Program-made: the position numbers and the translations under genes | From: Squalus acanthias | Taxonomy: Eukaryota | Length of the DNA stretch: 64,000 nucleotides | Direction: 5' to 3' | NCBI GenBank assembly: GCA_030390025.1 | Contig: CM059432.1 | Location: forward strand, 15,316,001 to 15,380,000 | In this document: positions 1-64,000 of the stretch, in pieces | Layout of the letters: every line of letters begins with the position of its first letter | Position numbering within the stretch: position 1 is the first letter of the stretch | The notes under the pieces: model-generated | What the model was told of the DNA's origin: nothing | The model's input: the letters and a program-made list of their open reading frames with translations, nothing else | Database searches by the model: none

Positions 1-212
1 TGACTTGATGACATGTGCCTGGAAAACACTGCATGCTACCTTGTACTTGTTAGGTTTGGTTCTGGGTGGCTCAGGGCTGACATTATGATTCATAATAGTG
101 TGACGGTGGAACTCGTTGCAGCTTTACCCAAGCAGGTACTTTATTTTACCTTGTAGTACAACTTGCTGCAAAGTGCTTCTCTTTCTATTTCTTGGGGTTG
201 GCATTACTTATT

Positions 213-972
213 GGGCCAGAAATTCGGCTCCCTGGCTTCCCGCGGGTGCAAGGATTGCGCGCGCACCTACCTACCGCGCCTGCCGTTGACCCCTGGGCCC
301 ACGAGCAATTCGGGTCCTGGGCCTCCTCCAACTGCTGGCGCGCAGGGCTTGCGTATCCCAGGGGCGTAGTTAGTGTGATGTGTCCCCTGGGATCACGTGG
401 GCCATGGAGAGCCAATGGCAGCAGACCATCTTTCATTCATAGATTTGACAGGACCTGTCAAATCTATGAATACAGATCGGCCCCAAACATCCCTAAAACT
501 ACAAATAATTTTTTTTTTTAATCACATTTTTAAAATAACTATAAATTACATTAATTAACCATTTTAAACAAAAATTTAAATTTTTGAAACAATTAATTAC
601 ACTTTTTAACGGGGTTAAAACTAAACTTACCTTTCTTTAAAGTAATTAAAAAAGATAAATCTGTGAAAAAAATGTTTAAATTTTTATAAAATCAACACTT
701 ACCTTGTTAAAAGAAGGCCTTGCACCTCCTTTTTCAATGTGCATCTTCTCCGTGCTTGCCCTCACGGAGGAACCTGTAAAAAAACCCGAAGTGCGAGGCG
801 AACGCGCTGGCCCTCCGGCGTGCGCGTTCGACCTCTGAACCCCTTCCTTCAGGGGAACGGAAGTGTCGGTTTCCCGCGCATGCGCAGTGCATGCAAGAAA
901 CCGGCACTTTCGTTCCGTCCACGGGTGAGTACATAGTGCGTACTCACCCGTGGCGAGCCTAATTTCTGCCCC
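213..972. mobile_element. Non-autonomous PIF/Harbinger-type MITE (family A)
   Basis: TIRs GGGCCAGAAATTCGGCTC / GAGCCTAATTTCTGCCCC, 3-bp TSD ATT (210-212, 973-975), homologous inverted copy at 41444-45672. Confidence 0.8.
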
Positions 973-1388
973 ATTATGTTTAAATTGTAGATAGTAATTT
1001 TGGGTGTGGAGATATTTTGTGCTTTATTCCCCCACCACCTGCCACCCCACCTCCGCTCCAGTTTGCTTGACTCTTCTTCAGAAGGCACTGATCTTGCTGG
1101 AGGTACCGAACTATGGCACCATCTACCCTTTGGCACCTCATCCGGCAAGCCATCCTTCTACACGAGCCCAGACTGTGGGTATAAGTCGATTATTTGACCA
1201 CTCAGGGTATCATAGCCAAACCAAATCTTATTGTCCACATACATAAACTTTCCAAGCAAGGGTCACTGGATAGCAACTGGGGAAAGAACCCTGGCCGATT
1301 TTTTTTCTTCCGTTGCCCAAGATCACTTCGGTCAATAATAAATAGTAACCTTGCCACCCGAGTTGAGGTGAGCTAACTCGGCACAGCC

Positions 1389-1670
1389 TCGGGATGCCAA
1401 TCCTCCAGCATTGCCCTGGAGTCTTCAGGAATTAAAGATGAATCTTCTGGACGCTGTTGCGAGCAAACCCCGGGAGAAAAATCATAGGAGCATTAAAAAA
1501 AATGGTGTTTTTAAAAAAAAAATTATTTGAACACTTTTATTTATTAGTTATAAAAGTATTGGTGATGGGGCGGCGGGGGGAAAGGCAGTTTGACTGGGGA
1601 GGGCGATTGGAGGTCGGAGGTCACGTGATGAAACCTCCATGAATGCATCCAACCAGAGCTGGCAACCCTA
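1389..1670. mobile_element. hAT-type MITE (TAGGGTTGCCA-like TIRs)
   Basis: Ends tcgggatgccaa...tggcaacccta, flanked by 8-bp GCACAGCC / GCACAGCT. Related copies at ~32209-32462 and ~59955-60015. Confidence 0.65.
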
Positions 1671-2079
1671 GCACAGCTCGGACGTTCAACCTGAGACCTT
1701 CTCTAACACCTCACTTCCACACTTCCGAACTGCTTCCAAACTTAAGCAGTAGGGCAGGTGCAGATTTTGTATTTTTACATTAAATCTCAGATGTGAGCTT
1801 AAACACATACACATTCGAGCTCGGCGCAGCAAATTAGATTGCAGACCTGGCAAGGAGGTTCAATGTAAAGCACACGGAAAGTCAAATAAGAAGGTCAAAT
1901 AACAACACAGGAAGAAAAGAACATTTTCCAACCGAACTTCACAGCGGCAAGAATCATATCCACCAGCATCGTGCTCCAATAAATAGGGGTCTTATCGTTT
2001 GATATGAAGCAGTGTACAATAAGCCAGACTTGATTGTCAGCTTAAAATATGACCTTTTGTTTCCAGTAATAAAACAAAC

Positions 2080-2205
2080 CTGTTGGTATCCATGGATCCA
2101 TGAAAGGTTTCACCATTGTGTTTACTTGATCCCAGTCAAGGTCACTGTCATCCAGTCTCTGACTGTACCCACAAACACCGAACGGTTCATCAAAGGAGCA
2201 GCTTC
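2080..2205 (-). CDS. PTPRM: Internal coding exon (probable exon 2) of a type IIB receptor protein tyrosine phosphatase, N-terminal part of the MAM domain; PTPRM-like, PTPRT not excluded
   Basis: Translates (G)SCSFDEPFGVCGYSQRLDDSDLDWDQVNTMVKPFMDPWIPT(G), matching the CxFDEP-x3-CGYSQ...WxQVNT..KP..DPW.P.G pattern I recall for PTPRM. Pyrimidine tract plus tgcAG acceptor at 2207-2206, ACAG|GTTTGT donor at 2079-2078, 126 bp, phase 1 at both ends. Confidence 0.8.
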
Positions 2206-3387
2206 CTGCAGAAGCAGAAGAAAAAAGAATGAGCAAAAAAAAAAAAATCCATTTCAATTTAAAAAGCATGCATTCATATCTTTCGTAGTCGGAGATTTTT
2301 AATTAAAATTCCCTTTGATGAAAGGACGAGGCAGCCCTTTCTTCACTCTGAATGGTCTGCACAACAAAAGTCATCTTTAATGCACCACCTCAAACAAGAA
2401 GTCCAATCACACAATCTTAACACTTTCATATCTGCAGCACTTTCAAGACCATTGAGATCCTGTCGTCATTAATTTTATGAAACACTGGAGCTGTGTGAAA
2501 AGTTATTACTTTTTTTTTATTAGGATTAGACATGAATTTTATCTGGAATGTGTGAAAATTCATTCTTACTTTCCGGTTTCTAAAAGCATTAGCCTACAAA
2601 CAAGTGTCAGCGAACAGCACAGAAGCAATAAGGTCAGATTAGAGGGCTGGGTTGCATAGACATTTTAAACATTGCTGTTTAAACACCACTTCTGGGACCA
2701 GGGTTTAAACTGATTGGATGAAAGCACCTCTCTCTCTCTCTCTGTCTCTGTCTCTGTCTCTCACTCTGCTCATGTAGATTGTGAGGATCTTGTGTAAAAT
2801 GGGTCAGGCAGCCTCAACCCAGTTGAAAGGGCCTAAACACAAAGCTACCTACAATTCTGGATCAGCGGGCACTGAAGGGCCTACTTCACTCTTAGCACAC
2901 TGGCCGTACATTAAATGGGAATTTTTTTCCTCAAGTTGTTTTTAGTGGACTTTCAGGAGCACACAGGGTTTACTCATTACACATTCTTGGAGCTCAAATG
3001 TGTTACGACTAATGAGAAACTGAGCAGCCGAACAAGAAGAATCAATTCTGAATCATCAATTAACCTCCTTAATAGGCATAGAAACGCATTTATTCAAGAG
3101 ATGTATGGACAAACATGTCTTATTTCAAGGAAAAAGCTGAGGTAAGCAATATGGATCACTGTCAGTTACCTCACACTGCTACAGTACATATGTCAATGGA
3201 TGTCAATTACTCTGCATTGCTATATACGGGCACAAATGCCAACTATCTTACATTTGTTACGTCAACTTCGTCCATCTGAATAGTTTCACCCCACGGTATT
3301 GTTAAGCTGAATTTAACTAGTACCATGCTGGAAGTAAAGAATAAAGAGATGACCAAGATGTTTCTGAGCTATTACCAAAGGCAGTTT

Positions 3388-3860
3388 ACCACTCTCCTGG
3401 CCACACTCCCACCTACCACCCTCCGTAAACTTCAGCTCAGCCAAACCTCTGCTGCCCGTATCCTCACTCGCACCAAGACCCGCTCACCTGTGCTTGCTGA
3501 CCAACATTGGCTCCCGGTCCAGCAACGCCTTGATTTTAAAATTCTTATCCTTGTGTTCAAATCCCTCCATGGCCTCACCCCTCCCTATCTCTATAACCTC
3601 ATCCAGCCCTACAACCCGCCGAGATCTCCGCGCTCCTCCAATCTTGGCCTCTTGCGCAACCCCGATTTTCTTCACTCCATCATTGGCGGCCGTGCCTTCA
3701 GCTGCCTAGGCCCTAAGCTCTGGAATTCCCTCCCTTAAGCTCTCAACCTCTCTATCTATCTCTCTCCTCCTTTAATTTGTTCTTTAAAACCTACCTCTTT
3801 GACCAGGCTTTCGGTCATCTGTCCCAATATCCCTTTAGGTGGCTCGGGGTCAAATTTCGT
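3388..3860 (+). mobile_element. L2-clade LINE 3' remnant
   Basis: LQLSQTSAARILTRTK...HWLPVQQRLDFKILILVFKSLHGLTPPYL...GGRAFSCLGPKLWNSLP is a typical L2 ORF2 C-terminus. Confidence 0.8.
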
Positions 3861-4397
3861 CTGATGCAAATTGTTGTTAGTGTTGGGTAAGTGACAGGAG
3901 AAGCAACCGAAAGCATGAAGGGCCCACAAAAACAGACCAGGACAGACAGCTTCAGGCCCACAAGCAAGGCTGTCAAGTTAAACAATGCTTAGAAGTAGAA
4001 TTGCAAGCAGGTCTCAGGAGACCTCGCAGGAGCTTTCCACACCTACTCCTTCCAAAATGAAAAACAAAATAGAACACAACAGACTAGTGCTGGGAACTCT
4101 TTGTGGCTCCCTCTGGTGCTGTAAAACTGGCTTAAATGGGAAAAAAATTAATGCAGTGCGGGAATTAAGTAAATCTGCATGTTTGACATAAATTGCTACT
4201 TAGCAATTACTTAACAAGCAAAGGATATGTTTGTGCATTAACATGTTGGGAATATTTACTCCCAGGAACAAGTGTAGGAATATGGACAAAAATTAATGCT
4301 CACTGATATTAACTGTTGCTCTGCTCCTTTTTTCCCAGTGCTATGCTATTATATTAAGTGACAATTTGATAATCCAAACTCGACTCTTTGACAAAGA

Positions 4398-4822
4398 TGT
4401 TAGCTCAGTCGGCAGCACTCTTGTTTTCTCAGTCAGAAGGTCGTGGGTTCAAGTCCCACTCCAGAGACTTGAGCACAAAATCTAGGCCGACACTCCAGTG
4501 CAGTACTGAGGGAGTGCTGCACTGTCGGAGGTGCTGTCTTTTGGATGAGATGTTAAAGCGAGTCTGCTCTCTCAGGTGGATGTAAAAAGATTCCATGGCA
4601 CTATTCGAAGAAGAGCGGGGAGTTCTCTCCAGTGTTCTGGCCAATATTTATCCCTCGACCAACACCTAAAAACAGATTAACTGGTCATTATCTCGTTACT
4701 GTTTGTGGGAGCTTGCTGTGCACAAATTGACTGCCGCATTTCCTACGTTACAACAGTGACTACACTTCAAAAGTACCTTGTTGGCTGTAAAGTGCTTTGG
4801 GGCGTCCTGGGGTTGTGAAAGG
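4398..4822 (+). mobile_element. tRNA-derived Deu-domain SINE (SacSINE1-like)
   Basis: tRNA head with GGTTCAAGTCC B-box, then CAGTACTGAGGGAGTGCTGCACTGTCGGAGGTGC core; many copies in the window. Confidence 0.75.
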
Positions 4823-5845
4823 CCCCTCCTCCCACGTCCATGCCTACTGGAGAGCAAAGATAACCACCAGCTTCTTTTCTCCACTATCAACCCTCTAAGG
4901 GCAAGGCCTCCATGTCACCAAACTCTCCGGGTGCACCATACGCTTTGGGAATCGCGCACACCATTCCTGCCCCCCTTTTAAAATTGGGGCCATCATTTCA
5001 GTGAGCGAGTGTTAAGTCTATGGAACAGGCTCCCTCGGGAGATGGCAGAAGCAAATAATGTTGATTCATTCAAGTGCAAATGAGATCGATTTCTTTTTAG
5101 AAAATAATAATTTGGGTTATAGTGTGAGAGTAATTTGAGACATGAATTATGGAGAGTAAGCATATGGTGAGGAACAGGTCACTTTGAACCAATGGTTCTA
5201 AAGTTTTCCACCACTGGGGGTTATCCTCGCCTTATGTCTGGGTCTGTTGCGGACTAATTGATCGAGATTTATTGCCATGATTATTCAACAGCTCCATTGT
5301 TGTTGTATCATGCGACGACCAGGATGGTAGAAAGCGAACTAGATGGATCTTGGTCTTTTTTTGTCTGGTAATCCCTGTGTTCCTAGGACGTTAGACAGCC
5401 TGCACCTAAGTAATAAGTCTAAAATGGCTACAGCTTTAAAAGCTATTCAGTGAACGCTACACCTTAGCGCCATATATATATTGGTCAAGTTTGGCTCACA
5501 GTAATAGAAATTCTGGAAAAGTCTTTGGCCTAGATTTCACACAAATAAAATCATGCAAGTTTTCAAAGCTGCATTAGTCATCCGATACTCAGCAGATAAG
5601 GAATTCCAGGTCATGGAAATCTGATTTGACCCGGCTGATTCAGACAGATTGGTCACTGTGGTGAAGTGTTCAAATATCAGGGGAGACCAGTTAAAAATAA
5701 AAAGTTCGGGTCAGGAAGAGAAAGTAGGTGGAATTCATTTTGCACAAAGGGTAAATGACTTGTCAATACGTTGCAAGGGAGTCATTTCATGGAGACAACA
5801 GAAATGGGTTTTAAACGCATTCCTGGAGAGAGCTGGTATAAGAGG

Positions 5846-6293
5846 TCTTCTTCTTCTTCTTAGGCAGTCCCTCGGAACCGAGGATGACTTGTTTCCGCAT
5901 TAAAAATGAGTTCTCAGGTGGCTGATGAGTCCGATGCAGGACCTACAGTCTCTGTCACAGGTGGGGCAGACGGTGGTTGAAGGGGCGGGTGGGTGGGGTG
6001 CTTGGGTTGACGTGCGCTCCTTGCACTGCCTGCGCTTGGCTTCCGCTTGCTCCCGGCGAAGAGACTCGAGGTGTTTGGCGCCTTCCAGGATGCTTCTCCT
6101 CCACTTCGTGCGGTCTTGGGCCAGGGATTCCCAGGTGTCGGTGGGGATATTGCACTTTTTCAAGGAGGCTTTGAGGGTGTCCTTGAAGCGTTTCCTCTGC
6201 CCACCTGGGGCTCTCTTGCCGTGAAGGAGCTCCGAGTAGAGCGCTTGTTTTGGGAGTCTCATATCGGGCATGCAGGACGATGTGACCTGTCCA
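5846..6293 (-). mobile_element. RTE-clade LINE, 5'-truncated
   Basis: RLPKQALYSEL..GKR..GGQRKRFKDTLK, C-terminal CPTC..HLRTH zinc finger, (AAG)n tail. Confidence 0.8.
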
Positions 6294-6585
6294 TTGGTGA
6301 GAAAACAGGTAAGTGGGGTTGGAGGTTCAGTTGCACGGCAACTGTACCATTAGAGCAGTGTGGGCTTAGGTTGCACTTATAACTAAAGTGTTGCTTAACA
6401 CTGAAGCTACAGTTATAGTGTAGGTGCAACTTAAATCGGGAGTCGGGGCTCAGCGTTGCACTGAAGTGAAGCAGCCCAGAGAAGGCAGTCTCACTCTGCT
6501 TTACTCCACAGTCAGATCAGGCGTTAACTCTAGAGTTACACCATGCGAGTTTAGAAGCAAACACTATTTTGCACTGATGCAAAAC

Positions 6586-7168
6586 TTACATAGCATTACA
6601 CGGAATATACAGCACAGAAACAGGCCATTCGGCCCAACCGATCCATGCTGGTGTTTATCCTTCCTCATCTACCTCTATCAGCGTAACCCTCTATTTCTTT
6701 CTCCCTCATGTGCTTGTCTAGCCTCCCCTTAAATGCATCCACACTATTCGCTTCAACCACTCCCTGTGGTAGCGAGTTCCACATTCTCACCACTCTTTGG
6801 GTAAAGAAGTTTCTTCTGAATTCCCTATTGGATTTCTTGGTGACTAACTTTGCTCTTCCCCCCAAGAAGAAACACTCTCTCTGTATCCACTCTATCAAAC
6901 CTTTCATAATTTTAAAGATCTCTATTAGGTCACCCCTCAGACTTCTCATTTCAAGAGAAAAGAGACCCAGCCTGTTCATCCTTTCCTGATAGGTATACCC
7001 TCGCAGTTCTGGTATCATCCCTGTAAATCCTTTTTGCACCCTCTCCAGTGTCTCTATATCCTTTTTATAATATGGCGACCAGAACTGTACACAGTTCTCC
7101 AAGTGTGGTCTAACCAAGGTTCGATACAATTTTAACATAACTTCCCTACTTTTCAATTCTATCCCTCT
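6586..7168 (-). mobile_element. CR1-clade LINE 3' fragment
   Basis: LYRTLVRPHLENCVQFWSP...FFTQRVVRMWNSLP. Confidence 0.85.
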
Positions 7169-7169
7169 A

Positions 7170-7925
7170 AAAAAACAGGCTGAAAACAGAATATTTTTCA
7201 AATGGTGAGAAACTATTAAATGTTGGTATTCAGAGAGATTGAAGTGTCCTCGTACAGGAAACACAGAGAGTTAGCATGCAGGTACAGCAAGCAATAAGGA
7301 AGGCAAATGGCATGTTGGCCTTTATTGCAAGGGCTTTGGAGTATAAAAGTAAGGAAGTCTTGCTACACTTGTACAGGCTTTGGTGAGACTGCTCCTGTGG
7401 CACAGTTTTGATCTCCTTATCTGAGGAAGGATATACATGCCTTGGAGGCGGTGCAACAAGGTTCATTCGATTGATTCCTGGGATGAGAGGGCTGTCCTAT
7501 GATGAGAGATTGTGTAGAATGGGCCTATAATCTCTGGAGTTTAGAAGAATGAGAGGTGATTCTGAAGGGGATTGACAGGGTAGATGCTGAGAGGTTGTTT
7601 CCTCTGGCTGGAGTGTCTAGAACTAGGGGCATAGTCTCAGGATAAGGTGTCGGCCTTTTAAGGCTGAGATGAGGAGGAATTTCTTCACTCAGAGGGTTGT
7701 GAATCTTTGAATTCTCTACCCCAAAGGGCCATGGATGTTGAGTCGTTGAGTATATTCAAGGCTGAGATAGATAGCTTTTTGGACTCTAGGGGAATCAAGG
7801 GATATGGAGATCGGGCGAGAAAGTGGAGTTGGGGTCGAAGATCAGCCATGATCTTATTGAATGGCGGAGCAGGCTCGAGGGGCCGTATGGCCGACTCCTG
7901 CTCCTAATTCTTATGTTCTTAAGTT
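7170..7925 (+). mobile_element. CR1-clade LINE 3' fragment, degenerate
   Basis: Homologous to other CR1 copies; 3' UTR ggagcaggctcgaggggcc...cttatgttctt. Confidence 0.8.
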
Positions 7926-8604
7926 CTCTAGAAATAAACCATAATTTATCTGTAGTGTAAACACACACTGAGCTTAATCAAAAAGGTTTAGACTTCTTGG
8001 TCCGCTGTTGAAAAACTCTGTTCTTAAATAGTAAAGGGCTTTTATTATATTTAGTTTATTATGCATTTTGTTTTGATAGCAGTGTTTCTTGCAAGAGAAA
8101 GAGATAGGGCTCCTCATTGCTCTGGGAGCTGATTTACAAATGATTTTCAATTTAGGGCTATTTTCTGCTTTGGAGGATCGTATTCTTAATGACTGGAATT
8201 CTCCCAGGGAAGACCCTGATGATAGATGATGGGCCTCTGTGATGGAGGTAATAACATTTGAACAGATGGGCTACGTTTGGAGGAGTAACCTTGAGATTTT
8301 TAAGATGATTTAAGGTCTTCTAACGATAAATAGTTATTTACACTCTTGGCTTTCCTGCGAGCTTTTCCTTTGGGCCTCTTCCTGTTCCTGTGAGATTCTG
8401 TTACTTTTTCTCTGCTTTTGAAGGGGGCGCGCCTGTGAAGTGCCTTGAGCCATTTTACTACATTAAAGTCGCTATATAAATGCGAATTGTTATTGTTGTT
8501 GGCGTGGGGGTAGGAGCGGGGAGGAGTAAAAGAGAATGCAAAACATTCAGGTTCCTGAACTACAAGTGGGATTCAGAAATGACTCCATTAATAGTTTTTT
8601 TATA

Positions 8605-9352
8605 TATTCGTTCCTGGGATGTGGGTGGCAATGGCAAGGTCAGCATTTATTGCCTATCCCTAATTGCCCTTGAGAAGGTGGTGGTGAGCCGCCTTCCTGA
8701 ACCGCTGCAGTCCGTGTGGTGAAGGTACTCCCGCAGTGCTGTTACGGAGGGAGTTCCAGGATTTTGACCCAGCGACGATGAAGGAAGGGATGGTGATTAG
8801 ACTCTCGCTTGTTGGAGATAGTCATTGCCTGGCACTTGTGTGGCGCGAATGCTACTTGCCACTTATCAGCCCAAGCCTGAATGTCATCCAGATCTTATTG
8901 CATTCGGGCATGGACTGCTTCATTATCTGAGGAGTTGCGAATGGAACTGCACACTGTGCAATCATCAGCGAACATCCCCACTTCTGACCTTATGATGGAG
9001 GGAATGTCATTGATGAAGCAGCTGAAAATGGTTGGGCCTAGGACACTGCCCTGAGGAACTCCTGCTGCCCTGAGGAACTCCTGCAGCAATGTCCTGGGGC
9101 TGAGATGATTAATTTCCAACCACCACAACCATCTTCCTTTGTGCTGGGTATGACTCCAGCCAGTGGAGAGTTTTCCCCCTGATTCCCATTGACTTCAATT
9201 TTACTTGAGATCCTTGATGCCACACTCGGTCAAATGCTGCCTTGATGTCAAGGGCAGTCGCTCTCACCTCACCTCTGGAATTCAGCTATTTTGTCCATGT
9301 TTGGACCAAGGCTGTAATGAGGTCTGAAGCTGAGTGGTCCTGGCGGAACCCA
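8605..9352 (-). mobile_element. CR1-related LINE family B, internally deleted
   Basis: GVPQGSVLGPTIFSCFINDIP...MFADDCTV RT motifs; 3' end shared with the 12516, 34175 and 63335 copies. Confidence 0.75.
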
Positions 9353-9357
9353 AAGTT

Positions 9358-10152
9358 GATATAATGTTAAGTTATCCACTTTGGTAGGAAAAATAGAAAA
9401 ACAGAATATTTTTTAAATGGAGAGATTGGGAAATGTTGGTGTTCAGAGGGACCTGGGTGTCCTTGTACACGAATCACTGAAAGCTAACATGCAGGTATAG
9501 CAAGCAATTAGGAAAGCAAATGGGATGTTGGCCTTTATTACAAGAGGATTTGAGTACAAATGTAAAGATGTCTTACTGCAATTATATAGGGCCCTGGCGA
9601 GACCACACCTGGAGTATTGTGTACAGTTCTTAGGATAAGGAAGGATAGACTTGCCAAAGAGGGAGTGCAACGAAGGTTCGCCAGACTGGTTCCTGGGATG
9701 GGGGGAGTGTCCTATGAGGAGAGATTGAGTAGACTAGGCCTATATTCTCTAGAGTTTACAAGAATGAGAGGTGATCTCATTGAAACATACAAAATTTTTT
9801 ACAGGGTTTGACAGGGTAGATGCAGGGAGAATGTTTCCCCTGGCTGGGGAGTCTAGAACCAGGGGTCACAGTCTCAGAATAAGCCATTTAGGACTGAGAT
9901 GAGGAGAAATTTCTTCACTCAGTGGGTGGTGAATCTTTGGAATTCTCTAACCCAGAGGGCTGTGGAGGCTCAGTCGTTGAGTATATTCAAGACAGGGATC
10001 GATAGATTTTCGGATACTAAGGGTATCAAGGGATATGGGGATAGTGCAGGAAAGTGGAGTTGAGGTAGAAGATCAGCCATGATCTTACTGAATGGCGGAG
10101 CAGGCTCGAGGGGCCGAATGTCCTACTCCTGCTCCTATTTCATATGTTCTTA
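9358..10152 (+). mobile_element. CR1-clade LINE 3' fragment
   Basis: QRRFARLVPGMGGVSYEERLSRLGLYSLE and the typical 3' UTR. Confidence 0.8.
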
Positions 10153-11409
10153 CGTAATCCGTCTCCCTGCCTTTACAGCCAGGGATAGTATGTGACAGGT
10201 ATGTTGAAACTTGACATGAATTGCACAGCATAGCTGATGTGCAAACAAATAATTATGTTACTCGGAGAATTATAACTGTCGTGACTAGTTGTGATTTTCT
10301 GAACAAATACTGTCTGGATAGTACTCTGGCTGCAAATCAATTCACTGACAATACAACATAAAGAGGTCATTCAGCCCATTGTGCCTGTGCCTGTGCTATC
10401 CATTTAATCCCATTTCTATGCTTTCCCCATACCCTATTAAATGTTTATTTTCAATTTTTTATCCAATTTCCCTTTAAAAGCTGTTATGGATTCTGCTCCC
10501 ACCCTTGTTTAATCGGGAGTTCCCGAACAATTCCTCAAGTAAAAAACATTCTAACTTTTCCTTTCATCCTTTTGATAGTGATCTTATCGTTACGCCTTTA
10601 GTTACTGACGCACTGATTAGTGGAAGTAGATTTTCGCTATTTATCATCAAAGCTCCTCACGGTCGTGAGCACTCTATCAGATCGCTTCTTAACTTTCTCT
10701 GCTCAGTTTCTCTAGTCTCCCCTCATCTCTGGTATCATCCTAGTAAATCTCTCTCTCAACGATCTTGATTTCCTGCCCAAAGTAGCGTGTCCAAAACAAG
10801 ACGCAATCTAACTGTGGCCCACCAAAGATTTGTACATGCTTAGCATTCAATCTTTAAAATAACCTAAGATCCTATTTTTCTTTTGCAGTTTTAGCAACTT
10901 TTCCTCGCACTTTTAAAGATTTCTGTATCTGAACCCCTAATTCTCTCTGCTCTCTACCCCTTTTAATGTTTACCATTAGTGTATAGTCCTCTCTTTCTGC
11001 CTCGCACAATCAATTCAGGATACAGAGATGATATAGTACCAGGAATTAGATTCACCAAAAAATGCGACTTCACAAAAATAATTGAAAATGTAGAAGGTTT
11101 TTCAAAAATTGTACACGCAATGTTTCATATCACACATTGTCAGTTTTAAAATGGCTACATGAGCAATCATATTCCAATTATGTACTACCATGACACTACT
11201 TATTTGAACCTGAAAGCAGTGCTTTAGCAAAGTGAGGATCGTGAGCTTCAGTGCTCTAAGTGCATTGAACACCAACTCTTCAAAGTTTTTTGACCATCAT
11301 TTGCAATTGCAGCAGTGGCCCAGGAACAAAGTTCAGAGCCTGGGGAAGTGAGCAGAAAATCAAAGGAAGCAAGGTTACAGATGGGGGATGCGAGATTAGG
11401 CTAAATCAC

Positions 11410-11838
11410 TGCTGACTCAATGGGTAGCATGCTCGCCTCTAAGTCAGGAGGTCATGGGTTCATAGTCCCACTCCCAGAGATTTGAACATGTAATCCAGTC
11501 CAGTGCAGTACTGAGGGAGTTTTTCAGATGAGACATTAACCCGAGGCCCCATCTATCCTCTCTGGTGGACATTAAGATCCCACGGCACTATTTCGAAGAA
11601 GAACAGGGGAGTTCTCCCTGGTCTCCTGGCCAATATTTCGCCCTTAACACACACTAAAAACAGATTATCTTGTCATTATCACATTGCTGTTTGTGGGAGC
11701 TTGCTGTGCCCAAATTGGATGCCGTGTTTCCTACATTACAACAGTGACTACACTTCAAAAGTGCTTCATTGGCTGTAAAGCGCTTTGAGATATCCTGAAG
11801 TCGTGAAAGGCGCTATATAAATGTACATCCTTCCTTTC
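11410..11838 (+). mobile_element. Deu-domain SINE
   Basis: Homologous to the 57490-57958 copy. Confidence 0.7.
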
Positions 11839-12515
11839 TGTTAAAGAAAAATGAATGTGATTGAACTAGAGTTCTTGAATTGAACTTGCAGTGGCTTATA
11901 GCAGCTTCAGTTCAAAATTTCTAAACCTATACCTAAAGTACCTTGCTAACATCATCTTGGCTCTTGTCCCATTTTGGCCTGTCAAACAGACTATTCCATG
12001 GGAAGATATCAGGCCAACGTCAGGTATATTGCTGAGGGCAGGTCTTTGTGGACAGCAGTTCCGTCTTATTGAGACAGGAAGGTGCGAGTATAAACTTGAC
12101 AAGAACATTTTAGATGTATGAATAGGATTTGATTGCCCATTACTTGTCAGAACTTCAAAACGCTTTCTGTTGCAGTCGTTCCATTTGAGAATTCACTTCC
12201 ACGTGAACAAACAATTAGCAATAATAACGTTATACATTTAAATTGTGAAACAAGAAAGAGAACTATCAGAAATAAAATACTGCGAGAGGTCCTATCCAAA
12301 ATATTAACCTGTTTTTATTCTTTCCAATTTTGACTGACCTGTTGTGCATTTCCAGCATTTTCTGGGGGGTTTCTGATTTCCATCGTTCAGAGTTTTTATT
12401 TAATGCTCTGAGTAAGTCAGATTTCTAATCTATTTTAACAGCTATGTTCCTAAATTGCTTATAGAAAAATCAAAATGTACGTTTTTACAGGGCATCGTAG
12501 GGAAGCCGAACCATA

Positions 12516-13000
12516 GCCTGGATGAGTGCAGCTCCAACAACACTCAAGAAGCTCGACACCATCCAGGACAAAGCCGCTCGCTTGATTGGCACCCCATCCA
12601 CCACCTTAAACATTCACTCCTTCCACCACCGGCGTACCGTGGCTGCAGTGTGTACCATCTACAAGATGCGCTGCAGCAACTCGCCGGGGCTTCTTCGGCA
12701 GCACCTCCCAAACCCGCGACCTCTTCCACCTGGAAGGACAAGGGCAGCAGGCGCATGGGAACACCACCACCTCCAAGTTCCCCTCCAAGTCACACAACAT
12801 CCTGACTTGGAAGTATATCGGGCGATCCTTCATTGTCGCTGGGTCAAAATCCTGGAAGTCCCTCCCTAACAGCACTGTGGGAGTACCTTCACCACACGGA
12901 CTGCAGCAGTTCAAGAAGGTGGCGCACCACCACCTTCTCAAGGGCAACTAGGGATGGGCAATAAATGCTGGCCTTGCCAGCGACGCCCACATCCCATAAA
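12516..13000 (+). mobile_element. CR1-related LINE family B 3' fragment
   Basis: WMSAAPTTLKKLDTIQDKAARLIG... plus the shared 3' UTR. Confidence 0.75.
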
Positions 13001-13896
13001 AACTAATTTTAAACAAAGACAGATTTTTTGGAGCTTCAGTTTGCGTGCCGGGATGAAAATTTCCTTTAGGTGATTATGTGGTTTGCATAAAGTCTATGGC
13101 AGGATAGATAGTCTGTGGAGTGGAGGGGGGGGGGGGGGGGACAGGCATGAAGGGCCAAATGGCCTTTTCTTACTCCAGGCTTTCTTAAATTCTTCGGTTC
13201 CAGCCAGGGAATACAAAGGAAGACCATTTTAAGTGAAAAGTGTAAAGTGCAGGTGGAACACTTATCGAGTAAAACCTTGTCAATTGCCCCTGTTGGACTG
13301 CTGGTGCCAGAATAATAATGACTACGTTGGCATAGCAATGCAAGTAAGGACCATCGCTACAGAGGGGAAGAAATGACAGCACTATTAGCACAGGGGAGTG
13401 GCATTAATTGGAAACCTCTTTCAAAGAGCTGGCACAGGCACGATGGGCCGAATGGCCTCTTTCTGTGCTGTATCATTATATGATTCTATGATTCTTTCAC
13501 ACTCAAAATGCAGCATAGTATAAGTGCCACACAGTAGTCTCCTGTACTGCTGCTTCATGCTCTTTTGATTCATAGAGATCTATCGGGGCAGTTATCTGAT
13601 TTCAATCAGTAAAAATGGATTGGGTGGAATAGGATGCCATCTAAGTTTTAAATAACAGGCAAGCTTGTGTCAGCTGCGGCACATACTAAAGTCGATCAGC
13701 TCCAAAAGTGCACTCAACTAATGCAAATGGTTTCTTACATCGGACAGCAGTTCGCTGACTGACAGCTTGATGAAATGGTAGAACGTGGCAAATTTAGGTT
13801 CACTTACGTCAAAGAAATAAAGAAAGAAAGCACTGGCATTTATATAGCACCTTTCACCTCTCACATCCAAAAGAAGATGCCGTACTTTTGAAGTGT

Positions 13897-14717
13897 CTTC
13901 TCTTCTTCTTCTTCTTCTTAGGCAGTCCCTCGGAACCGAGGATGACTTGCATCAACATTAAAAATGAGTTTGCAGGTGACTGATGAGTCCAATGCGAGTC
14001 CTACAGTCTCTGTCACAGGTGGTTGAAGGGGCGGGTGGGTGGGGTGCTTGGGTTGACGTGCGCTCCTTGCGCTGCCTGCGCTTGGCTTCCGCTTGCTCCC
14101 GGCGAAGAGACTCGAGGTGTTCAGCGCCATCCCGGATGCTTCTCCTCCACTTTGTGCGGTCTTGGGCCAGGGATTCCCAGGTGTCGGTGGGGATGTTACA
14201 CTTTTTCAAGGAGGCTTTGAGGGTGTCCTTGAAGCGTTTCCTCTGCCCACCTGGGGCTCTCTTGCCATGTCGGAGCTCTGAATAGAGCGCTTATTTTGGG
14301 AGTCTCGAATCGGGCATGTGGACAATGTGACCCATCCATCGGAGCTGATTGAGCGTGGTCAAAGCTTCGATGCAGGGGATGTTGGCCTGAGCGAGAACAC
14401 TGACGTTGGTGCACCTATCCTGCCAATGGATTTGCAGGATCTGGCAGAGGCAGCGTTGGTGGTAGCTCTCCAGTGCTTTGAGGTGCCTGCTGTACATGGT
14501 CCATGTCTCTGAGGCATACAGCGGGGCGGGTATCACTGCTGCTCTGTAGACCATGAGCTTAGTGCCGGGTTTGAGATCCTGGTCTTCAAACACTCTCTTC
14601 CTCGGGCGACCGAAGGCTGCACTGGCACACTGAAGGCGGTGTTGGACTTCGTCATCGACGTCTGCCCTTGTTGACAGTAGGCTCCTGAGGTATGGAAAGT
14701 GGTCCACGTTGTCCACG
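13897..14717 (-). mobile_element. RTE-clade LINE, 5'-truncated, with TSD
   Basis: RTE ORF2 C-terminal part, (AAG)n tail, 9-bp TSD TTGAAGTGT (13888-13896, 14718-14726). Confidence 0.85.
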
Positions 14718-14733
14718 TTGAAGTGTAGTCAAT

Positions 14734-15507
14734 GGGCTGGATTTTGTCTTGGGGTCGGGTTGGGGTCGTGTTACCCGCATTTCGTGTTGCTCCCCCCGAC
14801 TGCAGATTAATGTGGATGAATGATGCAATTTTCACTTAATTGGGCAATTGAGTTGCAGCATGTGGGAACCCATGAACCAATTAGTGGTTTGAGTCTGAAA
14901 GTCGCCTCTGATGATGTCATCATTGCAGGTCAGAGACTGCCTGCTTGGTCTCAGAGACTGCCTGGCCTTTGCTGTGAGTGGACCTGGATGCAAAATGAGA
15001 GAGAGAGAGAGAGCGAGAGAGAGAGAGAGAGAGAGAGACAGAAATTTTTTTGCATCCAGATCCTCTCACAGCAAAGGCCAGGCAGTGTCTGAAGACATTC
15101 AATGCAACAGCATCAGAGGCGGCGACTTTCAGACCTAATACTACTACTACCTTCATCACATCTCCGTTGTAATAGTGCACCTGCAGCTGATAGTCAGCTA
15201 TCCACTTGTGCTCCCGCCAGGTTTCACTGGAGTGTTTTACATCAGGCGTGCTTCACGTCAGAAAAGGGTTAAACTAGCTAAAACGTTTCAAAATGGCATT
15301 ACAGAGCCAATTTAGGGCTTGTTAAGGGCTTTAATGGCCTCTCCCGCCTCTTGGAGGCGGGACGGAGTCGGGAAACCCGTGACCGATTTTGTCAAAATTG
15401 CGTGGAGGCGGGATGGGGTCGGGATGGGGTCGGGACCCCCGACCCCGCAACTTTAACCCCCCACACGCCTCCAAACCCGACTCCACAGCTCATTCAAAAT
15501 CCAGCCC
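14734..15507. mobile_element. Harbinger-type MITE (family B, GGGCTGGATTTT TIRs) with internal hairpin
   Basis: GGGCTGGATTTTG...CAAAATCCAGCCC, TSD AAT (14731-14733, 15508-15510). Confidence 0.8.
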
Positions 15508-16005
15508 AATGTGTTAATGTAGGAAACACGTCAGCCACTTGGCACACAGCAAGATCCCACAAACAGCAAGTTAAATTAAACTATTTAGTGACTGGGCAAA
15601 CTGCTTCTCTTTGATGTGAGAGGCATCTTTCACTACACTTGAAGGGCCAAACAATGAAACATCTCACTACCTGGCACTCAGGCAGAAATGCCTCTGTAAC
15701 AGGAATGTTATTCCATTCAGCTGCATAGTATGTCATTGAAAATGTTTGGAATCTTTATTCTGTAAGTAGAGTTCCACTCTATTGGGTGTTAATTGTTCTC
15801 TAAGCAGATATCACTATTTCTGATGATAGTCTCCCCTTACTGAGTCCTGTGTGAAGTAGTCACTTAGGTTCACTTACCTCAAAGAAATAAAGAAAGAACT
15901 TGCATTTATATAGCACCTTTCACCTTTCACATCCAAAAGAAGATGCAGTACTTTTAAAATGTAGTCAATGTGTTAATGCAGCAAGGTCCCATAAACAGCA
16001 AGTGT

Positions 16006-16617
16006 AGAGACATGGACCATGTACAGCAGGCACCTCAAAGCACTGGAGAGGTACCACCAACGCTGCCTCCGCAAGATCTTGCAAATCCACTGGCAGGATA
16101 GGCACACCAACGTCAGTGTTCTCGCTCAGGCCAACATCCCGATCATCAAAGCTTTGACCACGCTCGATCAGCTCCGATGGACGGGCCACATCATCCGCAT
16201 GCCCGATACGAGACTCCCAAAACAAGCGCTCTACTCGGAGCTCCGACGTGGCAAGAGAGGCCCAGGTGGGCAGAGGAAACGCTTCAAGGACACCCTCAAA
16301 GCCTCCTTGAAAAAGTGCAACATCCCCACCGACACCTGGGAATCCCTGGCCAAGACCGCACAAAGTGGAGGAGAAGCATCCGGGAAGGCCCCGAGCACCT
16401 CGAGTCTCTTCGCCGGGAGCAAGCGGAAGCCAAGCGCAAGCAGCGCAAGGAGCGCACGTCAACCCAAGCACCCCACCCACCCGCCCCTTCAACCACCGTC
16501 TGCCCCACCTGTGACAGAGACTGTAGGTCCCGCATTGGACTCATCAGTCACCTGAGAACTCATTTTTAATGTGGAAGCAAGTCATCCTCGGTTCCGAGGG
16601 ACTGCCTAAGAAGAAGA
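16006..16617 (+). mobile_element. RTE-clade LINE, 5'-truncated
   Basis: YSRHLKALERYHQRCLRKILQIHWQD...HLRTHF with one frameshift; AAG tail. Confidence 0.85.
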
Positions 16618-16689
16618 GTCTCAACCAAGGTCAAAACTGACCATAATTCTCGATGATGTAAGAAATGGAAAGAGAAGGATGAGAGGTGA

Positions 16690-17405
16690 CTTCTATTTCC
16701 CGCACTTCTGCTCTCACCCCATCCCCTCCCTCCCGGAACCACGATAGGGTTCCCCTTGTCCTCACCTTTCACCCCACCAGCCTCCACATTCAATGGATCA
16801 TCCTCCGTCATTTCCGCCACCTCCAGCGTGATCCCACCACCAAACACATCTTCCCCTCCCCTCCCTTCTCAGCATTCTGAAGGGACCGCTCGCTCCGCGA
16901 CACCCTGGTCCACTCCTCTATCACCCCCAACACCCCTTCCCCTTCGCCCGGCACCTTCACGTGCAAGCACAGGAGATGCAACACATGCCCTTTTACCTCC
17001 TCCCTTCCCACTGTCCAGGGCCCCAAACACTCCTTCCAGGTGAAACAGCGATTTATTTGTACTTCTTGCAATTTAGTATACTGTATTCGCTGCTCATGAT
17101 GCGGTTTCCTCTACATTTGGAAGACCAAACGCAGATCGGGTGACCGCTTTGCGGAACATCTCCGTTCAGTCCATAAGGGTGACCCCGAGCTTCCGGTCGC
17201 CTGTCACTTTAATTCTCCGCTCCACTCCCACTCTGACCTCTCCGTCCTCGGCCTCTTACACTGTTCCAATGAAGCTCAATGTAAGCTCGAGGAACAGCAC
17301 CTTATCTTTCGATTAGGCACTTTACAGCCTTCTGGACTCGACACTGAGTTCAACAATTTCAGACTATAACCTCTGCCCCAATCTTTTTTTTTCCATTTTT
17401 TTTTT
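16690..17405 (+). mobile_element. Degenerate Penelope-like element fragment (linker + GIY-YIG region)
   Basis: Similar to the C-terminal part of ORF 42245-44530 (NHDRVPLVLTFHPTS...), with in-frame stops. Confidence 0.85.
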
Positions 17406-17482
17406 CTCTATCGCACATGGGGGCGATGTGGGGGTTCCTGAGGTTTCTATGCTGCGTCAAGCATGTTGTTAATGGACAAATG

Positions 17483-17730
17483 CTACTTCTTTACTCAAAG
17501 AGTGGTGAGAATATGGAACTCACTACCACAGGGAGTGGTTGAAGCGAATAGTATAGATGCATTTAAGGGGAGGCTAGACAAGCATATGCGGGAGAAGGGA
17601 ATAGAGGGTTATGTTGATAGATTTAGATGAGGAAAGACGGGAGGAGGCTCGAGTGGAGCATAAACGCCGGCATGAACTGCTTGGGCCGAATGGCCTGTTT
17701 CTGTGCCGTATAGCCTATGTAATCCTATGT
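17483..17730 (+). mobile_element. CR1-clade LINE 3' end
   Basis: Same 3' end as the 31675-32208 copy, including the cctatgtaatcctatgta tail. Confidence 0.75.
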
Positions 17731-18071
17731 ACTTCTGCATATTACCTGTGATTTATTTGAGACCAGAGTGCTTGATGGTAAACACAGGGTGTAAACAAAA
17801 TGGTGTCCTGTTCCCCAGCACCCCACTATCCTCCCCTGAAGCTCCTGACTCTCGCTGGGCACAGTTCCATGGGTCTAGCACCCAATCAGCACCTCACCAA
17901 AGAGAGCCATTCTTCATGTGTAAGGCTTCACAGTGAATATCAGCGGGTAATTATACAGTGGGAGGCATCCTAGCCAACTGTAGCACCGCCCTCAGCTGAG
18001 ATCAGGCAACTCCGCGCACACCTGGGAGTTCTGGCCATGTTCTGGGCTATTGTAGCTGCATTTATCCATCG

Positions 18072-18497
18072 TCTTCTTCTTCTTAGGCAGTCCCTCGGAA
18101 CCGAGGATGACTTGCTTCCACATTAAAAATGAGTTCTCAGGTGACTGATGAGTCCAATGCGGGACCTACAGTCTCTGTCACAGGTGGGGCAGACGGTGGT
18201 TGAAGGGGCGGGTGGTTGGGGTGCTTGGGTTGACGTGCGCTCCTTGCGCTGTTTGCGTTTGGCTTCCGCTTGCTCCCGGCGAAGAGACTCGAGGTGTTCG
18301 GCACCTTCCCGGATGCTTCTCCTCCACTTTGTGCGGTCTTGGGCCAGGGATTCCCAGGTGTCGGTGGGGATGTTGCACTTTTTCAAGGAGGCTTTGAGGG
18401 TGTCCTTGAAGCGTTACCTCTGCCCACCTGGGGCTCTCTTGTCGTGTTTGGTGCTGGGTTTGAGGTCCTGGTCTTCAAACACTCTCTTCCTCAGGCA
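18072..18497 (-). mobile_element. RTE-clade LINE 3' fragment, internally deleted
   Basis: KKCNIPTDTWESLAQDRTKW...HLRTHF; AAG tail. Confidence 0.8.
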
Positions 18498-19353
18498 CTC
18501 CATCATGCTATCCAGATCAGTCCCTGACCATTTCTTCCCTTGACGAGCACCAAAAAAGAGAGCTAAGTATAACAAGTATACAGAACAGACTCACCGATAA
18601 CCAACTAGTCGCAATTGGGTCAGTCCAGTACTTTTTAACATGGAGAGATGAAGCTAACTACAGGACACTCACAAAAGACCCAATATTCTTCCAATTACTA
18701 TTCTATTATATAGGGGCAGTGACACAGATACTGAAGTAATAATGCGACCATCACAGATTGCAGTAAAGGAGCTCACAGTGTACAATACCGCCTGAGGACA
18801 GCTTAAGTCCTTGTCATTTTCTATTAATAATTTTCTCCTTTGACGTTTGTCTTCATCAATTCCAAATTCTGCACTGTAAAAGTTTGCAACAATACTCCCA
18901 CTAGACCTAAGACTTTGCTGTAAAAAATAAATTGGATATCCATTCTAATAAAACGCTGCATTATTAATGGTTTTCCAGCAGTTACTATGATGTAGTTCTT
19001 TGACCGTTCTCAAATACGTGTGTTTACGTTCTACAGGCCAATGTACAGTCAACGAAAGCACAAAGGGGGCTAAATTGGATAGCCCCCGAAAATGGGCGTA
19101 GGGATTGCGATGCGCAGTTAACCCGTGCCCATTGATTGAAATGCAGACTGCACGCCATCTTCGTGCTACCTGCTGCTTAGCATGCTTGCTAACCGCGCTG
19201 TTCATTGGCTGCACGCATCAGCGAGGGGGCCCAAAATCCTCACTTCCGAGCACCACTTAAAGCTAGCCTGCACTTAAAGGGGAGGTGCATTGTGCCTGGA
19301 GCAGGTGCTGGAAGTCGTGCAGGAAGTGAATCTCACCTGGGAAACAGTGAAGA

Positions 19354-19592
19354 ATGGCACAACATGGGAGAGAGCGGGCTCCAAGGTTTTCGAACGCTGC
19401 ACTGGGGGACTTGGTGAAGGAGGTGGAAAGTAGGAGAGATGTCCTGTATCCGCAGGGGGCCTGGAAGCCCTCCAGGCTCACGCTCAAAAGGCAGTGGGAG
19501 CAGATAGCCGTAGAGGTCAATGCCAGGAGACTAGCCCCAAGGACCTGGATGCAGTGCCGCAAGACGTTCAATGACCTCACACGAGTGGTCAC
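19354..19592 (+). pseudogene. Myb/SANT-like (trihelix, Myb_DNA-bind_5 / NAIF1-MSANTD type) DNA-binding domain, probably the first coding exon of a Harbinger accessory gene
   Basis: MAQHGRERAPRFSNAALGDLVKEVESRRDVLY...KRQWEQIAVEVNA...RTWMQCRKTFNDL fits the R.PRFS...W..IA..VN...RT..QCRK.F.DL signature. Confidence 0.75.
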
Positions 19593-19892
19593 GATCAGAG
19601 AATGCATCTTCAAATGCCACACCACACCCTGTAGAATTTTTTGCAACTTGAAACAACTATGGACAGCACCAAGCACTTGTAATTGTACCAACAGCAAGAA
19701 GAAATCAACCAGCAACTAACCTGTAAGTAGTTGATGATCTCTTTAAATAGCGCTGGTGGTGGATTCTTCATTCTGCTTAACACGTGTTGAACTGTGCAAG
19801 GGTGTCGGCCGGTGTGGAGTTACAAAATGGCAAAGCTGGCGTCAAATCAGCTCTGCATACTTCTGGCGGACGTTAGCAGTGTACACGCTAAA

Positions 19893-20443
19893 GCAAGATC
19901 CTACAAATCCATTGGCAGGATAGGCGCACCAACGTCAGTGTTCTCGCTCAGGCCAACATCCCTAGCATCGAAGCTTTGACCACGCTCGATCAGCTCCGAT
20001 GGAGGGGTCACATCGTCCGCATGCCCGATACGAGACTCCCAAAACAAGCGCTGTACTCGGAGCTCCGACACAGCAAGAGAGCCCCAGGTGGGCAAAGGAA
20101 ACGCTTCAAGGACACCCTCAAAAGCCTCCTTGAAAAAGTGTAACATCCCCACTGACACCTGGGAATCCCTGGCCCAAGACCGCACAAAGTGGAGGAGAAG
20201 CATCCGGGAAGGCGCCGAACACCTCGAGTCTCTTCGCCGGGAGCAAGCGGAAGCCAAGCGCAAGCAGCGCAAGGAGCGCACGTCAACCCAAGCACCCCAC
20301 CCACCCGCCCCTTCAACACCGTCTGCCCCACCTGTGACAGAGACTGTAGGTCCCACATCAGACTCATCAGTCACCTGAGAACTCATTATTAGTGTGGAAG
20401 CAAGTCATCCTCGGTTCCGAGGGACTGCCTAAGAAGAAGAAGA
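19893..20443 (+). mobile_element. RTE-clade LINE, 5'-truncated
   Basis: Same family as the other RTE copies; (AAG)n tail at about 20431-20443. Confidence 0.85.
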
Positions 20444-21224
20444 ATGCCTTCACCAAGATGGCGTCCAGCGTGATTCATGGCAGAAATATGTGCGCGTTCA
20501 CCAGACGGCATTTTGGTCCCCGACTGGCACCTGTCGCACCCAAACAATGGCCGCTACCAAGCCCAATAACGCGCCCAAAATGGCAGAGTGTTTCAATGCT
20601 CAAGATTAAAACTATTATCTTGCATCTCAAGTAATTCTTTCCAAGTATCTTTCACCATCAATTTCTAGATGAAATTGCTAAATGCTAACAAGTTCTTATT
20701 TTTAACCAATGACTTGTTCAATTCTCTACACGGAACACAGAGGCAGCTCATGAATTGCTTGAAATTGCTTTTATTCACTTTCTGATATTAAAATCAATGG
20801 CTTTTGGAATGAATATTTTTTTTCCTCACAGAGCACACTGAGAGATGCAAATGTCATGAAAATTTCATTCATTCATTACTTTGGCCTTCAAGTGTTTTAC
20901 CTTCACCCACCCCCCCCCCCCACCCCGCCCCCTTGATAAATGCAATTTGCAGTGACCTTTTCCATCACCCATTAAAATTCATGCAGTGACAGGTTACTTT
21001 TTAAAGTGGAAAAGCAATGGCAGTAAAGTGGGGGCGGGCACCGGTTATGCGAAATAATGAATCACGATGGCTCAGTGAGCAGAGGGCTCCAGCTGTTGGG
21101 ACACTGGGCCACACGGATCACGGGGTGAATGCTCCGGCTGCGCTACAGCCCCTCGGCAAGTCAGCAGAAAATCAGCAGAAGTTCTTCCGTGACCGCTGAG
21201 GCTCAGTGGATAGCACTCTTACCA

Positions 21225-23940
21225 TAGAAACATAGAAGATAGGAGCAGGAGTAGGCTATTCGGCCCCTCGAGCCTGCTCCGCCATTTAATGAGATCATGG
21301 CTGATCATCCAAATTCAGTACCCTGTCCCTGCTTTCTCCCCATATCCCTTGGTCCCTTTAGCCTAAAGAAATATATCTCACTCCTTCTTGAATATATTTA
21401 ATGATTTGGCCTCAACTGCCTTCTGTGGTAGAGAATTCCGCAGGTTCACCACTCTCTGGGTGAAGAAATTCCTCCTCATCTCAGTCCTAAATGGCTTACC
21501 CCTTATCCTTAGACTGTGACCTCTGGTTCTGGACTCCCCCACCATCGGGAACATCCTTCCTGCATTTAGTCTATCTAGTCCTGTTAGAATTTTATAAGTT
21601 TCAATGAGATCCCCTCTCATTCTTCTAAACTCTAGCGAATATAAGCCTAATCGACCCAATCTCTCTTCATACGTCATTCCTGCCATCCCAGGTATCAGTC
21701 TGTTGAATCTTCGCTGCACTCCCTCCATGGCAAGAACATCCTTTCTCAGATAAGGCGACCAAAACTGCACACAATACTCAAGGTGTGGTCTCACCAAGGC
21801 CCTGTACAACTGCAGCAAGACATCCTTGCTCCTGTACTCGAATCCTCTCGCTATGAAGGTCAACATACCATTTGCCTTCTTAACCGCCTGCTGCACCTGC
21901 ATACTTACCTTCAGCGACTGGTGCACAAGGACACCCAGGTCTCGTTGCCCTTCCCCTTTTCCCAATCTATTGCCGTTCAGATAATAATCTGTCTTCCTGT
22001 TTTTGCCAGCAAAGTGGATAACCTCACATTTATCCACATTATACTGCATGTGCCATGCATCTGCCCAATCACCCAACCTGTCCAAATCATATTGGAATTT
22101 CTCTGCATCCTCCTCACAGCACACACGCCCACCCAGCTTTGTGTTGTCTGCAAACTTGGAGATATTACATCTAGTTCCCTCGCCTAGATCATTTATATAT
22201 ATTGTGAATAGCTGGGGTCCTAGCACCGATCCCTGCGGTACTCCACTAGTCACTGCCTGTCACTCGGAAAAAGACCCGTTTATTCCAACTCTTTGCTTCC
22301 TGTCTGCCAACCGGTTCTCTATCCAAGTCAGTACCTTACCCCCAATCCCATGTGCTTTAACTTTGCACGCCAATCTCTTATGCGGGACCTTACCAAAGCC
22401 TTCTGAAGGTCCAAATACACCACATCCACTGGTTCTCCCTTATCTATCCTACCAGTTACATCCTCAAAAAATTCCAGTAGATTAGTCAAGCATGATTTAC
22501 CTTTTGTAAATCCATGTTGACTTTGTCCGATCCTGTCACTGTTTTCCAAGTGCTCTGCTATTACATCTTTTATAATGGACTCTAGCATTTTCCCCACTAC
22601 CGATGTCAGGCTTACCGGTCTATAATTCCCGTTTTCTCTCTCCCACCTTTTTTAAATAGTGGGGTTACATTAGCTACCCTCCAATCCATGGGAACTGTTC
22701 CAGAGTCCATAGAATTTTGGAAGATGACCAGCAATGCATCTACTATTTCTAGGGCCACTTCCTTAAGTACCCTAGGATGTAGATTATCAGGCCCTGGAGA
22801 TTTATCGGCCTTCAATCCTGTCAATTTCCCTAACACCATTTCCCTACAAATACTGATTTCATTCAATTCCTCCCTCTCATTAGACCCTATGTTCTCTGAC
22901 ATCTCTGGGAGGTTATTTGTGTCCTCCTTTGTGAAGACAGAACCAAAGTATGTATTTAATTGGTCTGCCATTTCTTTGTTCCCATTATAAATTCCCCTGA
23001 TTCTGACTGCAAGGGACCTACCCTTGACTTCACCAATCTTTTTCTCTTCACATATCTATAGAAGCTTTTGCAGTCAGTTTTTATGTTCCCTGAAAGCTTA
23101 CTCTCATATTCTATTTTCTCCCTCTTAATTAATCCCTTTGTCCTCTTTTGCTGAATCCTAAACTGCTCCCAATCCTCAGGTTTGATTCTTTTTCTGACCA
23201 ATTTATATGTCCTCTCCTTGGATCTTATGCTATCCCTAATTTCCCTTGTTAGCCACGGTTGAGTCACCTTTTTTGTTTTATTTTTATGCCAAACAGGGAT
23301 GAACAAATTCTGTAGTTCATCCATGCGATCTTTAAATGTTTGCCATTGCCTATCCACCGTCAATCCTTTAAGTAACGCTCCCCAATCCATCCTAGCCAAC
23401 TCGCGCCTCATACCATCGTAGTTTCCTTTATTTAAATTCAGGACCGCAGTCTCTGAGTCAACTACTTCACTCTCCATCTTAATGAAGAATTCTATCATAT
23501 TATGATCGCTCCTCCCCAAGGGGCCTCGCACAACAAGATTGCTAATTAATCCTTTCTCATTACATAATACCCAGTCTAAGATGGCCTGATCTCTAGTTGG
23601 TTCCTCGACATATTGGTCAATGAAACCATCCCGTATGCACTCTAGGAATTCCTCTTCCACAGTATTGTTACTAATTTGGTTAGCCCAATCTATATGTAGA
23701 TTAAAGTCACCCATGATAACTGCTGTGCCCTTATTGCACGCATCTCTAATTTCCCGTTTAATGCCATCCCCAACCTCAGCATTACTGTTTGGGGGTCTGT
23801 ATACAACTCTCACTAACGTTTTCTGCCCCTTGGTATTTCTCAGCTCTACCCATACAGATTCCACATCATCAGAGCTAATATCCTTCCTTACTATTGTGTT
23901 AATCTCCTCTTTAACCAGCAATGCTACCCCACCTCCTTTT
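21225..23940 (-). mobile_element. CR1-clade LINE (HER1-like), 5'-truncated in the AP endonuclease, frameshifted ORF2
   Basis: APE motifs (VYRPP, GDFN, LDWVL, SDH), RT motifs (QHGF, SGVPQGSVLGP, FADN), tandem-repeat tail, imperfect TSD CACTCTT(A/G)CCA (21214-21224, 23941-23951). Confidence 0.9.
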
Positions 23941-24325
23941 CACTCTTGCCACTGGGTCAGAAGATTGTGGGCTCAAGTCTCACTCCAGGGTACTGAGTGA
24001 GTGCTGTGCTGTCGGAGGGGCCGCCTTTTGGAGGAGAGGTCAAAACGAGGCCCTGTATTCCCTCTCAGGTGGATGCAAAAGATCCAATGACACCTTTCAA
24101 AGGAAGAGTTTTGCCCAGTGTCCTGGCCAACATTTATCCCTCAACCAACATCACTAGAAAGATTATCTGGTCATTATCACATTGTTGTTTGTGGGAGCTT
24201 GCTGTGTGCAAATTGGCTGCCAAATTTGCTACATTATAACATTGGCTACACTTCAAAAAGTAGTTGGCTGTAAAGGGCTTTGGGATGTGACAGGCACTAT
24301 AGAAATGCAAGTTCTTTCTTTCTTC
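23941..24325 (+). mobile_element. Deu-domain SINE whose tRNA head starts at ~21195 and is split by the CR1
   Basis: gctcagtggatagcactctt at ~21201-21220 continues at 23941 into the SINE body. Confidence 0.7.
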
Positions 24326-24519
24326 TTCCCCAGTTTCCCCCCTGCGATAAAGTAGATGTCAGGTGAGGATAGGATTGGCTGCGATGCCCTCAGCAGTGAC
24401 ATAGTCTGTTCACTGTCGAGGCTCATAGGACAATTTGTGTTTGGGCAGCCAGCATCTCTGAACCCGTGCCCCTCCAAGAGTTGGCACATTCAGGGCAGGG
24501 AGGGAAAAAAATGTTAGGA

Positions 24520-26220
24520 TTCGAAATTTGCAGATGACACGAAACTTGGAAGTGTAAACAATGAGGAAGATAGTAATAGACTTCAAGAAGACAGAGACAG
24601 GCTGGTGGAATGAGCGGACACATGGCAGATGAAATTCAAAGCAGAGAAGTGTGAGGTGATACATTTTGGTCGGAAGAATGAGGAGAGACAATACACACTA
24701 AACAGTACAATTTTAAAGGGGGTGCAAGAACAGAGAGACCTGGGGTGAAGGTGGCAGGACAGGTTAACATAGCAGTTACTAAAGCATGTGGGATCCTGGG
24801 CTTTATAAATAGAGGCATAGGCTGGATTTTGATACTGGGGACGGGATGGAGGCAGGACTCCCACTTTTTGGGTTGTAGTCCCGCCTCCATCGACGTGTGG
24901 CCAACCCACTGTATTTTCACTTGATTGACCTTGTTGAGCCCACCCAGCGGGCTTAGCAGGCCAATCAAGGGCCACCCGGCAACAGGTGACGTCACGGATT
25001 GACATTTCGTCTGTCAAGAGCTTTTGACAGATGAAATATCAGCGTTTGACAGCTCTGTGAAGCTGTCAAACACTGACAATCTGTCTTCTAACTTGAGTCC
25101 TTCCTCTCAGGCTGAGTTAGAAATCATTCCAGCACAGAAAACAGAGGCTGCAACTTTTGATAGCTCAACGGCCATTCTGCTTTCTGTGCCGGTGAGATTT
25201 CTGACTCCCGAGACCTGAAGGGCTGACACCTGCAGGAGGAAGTTAAGGTAAGTAAAACTTTCTCCCACACTTTGCACTTACCTTACACACTTACCTCTGC
25301 ACACATGCACCCATCACTCACCTGCCCACCGGACATATCGACCCCTCCAACCCCTGCAGACCCACGGTCCGCCTCGCTAAAACGGCGGGGTTGGGACCTG
25401 TTGGGAAGCCCACATTTCAGCCATTAAAATAGGGAGTTAATTGTCACTAATCCCCTTCCCGCCTCGGGGAGGCGGGTCCCAGCACAGGTCGGGTACCCGC
25501 CTCCAGCGAAACTGGCATGGAGGTGGGTTGGGGGTGGGATGGGTTCGGGACCCCCGTATCTGCAACTTTAACCCCCCACACGCCTCCAAACCCGCCTCCA
25601 CGGGTCAATGAAAATCCAGCTCATAGAGCACAAAAAGCCAGGAAGTTATGCTAAACCTACATAAAACACTAGTTTGACCCCAGCTGGAGTATTGTGTCCA
25701 ATTCTGGAAGGACGGACATGAAGGCTTTGGAGAGGCTACAGAAGAGATTTACTAGAATGGTTCCAGGGATGAGGGATTACAGTTATTTGGATAGACTGGA
25801 GAAGCTGGGGTTGTTCTCCTTCGAGCAGAGAAGGCTAAGAGGAGATTTAATAGAGGTGTTTAAAATCATGAAGGGTTTAGATAGAGTAAATAAAGAGAAA
25901 CTGTTTCCAATAGCTGAAGGGTCGATAACCAGAGGGCACCGATTTAAGGTGATTGGCAAAAGAATCAGAGGCGACATGTGGAAAAAATCTTTTACGCAAC
26001 AAGTGGTTAGGATTTGGAATGCACTGCCTGGTAGGGCAGTGGATACAGATTCAATAGTAGCCTTCAAAAGGGAATTGGATAATTACTTGAAGGAGAAAAA
26101 ATTGCAGGGATCTGGGGAAAGAGCGGGGGGAGTGGGACTAACTGGATTGCTCTTCGAAAGAGCCGGCACAGACACGATGGGCCAAATGGCCTCCTTCTGT
26201 GCTATACTATTCTGTGATTC
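24520..26220 (+). mobile_element. CR1-clade LINE fragment interrupted by a MITE
   Basis: FADDTKL region at ~24525; continues after 25622 as KALERLQKRFTRMVPG...WNALP. Confidence 0.8.
24820..25622. mobile_element. Harbinger-type MITE (family B)
   Basis: GGCTGGATTTT...AAAATCCAGCTC, TSD ATA, homologous in inverted orientation to 56437-57280. Confidence 0.75.
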
Positions 26221-27059
26221 ACCTTTACCCAACACAACATTAAGAAATACAACAATGCCCCTTCCCTCTTTGGTCGCTGCCTACTCAGCTTTTATTAGCC
26301 TTTCATATGCCTTTTAGCTTCTACACAGTAAACCACAAGTGTGCTCTTTGCTCAATCATCCTCCGCAGTGCTAGTCGCTTTAATGAACATCTTGTCTTTG
26401 TGTTTCCCAGAGGAGAGAAACCGCAAAGCAATCTCAGGTAATTTAAAACCAATGCCTGATGACTTCTCCATCCACTGTCTGCTTAAACCCAAAATCATTC
26501 TGCTAAATCCATTTGGGAAATGCGGGACCATTTTAGTCAAATCCTACACCACCAGTCACCATTAGAAGTTTCAGCTTGGATTGATTGTGTCGAAAGTAGT
26601 TGTCAGCGTTTGCACTTTCAGATGGATTGAAAAAGTCAGTCTCAATATCGTTACTAATCTGGAAACGCGGCGCTCTCACTGATTGTGATAAATAAATGCT
26701 TGAAGCCTGATTTCCATGGTTAATCTTTTTCCATTTATTCAATCGCATTTCCAGCTGTTTCATCACATGTTCACAACCTGCCTACACCACAAAGGCTCAG
26801 ATAAAGGATAAGCCAGTCTTTGTTCTTTTTAAGCCGCTCATCTGTAGGTCATCCCTTTATAATTCTGGAATAATGACCAGCTTTCAAATCTTGCTTGTTT
26901 TCTCTAAAATTATGTTCTGCAAATCACTGAATGACGCAAACGCAAAGCGAGCTACAAAAGTAGAGGTCGCCATTCTCTGAAAAAAATAGGCAATATTCAT
27001 TTTTATCACTCTTTAATAAAGCTTTTGTTTTCCAGTTTTCCCTCTTGGATGGTGCTGGG

Positions 27060-27392
27060 GTATAATTCTATGAGTGCCACACCCAAATGGCCATTCCTCA
27101 TATGTTTACCTAGACAGTGGGTGTGGGCAGGCTATTCAACAATAGCAAGCAGCACAGTTAAATACCATCTGGCCTCACCTGACTACCAAACCCCTTCTGG
27201 CGATAGTCACCAGACAGCGACTAGGAGTGGGAACCATGGCTAATCCTTCCTCTTCCTAGTCCAGGATTGCTCAGGCCAATTGTAGTACCCCAACTCAGCA
27301 CAGACTGAGGTTTGAACTTGTTACCTTCCTGGGCTGCACAGCTCAGTGCCACACCAACCAGTGCATTGACTCGCTGAGCTGATCAGGGGAGT
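27060..27392 (-). mobile_element. Old SINE-like repeat with a degenerate tRNA-like head, family unassigned
   Basis: Similar degenerate segments near 1170-1390, 17860-18060 and 49130-49520 (ggccattcttcatgtg..., ggaaccctggc motifs). Confidence 0.4.
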
Positions 27393-27834
27393 TGTTTTGG
27401 TCCATTTTTAACATAATCTCAAGTACTACTGCTATCCTCAAAAGGTTACACAGAGATTTGTTACAAAATGCTCTTATATACTTAGACCCTTCTTATAACA
27501 CTTGATTGTCCTCATGGTATGCACCTCCCAACTTATCCCCATCTTTACCATCACTTCAAACTCTCTTACCCCAGCCCATCTTTCATTCTCCTTAGATATT
27601 TGTTTGTGCTCATCTCTCCCTACCAAAGATGATCCTTTTTATACTTCCAACTTATAATCTGTTGCATTTACATCTGCATTTTCTAAAGTTAATGCTAGTT
27701 GCTTATGACTGTCAAATTATCCATGACATTAAAAGTTATGCCCCACCCCATGATCGCCAGTATGTTTATCAGTATGGCCACTCCACCGATAATTTTGATG
27801 TCTATGTTTAATACCGTTGCACTCTGCTGTGAAA

Positions 27835-29102
27835 TCACTTGGACTAATCAAGGAGAGCCAGCACGGATTTGTTACGGGCAAATCATGTCTGACTTACTTG
27901 ACTGAGTTTTTTGATGAGGTAACAGAGAGGGTGGATGAGGGCAGTGAGGTTGATGTTGTGTATATGGACTTTCAAAAGACGTTTGATAAAGTTCCACATA
28001 ATAGGCTTGTTAGCAAAGTTGAAGCCCAGGGAATAAAAGGGGAAGTAGCAGCATGGATACAAAATTGGCTAAGGGATAGAAAACAGAGAGTTGTGGTGAC
28101 TGGCTGTTTTTCGGACTGGAGGGAGCTGTACAGTGGAGTTCCCCAAGGTTCAGTACTAGGACCACTGCTGTTTGTGATATACATTAATGACTTGGACCTG
28201 GGGGTACGGGGCACAATTTCGAAATTTGCAGATGACACTAAACTTGGAAGTGTAGTAAACAGCGAGGAAGATAGTAATAGACTTCAAGAGGACACAGACA
28301 GGCTGGTGGAATGGGCGGACACGTGGCAGATGAAATTCAGCGCAGAAAACTGTGAGGTGATACATTTTGGTAGGAAGAACAAGGAGAGGAAATACAAGCT
28401 AAATGATACAATTTTAAAGGGGTGCAAGAACAGAGAGTCCAGGGGGTGTTTGTGCACAAATCTTTGAAAGTGGCAGGACAGGTTAACAAAGCAGTTAATA
28501 AACCATATGGGATTTATAAACAGAGGCATAGAATACAAAAGCCAGATTGTTATGCTAAACCTACATAAAACACTAGTTCGGCATCAACTGGAATACTGTG
28601 TCCAATTCTGGGCACCACACTTTAGGAAGGACGTGAAGGCTTTGGAGAGGGTATGGAAGAGATTTACTAGAATGATTCCAGGGATGAGGGATTACAGTTA
28701 TGTGGATAGACTGCAGAAGCTGGGGTTGTTCTCCTTAGAGCAGAGAAGGCTAAGAGGAGATTTAACAGAGTCGTTTAAAATCATGAACGGTTTAGATAGA
28801 GTAAATAAAGACAAAGACAATCAGATTTAAGGTGATTGGCAAAAGAACCAGAGGTGACATGAGGAATAACCTTTTTTACACGAGTGGTTGGGTATTGGAA
28901 TGCGATGCCTGATAGGATGGTGGAAATAGATTCAATAGTAGCCTTCAAAAGGGAATTGGATAAATACTTGAAGAAAAAATTGCAGGGCTATGGGGAAAGA
29001 GCGCTGGAGTAGGACTAACTGGATTGCTCTTCGAAAGAGCCAGCACAGGTTCAATGGACCGAATGTCCTCCTTCTGTGCTGTATTATTCTATGATTCTAT
29101 GA
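27835..29102 (+). mobile_element. CR1-clade LINE, RT domain to 3' end
   Basis: SQHGF..GKSCLT, YMDFQKTFDKV, SGVPQGSVLGP, FADDTKL; gattctat tail. Confidence 0.9.
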
Positions 29103-29224
29103 TCTATCAAAACCTTGGGCATTTCCAAGGCTTTTGACAGGATCTGGCACTGGTCACATCTAAGTGACTTAACATGATATGGCCTCCAACCAAATCTATG
29201 CTTATGGCTGACTAGTTACTTCCT

Positions 29225-29400
29225 GATGTGGAGATGCCGGCGTTGGACTGGGGTGGACAAAAATGAGAAGTCGCACAACACCAGGTTATAGTCCAACAGA
29301 TTTATTTAATTTTACAAGCTTTCGAAGCAGTTCGCTCCTTCGTCAGGTAAGTTAGCAATGAGAGAATCTCCCAGAATTCACAATTTAAACCCAGACAAAA
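29225..29400 (-). mobile_element. 3' end of a second Penelope-like family, with hammerhead
   Basis: Hammerhead core followed on the minus strand by a short tail ending ...CCAACGCCGGCATCTCCACATCA; sequence differs from the main family. Confidence 0.55.
29312..29350 (-). ncRNA. Minimal type I hammerhead ribozyme motif
   Basis: Minus strand reads ttac-CUGACGA-A-GGAGC-gaacu-GCUUC-GAAA-GC-UU-guaa: stem I ttac/gtaa, stem II, palindromic AGCU stem III. Confidence 0.7.
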
Positions 29401-31087
29401 TCTATTCACATTATTCACTACAACAAAGAGCACAGCCAAGACAATGAGATGTGTCCCAGGGGGTCCAACGTGTCAAACCACCTGCTGGCTGCATATCCTG
29501 TCAATTTGTGTTTTTGTGTTAGTCTTTTTAAAAAAAAACACCTGGGAAGACCGGCCATGATGTCAAGTCACGTTCTGTATCGTGACATGAACCCGTTACT
29601 TCCTAGTTTGCTTCATCTGTGCTGTAATCAATGGCTCATCTTCGGAATCTTGTTTTGTCATTAACTTAGGGTCTCTTAGAACTCTGTTCTCTCTCTCTCT
29701 GTTCCTTCTTCATATCAATTACCTCCTCCGCTCATCATCCAACCCTATCTCAAGGGTGTTCAACCTTTTGGAATAAGGAGCTGTATCCACATGACACAAT
29801 CCAATGAGTGAGCCACATATGCTTAAAAATTCAATTCCCCAAAGCTAAAAATCCAAGCCTTCCCTACGCTAAAAATCCATCCCCTCCCCACATGCTAAAA
29901 ATCCATGGTAACCATACACTAAAAATCTAAATTCTCCTCCCCTCACACAAAGACTGTGCCTCATTAATCAATTTGCTCTTCCTGGCCTAGCATGCTCTAC
30001 TGCCCTGAATTCTTTTTCTTGTTAAAGAAACCACAAAATGGTCCAGGAATTTCTTTTTTGCTAGGCTCAGAGGAGTGCTGCTCCCGGGCCCACGAAAAAA
30101 AAACAGACTGCTGCTGATCTGTCCGAGCCTCCCCACTCACTCCCAACCCCCACCCCCACCCCCCCTCCTCTGATGACCTGCCTCCATGCCTCCGACTGTC
30201 TAATAAATCGAGCAAGAAATTCAGGAAAGACTTCTTGACCCAGAAAATAGTTAGAACATGGATCTTGATACCACAAGGAGTAGTTGAGGCGAATAGCATA
30301 GATGCATTTAAAGGGAAGCTAGATAAGTACATGAGGGAGAAAGGAATAGAAGGATATGTTGATGCGGTTAGATGAGGAAGGGTGGGAGGAGGCTCCTGTG
30401 GAGCATGGACCTGTTGGGTGGAATGGCCTTTTTCTGTGCTGTAAATACTATGTCATTAAATAATTAAGCTTGGTTCTCCTTTTGAAAAGGTACAAAAAGC
30501 GTTCTTTGTCTTCCTCTTCAACAGCTCTCCATGGTAACCTGCAGCAGTATTCTGCCCACCAGCAGAGCTGTTAGACTTTGGTAGAAAAAGTTTCAAAATG
30601 AAGTGTAGCGTAGGCTGCAAACTTCAAATGTGATTGGACTGGTCTGCAACTATTGTAATGCTAGCATGAACTTCCTGCATCCAAACAGCAAACTTGTGTT
30701 ACCAGCAAAATTGCTAGTTTGGAAAAAGAACAAAATGTCAAGCCTCGAATCAATTTCAGAAATGAACAGAAAACCAACAAGTTCATGACTAACAGCGCAC
30801 GGATGAACAGATGCAATTTCATTTCCAACCAGAATACAATTCTGATACATGGCCATGAAATGAATGCAAACTAAATGTGGTTGATTTCTATTTCTTAGAT
30901 CCCATGCGCTGCTGTCAGCTGTTTAATAGACCCGGCAGAAACAATTTTCAAGTTAATAACAAAGTGCATAAACACATTAGCTGGGAGGTTACCAAAATCT
31001 TTTTAATGGCACAGCTTCGCCCAAACCTGACCATCATCTGGTACAGGCTCGGTAGTTCGGTCATATAGTTATCCAGTTATTACCTAT

Positions 31088-31520
31088 AAAGAAAGACTTG
31101 CATTTATACAGCGCCTTTCACGACCACCGGACGTCTCAAAGTGCTTTAACACCCAATAAGGTACATTTTTATGCAGTGTAGTCACTGTTGTAATTGCGCA
31201 CAGCAAGCTCCCACAAACAGCAATGTGATAATGACCAGATAATCTGTTTTTGTTATGTTGATTGAGGGATAAATATTGGCCAGGGCTTCTTCGAAATAGT
31301 GCTATGGGATCTTTTATGTCCACCTGAGAGAGCAGACAAGGCCTCAGTTTGATGTCTCATCTGAATGACGGCACCTCCAACAGTGCAGCACTCCCTCAGT
31401 ACTGCACTGGCGTGTCAGTCTAGATTTTTTTTGTGCTCAAGTCTCTGCGAGTGGGACTTGAACCCACAACCTTCTAGATGCAGAGGTGAGTGTGCTACCC
31501 ACTGAGCCACTGGCTGACAC
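31088..31520 (-). mobile_element. Deu-domain SINE
   Basis: Reverse complement of the SINE consensus seen at 57490. Confidence 0.75.
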
Positions 31521-31674
31521 TATGGTTCCAGATTGCAGTCTTGTCAAATGCACAATCCCTATTTTCCTAGTAATTTGTGTGATGAATTTTATAAGTTCTT
31601 GACTGGTTGAAACTATTGGTACTTTTGGAAGAATGTTGCAGTTGCATGGAGGCTGCTTGGCAGATATGGTTGCC

Positions 31675-32208
31675 AACCATATAAAAAGGATATGGAGGCA
31701 CTGGAGAGGGTGCAGAGAAGAGTTTTACAAGGATGATACCAGAAATGCGAGGGTATACCTATCAGGAAAGGATGAACAGGCTGGGTCTCTTTTCTCTTGA
31801 AAAAAATAAGGCCGAGGGGTGACCCAATAGAGTTCTTTAAAATTATGAAAGGTTTTGATAGAGTGAATACAGAGAGAATGTTTCCACTTGTGGTGAAGAG
31901 CATAACTAGAGGCCATCAATATAAGATAGTCACCAAGAAATCCAATAGGGAATTCAGAAGAAACTTCTTTACCCAAAGAGTGGTGAGAATGTGGAACTCG
32001 CTACCACAGGGAGTGATTGAAGCGGATAGTATAGATGTATTTAAGGGGAGGCTAGACAAGCATATGAGGGAGAAGGGAATAGAGGGTTATGCTGATAGAT
32101 TTAGATGAGGAGAGACGGGAGGAGGCTTGTGTTGAGCATAAACGCCAGCATGGACTGGTCGGGCCGAATGGCCTGTTTCAGTGCCGTATATCCTATGTAA
32201 TCCTATGT
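31675..32208 (+). mobile_element. CR1-clade LINE 3' fragment
   Basis: FKIMKGFDRVN...FFTQRVVRMWNSLP; tandem tail. Confidence 0.85.
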
Positions 32209-32587
32209 AACCCTCCAGGATTGCCCTGGAGTCTCCAAGAATGAAACATTAATCTCACGGACACTGCTGCGAGCAATCCGGCAGAAAAATCTTAGGGACA
32301 TTTAAAAAAAATGGTGTGTCTTTTAAAAAAAAATTCTTTGAACACTTTTGTTTATCAGTTATAAAAGTATTGGAGATTGTGGAACAAAGGCTGCTTGACT
32401 GGGGAGGGCGGGAGGTCATGTGAGGAAACCTCCAGGAATGCATCCAGCCAGAGTTGGCAACTGTATTGCCTGATGTCTGGTAGTCAACCTGCTGAGTGAC
32501 ACCACAGCACTGCTTAAATGAACGGCATGTGAATGGATCTACTGTTCGTTTCAGTCGGTTGAGGAACACTTCCAAGTATTCTTCACC

Positions 32588-32706
32588 CAGAAAAGCAAAA
32601 TACGGCGGATGCTGGAAATCTCAAAGAAAAAGAGAAAATGCTGGCAGTGCTCAACAGTAGATCATGCTGCCTGACCTGCTGAGTATTTCCAACAATTTCT
32701 CTTTTT
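32588..32706. mobile_element. Miniature fold-back Penelope 3'-end insertion (no hammerhead retained)
   Basis: Tail aagcaaaatac..ggatgctggaaatc plus inverted arm; 11-bp TSD TATTCTTCACC (32577-32587, 32707-32717). Confidence 0.65.
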
Positions 32707-33644
32707 TATTCTTCACCTGCAAGTGGTTTCTCCAGATAAATGTGGGTCGTGACGGTTCCTCCTGACTTAATGCGGGATTGTGGGTCGGGTTTTAGAGATG
32801 AAAAGGGTGAACTGGTTCAAGAAGCAACGACGTATGTTTGTGGAAAGGGAAGAGGTTGAGGGAAATGGCAAGAAGGTGGCGAGGTAAACGGAAAAGAGCA
32901 GGCTGTTGGGCCTTTCCCCGTTTTCTAAAAATTCTTGCAAGTTCACAATATTGCCCAGTCACTGCCAGCAGTCAAAGAATCAGAGCACTCACAGCACGGA
33001 AGGAGGCTATTTAACTTGGCTGATAATTACAGCATTCTGCAGAAGTAAAGAGTTACCCGACACTTGGCAATACTAATGAGACTTTATACAACAGCTGCTG
33101 CAAAGGTTAAGTGCTGCGAGATTATCTCCCAGAGAGCGGTCTCACATCGCTTGGCTACATTAGAGTTTGGACTGATGAAAAGCCAAATCTTTTTTGCAGT
33201 AATGCAAGCTGTGCCGCACAATTGGTGTATTAGCAGTCCTGGGCCCGGGACACTCTCGGCCTTGCTAATCTTTCCGAGTTCAGAACTTCAGCTAACAATG
33301 CAAATGGCTTCCATTCTCTTCTAAAAAAAAAACCTCTTCAAAGTCCACGAGAAAGCAAGACATCTAGGTTATACCGCAGTTTAACGTGAATCGGAGTACA
33401 TTTCTCCAGACAGACAGTCGGAATGGCAGCCTGTCCCATCCTTGCTACTTGGTTTACTTGTGATAGACGAGTGCGTTATGTTTTGAATTTGGATGCAAAA
33501 TCTCGATAACTTATTCAATGTAGTTCCAAGTGTACGTCCCAGCAACGGATGTTCAGTATTTATCACAATCTGAAACAATTTGACATTTTATATTTGTGAT
33601 AAAGTGTTGGCTGTCTCTAACAATTTGCTGGAAGTCCCCAGTGA

Positions 33645-33930
33645 TAAGAACATAAGAACATAAGAATTAGGAGCAGGAGTAGGCCATACGGGTCCTCGAG
33701 CCTGCTGCGCCATTCAATAAGATCATGGCTGATCTTCGACCTCATCGGACTTTCCCGCCCGATCCCCATATCCCTTGATTCCTCTAGAGTCCAAAAATCT
33801 ATCCATCTCAGCCTTGAATATACTCAAAGACTCAGCCTCCACAGCCCTCTGGGGCAGAGAATTCCAAAGATTCACAACCCTCTGAGTGAAGAAATTCTTC
33901 CTCATCTCAGTCTTAAATGGCCTACCCCAT
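33645..33930 (-). mobile_element. CR1-clade LINE 3' end
   Basis: MRKNFFTQRVVNLWNSLP; (taagaaca)n tail. Confidence 0.8.
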
Positions 33931-34174
33931 AACTGAAAGGTGCATTATGTCATACAAGTTGCATTTCCCCGTTTCGAAGGCTCAGCGAAAATTTTTCAAG
34001 AACTGTCTTGTAATTTTAATGTTCCGTAATGCAGAAATAAAATGTATTTTCTCCCGCTGACTCGGCCATCTTAAGGTGGCGCAGCTTTTTCACAGTACTG
34101 GCAGACTGTGTTTGATAACGTGCTTATTGTATTGGATAAGCTACTAAGCCAACTAAAATTAGCTATTGCTTACA

Positions 34175-35598
34175 GCTGTTCCAGTACAGCTACAACACTG
34201 GCATCTGCCCGACAATGTGGAAAACTGCCCAGGTATGTCCTGTCCACAAAAAGCAGGACAAATGCAATCCGGCCAATTACCGCCCCATCAGTCTACTCTC
34301 AATCTCAGCAAAGTGATGGAAGGTGTCATCGACACTTACTCACCAATAACCTGCTCACTGATGCCCAGTTTGGGTTCCGCCAAGACCACATGCCTCCAGA
34401 CCTCATTATAGCCTTGGTCCAAACATGGACAAAGGAGCTGAATTCCAGAGGTGAGGCGAGAGTGACTGCCCTTGACATCAAGGCAGCATTTGACCGAGTT
34501 TGGCATCAAGGAGCCCCAGTAAAACTGAAGTCAATGGGAATCAGGGGGAAAACTCCCCACCAGCTGGAGTCATACCTAGCACAAAGGAAGATGGTTGTGG
34601 TGGTTGGAGGTCAATCATCACAGCCCCAGGACATCACTACAGGAGCTCCTCGGGGTAGTGTCCGAGGCACAACCATCTTCAGCTGCTTCATCAATGACCT
34701 TCCCTCCAACATAAGGTCAGATGACTGCACAGTGTTCAGTGCCATTCTCAACTCCTCAGATAATGAAGCAGTCCATGCCCGCAGGCAACAAGACCTGAAC
34801 GACATTCATGCTTGGCAGGTAACATTCGCGCCACAGAAGTGCCAGGCAATGACTATCTCCAACAAGCGAGAGTCTAACTACCGCCCCTTGACATTCAACG
34901 GCATTACCATCGCCGAATCCCCCACCATCAACATCCTGGGGGTCACCATTGACCAGAAACTTAACTGGACCAGCCACATAAATACTGTGGCAACAAGAGC
35001 AGGTCAGAGGTTGGGTATTCTGTGGCGAGTGTCCCACCTCCTGACTCCCCAAAGACTTTCCACCATCTACAAGGCACAAGTAAGGAGTGTGATGGAATAC
35101 TCTCCACTTGCCTGGATGAGTGCAGCTCCAACAACACTCAAGAAGCTCGACATCATCTACAACAAAGCAGCCCGCTTGACTGGCACCCCATCCACCACCT
35201 TAAACATTCACTCCCTTCACCACCGGCGTACCATGGCTGCAATGTGCACCATCTACAAGATGCACTGCAGCAACTCACCAAGGCTTCTTCAGCAGCACCT
35301 CCCAAACCCGCGACCTCTACCACCTAGAAGGACAAGGGCAGCAGGTGCATGGGAACACCACCACCTCCAAGTTCCCCTCTAAGTCACACACCATCCTGAC
35401 TTGGAAATATATCACCGTTCCTTCATCGTCGCTGGGTCAAAATCCTGAAACTCCCTACCTAACAGCACTGTGGGAGTACCTTCACCACACGGACTGCAGC
35501 GGTTCAAGAGGGCGGCTTACCACCACCTTCTCAAGGGCAATTAGGGATGGACAATAAATGCTGGCCTTGCCAGCGACACCCACATCCCATGAACGAAT
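34175..35598 (+). mobile_element. CR1-related LINE family B, RT domain to 3' end, degenerate
   Basis: DAQFGFR, ALDIKAAFDRVWH, GAPRGS, YKAQVRSVMEYSPLAW; the FADD motif is disrupted by a deletion. Confidence 0.85.
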
Positions 35599-36181
35599 TT
35601 AAAAAAACAGATTATTTTTTCTAACGTAGTCATAGTGAGGAGTTCTGCCGAGCTCGCCGCAATCCTTTGAAACAATTCCCTTACCAGGCAATTTGATTAC
35701 ATGCAAACAGCAGATTCTTTTGGATTGTGTGTAGAGATCAGCTGTTGAATCACAGAAATTATTTGCAGGTTTCCAATAATGCTTTTCCGATAAACGGGTA
35801 ACAAATCCCTCTCTTTCAAGGTGGTATTACACTGTAGACACCTGTTTACAGCAATGCAGAGCTGAGTTGAACTGCCCGCTCGCTACTGCTGTCTGGCCAG
35901 GGAAAATGGACCTCTGTGTCTGCGTGCTATCCACCAGTCTTCAAATGCTGATTAAATTTTTATGTTAACAAAGAGCTAACAGGACAATCAGCTCTACAGA
36001 CACTGATGCAAAGTTTAAAAAAAATCAGTCTCATGTTTAGTGATATAATTAGCCTATTGAAGTCACATTGACCTGCTGTTTTTCTCCAAATTGTGTTTTT
36101 ATTTTAAATGATATGTGATTTTTCAAATGGAACTATTGCTGAGTTTTATGCTGATTAAAGTGAGGACTGTTACTGTTGTGT

Positions 36182-37015
36182 GGGCCGTGGCTCAGTGAGT
36201 AGCACTCTCACCTCTGAGTCAGCTAGGCTGTGGGTTCATAGGCCCAAGCTACAGAGACTTGAGCACATAATCTCAGCAACAACTCCAGTGCAGTATTGAG
36301 TGGCTTTGCACTGTCAGATGAAACGTTAAACCCAGGTCCCGTCTACACTTACAGGTGAACGTAGAAGGGCAGGGGAGTTCGCATGGCCAACATTTATCCC
36401 TCAAAAATAAACATCCCTAAAGCAGTTTAATTGGTCATTTAAGCTGCTGTTTGTGGGGCCTTGCTGTGCACAAAAGTGGCTGCTGCATTTCTCCACATTA
36501 CAATTGTGACTGCACTTCAAAAGCTAACTTCATTTGGCTCTGAAGCGCTTTGGGACGTCCTGAGGTCGTGAAAGGCGCTATATAAATGAAAGTTATTTCT
36601 TTCTTTTTTCCCCTGGGGAATGGAACGCCTTTTCCATTTTGTACCCAAAGTGATCATTAATCACTTCTGGAATTACAGACATGGGATGCGATTATAACCC
36701 GACCCACTCGTCAGAAACTGAGCACGTGGGCAGTTAAAACCGCTCACGTTACCTGCCCTGGAGCCGCTGAGAGCTGACTTGCTACAATTTTCACCTGTCC
36801 TGGCCAATATCTATCCCTCAATCAACATAACAAAGAACAGATGATCTGGTCATTATCACATTGCTGTTTGTGGGACCTTGCTGTGCGCAAATTGGCTGCC
36901 GCGTTTCCCACATTACAACAGTGACTACACTCCAAAAAGTACTTCATTGGCTGTAAAGCGCTTTGAGACGTCCGGTGGTTGTGAAAGGCGCTATATAAAT
37001 GCAAGTCTTTTTCTT
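36182..37015 (+). mobile_element. Two Deu-domain SINE remnants (~36182-36600 and ~36797-37015)
   Basis: tRNA head and SINE 3' tail homology. Confidence 0.65.
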
Positions 37016-38013
37016 TTTACTTCTGAGCAGACGGCAAGGACACTCGCCTTTTTAACCTAGGCATGTCGGGTCCTCGTGATGTCATCAGGACCCGACTGCA
37101 GTTGTTACGAGGTGGCCTGAGGAGGAAGCAACAGTGAATTTCCCGTCAAGCCAGCCCAGCGAGGAATTGGATCAGGGCCAGGAGAGACCCAAAAGGTACG
37201 GTTTTTTTCATTGTGTTTTTTTTTACTTTCCTTCTAGGGCCAGGTGGAGCCAGGGTGCTCCACCGGAACCCACAGGGAAAGCATAGGTCTTACCTGTCAC
37301 AATCGCACCTACCCCCACTCCCCCTCCCCCTCCCGCCCAACCCCCGACCCCTGATCATTGTGACCCCCAGGGCATGGACCAGCAGTTGATCCCGCCTCTT
37401 ACCAGGTCTTGGTGGGAGGCCTCTGGGCCACGCGGAGTTCCACTGCTGTATATAATTATTCAGTGGTTATTTACGGGTGTGGAGTCTACCGGCAGGATTT
37501 AAATGAGGCCCCGGGAGTTAAAATGCCCACAGTTAAAATCGGGGCTCCGTGGTGTTACAGACATGCTGAAAATTAAATGGAAGAGTGACAAGTAAGAGGG
37601 TCCTTGAACTAGCGCGTGAAAAGAGTGAAGTGATGAGACTGATTATGATGAGAAAAATGACATACAGTGGGCACGTAATTCAAGTTGTTCGGATATAGCT
37701 GTTTAGGAAAGTTTTGGGGTTAAAGTTGTTTAGGAACATTGACGGTAATAGATCAAGTAGCAGGTGAAATAAAGAATGTGGCTAGATGATGTTCTTGAAT
37801 AGCAAGACCTGCATTATCTCAGTAAGTCTTTCTTGTCCCTCTTATATAAATAAGCAGTGATGTATCAATAAGCCAATTGATTCAATGTGCAATTGAAAGG
37901 AAGGACTTCACTCTTCAATCCAATTAAGAAAGAAAGCTGCAGTTTGGAATTCAAGGCTTCCAGTGTTTACTTTTGTGAGCTTGACAGCGGATTTGTCGGC
38001 ACAACTTTCTATG

Positions 38014-38488
38014 AAACATAGAAACATAGAAACAGAAGATAGGAGCAGGAGTAGGCCATTCGGCCCCTCGAGCCTGTTCCGCCATTCAATGAGATCATGG
38101 TTGATCATCCAAATTCAGTACCCTGTCCCTGCTTTCTCCCCATATCCCTTGATCCCTTTAGCCTTAAGAAATATATCTGACTCCTTCTTGAATATATTTA
38201 ATGAATTGGCCTCAACTGCCTTGTGTGGTAGAGAATTCCACAGGTTCACCACTCTCTGGGTGAAGAAATTCCTCCTCATCTCAGTCCTAAATGGCTTACC
38301 CCTTATCCTTAGACTGTGACCCCTGGTTCTGGACTCCCCCGCCATCGGGAACATCCTTCCTGCATCTAGTCTGTCTAGTCCTGTTAGAATTTTATACGTT
38401 TCAATGAGATCCCCTCTCATTCTTCTAAACTCTAGCGAATATAAGCCTAATCGACCCAATCTCTCCTCATACGTCATTCCTGCCATCA
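38014..38488 (-). mobile_element. Young CR1 (HER1-like) 3' fragment
   Basis: Nearly identical to the 3' ends at 21225, 51497 and 62474. Confidence 0.85.
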
Positions 38489-40134
38489 ATGGATCAATGG
38501 TGCTGTAGGTGTCAGGTATGTTTGGCTCATTTACACCAAAGAGAGCAGCCGATGGAGGAAGAGCCCTCCATCAGCTGTTGGCTCCACTCCTTTAGTACAC
38601 AGCACCTTTATAAGGCCTGACAGAAAATTTACCCCATATAGACAGAGGCCAGCTACAGTAGGGAAAAGCTTCCTCTACTCTGGTCCAACAACATACCTTG
38701 ACCCCAGATCTCAAACAGCACCACCTACGACACCACGATGCCACTTCCACTTCCCAAACCAACCATTCTTGTGAGATTTCTGAGTGTTGAGTTGCGGCCA
38801 GTCTTGTGACATATACACATTGTCTCAACGTATTTAACTTGGCATCCTTACAGCCGACAAAGAAAGGAGACTTTCATGCCATTATTAGTCAAGGCTGAAT
38901 TTAAACTCTGGTCCCAGAGGAGGAAGGACATTACATGAACTCAGTGTCCCACCCAATCATTTACGTGATCGACATTGTATATTCTGAGAAAAGTAATTAA
39001 CTACTGAATAATTATATACAGCAGTGTAGTAATGGCTGGAAGATTTCACTGATACCAAGTATTGGATGGTCTACTTTCCAGTTCTGGTGAACTGAAGAAG
39101 TTTATATCAGCAATTCCACCCTATATATTATCCTGTACTTTTTTTCTTCAGATGCTGACTAACCTAAAGTAATGTATGCATGTCTGTCAGCCTGCCAGCA
39201 ATGCAGTTCCCCAGCACCAGTGTTTTTTGCTGAATCTTTTTTATCTGGTGCAGCACTGACATTTGTCCTTCATAAAAGTGTATTTTATTCCTTCTTAGGA
39301 TTCATTTCCTCCAGTTAAAGCTCAAATATCAGTCCCTTTCATTTATTTTATGGAGGTCAGCTAACCCCTCTCTACACATGAAGTGATGATACCACTCAAA
39401 ACATATCCCATCCAGATAGAATCTAGAAGATGAGGTGCTCGTTTAATGAATTCCTAAAGGTTAATGTTCCAATCTTCACAAAGTAACATAAAACACATCA
39501 CCTTTTTTTAAATGTAGTCAGCGCAGAGGGAAAACTTTCGAAGAGATTTCTATCTACTTAATAATCATACTTGGATCACCAGGAAACACAGATGCAGTCT
39601 AGGGCTCCGAAACTTGCAGTTTAATTTGACGCTTGGATGTAATTTTCTTGAATGCTAAAGAATCCTGGACAAGATACGAGAAAAAAACTTGTCCTCTGAT
39701 AAATAATCGTTCTTTCTCACCTCTAGCTTCACTCTCTATCTATCATAACTTGTTTCTCTCTCTAGTTTAATGATATTACAATGATGGCAAAAGAACCAGA
39801 GGCAACACGAGGGGAAACATTTTTACGCAGCGAGTTGTTATGATCTGGAATGCACTGTCTGAAACGGTGGTGGAAACAGATTCAGTAATAACTTTCAAAA
39901 GGGAACAGGATAAATACTTGAAGGGGAAAAATTTGCAGGGCTATGAGGAAAGAGCAGGGGAGTGGGATTAATTGGACAGCTCTTTCAAAGAGCCGGCACA
40001 GGTACGATGGGCCGAATGGCCTCTTTCTGTGCTGTATCATTTTCTGATTCTATGTTCTCTGACCTTTCCTCTTTCCTCCTAAGCTCCAAATGCATTTTCC
40101 TTCATGCCCTGCCTCTTATCTTAGTTTTAGGGAT

Positions 40135-40562
40135 GAAAGAAAGAAAGACTTGCATTTATATAGCGCCTTTCATGACCACTGGACATCCCAAAGTGCTTTA
40201 CAGCCAATGGAGTACTGTTTTGAAGTCTAGTCACTGTTGTAATGTAGGAAATGCGGCAGCCAATTTGCGCACAGCAAGCTCCCACAAACAGCAATGTGAT
40301 AATGACCAGATTTTGTTATGTTGATTGAGGGATGAATATTGGCTAGGACACCGGGGATAATGCCCTTGCTCTTCTTCAAAAGAGTGCCACGGGGTCTTTT
40401 ATAGCCACCTGCGAGAGCAGACAGGACCTCGGTTTAACATCCTCAGCACTGCACTGGAGTGTCAGCCTAGATTTTTTTTGTGCTCAAGTCTCTGGAGTGG
40501 GACTTGAACCCACAACCTTCTGACTCTAGAGACGAGAGTGCTACCCACTGAGCCACAGCTAA
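40135..40562 (-). mobile_element. Deu-domain SINE with internal deletion
   Basis: Reverse-complement match to the SINE consensus. Confidence 0.75.
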
Positions 40563-41931
40563 CAATTCATCTCAACGCGCCATCAAATTCACCTCACTTA
40601 TCTATTGCAATCTTTATTCGCCCTCAAAAGCTGTTCCTTCAGCCCCTCCCTGTTTATTTAGATCGGGTAATCTGAATTTCAACATGCTTCCATTTACCAG
40701 GACCTCCAGTGGAAGTTCTTACCTCCCTCGGTCTTCCTTTCCTCCTAAAAGTGACTGTTTTTAAAAACCTAAGCTGTCATCACTTAAACACTACTTGCTG
40801 CTTATTTCATCTTCTTGCTTACCCTTTTCTACTATAGTGTTGTCCTACATTGTGGGCCTCAATCTTTTACTTGAGGCTCCCAAACTTAAAAACCCTGTAT
40901 CATTGGAAAGTTATGAAATAACAGGGGAATTTGCTGTGAATCTATATATTAGTTGTTTAGGCTCTCCCTCCCATAGTCATTAGTTCATGTAGTTGACAGG
41001 TAGTGCTACCTAAAACACAAACTACAGGGCATCACTTCAGGAGATCCTCAGAGAAACATCCTAGGCCCAACCATCTTCAGCTGCTTCATCAATGACCATC
41101 CCACCATCATAAGGTCAGAAATGGGGCTGTTCCTCTCCACATTTCTCAAATGTATCATTGCCACCTAACTCTCCGCCTACATTTCCTCTGCTTGAATCCT
41201 TTTTGGCTGGTCTCCATCCTGCCCACAATACAGAGATCACTCTAGTCAAAGTCACCAGCGATATCCTGTGCGACTAAGACTGCGATTAATTATCCCCCCA
41301 CCATCACCTCTGCCAGCTTTGACAGAGTCAACCACTTCATCCTCCTCCCCTGCATCATCTCTATGGTGCGACTCTTTTATGGTTCCATTATTGACTGTCC
41401 CAACATCTACTGCAATGGCCTCTCCTTTCATACTTGAAACGTTGGGCCAAAAATTCGGCCCTTCCCGGGTGAGTACGCACTGTGTACTCACCCATAAGGC
41501 CTCCTGAAGTGCCGGTTTCCTGCATGCACTGCGCATGCGCGGGAAACCGGAACTTCCGGTCTGGTGAAGGGAGTGGTTCATAGGTGAACCGCGTGCGCGG
41601 TAGAGGCTGCGCGCACGCAGCAAACTTAGGTTTTTTTCAGGTTTCTCCGGGAGGGTAAGTATTGAAGAACCTACGCTTTTAAAAAGGAGGCGCAGGACCC
41701 GTTTTCAACAAGGTAAGTGGTTAATTAAGTATAATTTAAAAAAAATTTCAACAGGTTTATCTTTTTTAGATACTTTAAAGAAAGGTAAGTTTATTTTTAG
41801 CACTGTTAAAAAGTATTTTAATTTTTTCAAAAATTTAAATTTTTGTTTAAAGTAGTTAATTTATTTAACTAACAACAGAAAACGCTGGAAAAACTCAGCA
41901 GGCCAGGCAGCATCCGTGGAGAGAGAAAGAG

Positions 41932-41968
41932 AGTTGACGTTTCAGGTCGATGACCTTTCATCAGAACT
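41932..41968 (-). ncRNA. Minimal type I hammerhead ribozyme motif (Penelope pLTR)
   Basis: aguu-CUGAUGA-A-AGGUC-auc-GACCU-GAAA-CG-UC-aacu. Confidence 0.8.
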
Positions 41969-42244
41969 GGGAAGAGCTGGAAATCAAATAGATTTAAGGC
42001 CAGGGTAAAGCTGGGAAAAGGGGGAGGGGATAAAGGAACAAAGGAGGAGATGAAGAGACATTAAGAGACATTAAGAGATATGCAAGGCTAGAGGTGGTGT
42101 TAATGTGACAGATTAAGGCTGAATGAAGTGTGAAATCTACTGGCAGAATGAAGGACAGCTGCCAGCTTCTAGGAGGAAAAAAAAGGTGGGGGGGACAAAT
42201 AAAAGGGTGGATAAAATAAAATATAAATGTGATTGGAGCTGAGG

Positions 42245-44530
42245 TTATGATCTAAAATTGTTGAACTCGATATTGAGTCCAGAGGGCTGTAGCGTGCCTA
42301 AACAAAAGATGAGGTGCTGTTCCTCGAGCTTACGCTGAGCTTCCGTGGAACAGTGTATTAGGCCGAGGACGGTGAGGTCAGAGTGGGAGTGAAGCGGTGA
42401 ATTAAAGTGACAGGCCACCGGGAGCTCGGGGTCCCCCTTACGGACTGAACGGAGGTGTTCCGCAAAGCGGTCACCCAATCTGCGTTTGGTCTCCCCAATG
42501 TAGAGGAGTCCACATCGTGAGCAGCGAATACAGTATACTAAATTGCAGGAAGTACAAGTAAATCGCTGTTTCACCTGGAAGGGGTGTTTGGGGCCCTGGA
42601 CAGTGGGAAGAGGGGAGGTATAAGGGCATGTGTTGCATCTCCTGCGCGTGCACGGGAAGGTGCCGGGCGAAGGGGAAGGGGTGCTGGGGGTGGTAGAGGA
42701 GTGGACTAGGGTGTCGCGGAGGGAGCGGTCCCTGCGGAATGCTGAAAGGGGAGGTGAGGGGAAGATGTGTTTGGTGGTGGGATCACGCTGGAGGTGGCGG
42801 AAATGGCGGAGGATGATCCGTTGAATGTGGAGGCTGGTGGGGTGAAAGGTGAGGACAAGGGGAACCCTATCGTGGTTCCGGGAGGGAGGGGCAGGGGTGA
42901 GGGCAGATGTGCGGGAGATAGAACGGACACGGTCGAGGGCCGTGTCGACCACGGTAGAGGGGAATCCTCGGTTGAGGAAAAAGGAAGACATGTCGGAAGC
43001 ACTGGTATGGAAGGTGGCATCATCAGAGCAGATGCGGCGGAGACGGAGAAACTGGGAGAATGGAATAGAGTCCTTACAGGAGGCGGGGTGGGAGGAAGTG
43101 TAGTCCAGGTAGCTGTGGGAGTCGGTGGGCTTGTAGTGAATGTTAGTCAATAACCTATCCCCAGAGATGGAGATGGAGAAGTCGAGGAAGGGAAGAGAAG
43201 AGTCGGAGATGGACCATGTGAAGGTGAGGGAAGGGTGGAAATTGGAAGCATAGTGAATGAAATGTTCTAGTTCAGGGCGAGAGCAGGAGACGGCACCGAT
43301 ACAGTCATCAATGTACCGGAAAAAGAGGTGAGGGAGGGGACCCGAGTAGGACTGGAACAAAGAGTGTTCCACATATCCCACGAAAAGGCAGGCATAGCTA
43401 GGACCCATGCGGGTACCCATAGCAACACCTTTAATTTGGAGGAAATGGGTAGAGTCAAAGGAGAAGTTGTTCAATGTGAGAACAAGTTCAGCCAGGCGGA
43501 GGAGGGTGGTGGTGGATGGGGACTGGTTGGGCCTCTGTTCAAGGAAGAAGCGGAGCGCCCTCAGGCCATCCTGGTGGGGAATGGAGGTGTAGAGGGATTG
43601 TACGTCCATAGTGAAGAGGAGACGGTTGGGGCCGGGAAACTGTAAACTGTTAAAATGGCGGAGGGCATCGGAAGAGTCGCGGATGTAGGTGGGAAGAGAC
43701 TGGACAAGGGGAGAAAAAATAGAGTCGAGATAGGAAGAGATAAGTTCCGTGGGGCAAGAACAGGCTGAAACGATGGGTCTACCGGGGCAGTCCTGTTTGT
43801 GGATCTTGGGAAGGAGGTAGAAGCGGGCTGTGCGGGGTTGGGGAACTATGAGGTTGGCGGCCGTGGGGGGAAGATCTCCAGAGGAGATGAGGTCAGTGAC
43901 AGTCTTGGACACGGTGGCTTGATGTTCGGTAGTGGGGTCATGGTCCAGGTGGAGGTAGGAGGAGGTGTCAGAGAGTTGGCGTTCAACTTCCGCTAGGTAG
44001 AGGTCGGTTCGCCAAACAACAACAGCGCCACCCTTGTCAGCAGGTTTAATGACAATGTCAGGGTTGGATCGGAGAGAATGGAGTGCTGCAAGTTCAGAGG
44101 GAGGTAGGTTGGAGTGAGTGAGGGGAGCAGAGAAATTGAGCTGGCCGATGTCACGGCGGCAGTTAGCAATGAAAAGATCAAGAGAGGGTAAGAGGCCAGA
44201 GGGAGGGGTCCAGGTGGAACGAGAATTCTGAAAGCGGGAGAAAGGGTCAGCCGTGCGGGGGGAAGACTCCTGGCCAGAGAAGTGGGCACGGAGACGGAGG
44301 CGGCGGAAAAAGAGCTCAGCATCGTGCCGAGCTCGAAATTCATTGAGATGGGGGCGTAAGGGGATGAAGCTCAGGCCTTTGCTGAGGACTGATCGTTCGG
44401 AGTCAGAGAGGGGAAGGTCAGAGGGGATAGTGAAAACGCGGCAGGGGGTGAGATTGGGAGAAGGGGGGTCAGAGGAAAGTGAAGGGGAAGAAGGTTCCGG
44501 AGGGGCTTTAGTGCAGGAGATGCAACACAT
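42245..44530 (-). CDS. Penelope-like RT + GIY-YIG endonuclease ORF (761 aa, 5'-truncated, ATG supplied by the inverted arm)
   Basis: IKPADKGG, FYLLPKIHK..PGRPIVS, MDVQSLYTSIP, GVAMG, RYIDD, LPFLD, Cys linker CTRRRCNTC, NLVYCIRCSRCGLLYIGET..RF.EH, terminal P.GLN. Confidence 0.92.
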   Translation of the reverse strand: MCCISCTKAPPEPSSPSLSSDPPSPNLTPCRVFTIPSDLPLSDSERSVLSKGLSFIPLRPHLNEFRARHDAELFFRRLRLRAHFSGQESSPRTADPFSRFQNSRSTWTPPSGLLPSLDLFIANCRRDIGQLNFSAPLTHSNLPPSELAALHSLRSNPDIVIKPADKGGAVVVWRTDLYLAEVERQLSDTSSYLHLDHDPTTEHQATVSKTVTDLISSGDLPPTAANLIVPQPRTARFYLLPKIHKQDCPGRPIVSACSCPTELISSYLDSIFSPLVQSLPTYIRDSSDALRHFNSLQFPGPNRLLFTMDVQSLYTSIPHQDGLRALRFFLEQRPNQSPSTTTLLRLAELVLTLNNFSFDSTHFLQIKGVAMGTRMGPSYACLFVGYVEHSLFQSYSGPLPHLFFRYIDDCIGAVSCSRPELEHFIHYASNFHPSLTFTWSISDSSLPFLDFSISISGDRLLTNIHYKPTDSHSYLDYTSSHPASCKDSIPFSQFLRLRRICSDDATFHTSASDMSSFFLNRGFPSTVVDTALDRVRSISRTSALTPAPPSRNHDRVPLVLTFHPTSLHIQRIILRHFRHLQRDPTTKHIFPSPPLSAFRRDRSLRDTLVHSSTTPSTPSPSPGTFPCTRRRCNTCPYTSPLPTVQGPKHPFQVKQRFTCTSCNLVYCIRCSRCGLLYIGETKRRLGDRFAEHLRSVRKGDPELPVACHFNSPLHSHSDLTVLGLIHCSTEAQRKLEEQHLIFCLGTLQPSGLNIEFNNFRS

Positions 44531-45189
44531 GCCCTTATACCTCCCCTCTTCCCACTGTCCAGGGCCCCAAACACCCCTTCCAGGTGAAACAGCGATTTAC
44601 TTGTACTTCCTGCAATTTAGTATACTGTATTCGCTGCTCACGATGTGGACTCCTCTACATTGGGGAGACCAAACGCAGATTGGGTGACCGCTTTGCGGAA
44701 CACCTCCGTTCAGTCCGTAAGGGGGACCCCGAGCTCCCGGTGGCCTGTCACTTTAATTCACCGCTTCACTCCCACTCTGACCTCACCGTCCTCGGCCTAA
44801 TACACTGTTCCACGGAAGCTCAGCGTAAGCTCGAGGAACAGCACCTCATCTTTCGTTTAGGCACGCTACAGCCCTCTGGACTCAATATCGAGTTCAACAA
44901 TTTTAGATCATAACCTCAGCTCCAATCACATTTATATTTTATTTTATCCACCCTTTTATTTGTCCCCCCCACCTTTTTTTTCCTCCTAGAAGCTGGCAGC
45001 TGTCCTTCATTCTGCCAGTAGATTTCACACTTCATTCAGCCTTAATCTGTCACATTAACACCACCTCTAGCCTTGCATATCTCTTAATGTCTCTTAATGT
45101 CTCTTCATCTCCTCCTTTGTTCCTTTATCCCCTCCCCCTTTTCCCAGCTTTACCCTGGCCTTAAATCTATTTGATTTCCAGCTCTTCCC

Positions 45190-45226
45190 AGTTCTGATGA
45201 AAGGTCATCGACCTGAAACGTCAACT
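45190..45226 (+). ncRNA. Minimal type I hammerhead ribozyme motif (inverted pLTR copy)
   Basis: agtt CTGATGA A AGGTC atc GACCT GAAA CG TC aact read directly on the + strand. Confidence 0.8.
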
Positions 45227-45679
45227 CTCTTTCTCTCTCCACGGATGCTGCCTGGCCTGCTGAGTTTTTCCAGCGTTTTCTGTTGTTATTTCGGATTTCC
45301 AGCATCTGCAGTATTTTGCTATCGTAATTTATTTAACTTATAGTTATTTTATAAATGTGATGGTTTTTTTAAAATTTATTTTAAGTTTAGCTGTTCTTTT
45401 GGGGCCGATTTCAATTCACAGATTTGACAGGTCCTGTCAAATCTATGAATGAAAGATGGTCTGCTGCCATTGGCTCTCCATGGCCCACGTGATCCCAGGG
45501 GACGCATCGCACTAACTACGCCCCTGGGACACGCACGCACTGCGCGCCGGCACTTGGAGCAGGCCCAGGAGCTGAAGTTCCCGTGGACCCAGAGGTCAAC
45601 GGCAGGCGCGGTAGGTAAGTGCGCGTGCGATCCTTACCCCCGCGGCAAGCCGGAGAGGCGAATTTCAGGGCCGTTTTAT

Positions 45680-46680
45680 CTCTGGCATTCCCCAAGCTTT
45701 CATCCTTGGGTCACTTTGTCTTCCCCATCTAGATGCTCCCTATCAGTAGCATGCTCCATAAGCATGTGATCAGTTTTCATGCGTGTGCCAAGACACTCAG
45801 CTTTTCCTCTCCACCACCAGTCTAGACTCCATGGCTTGATTCAAGTCATGGATGACCAACACTTTCTCTAGCTCAATACTGATAAGATCAAAGCAATGTT
45901 CTCCAGCCCCTGGGAGAAACTTTGCAACTTAGCCAATGATTCTATCTGCCTTCCTGATCATATGCTGAGCCCAATACTTCAGAAGCTCAACGTCCTGTTT
46001 GACCCTAAACTGATATTCAAACCCCACATGCAGCCCAAGCGCCAAGACTATCTGTTTCCAAAGTACTGCTTGCTTCCTTCCCACCTCACCATCCCCATCA
46101 CTGGAGCACTCAACCACGCCTTTGTCACCTCCAAGCTAGACTTCTGCAATGTTCACTTCACCAACTTTCCAAGTTGCACCTTACATAATATCCAACTCGT
46201 CCAGAACTCCTCCTTCCTCATCCCATCCTTTATCAAGTCCTACCCGCCTACCACCCCTGTCCTGGTTCCCCACCCCTTAGTACATCGATTTCAAAATCCT
46301 TGGGGGTGAAATTGGTCTTGTTGAGTAGCACGAAATGGTCAATAGTTGATCAGCAGCCCGTTTTACACCCGCTTGATTTTCTTTTCTATTGGCCTTGTGA
46401 CGTAAAACCGATTCACTAGCGCCCATTTCGCAATACCGCCCAAGACCAATTTCACCCCCCTCGTCAAATATGTAAGTCATGCCACACCCTACCTTTGCAA
46501 CCTCCTCTAGCTCCACATCCCAGTTCGCACACTCTGCACTTGTGACTCTAATCCACCGCCTGTGCCTGCTTCAACATGACAGGTGGTAGAGCCTCCAACC
46601 ATCACACTTCTGTGCTCTGGAGTGCTCTTCCAAATCCTACCTTCAAAAGTCACCAGGCCTTCAATCATCTCTCTGAACTC
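45680..46680 (+). mobile_element. Highly degenerate L2-like LINE remnant
   Basis: HAFVTSKLDFCN...IQLVQNS resembles L2 ORF2 (HAFVTSRLDYCN...LQLVQN). Confidence 0.6.
46302..46459. mobile_element. Short Harbinger-type MITE (family C)
   Basis: TIRs GGGGGTGAAATTGGTCTTG / CAAGACCAATTTCACCCCC; related copy at ~54064-54234. Confidence 0.7.
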
Positions 46681-48529
46681 TTGTCCGCACTCCTGCTCAG
46701 CGTCTCATTCCCCATTCTGAAGCATCCCACTGCATGGAAGTCTCTATCTGAGTGAATGGCGGTGGTAGTGTTGCTGTTTGTTGCTGTTTATCACTCTCCC
46801 AGTCATGCCACTCAGTGGATCTTACGTGGAATTGAGGGACTGGCAGCTTGAAGATCATGCATTACACTAAACTAGTCGGAGTGTGTATTTGTGACTAATA
46901 ATGATTGTGCGGTGACTGGAGTTCACTTAACCATTAACATTTGTGTTGTAGAAAATGTCGTTTCATGAAGTAAGATAAAGACCTATTAAATCGTGCTGCC
47001 TGAGCAGTACAAGCAGCCAGCATTCTTACAGTGGCAATTTTAAGAGGTACTTCGCCAATTTGTTATATTAATGTAATTCTCTGACACTTAAAAAGGCAGG
47101 AGCCTTTCTGGGGAGGAGTTTAATTGATTCACTGTTCACCATTAAACAACAGTTATTTAAGCAAAGCCAATTTAATTAGTTGTTGCATGGATGTCACTTG
47201 ACAAGGTGTGATATTAGAGTATCATTTATTTCTGTTGACATATCACCTGTGTTTTCCCGAATGTTCTCCCCTTGTTTCCAAGGCAGTGACTCCTGCTGGG
47301 GTATAGTGTGACAGGGACTGGTTGTCCTCTGGCACCGCTTCCCTCGATATCAGGAGGCTACTCCACCCTGGGGGAAATAGGGCCGAGCCCAATCGCAAGG
47401 GCCACACTTGCGCGTTTTCCAGCAAGGGTATTATTGGATAATGGCCAGGCATGGGAATCCTGGCACAAGTGGAAAAAGGCAGGGTGTTTTATTCGTACTT
47501 CGATTAAATCAGTTAAGATCCCACTGCTGTTCAGTCAGTGCAGCTTTAACAGAAGAGATCTGAATTCTAGAAATCTCCATTTTGCAACCAAAAATAATCT
47601 GTTTCCCCGTGGCTGTCCTTGAAAATAGCTCATCAATTCACCAACGTATGGGCGACGTCTATAAAGGCAATATTGAGATATTTCTATGCAGACCTTCTCA
47701 ATAAGTGGTGGAAGCGGACACACTCAATGTTTTCAAGGGGAGACTGGATAGGCACTTGAGGGAAATAAACTTGCAGGGCTACGGGGATAGAGCGGGGCAA
47801 TGGGACTGACTGGATTGCTCTACAGAGAGCCGGCACGGACTCGATGGGCCGAATGGCCTCCTTCTGTGCCGTTATGACTCTATAATGTAAAAACAGAACT
47901 GCTCCAATGTTAGTACAGTTGACTGTCTGCCTGTCAACACTTAGCTAATATTAAATATATTAGCTAGATTTGAACCAGTGACTAAGTGTAGAGCTCAGTT
48001 TGCCTGATCAGAGAGTGATGTGGAGCCAGTACATGCAGTATAACTTAACGCCACATCGTTCGAAAACAGGTGCTAGTCTCGAACTAATGCCTGCAGTATG
48101 ACGGCATTATAAGGTTCTCTCATACTAATAATTGACATTAACTTTTGATACCCCTACCTCATGCTCATTATTCTCACTTGAATGAATAAAGTAATGGAAT
48201 TGTTTCAGTTTTACCCTCTGTAAATTGCTTTAATGCTTGATACTGCCTCGCCTGGCTGGCTGAGCGGTACAAGGCAAACTAGGCAGTCAGGAGGGTTAAC
48301 GGAGTTGCAACAAATTCCCCACACTTCACCACCTAAAAATGTTACACTGCAAAATATACAGTGAAATCTGAAAATCTGAAGTTCAAGTTCAACAACAGCA
48401 GGAATGGCGGTGTCGAGCAAGGAACGCCAATGTTTGAATGGAGGAAGCCAGTAGGACTGAGGATGAAGATATCAAATCCAGTGAATAAGGGGAATTTGTA
48501 ATACAGAGAGGCAGTGCAGGGATCATTCT

Positions 48530-48870
48530 TTAATCCTATCTCTGCAATCTCCTCCAGCCCTCTCCTCCAGAACTATCCACTCCTCTGATTCTAACCTTGT
48601 GTGCATCCCTTCCTCACTGCATCCCAACACTGGTGGCTGTGCCTTCAGCCGTCTAGACCCCAAGCTCTGGAATTTCATCCCTAAACTCCTCTGCCTCTCC
48701 ACCTCCCTCTCCTTCTTTAAGATCCTCCTCAAAACCCAGCTCATTGACCAATCAACCTTCCCAACATCGCCTCCTTTTCTCGGCATGTGTTTTTGTCTGA
48801 TTGCGCCTCTGTGAAGCGCCTGGGGACTATTTTTTTTATGTTAAAGGCGGTATATGCCAGTTGTTGTTGT
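48530..48870 (+). mobile_element. L2 3' remnant
   Basis: GGCAFSRLDPKLWNFIP; similar to the 3388 and 59425 copies. Confidence 0.6.
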
Positions 48871-51495
48871 AGAGACAGCCAACAGTGACTACATTTCAAA
48901 ATTCATGAATTGTCTGCGAAACACTTTGGGACATCCTGAGGAAATGAAAGGCGCTCTATAAATGCAAGTTCTTTCTTTACTAACGGTAGCTGTTGGACTG
49001 AATTTGATGTCTAAAACCTGCGGCAGTGCTATTAGCACTTCTTGGCGCTTGAATGGAAAGTTACTTTCGATCGGGTGTTGAGTCCTGTCTTTGAACGTCA
49101 CCGTTTTAACCCGTTAATGAGGCTCTGTTGTGGGGTACAGTTCCACGGGCTCCAGCCGTTCTCCGGTACCTCGCCCAAGTGATCATTATTTCTCATGTCA
49201 GCCTTGTCAGTGAATGTCGACAGGCAGTTCGCCTGTACTGGGTGGGGTAAGAAGGAACTTCAGAGCTGATCCTGTTTACCCCCCCACCCCCCACCCCCCC
49301 CAAACATCTGCACACACGTGCTTCCAGCAGAGTTCCCTGGAGAGCAATCCGGAGCTGGAACCCTGGTTGAATTTCTCCATCCTCCACCTAAACCGACTAT
49401 AGCACCTCTGCCAATCCCCACCCCACCAGCCTCCCGTCCATTAAAATCAGCCTTACTCGAGGCCAGGGACTAAACCTGTGGCATTTGTGGTGTTTATGCC
49501 TCAGCTGCTCATGGACTAAAGCCATTGGCGGCGCATTTAAATGATAGATGCTTTGCGTGGCTTTCTTCGTATTTAGAGAACCAATTATAATTTTTATTGG
49601 CTGAGTAATGATCTTTACTGTGACTTGATCCCCCAACAGAATAATTATGCAGATAAATGTGTTGCATTTATAAATAATGATATGTATTTTAACTGTAATG
49701 AAGTTTATTCAACTGTGTTTACATTTTATTATCAATATCATTTAATTAACTGCTCCTTCATTTCGTTACAATACATTGACTGTGCCAAGGATTAGTTTAT
49801 CAAATTTAAGTTTTGCAGTTAGATTAATAAACCCCAAATAATGTACTCGATATTTAATGATTTTTTTTTCCAATTTGCACTAATTAGCTATTTAATTTAT
49901 GAACACAGATTTTAAAATCTGTTTCACGGCAGCACTTTCCAAAAGGTCTTTATCCTGGACATATCCACAGAGACACAGGTATTGCGATTGGAGATCACCA
50001 TTTGCTTATGGAAACCGGCAGACCCAAGCTATACTGCCAGCTCTGCGTTGCTCTGCAGTGAGGGAAAACAGAGGGCTGCACATGTGTGCGAGTACACATG
50101 GGCAGAACTCCAATCGTTGGCATCTGAATGCTTCCTTAATGTTAACGACTATCTCTTTGCTAACATTCAAAGGGTTAAAACGAAACTTAAAAAGCTCCCA
50201 GGTGGTCCAAAAGGTTGTCTAGGACCTTTTCAAACTTAGCTTCACACCATTTGCCTAAATTCAATTCAGATGGCTTCACACCAGAGTTACGTTGTTGTTT
50301 GTGGGAGCTTGCTGTGCGCAAATTGGCTGCCGCATTTCCTACATTACAACAGTGACTGCACTTCAAAGCTACTTCATTGACTGTAAAGTGCTTTGGGACA
50401 TCCTGGGGTCATGAAAGATGCTGCATAAATGTGAGTTATATCTATCTATCCATCCATCTCAACCAATTCAGCATCAAAGTGAAGCTGAAACTATTTCACA
50501 TTGGCAGATGTGTAGTATAACTGGTTTGTAAATATTCAAAATATAAGTAGGAATCTGTAACAGTAATTCACACACTGCACTTAGAATTTCCCAGTGATCA
50601 TTGCACATTTGGGTAAAAGTCATTGACCCCCCCACCCCCCACCCCCGCTCTTAGTGGGGAATCATGCTCAAACAAGGTGCAGATCGGAGAATCAGTCACC
50701 TGGAAATTGGATCAATCGGTTTACACTGAATGCAGCAGGCAACGGGTCTTACCTGAATGTGGAGCCGGCAGGAGCAGGAACTCGCAACCCCAAGGAGTGG
50801 CTGAGTCGAAAAGCATAGATTCATTGAAGGGGAAGCTTGATAAACACATGAGGGAGAAAGGAATAGAAGGATATGATGATAGGAGGCTCGTGTGGAGCAT
50901 AAACATTGAATCGGGGTGCGATCCGTGTGCAGCGCACACTGCGTGCACCTAAAGAGGCCAGTGGAAGGACCACAGCAAATTACCCACTGGCCTCACTTCA
51001 TAGAATCAGAGAATGATACAGCCCAGAAGGATGCCATTCGGCCCATCGTGCTCTTTGGTAGAGCTATTCAATTAGTCCCATTCCCCTGCTCTGTCCCCCT
51101 AGCCCTGTAAAAAAATTTCCCTTCAAGTATTTATCCAATTCTATTTTGAATGTTGCGATTGAATCGCAGAATCAAAGAATGAAGCTTTTCGGCCCATCGT
51201 GTCTGTGCTGGCTCTTTGGTAGCTACAGGCGCTAGTCATCTCTCCAGAGGCAGCTCATCAGTTGTGGCAGGCAGCAAGATTGGCCAGCTGGGATGCCGGC
51301 AGAGGACCCAAGGTGAGCCGGGAGAGGGGGGACAATCGGGCGGAGGCCGAGCAGTGGCCCGCAGTTGTATATAGAATTTTACAGTGCAGCAACAGGCCAT
51401 TCGGCCCAACAGGTCTATACCGGTGTTTATGCTCCACACGAGCCTCCTCCCACATTACTTCATCTCACCCTATCAGCATATCCTTCTATTCCTTT

Positions 51496-52192
51496 AACAT
51501 AGAAACATAGAAGATAGGAGCAGGAGTAGGCCATTCGGCCCCTTGAGCCTGCTCCGCCATTTAATGAGATCATGGTTGATCATCCAAATTCAGTACCCTA
51601 TCCCTGCTTTCTCCCCATATCCCTTGATCCCTTTAGCCTTAAGAAATATATCTAACTCCTTCTTGAATATATTTAATGAATTGGCCTCAACTGCCTTCTG
51701 TGGTAGAGAATTCCACAGGTTCACCACTCTCTGGGTGAAGAAATTCCTTCTCATCTCAGTCCTAAATGGCTTACCCCTTATCCTCAGACTGTGACCCCTG
51801 GTTCTGAACTCCCCGACCATCGGGAACATCCTTCCTGCATCTAGTCTGTCTAGTCCTGTTAGAATTTTATAAGTTTCAATGAGATCCCCTCTCATTCTTC
51901 TAAACTCTAGCGAATACAAGCCCAATCGTCCCAATCTCTCTTCATACGTCATTCCTGCCATCCCAGGTATCAGTCTGGTGAATCTTCACTGCACTCCCTC
52001 CATGGCAAGAACATCCTTCCTCAGATAAGGCGACCAAAACTGCACACAATACTCAAGGTGTGGTCTCACCAAGGCCCTGTACAACTGCAGCAAGACATCC
52101 TTGCTCCTGTACTCGAATCCTCTCACTATGAAGGCCAACATACCATTTGCCTTCTTAACCGCCTGCTGCACCTGCATGCTTACCTTCAACGA
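51496..52192 (-). mobile_element. Young CR1 (HER1-like) nested in an older CR1 3' end
   Basis: KVSMQVQQAVKKANGMLAFI...WNSLP; the host CR1 resumes at ~52196 with CCTTT on both sides. Confidence 0.85.
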
Positions 52193-52818
52193 CAACCTTT
52201 CTCCCTCATGTGTTTATCAAGCTTCCCCTTAAATGCATCTATGCTTTTCGTCTCAGCCACTTCGTGGAGTAGCGAGTTCCTGCTCCTGCCGGCTCCACAC
52301 CCGTTGCCTGCTGCGTTCAGTGTAAATCGATTTCCGGTTTGGGTTTTGGTCCTAAAACAGGCAATAGGCCGCTTCTTAGCATACTTAAGGGGTACAACGC
52401 CTGTTTTAGGAAGCCGCCAGGGACACCTCTACAGCGCCTGATCCAATATGGCGTTTAGATGTGTTTCCAACACTATTCGGGCGCGTGAGGTTGGCCACCT
52501 AAATTGGACCTCTTTGAAAACAGGGGCAGCGCAATCCAGTTTCAAGCCAGTGAGTGCAGTGATGTACCTCCCACTCACTGCTGAGATTGTGGGATCAGTT
52601 CATTTCTCCATCTACCCTATCAGCTTGCAATTATATCACGATCGTTGATCCTTCTGTATGAACACTGGTGTGTATCAAGGAAGTGAAGAGCACGAACAAA
52701 TGGTGCAGTTGCAGACACTGACCAAAACAGAACAATAACGCTGGATAAAATTGAAACCATATATATTGTACGCAGCATATTCCAGGGAGTGATTCCAAGC
52801 TACTAATCTAATCTCTGG

Positions 52819-53029
52819 AATAACAACAGAAAACGCTGGAACAACTCAGCAGGTCAGGCAACATCCGTGGAGAGAGAAACAGAGTTAACGTTTCAGGTCG
52901 AAGACCCTTCGTCAGAACTGAAACGTTAACTCTGTTTCTCTCTCCACGGATGTTGCCTGGCCTGCTGAGTTTTTCCAGCGTTTTCTGTTGTTATTTCAGT
53001 CTTCCAGCATCCGCAGTATTTTGCTATTG
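52819..53029. mobile_element. Miniature fold-back Penelope pLTR insertion with hammerhead
   Basis: 15-bp TSD TAATCTAATCTCTGG (52804-52818, 53030-53044); inverted arms ~52819-52896 and ~52918-52995; 34-nt tail. Confidence 0.85.
52883..52919 (-). ncRNA. Minimal type I hammerhead ribozyme motif
   Basis: aguu-CUGACGA-A-GGGUC-uuc-GACCU-GAAA-CG-UU-aacu. Confidence 0.75.
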
Positions 53030-53149
53030 TAATCTAATCTCTGGGTTCATCTGGTGATTGTAAACCTCTCCAACTTTGCTCTCATGATTTGTGATATATC
53101 CGGAAAACACCTCAATTAGATTACCACTTTGTAATGACTCCCAGGTTTT

Positions 53150-53910
53150 ATCCCTTCGGCTGCTTTGCGCCTGCCATTAGCACCTCCATAGGGCGCTAAC
53201 GGGGCGCAAATTAGTTTTCGCCTGGGCGCAGCGATATTAGCGCCCCCACACTAAATTGGGCCGGGTTTTTGCGAAGGCGCTAAGAGTTAGCGCCCCGCTC
53301 CTGTAGGGACTGCCCCGCTCAGCCGCGCCCGGCAATGATGATGTCATTGCCGTGCACAGCACCTCGTTAGCGCCCCCTCACTCAGGGCGCTAACAACGAC
53401 AGCATCAGCTGTCGAGTTGCAGTTGGGAGTCGGCTCCACGCGTACTATTTAAAGGCACCATCTTGGGGAAACTTTTTTGTCGGCCGTAACTCTGCTGAGA
53501 CATTGTCAGACAAGCTGCTGAACGTATCCAATTCCACATGGCTGAATCGAGTAGCCCTCTCCCTCTCTCTGGCAGCAGCCATGGCACAAAGCTGCCTCAG
53601 TCGCTGAGAGGTCGCACTCAAGTGCAGCAATGCTGAGAATGAGCTCCCCTTTGAGAAATGACCTCCCCTTTAAGAGCTGGAATAAGCTGGAGTCAAGGCT
53701 TGAAGGCTGATTGCTGGACGCAAGTGAGCTGAAATTGGGTAGCGCTCTGGCCATAGCGCCCCTGCAGTGCTCCACTCAGACCATTAGCACCTCATTTACC
53801 GCCCCGCTTCACTCCTGGGGCAAAAACGCCCAATTTTGCAACATTTTTCAATGGATTTCGCCGGTTTCAAAAAGTTAAAAGGTAGCGCCCCAAACTGAAT
53901 TTCACGCCGC
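53150..53910. mobile_element. Degenerate Harbinger-derived element with repeated TTAGCGCCCC subterminal motifs
   Basis: Multiple (tt)agcgcccc motifs; Myb-like N-terminal remnant MAAARERERATRFSHVELD on the minus strand; TIR-like gaatttcacgcc at the right end. Confidence 0.45.
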
Positions 53911-54063
53911 TAATTTTTTATAAGTCAATATTTCCTGCTCAATGTATCATACTGACGTGTTTGTGTCCATATGACATAGTTTTCACCTCGCACTGATCTA
54001 CAACGCAAGGTAAAACTCGTTCAAAGTCATTAATTTGAGGGCAATTTCAAATTTTGGCTTGCG

Positions 54064-54234
54064 GGGGTTGAAATTGGCCTTTGGCTGCATCGCAAAACTA
54101 GCGATAGCGAATCGGCAGCCCGCTTTACACCCCGGCAGATTTTCTTTTCCATTGAAGGCAGTCGGACGGGATGTAAAGCAGACTGTTACGTTATCGCCAG
54201 TACTGCACTCCAACCGAGGACTAATTTCACCCCC
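54064..54234. mobile_element. Short Harbinger-type MITE (family C)
   Basis: GGGGTTGAAATTGG...CTAATTTCACCCCC; internal similarity to 46302-46459. Confidence 0.6.
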
Positions 54235-54752
54235 CCCCCCGCAGTGTGAGGCTGCCTCTAGGTAGCCAATTCTCACCATTTGAGACTGCCCCAGGCTGCA
54301 GCACAACAACGTCCCGAGTTACGGCATGCTTTTAAACTTTATTTGTGTAAAGTTTCCAAGAGATCCACTGGATCAGCCATTGAATTCTTAAAAGCTTACC
54401 GAAGGGTCAATAGGGCAATGAATTCTTTGCTAATGTGAAAAAGGTCAGTGGCAAGTCAGACACTGCTGAGCAGAGCTTGCAGAGTTCCACTTTGCTCAAG
54501 TACAGGGAGTGCCGAGCAAGCCGTATACCTCAATACGTTGATTGTACGATTGAAGTTTCAGTGAGGGCACTCACTGTCACGCAGGCAGGGTGATACCCAA
54601 CACAATCCAGCGACTTAGCACACCACCAAGAATCTTTGTGCCCTGGCATCACACAAGGGGCATCACGCTAGACGCAGGGCCCACTTTCACTGCATAAAAA
54701 GGAGTAAACCGCCTTATACAAAGCGCTCTCACACAGACAACCGTATCATTTT

Positions 54753-55145
54753 ACTGAAGCAAAATACTGCGGATGCTGGAAATCTGAAATAAAAACAGAA
54801 AATGCTGGAAATACTCAGCAGGTCAGGCAGCATCTGTGGAGAGAGAAACAAAGTTAACGTTTCAGGTCGATGACTCTTCATCAGAGCTGGAAAAAGTTAG
54901 AGATGGAACAGGTTTTTAAGCAAGTACAGAGGCAGGGAAAGGGAGGAGGGGAGGAAAGAACAAAAGGGAAGGTCTGTGATAGGATGGAAGGCAGGAGAGA
55001 TTAAAAGACAAAAGGGATGATGGTGCAAGGCAAAAGGAGATAGTAATGGGACAAGTTAAGAAACAAAAGTTGACTCTAGATGAGGTGTAAATGGCAATGG
55101 CAGAATCATCAACAGCTGCCATGTGAGAGAGAAAAAAAGAAAACT
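54753..55145 (-). mobile_element. Penelope pLTR/3' UTR fragment with hammerhead motif (54852-54888)
   Basis: 10-bp TSD GTATCATTTT (54743-54752, 55146-55155); minus strand CUGAUGA-A-GAGUC-auc-GACCU-GAAA-CG-UU with a weakened stem II. Confidence 0.75.
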
Positions 55146-56436
55146 GTATCATTTTCTTTTATAATCTGAGGAAGGTGATTTGACACCGCAATTCACAGCT
55201 GGTTTCTTATTCTTATTATTTCTACCACTTTACAGCCATCCAGCTCTTGGGTAAAGCGATGTTTAATGTGATGGTAAGGGACAATGACAGAGCATTACTT
55301 TGGGTCACGCACATCTGCAATGTCTCATCTCTTTGCTGACAACGGTGACCTTCCTTATGGTTCCCGCTGTGTCGAATAGTTTTCTCCACGACTACGATGT
55401 ATCGACTGGTAAAGTAAGCAACATTCACATAGACATTATCCTCCCTCCTCATTCTCGTGCATGGAACTCGTTGAGATTGTGAAAATCATTCGGAAAGCAG
55501 TTAAATATGATAAGATGAAGAGTCCACAGATATGAGTTGTCATTGCAAGCTGAAATTCTTTCGATGCAAAATTAGGTGAAAGCTTTTTTTACTTTGAACA
55601 TGCTCCCCTTCTTTCCTAAAACCATTGATTCGATAAGAACAGGAGCAGGCCATTCAGCCCCTGGAGCCTGTTCCGCTATTCAGTTTGATCTGTATCTTAA
55701 CACCATCTGCCCGCCATGCTTCCATATCCCTTACTACCCTTGCCTAACAGAAATTTATCAACCTCAGTTTAGAAATTAAAATAGGCAACAGCAACTCTTC
55801 GACGCCTCAGTCCAAGTGACCGTTCTCCATCTGTGAGTCCAGACATTGAGGCCCCGATTTTGATTGAGGGGACTGGAACAGATGACGAAAGCGGGCGGCA
55901 AATCCTCAACTTCACGAGACACGGAGGCCTGGCCAATTTTAACGGTAGGGCCTCATATCCATAATGACTCTGGGTTTCTGAGCTATCAGAACATGGAGGG
56001 GCAGAAGTTCGTCAAATCGGCCACCCGTTATACTCCCGGCCCGATATTCCTTCCAATGACTTCAATAGACCTGAATGTCAAGTGGGGCGTAGAACAGGCG
56101 GGTGAGGCGCTGCCACCTGTTTAGTGCTACTGCTCAAGGCGGGTTTCTACCCCGGAGTGTTTGAGGAAGGTTCTCACTGGTGCTTCACTGAATGTAAACA
56201 CGCAGCTAAAGAGAAGACATTTCCGTCGGTGCCATTTCCCCCCCCAGCTGGTGTTTGCTTGGCACAATCTATTATACCAGTGCTTTGGCACATGAAAAGA
56301 AAATGTTTTACTTTCCTGAGCCTCACACTGAAACGCCATTAAGCAGTGAGGTTTAGAACACTGCTACGAGGCCTTTAGTGGGTTTGATGGGCATTTTTGC
56401 CTCTGTGCTGGTTGTGGGATTTAGCGGAAACATTAT

Positions 56437-57280
56437 GGGCTGGATTTTCTCAGCTCCGAGGAGGCGGGCATGGAGGCGGGACTGCTGGTAAAGTAGCAGA
56501 AGGTGGGAGCGGATGGCAAACCCGGCCCCATCCCGCCTCCGTGCCCTTTTGCCAGGAGGCGGGAAGCTGTGCTGCTTCGGGTCCCATCTCCTCGAGGCGG
56601 GAAAGGGATTAAATCCTTTTAACTGCCTGTAAACAGGTAGTTAACAGGCAGAAAAAGGATTAGTCCCATGTTGCCTTTTTAGGTGAAGGCTTCCCGACCT
56701 CGGAGAACCCCGTCGGGGTGGAGGAGCCGTGGAGGAGGTCTGTGGGGGTCAGAGGGACCTGAAAGTGTGATGTAGAGGTGAGTGATGGGTGCAAGTGTGG
56801 AGTGGTAAGTATGTGAGGTGAGTGTTAAGTGTTAAAAAATGTTCACTTACCTTGGTTTCTGCCTACAGCCTTCATCCGCTCTGGATCGTGAGTCCCGACA
56901 TCTTCCTTGTCGATTTCACAGACTGGCTGTTGGATCCTCCGAACCAACAGTCATCTGCTTTCTACAAAGTTGAAAGGTTTGATGAGTCCTGAACACAAGG
57001 ACTCATCAAACTACAGAGAATGTCAGTGTTTGACAGCTTCACAGAGCTGTCAAATGCTGACATTTCTTCTTTCAAGAAGTCTTGACAGGTAGCACGTCAG
57101 ACGTTGACGTGCTCTGTCAGTGACTTCCCCCTAATTGGCCTGCTGAGCCCGCAGGGCGGGCTTAACAAGGTCAATCAGGGGAAAATCCCGCTGGTTGGCC
57201 AGAAGATGATCGAGGCGGGACATAGACCCGACAAGCTGCAGTCCCGCCTCCAACTCGTCTCCATTGAGAAAATCCAGCCC
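56437..57280. mobile_element. Harbinger-type MITE (family B)
   Basis: TIRs GGGCTGGATTTTCTCA / TGAGAAAATCCAGCCC; TSD TAT. Confidence 0.85.
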
Positions 57281-57489
57281 TATGAGTACTGATTTTAGGC
57301 TGGCACATCCTCCCTACCCCCCACCAAGTTAAAACAAAGTCAGCCATGGTTCCCAGCAGTCTCATGTACAGCAGGGAGCTGAGAGAGATGTCAAAATAGG
57401 TTCTATCTTTAAACCAAAATTAATGAGCTTCATCATTTGACAGATCTGATTGCCACTTCTGATGGTTACCCAGCGCCCCTTCTACAAAG

Positions 57490-57958
57490 TCAGCTGTGGC
57501 TCAGTGTGTAGCACACTTGCCTCTGAGTCAGAAGGTTGTGGGTTCAAGTCCCACTCCAGGGACTTGAGCACATAGAGCTAGGCTGACACTCCAGTGCAGT
57601 GCTGAGGGAGTGCTGCACTGTCGGAGGTGCCGTCTTTCGTATGAGACGTTAAACCGAGGCCCCGTCTGCTCTCTCAGGTGGACGTAAAAGATCCCATGGC
57701 ACTATTTCAAAGAAGAGCAGGGGAGTTATCCCTGGTGTCCTGACCAATATTTATCACTCAATCAACATAACAAAAACAGTTTATCTGGTCATTATCACAT
57801 TGCTGTTTGTGGGAGCTTGCTGTGTGCAAATTGGCTGCCGCGGTTCCCACATTACAACAGTAACTCCACTTCAAAAAGTACTTAATTGGCTGTAAAGAGC
57901 TTTGAGACGTCCGGTGGTCGTGAAAGGCGCTATATAAATGCAAGTCTTTCTTTCTTTA
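57490..57958 (+). mobile_element. Full-length Deu-domain SINE (SacSINE1-like)
   Basis: A box TGGCTCAGTG, B box GGTTCAAGTCC, Deu core, tail ending AAGGCGCTATATAAATGCAAGT(CTTT)n. Confidence 0.8.
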
Positions 57959-59424
57959 CTAGTGTGTGGATGTCATGTGAAGACAGGATCAGGCTCAGTT
58001 ATAATGCCCTATTTAGTTAAATAGTGTAATAACCCTCACTGTTAAGCCTGGCCACTTAGGCGCGACAATATCCCAACATGAATCTGTGCCTCCAGGAACA
58101 AAAGGGAAAAATTAGGAATAAATGGGAGTTGCGAGGGGTCTTAATTGTAGCCCTCACCTCTCACACATCATTGTGTTCTTAAATTAGTTCTGACATGCAT
58201 GTAAATTGCTGCTTATATTAAAGAGCAGATCAAGAATCATTACCAAACATCTTAAGGGTTTTAAATCTGTTAGAACCAATAGATTTAAAACCAATAATTT
58301 TTAATGAAAGCCATCTAGAATTCTTAATGTATCCTTTAAAATCCTGCAGGATTTCTTTGAAACATGATTGAGAAACTTGTGAGATACAACAAGATCTCCC
58401 CATGGATATTTTGTTTTACAGAGAGCTATTCGAGTAGAATTATTACTGCTTTAGTCGGGCTCGTAAGAAATCATATTGCAAAATCCAATTTTATTGCCAG
58501 ATTCTCAGTCACATTATTACACAAAAATAATTTAATATTGATTAGTTGTAGGCTGCTGCAGTCACTGAAGCTGTTGTCTACCTCATTAGTCATGCAAAAA
58601 GCCCTTGCTTACAAATTGTCACATTCCTGAGGCTCCCTGGACCGGTCTCCGTACCCCTGCAAAATATCAGGTTTTCAACTCTGATACTTAATGGCCAGGG
58701 TTTAACCCGGAGCATCTTTGCACAACAATTACTATTTTTATTGCTGGGTCACTGAGATAAGAAGATTCCGTCAATAAATTGCTCCCCCGAGAGCTGCACT
58801 CATTTTACCAACTCCAATTGAAAAAGCCCGTGACAAATCAATCGTTCCCCATTTAATGAACTGCTGTATTTAACCTGAATATATTACCTGTGATAAAGCC
58901 AGACAACCATGTAGTAATAAAATCTACAGTGCCAGACTCCGACAGCACTGAACCACATCCCCCGCGCTTCGGATTCAGACTCATTTGACTCAAACTCTCT
59001 TTACGCTTTTCATCCGCCCGCCTGTTTTAGAGGAAAACTCTCTCTCAAATATCACAGCTACAGGATATGTAGAATTACTTTTCCTTCATTCCCGCTCTCA
59101 AATTCTCTCCCCAACCTGTAAAACGCACGACGCCGCAATAACCTGCGTGATTCTCAGCAGATCCTGGGGCAGAATTGGGGCAGGCAGGGGTGGGGTCTCG
59201 GGGTGGGACCCAGTTACTGCCTGGCCTCCGCTCGCTTTCCTGTGGTGGGGGGGGGGGCAGGCAGGGATCGCGCCCGCCTACTTGGGGTCAGACTTCAGGA
59301 ACGGAGATGGGCTTGGCAGCAATACGTCACCTGCTACTCCCACCTTTCGGTGCCCACAACGTACCTTGCGTAGGTTAGCCAACCATTCCTGGACTTATTC
59401 CTGGAGGTTTCATTGCATGACTGT

Positions 59425-59705
59425 AACAAACAACTTATTTATATAGCGCCTTTAACGTAGTAAAACGTCCCAAGGCTGCTTCACAGGAGGGTGTATCAAA
59501 CAAAATTTGACAGCCAGTCACATAAGGAGATCGTAGGACAGGTGACCAGAAGCTTGGTCCATGAGGTAGAGAGACAGAGAGGTATAGGGAGGGAATTCCA
59601 GTGTTTAGGGCCTCGGCAGTTGAAGCCACAGCCGCCAATGGTAGACCGAAGAAAATCGGGGATGCGCAAGAGGCCAGAATTGGAGGCGCACAGAGATCTC
59701 AGAAG
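59425..59705 (-). mobile_element. L2 3' remnant
   Basis: SNSGLLRIPDFLRSTIGGCGF..GPKHWNSLP. Confidence 0.65.
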
Positions 59706-60670
59706 GTAGACCGACCGCCTCCAACCGCCCCGCTCCCGCCATTGGTCACCTGACAGGCCCATCCTCGCAGTGTATCGCCTTCCCACGCCAATTGGAAAGT
59801 AAACAGACTCTTCACTAACCGATTGAACGATTCTTTGCCATCACTCAGCCTTTTTTCCCCCATCTGCAATATTTATATAACTAATAAATGAATGTTTCAC
59901 AGAGAATGCAAAAAACCCACACAATTTGTATTAATGCCGCTATGGTTTTTCTCAGGTTGCCCACAGCAGTGTCTAGGAGATTAATCTTTCATTCCTGGAG
60001 ACTCCAAAGACAATCTGAATGCCATTATACGAATTCCTCTGCGGCCACCGAGATCAATCGACTCAGCACACAATGGGAATCAAACCTGCATCTCTCTGGT
60101 CCAGGAGGTTCAGTACCACACTGGGCAATGAACTAAATAACTGAGCCATGGGGCACTCTTGCCAATAAAACTAATAGGGGGGGAAGATTTCCCCTGTGTG
60201 CTGTGTATAACATAATCATAAACCTGTTCTTTATCGTGGAAATCTTCCTCCCACATCTTTATGGAATCAAAAAAATACAACGGTATCAGTTTTCTAGCAT
60301 CAGTGGTATCTTAAAAACAACTACAAAGCTAATGTGCATATATACTGTAAGACTTGAGCAAACAATCTAGGCTGACACTCCAGTGCAGTGCTGAGGGAGT
60401 GCTGCAGTGTCAGAGGTGCCGTCTTTCAGATGAGATGTTAAACCGAGGCCCCGTCTGCTCTCTCAGGTGAACGTAAAAAAATCCCATGGCACTATTCAAA
60501 GCAGAGCTGGGGAGTTCTCGCCGGTGTCCTGGCCAATATTAATCGCTCAACCAACATCACTAAAACAGTTTAATTAATCACTTATCGCATTGCTGTTTGT
60601 GGGAGCTTGCTGTGCGCAAATTGGATGCCGTGTTTCCCTACACTACAACAGTGACTACACTTCAGTAGTA

Positions 60671-61798
60671 GAGTGGAACCTGAAACGACGGATAACCGTA
60701 AAATATGGACATTCATGACAAGTATTCTAAATTGTAAAAGATAACAAGAGGCGCACTGAAACGATGGGCACTTGAAAATTACAGACTACGGATGGCCTTC
60801 AATATAACAAGCCCTATTTACTTAGCGTATTGTGCACGCTAAAACACCGGCCCCCGTAAAGTTTTTATGAGTGATGCCTAATTACAAGGGGCTGATTGCA
60901 ATTAAGTTTCCCCGTGAATAATGACCATGAAATGTAAAGCATAGGTTTTAAGTCAATTTCAGGAAAGATTTAAGAAAATGGCTGCTAAACCCAAGCGTAA
61001 TGAGTTATCACTGGACCAAAAAATCACCATCTCCTTAAATGACTCTCGATAAATAATGAATGATGAATTAATTTCTTTAATTTTGTATGAATGGGTAAAT
61101 TGATTGCGCTTATTAATTGCTGATTTCCTAAAAATAAAAATACCATTTTAGAAGAGATTTAAAAAAAATATTTGTTGCTGGGATGCGTCTGTCGCTGGCA
61201 AGGCCGGCATTTATTGCCCATCCCGAAAAGAAGGTGGTGGTGAGCTGCCTTCTGTGAGCCATTGCAGTCCGTCTTCTCTGCAGCGGTTTGGTACAACTGA
61301 GTGACTTGCTGGGCCATTTCAGAGGGCAGTTAAGAGTCAACCACATTGCTGTGGGTCTGGAGTCACATATAGGCCAGACCGGGTAAGGATGGCAGATTTC
61401 CTTCCCTAAAGCATATTAGTGAACCAGATGGGTTTTTCCGACAATCTGGTATAATGGTCACCATTACTGGTACTAGCTTTATATTCCAGATTTATTTAAT
61501 TCACTGAATTCCCCAATTTGAACTCATGTCTCCAGATCATTAGTCCAGGCCTCTGGATTACTAGTCCAGTAACATAACCACTATGCTACCGTTCCCCTAT
61601 CTACATGCAACCTGGCCGAAACTACAGAGAGTACAATGACCATTTGGAAAATACGGACACCTGCAAAACACAGACAGCTGATGCCAGTGAAGGAAAAGGT
61701 CTATGAACCCCACCCGAACACCTAATGTGGGAGGTGTGAAAGTCATAAATAATTCCTACACCAGTCTGCTAGGTGTCCGTAATTCACAGGTTTCGCTG
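60671..61798 (+). mobile_element. Non-autonomous Tigger/pogo-like (Tc1-mariner superfamily) element
   Basis: TA on both sides; degenerate TIRs gagtggaacctg..acgga / tccgt..caggtttcgctg; MAAKPKRNELSLDQKI remnant at 60978. Confidence 0.6.
61165..61598 (-). mobile_element. tRNA-derived SINE sharing its 3' tail with LINE family B
   Basis: Minus-strand head GGTAGCATAGTGG...GAGTTCAAAT; tail matches the CACCACC...GGGCAATAAATGC end of family B LINEs. Confidence 0.6.
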
Positions 61799-62329
61799 TA
61801 CTCCATTGGCAGGGAAGCACTTTGGAACATCCTGAGGTCGTGAAAAGCCACTATAAAAATGTACATCCTTTCATTCTAAAAATTCTAATAACCTTATTTA
61901 GCAAAGTTCGGGTGAAGGGTTACATCGGAAACATTAACCTGTCTTTTCTCTTTCATTATATGGACTGATTTGCTGTGTATTTCCAACACTTTCTGTTTTT
62001 ATTTCAGACTTCCAGCCCTCATGGTTTCTTGTTTTTACCACCAGTATATAGTCGACCTGATAGAATGCATGTTGAGGTATTGTGATTTAATTTGGTGGAC
62101 TGAAGCCCACCTCAATCCTGAACTCTAGCCCATGAGTTTTGAGATAGGAGCCTGACCTGACAGTCCTTCGAGCACTTTTTAAACTGCCTGGAACTCCCTC
62201 CAGGACATGGCTGGTCCATGCTGCCACTGTCACCCTATCACCAGCTGCTATTTTTTTTTTTAATAATAGGTTCACCAGAGTCTGCACTGAGCAGTGTAAA
62301 TACCTGCTGAAATTGAGCAGTGTTTTCAT

Positions 62330-63318
62330 TGATGATATATATTAATGGCCTTGACTTGGGTATACAAGGCAAAATTGCCAAGTTTGCAGATGAGATGAAA
62401 CTCGGAAATGTAGTAAAAAATTAGGAGGATAGTAACAGGCTTCAGGAGGACAAAGCTAGACCGGTGAGTGGGCATCTCATTGAAACTTATAAAATTCTAA
62501 CAGGACTAGACAGACTAGATGCAGGAAGGCTGTTCCCGATGGCGGGGGAGTCCAGAACCAGGGGTCACAGTCTAAAGATAAGGGGTAAGCCATTTAGGAC
62601 TGAGATGAGGAGGAATTTCTTCACCCAGAGAGTGGTGAACCTGTGGAATTCTCTACCACAGAAGGCAGTTGAGGCCAATTCATTAAATATATTCAAGAAT
62701 GAGTTAGATATATTTCTTAAGGCTAAGGGGATCAAGGGATATGGGGAGAAAGCAGGGACAGGGTACTGAATTTGGATGATCAGCCATGATCGCATTGAAT
62801 GGTGGAGCAGGCTCGAGGGGCCGAATGGCCTACTCCTGCTCCTATCTTCTATGTTTCTATGTAAATGGGCGGACACATGGCAGATGAAACTTAACGCAGA
62901 GAAGTGTGAAGTGATACATTTTGGTAGGAAGAAGGCGGGGAGGCAATATAAACTAAATGGTATAATTTTAAAGGGGGTGCAGGAAAAGAGAGACCTGAGG
63001 GTATATATACACAAATCTTTGAAGGTGGCAGGACAAGTTGAGAAGGCTGTTAAAAAGCATGTGGGATCCTTGGCTTTATTAATAGAAGGATAGAGTACAA
63101 AAGCAAGGAAGTTATGCTAGACCTTTATAAAACACTGGTTAGGCCTCAGCTGGAGTATTGTGTTCAATTCTGGGCACCACACTTTCGGTAGGATGTCTAG
63201 GCCTCAGAGAGGGTGAAGAAGAGATTTACTAGAATTGTACCAGGGATGAGGAACTTCAGTTATGTGGAGATACTGGAGAAGCTGGGGTTGTTCTCCTTAG
63301 AGCAGAGAAGGTTAAGAG
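62330..63318 (+). mobile_element. Older CR1 fragment with a young CR1 3' end nested at ~62474-62861
   Basis: The FAD..KL region is interrupted by LIETYKILTGLDRLDAG...; the host resumes as WADTWQMKLNAEKC. Confidence 0.8.
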
Positions 63319-63334
63319 GAGAGTTTATTTTTAT

Positions 63335-63882
63335 ATTCGTTCCTGGGATCTGGGCGTCGCTGGCAAAACCAGGATTTATTGCCCATCCCTAATTGCCCTT
63401 GAGAAGGTGGTGGTGAGCCGCCTTCTTGACCGCTACAGTCCACGTGGTGAAGGTACTCCCACAGTGTTATTAGGGAGGGAGTTCCAGGATTTTGACCCAG
63501 CGATGATGAAGGAACAGTGATATATTTCCAAGTCAGGATGGTGTGTGACTTCAAGGGGAACTTGGAGGTGATGGTGTTCCCATGCACCTGCTGCCCTTCT
63601 CCTTCTAGGTGGTAGAGGTTGTGGGTTTCGGAGGTGCTGTCTAAGAAGCCTTGGCGAGTTGCTGCAGTGCATCTTGTAGATGGTACACATTGCAGCCACA
63701 GTGCGCCAGTGGTGGAAGGAGTGAATGTTTAAGGTGGTGGATGGGGTGCCAATCAATTGGGCTGCTTTGTCCTGGATGGTGTCAAGCTTCTTGAGTGTTG
63801 TTGGAGCTGCACTCATCCAGGCAAGTGGAGAGTATTCCATCACACTCCTGACTTGTGCCTTGTAGATGGTGGAAAGGCTTTG
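63335..63882 (-). mobile_element. CR1-related LINE family B 3' fragment
   Basis: YKAQVRSVMEYSPLAWMSAAPTTLKKLD. Confidence 0.8.
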
Positions 63883-63886
63883 GGGA

Positions 63887-64000
63887 GATGGTGGCATAGT
63901 GGTTAGCACTGGTGCCTCACAGCGCCAGGGACCCGGGTTCGAATCTGACTTCGGGTGACTGTCTGTGTGGAGTTTGCACATTCTCCCCGTGTCTGCGTGG
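63887..64000 (+). mobile_element. HE1-like V-SINE 5' part, running off the window
   Basis: TGGCATAGTGGTTAGCAC A box, GGTTCGAAT B box, then the TGTGTGGAGTTTGCACATTCTCCCCGTGTCTGCGTGG V-domain. Confidence 0.75.

Follow-up and report, generated by a model that had tools for sequence, protein, structure and literature searches.

The stretch of Squalus acanthias DNA analyzed here (64,000 nucleotides of contig CM059432.1, hereafter the window) very probably carries, at positions 41871-45324, a single insertion of a very young, high-copy Penelope-like element (PLE) that encodes a reverse transcriptase (RT) with a C-terminal GIY-YIG endonuclease (EN), and whose two 3' ends were likely reverse-transcribed from the two cut strands of the target. 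Both the class and its mirror-image layout have already been described; the window copy is an ordinary example of them, and its practical value is that of a clean, dated specimen. To our knowledge, no class of eukaryotic retrotransposons is less well understood than the PLEs, and we know of in vitro work on one PLE protein only. Dozens of near-identical full units with open 916-codon frames are present in this genome, along with tens of thousands of insertions with ends that are still readable, and together they provide an in vivo record of the process. These natural insertions agree with a model of two start sites and cutting of both strands, and they add a testable rule, that of one tail per two-armed insertion.

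The insertion, 3,454 bp in length, lies within a host repeat and is framed by a target-site duplication (TSD). Its parts are as follows.

41444..41870, plus strand: left part of the host repeat, from comparison with paralogous copies
41857..41870, no strand: left TSD copy, TAATTTATTTAACT, present as a single copy in 14/14 paralogous empty sites
41871..44512, minus strand: long 5'-truncated copy, unit positions 521-3162, tail-less at its 3' end, which adjoins the TSD (start site A)
41871..42645, minus strand: left inverted arm, formed by the 3' part of the long copy (unit 2388-3162)
42304, minus strand: the only difference between the arms, sense T versus C at 44854, CGT to TGT, R898C
44513..45287, plus strand: right inverted arm (unit 2388-3162), another copy truncated at its 5' end and oriented opposite to the long copy
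45288..45324, plus strand: 37-nt tail of the right arm (unit 3163-3199), not shared by the left arm (start site B)
45325..45338, no strand: right copy of the 14-bp TSD, from its sequence match to the left copy
45325..45672, plus strand: right part of the host repeat, from comparison with paralogous copies

The initial annotation had described a perfect 14-bp TSD, two outward-pointing arms of 775 bp, a tail confined to the right arm, and element 3' ends at both ends of the insertion, and each of these points was upheld. The 14-nt target duplication is perfect at 41857-41870 and 45325-45338. When the arms were aligned, positions 41871-42645 proved to be the reverse complement of 44513-45287 over 775 nt with one mismatch (774/775 bases matching); identity breaks down one base beyond the inner arm end, and there is 0-1 nt of microhomology at the arm junction, 44512/44513. 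At the mismatch the window letters are A at 42304 and G at 44854, which give a sense codon of TGT (Cys) on the left and CGT (Arg) on the right, and a C is found at this site in the right arm and in other family copies. The change between TGT and CGT on the sense strand therefore indicates a CpG-type transition, as had been proposed.

The host repeat is ~762 bp long without the insertion, has imperfect terminal inverted repeats, and is represented by 2,000-plus paralogues. In 14/14 paralogous copies that serve as empty sites, the sequences on either side of the insertion overlap by precisely 14 bp and the 37-nt tail is missing. The 14-bp overlap in all of these sites shows that the insertion spans exactly 41871-45324, and that the tail is part of the element. 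The right arm and tail together comprise 812 nt identical to a natural family unit, and the identical 37 nt sits between units in tandem arrays of the element.

The coding capacity of the window copy lies within the long copy, on the minus strand, and includes these features.

42248..44512, minus strand: open reading frame (ORF) remnant with RT, linker and GIY-YIG, 755 codons that correspond to residues 162-916 of a 916-aa protein, with the stop codon at 42245-42247
42488..42508, minus strand: GIY-YIG core LLYIGET, a sequence motif
42626..42652, minus strand: CX4CX2C linker (CTRRRCNTC) between RT and EN, residues 782-790, with the inner arm end (42645) inside the motif
43304..43315, minus strand: RT active-site YIDD, a sequence motif
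44513..44596, minus strand: chance frame extension of 28 codons, read from the right arm in reverse complement and including a fortuitous ATG at 44528-44530

On the minus strand, 783 codons lie open between two stops (44596..42245), and 755 of them belong to the element. The long copy is 99.9% identical by BLAST to a natural 3,199-bp unit, from which it differs at unit positions 1390 and 2729, and the ORF remnant contains two residue changes (F451L and R898C). The long copy lacks 520 bp of the family unit, with loss of the ATG and of codons 1-161 out of 916, and full units carry 161 other codons at the point where the window frame enters the right arm, so the 28-codon extension is outside the element's gene. 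The earlier description of an intact ORF was not upheld: the frame contains no stops and retains YIDD, the linker and LLYIGET, but the ATG and the conserved first 161 residues are absent. Because these are missing, the window copy is likely non-autonomous. This case also serves as a warning for annotation, since the seemingly ‘intact’ ORF is a truncated frame that was lengthened by chance into an inverted arm.

The assignment of this protein to the PLEs is supported by its RT and GIY-YIG motifs and by a search for homologs, which returned 1,164 proteins at E<=1e-10 (best E = 5e-278). Pfam matches to the window ORF, RVT_1 at residues 273-433 (1.5e-5) and GIY-YIG at residues 685-722 (3.2e-4), were both below the gathering score. 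Cysteine and histidine residues surround the GIY-YIG core (CIRCSRC ... AEH ... CH), and may or may not correspond to the CCHH motif of the Neptune EN domain. The full-length protein has ADKGG at residues 319-323 (window 44027-44041), a sequence that contains the DKG motif that is named for the conserved N-terminal region of PLEs (Craig, Yushenova, Rodriguez and Arkhipova, 2021; PMC8557442).

The family unit is 3,199 bp, and tandem arrays with a 3,199-bp period were found at a minimum of four loci (at least 4). The natural full-length ORF of 916 aa aligns end to end with a 904-aa relative, and this frame is open in 8/8 full units examined. As claimed by the initial annotation, the window insertion is very young, with two private substitutions in 3,454 bp, and the family was active very recently: a search of the genome recovered 39 other copies with a one-base difference over 1,867 bp. 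The family is also very abundant, since an exact-pattern search of its own genome with a 33-mer from the 3' end yielded 25,888 occurrences, or at least 25,888 family 3' ends. A literature search found no published description of this PLE family in cartilaginous fishes. As a separate observation, the 3' 775 nt of the element had a far greater summed contig depth than its body in a public run labelled ‘RNA?’ (the label is a guess).

Comparison of family members revealed two classes of 3' ends, site A (unit 3162-3169) and site B (3197-3204), with the 37-nt tail being the stretch between them; ends of the site-B class run 0-5 nt beyond the tail, into the first bases of the next unit. Of the two-armed insertions examined, which come from one chromosome end and a few additional loci, 16/16 have a tail on one arm and not on the other, so that one arm derives from A and the other from B. 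If start sites were chosen independently, the probability of 16/16 mixed pairs would be ~1e-5; among 18 single-armed insertions, 7 have the tail and 11 lack it. This family produces two-armed insertions regularly, as the first 100 listed 3' ends contain 11 neighboring pairs in (-,+) orientation within 4 kb versus 0.82 expected, with one pair in each of the other orientations. Their TSDs are 10-16 bp long, including those of two old pairs (L062 and L064) with one TSD mismatch, as judged by eye; the TSDs are mixed in composition, and a (TA)n microsatellite was found in 0/17. The tail-less arm extends further 5' in 12/16 pairs, a weak bias (one-sided p ~0.04) that includes three differences of 2 nt or less. 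In the four old pairs that are informative, the arms are far closer to each other than to the young unit. Arm lengths can be very unequal, with 5' ends at unit positions 521 and 2388 in the window and 138 and 806 at another locus (L068), and many short pairs have inner arm ends no more than 20 nt apart, at a 5'-end hot spot (unit 3064-3090) that is shared with single-armed short copies.

These features suggest a route by which the window insertion could have formed. The endonuclease would cut both target strands, 14 bp apart, and one of the exposed 3'-OH groups would prime cDNA synthesis at internal RNA site A to produce the 2,642-nt arm. The other 3'-OH would prime at site B, 37 nt downstream and probably on the same RNA, to produce the 812-nt arm; both cDNAs would end short of the RNA 5' end, and host repair would then join them head to head at 44512/44513. 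In the twin priming of human L1 that Ostertag and Kazazian reportedly described in 2001, both nicked target strands also prime cDNA, and the resulting inversion is framed by one TSD. The second primer in that process is said to anneal internally, and the two segments to partition the element. Unlike this, the cDNAs of the PLE would each begin at one of two fixed sites, which are separated by 37 nt and lie in the 3' terminal region, and the arms duplicate each other.

There is precedent for several of these steps in PAc, a Poseidon-clade PLE of Anolis carolinensis, whose protein cleaves and extends both strands in vitro, and begins reverse transcription at two neighboring sites within the RNA whose spacing equals the tail (Frangieh et al., 2024; PMC11167929). 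The family described here resembles PAc in its use of both strands, in start sites without homology to the target, and in templates that run beyond the start sites (PMC11167929). The choice of start site did not differ between strands for PAc in vitro (PMC11167929), whereas the arms of one insertion always differ here (16/16); the evidence for coupling of A with B therefore comes only from genomic copies. The two systems also differ in target, as PAc cuts at ATT in AT-rich DNA (PMC11167929) while TSDs of the present family have no such uniform composition, and in the position of the predicted hammerhead motif, which is ~170 nt upstream of the ATG of the next unit here and not at the start codon. 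In addition, PAc belongs to Penelope/Poseidon, a clade without the CX2-5CxxC linker, and the linker is present in the element described here.

Several other explanations for this structure were weighed against priming of both cut strands on one RNA. The two strands might have been primed on two RNAs within a dimeric ribonucleoprotein (RNP), with asymmetry of the complex sending one subunit to A and the other to B; this is unlikely in our view, though it deserves to be kept in mind. A dimer is predicted for the Anolis PLE protein (PMC11167929), and the templates of young pairs are all identical, so one RNA and two RNAs are indistinguishable in those pairs. Against two RNAs, the arms were of the same subfamily in 4/4 of the informative old pairs, and independent RNAs would permit pairs of the A+A or B+B type, which were seen in 0/16. 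We consider it very improbable that a single cDNA from one strand turned back and copied itself into the second arm, as might be suggested by the many short pairs with inner ends within 20 nt. Close inner ends do not require such a fold-back, because the same hot spot is used in single-armed short copies. In the window it is the shorter arm that has the tail and the longer one that is without it, and across the sample the tail-bearing arm falls short at its 5' side in 12/16 pairs; since a tail has to be templated by RNA, folding back of a tail-less cDNA could not supply one. The large asymmetries of the arms in the window and at L068 also argue against this route.

The abundance of family 3' ends means that chance neighbors occur, and one convergent (+,-) pair (L067) looks like such a case, but two independent insertions that came to lie head to head by chance, or a later inverted duplication at the DNA level, are extremely improbable sources of the window structure. 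A 46-mer placed across the inversion junction has a single occurrence in the 3.7-Gb assembly, as fits a single event. One 14-bp TSD frames the composite and no arm has a TSD of its own, (-,+) pairs are in large excess over expectation while other orientations occur as expected, and independent insertions would not predict the one-tail rule; duplication of DNA would have copied the tail state as well. There is likewise little probability that the inverted arm was created during assembly, by a mis-join or by a chimeric long read of palindromic form. Craig et al. note that assemblies have trouble with PLE structures (PMC8557442), and no contigs that bridge 44512/44513 or the flank junctions were seen in public runs, where Logan contigs are short and this repeat is of very high copy number. 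However, an assembly error would yield neither a perfect TSD in agreement with 14/14 empty sites nor a tail state that matches the rule at 15 other loci.

If priming of both cut strands on one RNA is accepted as the source of the window insertion, a broader proposal can be made, which we offer tentatively as possible but somewhat short of probable: that PLE priming from both cut strands always uses A once and B once, 37 nt downstream on the same RNA, that the one-sided tail is the obligatory footprint of coordinated double reverse transcription by one RNP, and that ~1/5 of family 3' ends come from such events. If this is true, every event of this type would leave a perfect inverted repeat, and any transcript of that repeat would fold into long double-stranded RNA.

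Inverted pseudo-LTRs, short tails and minimal hammerheads had been recognized from the outset as PLE traits, and published descriptions do attribute to PLEs inverted arms, a one-sided tail of 30-40 bp and minimal hammerheads (PMC8557442; PMC4209133). The typical PLE layout, as drawn by Craig et al., has an inverted 5'-truncated copy and a tail of 30-40 bp at one end (PMC8557442). Like the canonical EN-bearing PLEs of that account, the present family has a single RT ORF with a C-terminal GIY-YIG domain, heavy 5' truncation, partial tandems that form pseudo-LTRs (pLTRs), an inverted truncated copy, and a hammerhead motif predicted in the repeated part (PMC8557442). Both of the repeat arrangements of PLEs are found in this family, pseudo-LTRs in the 3,199-bp tandem arrays and inverted copies in the 775-nt arms of the window. 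Unlike the layout drawn there, the window is without a direct pLTR and contains two inverted truncated copies only, and the one-tail state, for which that paper uses the word ‘often’, was found in 16/16 insertions here (PMC8557442).

The linker had been taken as typical of the Neptune group, and its CX4CX2C spacing does fit the CX2-5CxxC of Neptune; the motif is, however, common to Nematis (PMC8557442), so it is insufficient alone for this assignment. On this one motif, the family may belong to Neptune, a group that is itself described as paraphyletic and weakly supported (PMC8557442). Its C-terminal EN, CX2-5CxxC linker, DKG motif, candidate minimal hammerheads and vertebrate host are like those of Neptune elements, which occur in fish and invertebrates (Arkhipova, 2006, as cited in PMC8557442), whereas the (TA)n target bias that was hypothesized for Neptune contrasts with 0/17 (TA)n TSDs in the present sample.

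A hammerhead ribozyme motif is predicted in each arm, at these positions.

41932..41968, minus strand: the same motif as in the right arm, in the sense of the ORF transcript, from a descriptor scan
45190..45226, plus strand: minimal type-I hammerhead motif, AGTT-CTGATGA-A-AGGTC/ATC/GACCT-GAAA-CG-TC-AACT, with the predicted cut after 45222 (unit 3097/3098)

A descriptor scan (helix I of 4 bp, helix II of at least 4 bp) produced 4 matches in the window and 0 in 200 shuffled windows, and both arm motifs have the core CUGANGA ... GAAA ... UH with helices I and II. Of the ‘paired hammerheads’ that had been proposed, the pairing is therefore retained as one minimal motif per arm on opposite strands, but no Rfam hammerhead match was obtained at E<=1 (41000-46200) or at E<=10 (45120-45340). 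This result is weak evidence against the motifs, because it is expected for those without helix III. When the motif region was folded as monomer and dimer RNA, the minimum-energy dimer was an extended duplex and not a hammerhead dimer. Among 59 matches, which comprise 31 distinct versions in copies of 75-100% identity, inspection by eye found no compensatory helix changes; variants had changes in loop 2, at N7 or H17, or that break pairs. The candidate motifs have an extra A after CUGAUGA and a palindromic ACGU around the predicted cleavage site. They are like the minimal PLE hammerheads described by Cervera and De la Pena (2014; PMC4209133) in both cores (CUGANGA and GAAA), one additional nucleotide following A9, a helix I of only 4 bp, the lack of helix III, and an ACGU palindrome through which a dimer would pair. 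The location of the motif in the repeated 3' part, with paired motifs on opposite strands, is also as described there (PMC4209133). Their helix II is 5 bp rather than the 7-8 bp given in that account, and its 10.1-11.1 closing pair is A-U rather than the highly conserved G10.1-C11.1 of the published motif (PMC4209133).

The Penelope-like element (PLE) insertion at window positions 41871-45324 (3,454 bp) lies between two copies of a 14-bp target site duplication (TSD), TAATTTATTTAACT, at 41857-41870 and 45325-45338. Its left arm (41871-42645) is the reverse complement of its right arm (44513-45287) over 775 nt with a single mismatch (42304 A versus 44854 G), arm identity being lost one base further inward. 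On the sense strand the left arm reads TGT (Cys) and the right arm CGT (Arg), so the mismatch is a CpG-type transition; since the right arm matches other family copies, the substitution is assigned to the left arm. The features discussed below are as follows.

Features of the insertion and of related copies in the window
41444-41870: left flank of the host repeat, which the insertion interrupts
41932-41968, minus strand: hammerhead motif of the left arm (descriptor match)
45190-45226, plus strand: hammerhead motif of the right arm (descriptor match)
45288-45324: tail of 37 nt, adjoining the right arm only
45325-45672: right flank of the interrupted host repeat
52819-53027: second two-armed insertion, older (~92% identical), of the same lineage
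16691-17383, 32594-32657 and 54758-54964: lineage fragments (80-91% identity), one internal (unit 2110-2802) and two 3' pieces ending in the tail region

The interrupted host repeat (~762 bp) has imperfect terminal inverted repeats of ~24 bp (GGGCCAAAAATTCGGCCC... / ...GGCGAATTTCAGGGCC), with 2,190 candidates genome-wide and 39 other full-length matches at 97-98% identity, and it resembles a young MITE-type DNA element, in line with what the initial annotation had assumed. All 14 paralogous copies examined represent empty sites, the window's two flanks overlapping by exactly 14 bp in each. The inserted DNA therefore runs exactly from 41871 to 45324, the 14 bp are a duplication and the tail arrived with the element. 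These data bear out the TSD, the near-identical inverted arms and the one-sided tail proposed from sequence inspection. A 46-mer spanning the inner junction is unique within the assembly. Over 3,454 bp the window copy has 2 private substitutions, in keeping with the claim that it is very young.

The proposal that this is a PLE holds, since ORF homologies, protein motifs and copy layout match published PLE anatomy. Pfam matches to the window ORF were weak and under gathering scores (RVT_1, 1.5e-5; GIY-YIG, 3.2e-4); at E<=1e-10 there are 1,164 homologues of the ORF, of which the nearest named ones are shark and ray proteins (70-73% identity) and the remainder come largely from marine invertebrates. 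The protein contains the motifs ADKGG, YIDD, a C-x4-C-x2-C linker and LLYIGET. By these motifs, its tandem and inverted copies, its tail and its hammerhead motif, the element is an endonuclease-bearing PLE, whose anatomy is described in these terms in PMC8557442. That paper places the linker motif in Neptune and Nematis and not in Penelope/Poseidon. The Cys-rich linker behind the earlier Neptune assignment is thus present and, as the single character used, makes "Neptune-type" a reasonable but tentative description, the motif being shared with Nematis. A (TA)n target bias has been hypothesised for Neptune, whereas the shark family shows none (0/17 TSDs in a microsatellite). A search of the published literature found no paper on this family; the family itself may be new, and every structural trait of the window insertion is already known from PLEs.

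The ORF had also been called intact, which it is not: the frame is open and catalytic motifs are kept, but the start codon and the first 161 of 916 codons are missing. Relative to a natural 3,199-bp full-length unit taken from a tandem array, the window's long copy spans unit 521-3162 and the right arm unit 2388-3199, so the start codon and those codons lie in the missing 520 bp. Because the full ORF aligns with a 904-residue relative (51% identity) from the first residues (MPTL) to the end, the missing N-terminal part is conserved coding sequence. On the minus strand the frame runs uninterrupted between 44596 and the stop codon at 42245-42247, and codons 1-28 of its 783 open codons read the right arm in reverse complement, a 28-codon extension that includes a chance ATG (44528-44530). 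The window copy, which retains residues 162-916 with changes F451L and R898C, is likely non-autonomous.

Other copies show that the family is abundant and recently active. A search of the 3.71-Gb assembly with the 1,867-bp unique central portion gave 2,260 candidates, and the 40 scored comprised 39 full-length matches, each with one mismatch to the window copy, plus one partial match, as expected from the recent activity first proposed. The family also forms tandem arrays with a 3,199-bp period, and the first 916 codons are open in 8/8 full units at the loci examined (some of them from shared arrays), with 0-2 residue differences. A 3'-end 33-mer occurs 25,888 times (reversed control, 0), at least 10 times as often as the body (2,260 candidates), and the copies bearing it are 75 to 100% identical to the young unit, so the lineage is old and still active. 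The window insertion is genuine and very young, a canonical two-armed case.

Short 3' fragments are the majority of family copies. Most lineage copies are ~90-135 nt long, with 5' ends that cluster, at loci L036-L066 of the assembly (unit region 3064-3107), at unit 3064-3090; this is where the hammerhead begins on its 5' side, away from its predicted cut at 3097/3098. They could be abortive copies or represent a short RNA that propagates itself. One tandem pair (C15:26579454 and 26582663) is spaced 3,209 bp rather than 3,199 bp. In public run X7, labelled as another organism (B), a 2,372-nt contig differs from the family at 0-2 positions per 200-500 nt, and a further public contig shows a tandem junction of the family; because such contigs match, the young family is also found under organism labels B, C and D.

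Two-armed insertion is a regular product of this family. Among the first 100 3' ends listed, 11 (-,+) neighbour pairs, whose 3' ends face outward, lie within 4 kb, versus 0.82 expected at random and 1 pair for each of the other three orientations. We examined every such pair, others at the loci retrieved from the assembly and the second pair in the window, counting insertions in which each arm is 44 nt or longer ahead of the tail. In 16/16, exactly one arm is tailed, ending at unit 3197-3204 (site B), while its partner stops at unit 3162-3169 (site A); under independent choice of ends, 16 mixed pairs would have p ~1e-5. Their TSDs are 10-16 bp, mostly 13-15, a range that includes old pairs L062 and L064, each with one mismatch judged by eye. 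Three more cases fit the one-tail rule and were left out: in two, an arm is the inverted tail alone, making detection tail-dependent, and one is broken by a later insertion. The insertion at 52819-53027 (TSD 15 bp, TAATCTAATCTCTGG) follows the rule, as its left arm (unit 3165-3064) is tail-less and its right arm (unit 3085-3197) tailed. Single-armed insertions have a tail in 7/18 cases and none in 11/18, with an exact TSD of 9-15 bp in 14/18. The strength of this coupling between sites A and B may be new.

Biochemical work on PLEs is confined to one study (PMC11167929). There the protein cleaves both strands of the target and extends them, reverse transcription in vitro begins at a pair of adjacent internal RNA sites lacking target homology, and the sequence between this pair makes up the genomic tail. 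The scheme fits the shark two-armed insertions and their tails. By analogy, the endonuclease would cut both strands of the host repeat 14 bp apart, one 3'-OH would prime at site A to give a 2,642-nt copy and the other at site B to give an 812-nt copy, and repair would join both cDNAs at 44512/44513 with an overlap of at most 1 nt. Tail-bearing ends often continue 2-5 nt beyond the 37 nt, into the next unit's first bases, so the template reached past the tail and initiation was internal.

Because the sites differ between the arms of every pair, we infer that both starts were on one RNA, each site being usable once. A single RNA is supported by the 4 informative old pairs, whose arms belong to the same subfamily, and weakly by the tail-less arm extending further 5' in 12/16 pairs; against it, no strand difference in start site was seen in vitro (PMC11167929), and the genomic sample is small. 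Generation of the second arm by fold-back is unlikely, since the shorter arm bears the tail, whose template has to be RNA. An origin by independent insertions, by DNA duplication or by assembly error conflicts in each case with the single TSD and the empty sites as well as with the orientation bias and the one-tail rule.

Both arms contain the predicted hammerhead motif AGUU-CUGAUGA-A-AGGUC/AUC/GACCU-GAAA-CG-UC-AACU, found with a descriptor modelled on the published minimal PLE hammerhead that has 4 matches in the 64-kb window and 0 in 200 shuffles. As a sequence-level call the motif is sound. The suggestion of paired hammerheads survives as one motif per arm; since these are on opposite strands, one transcript cannot pair both, and the region had no Rfam match. 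Like the minimal hammerheads of PMC4209133, the shark motif has an additional nucleotide following A9 and a palindromic ACGU that would provide helix III in a dimer, but its 10.1-11.1 pair is A-U in place of the highly conserved G10.1-C11.1. No compensatory helix changes were seen among 31 distinct versions of the region (59 matches, from copies 75-100% identical to the young unit), and some old subfamilies have the core altered to CCGACGA. Hammerhead mutants had no effect on insertion of the Anolis element in vitro (PMC11167929). In a tandem context (L006:753-3765), the ORF frame is open backwards through the preceding unit's tail and 3' UTR, with an in-frame AUG that is part of CUGAUGA, the hammerhead core, and precedes the conserved MPTL start by 55 codons; it is probably there by chance, because older subfamilies carry CUGACGA. 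A different minimal hammerhead motif (29312-29350, minus strand; core CUGACGA, helix II of 6 bp, GAAAGCUU) lies outside the PLE family studied and is probably a remnant of another PLE lineage.
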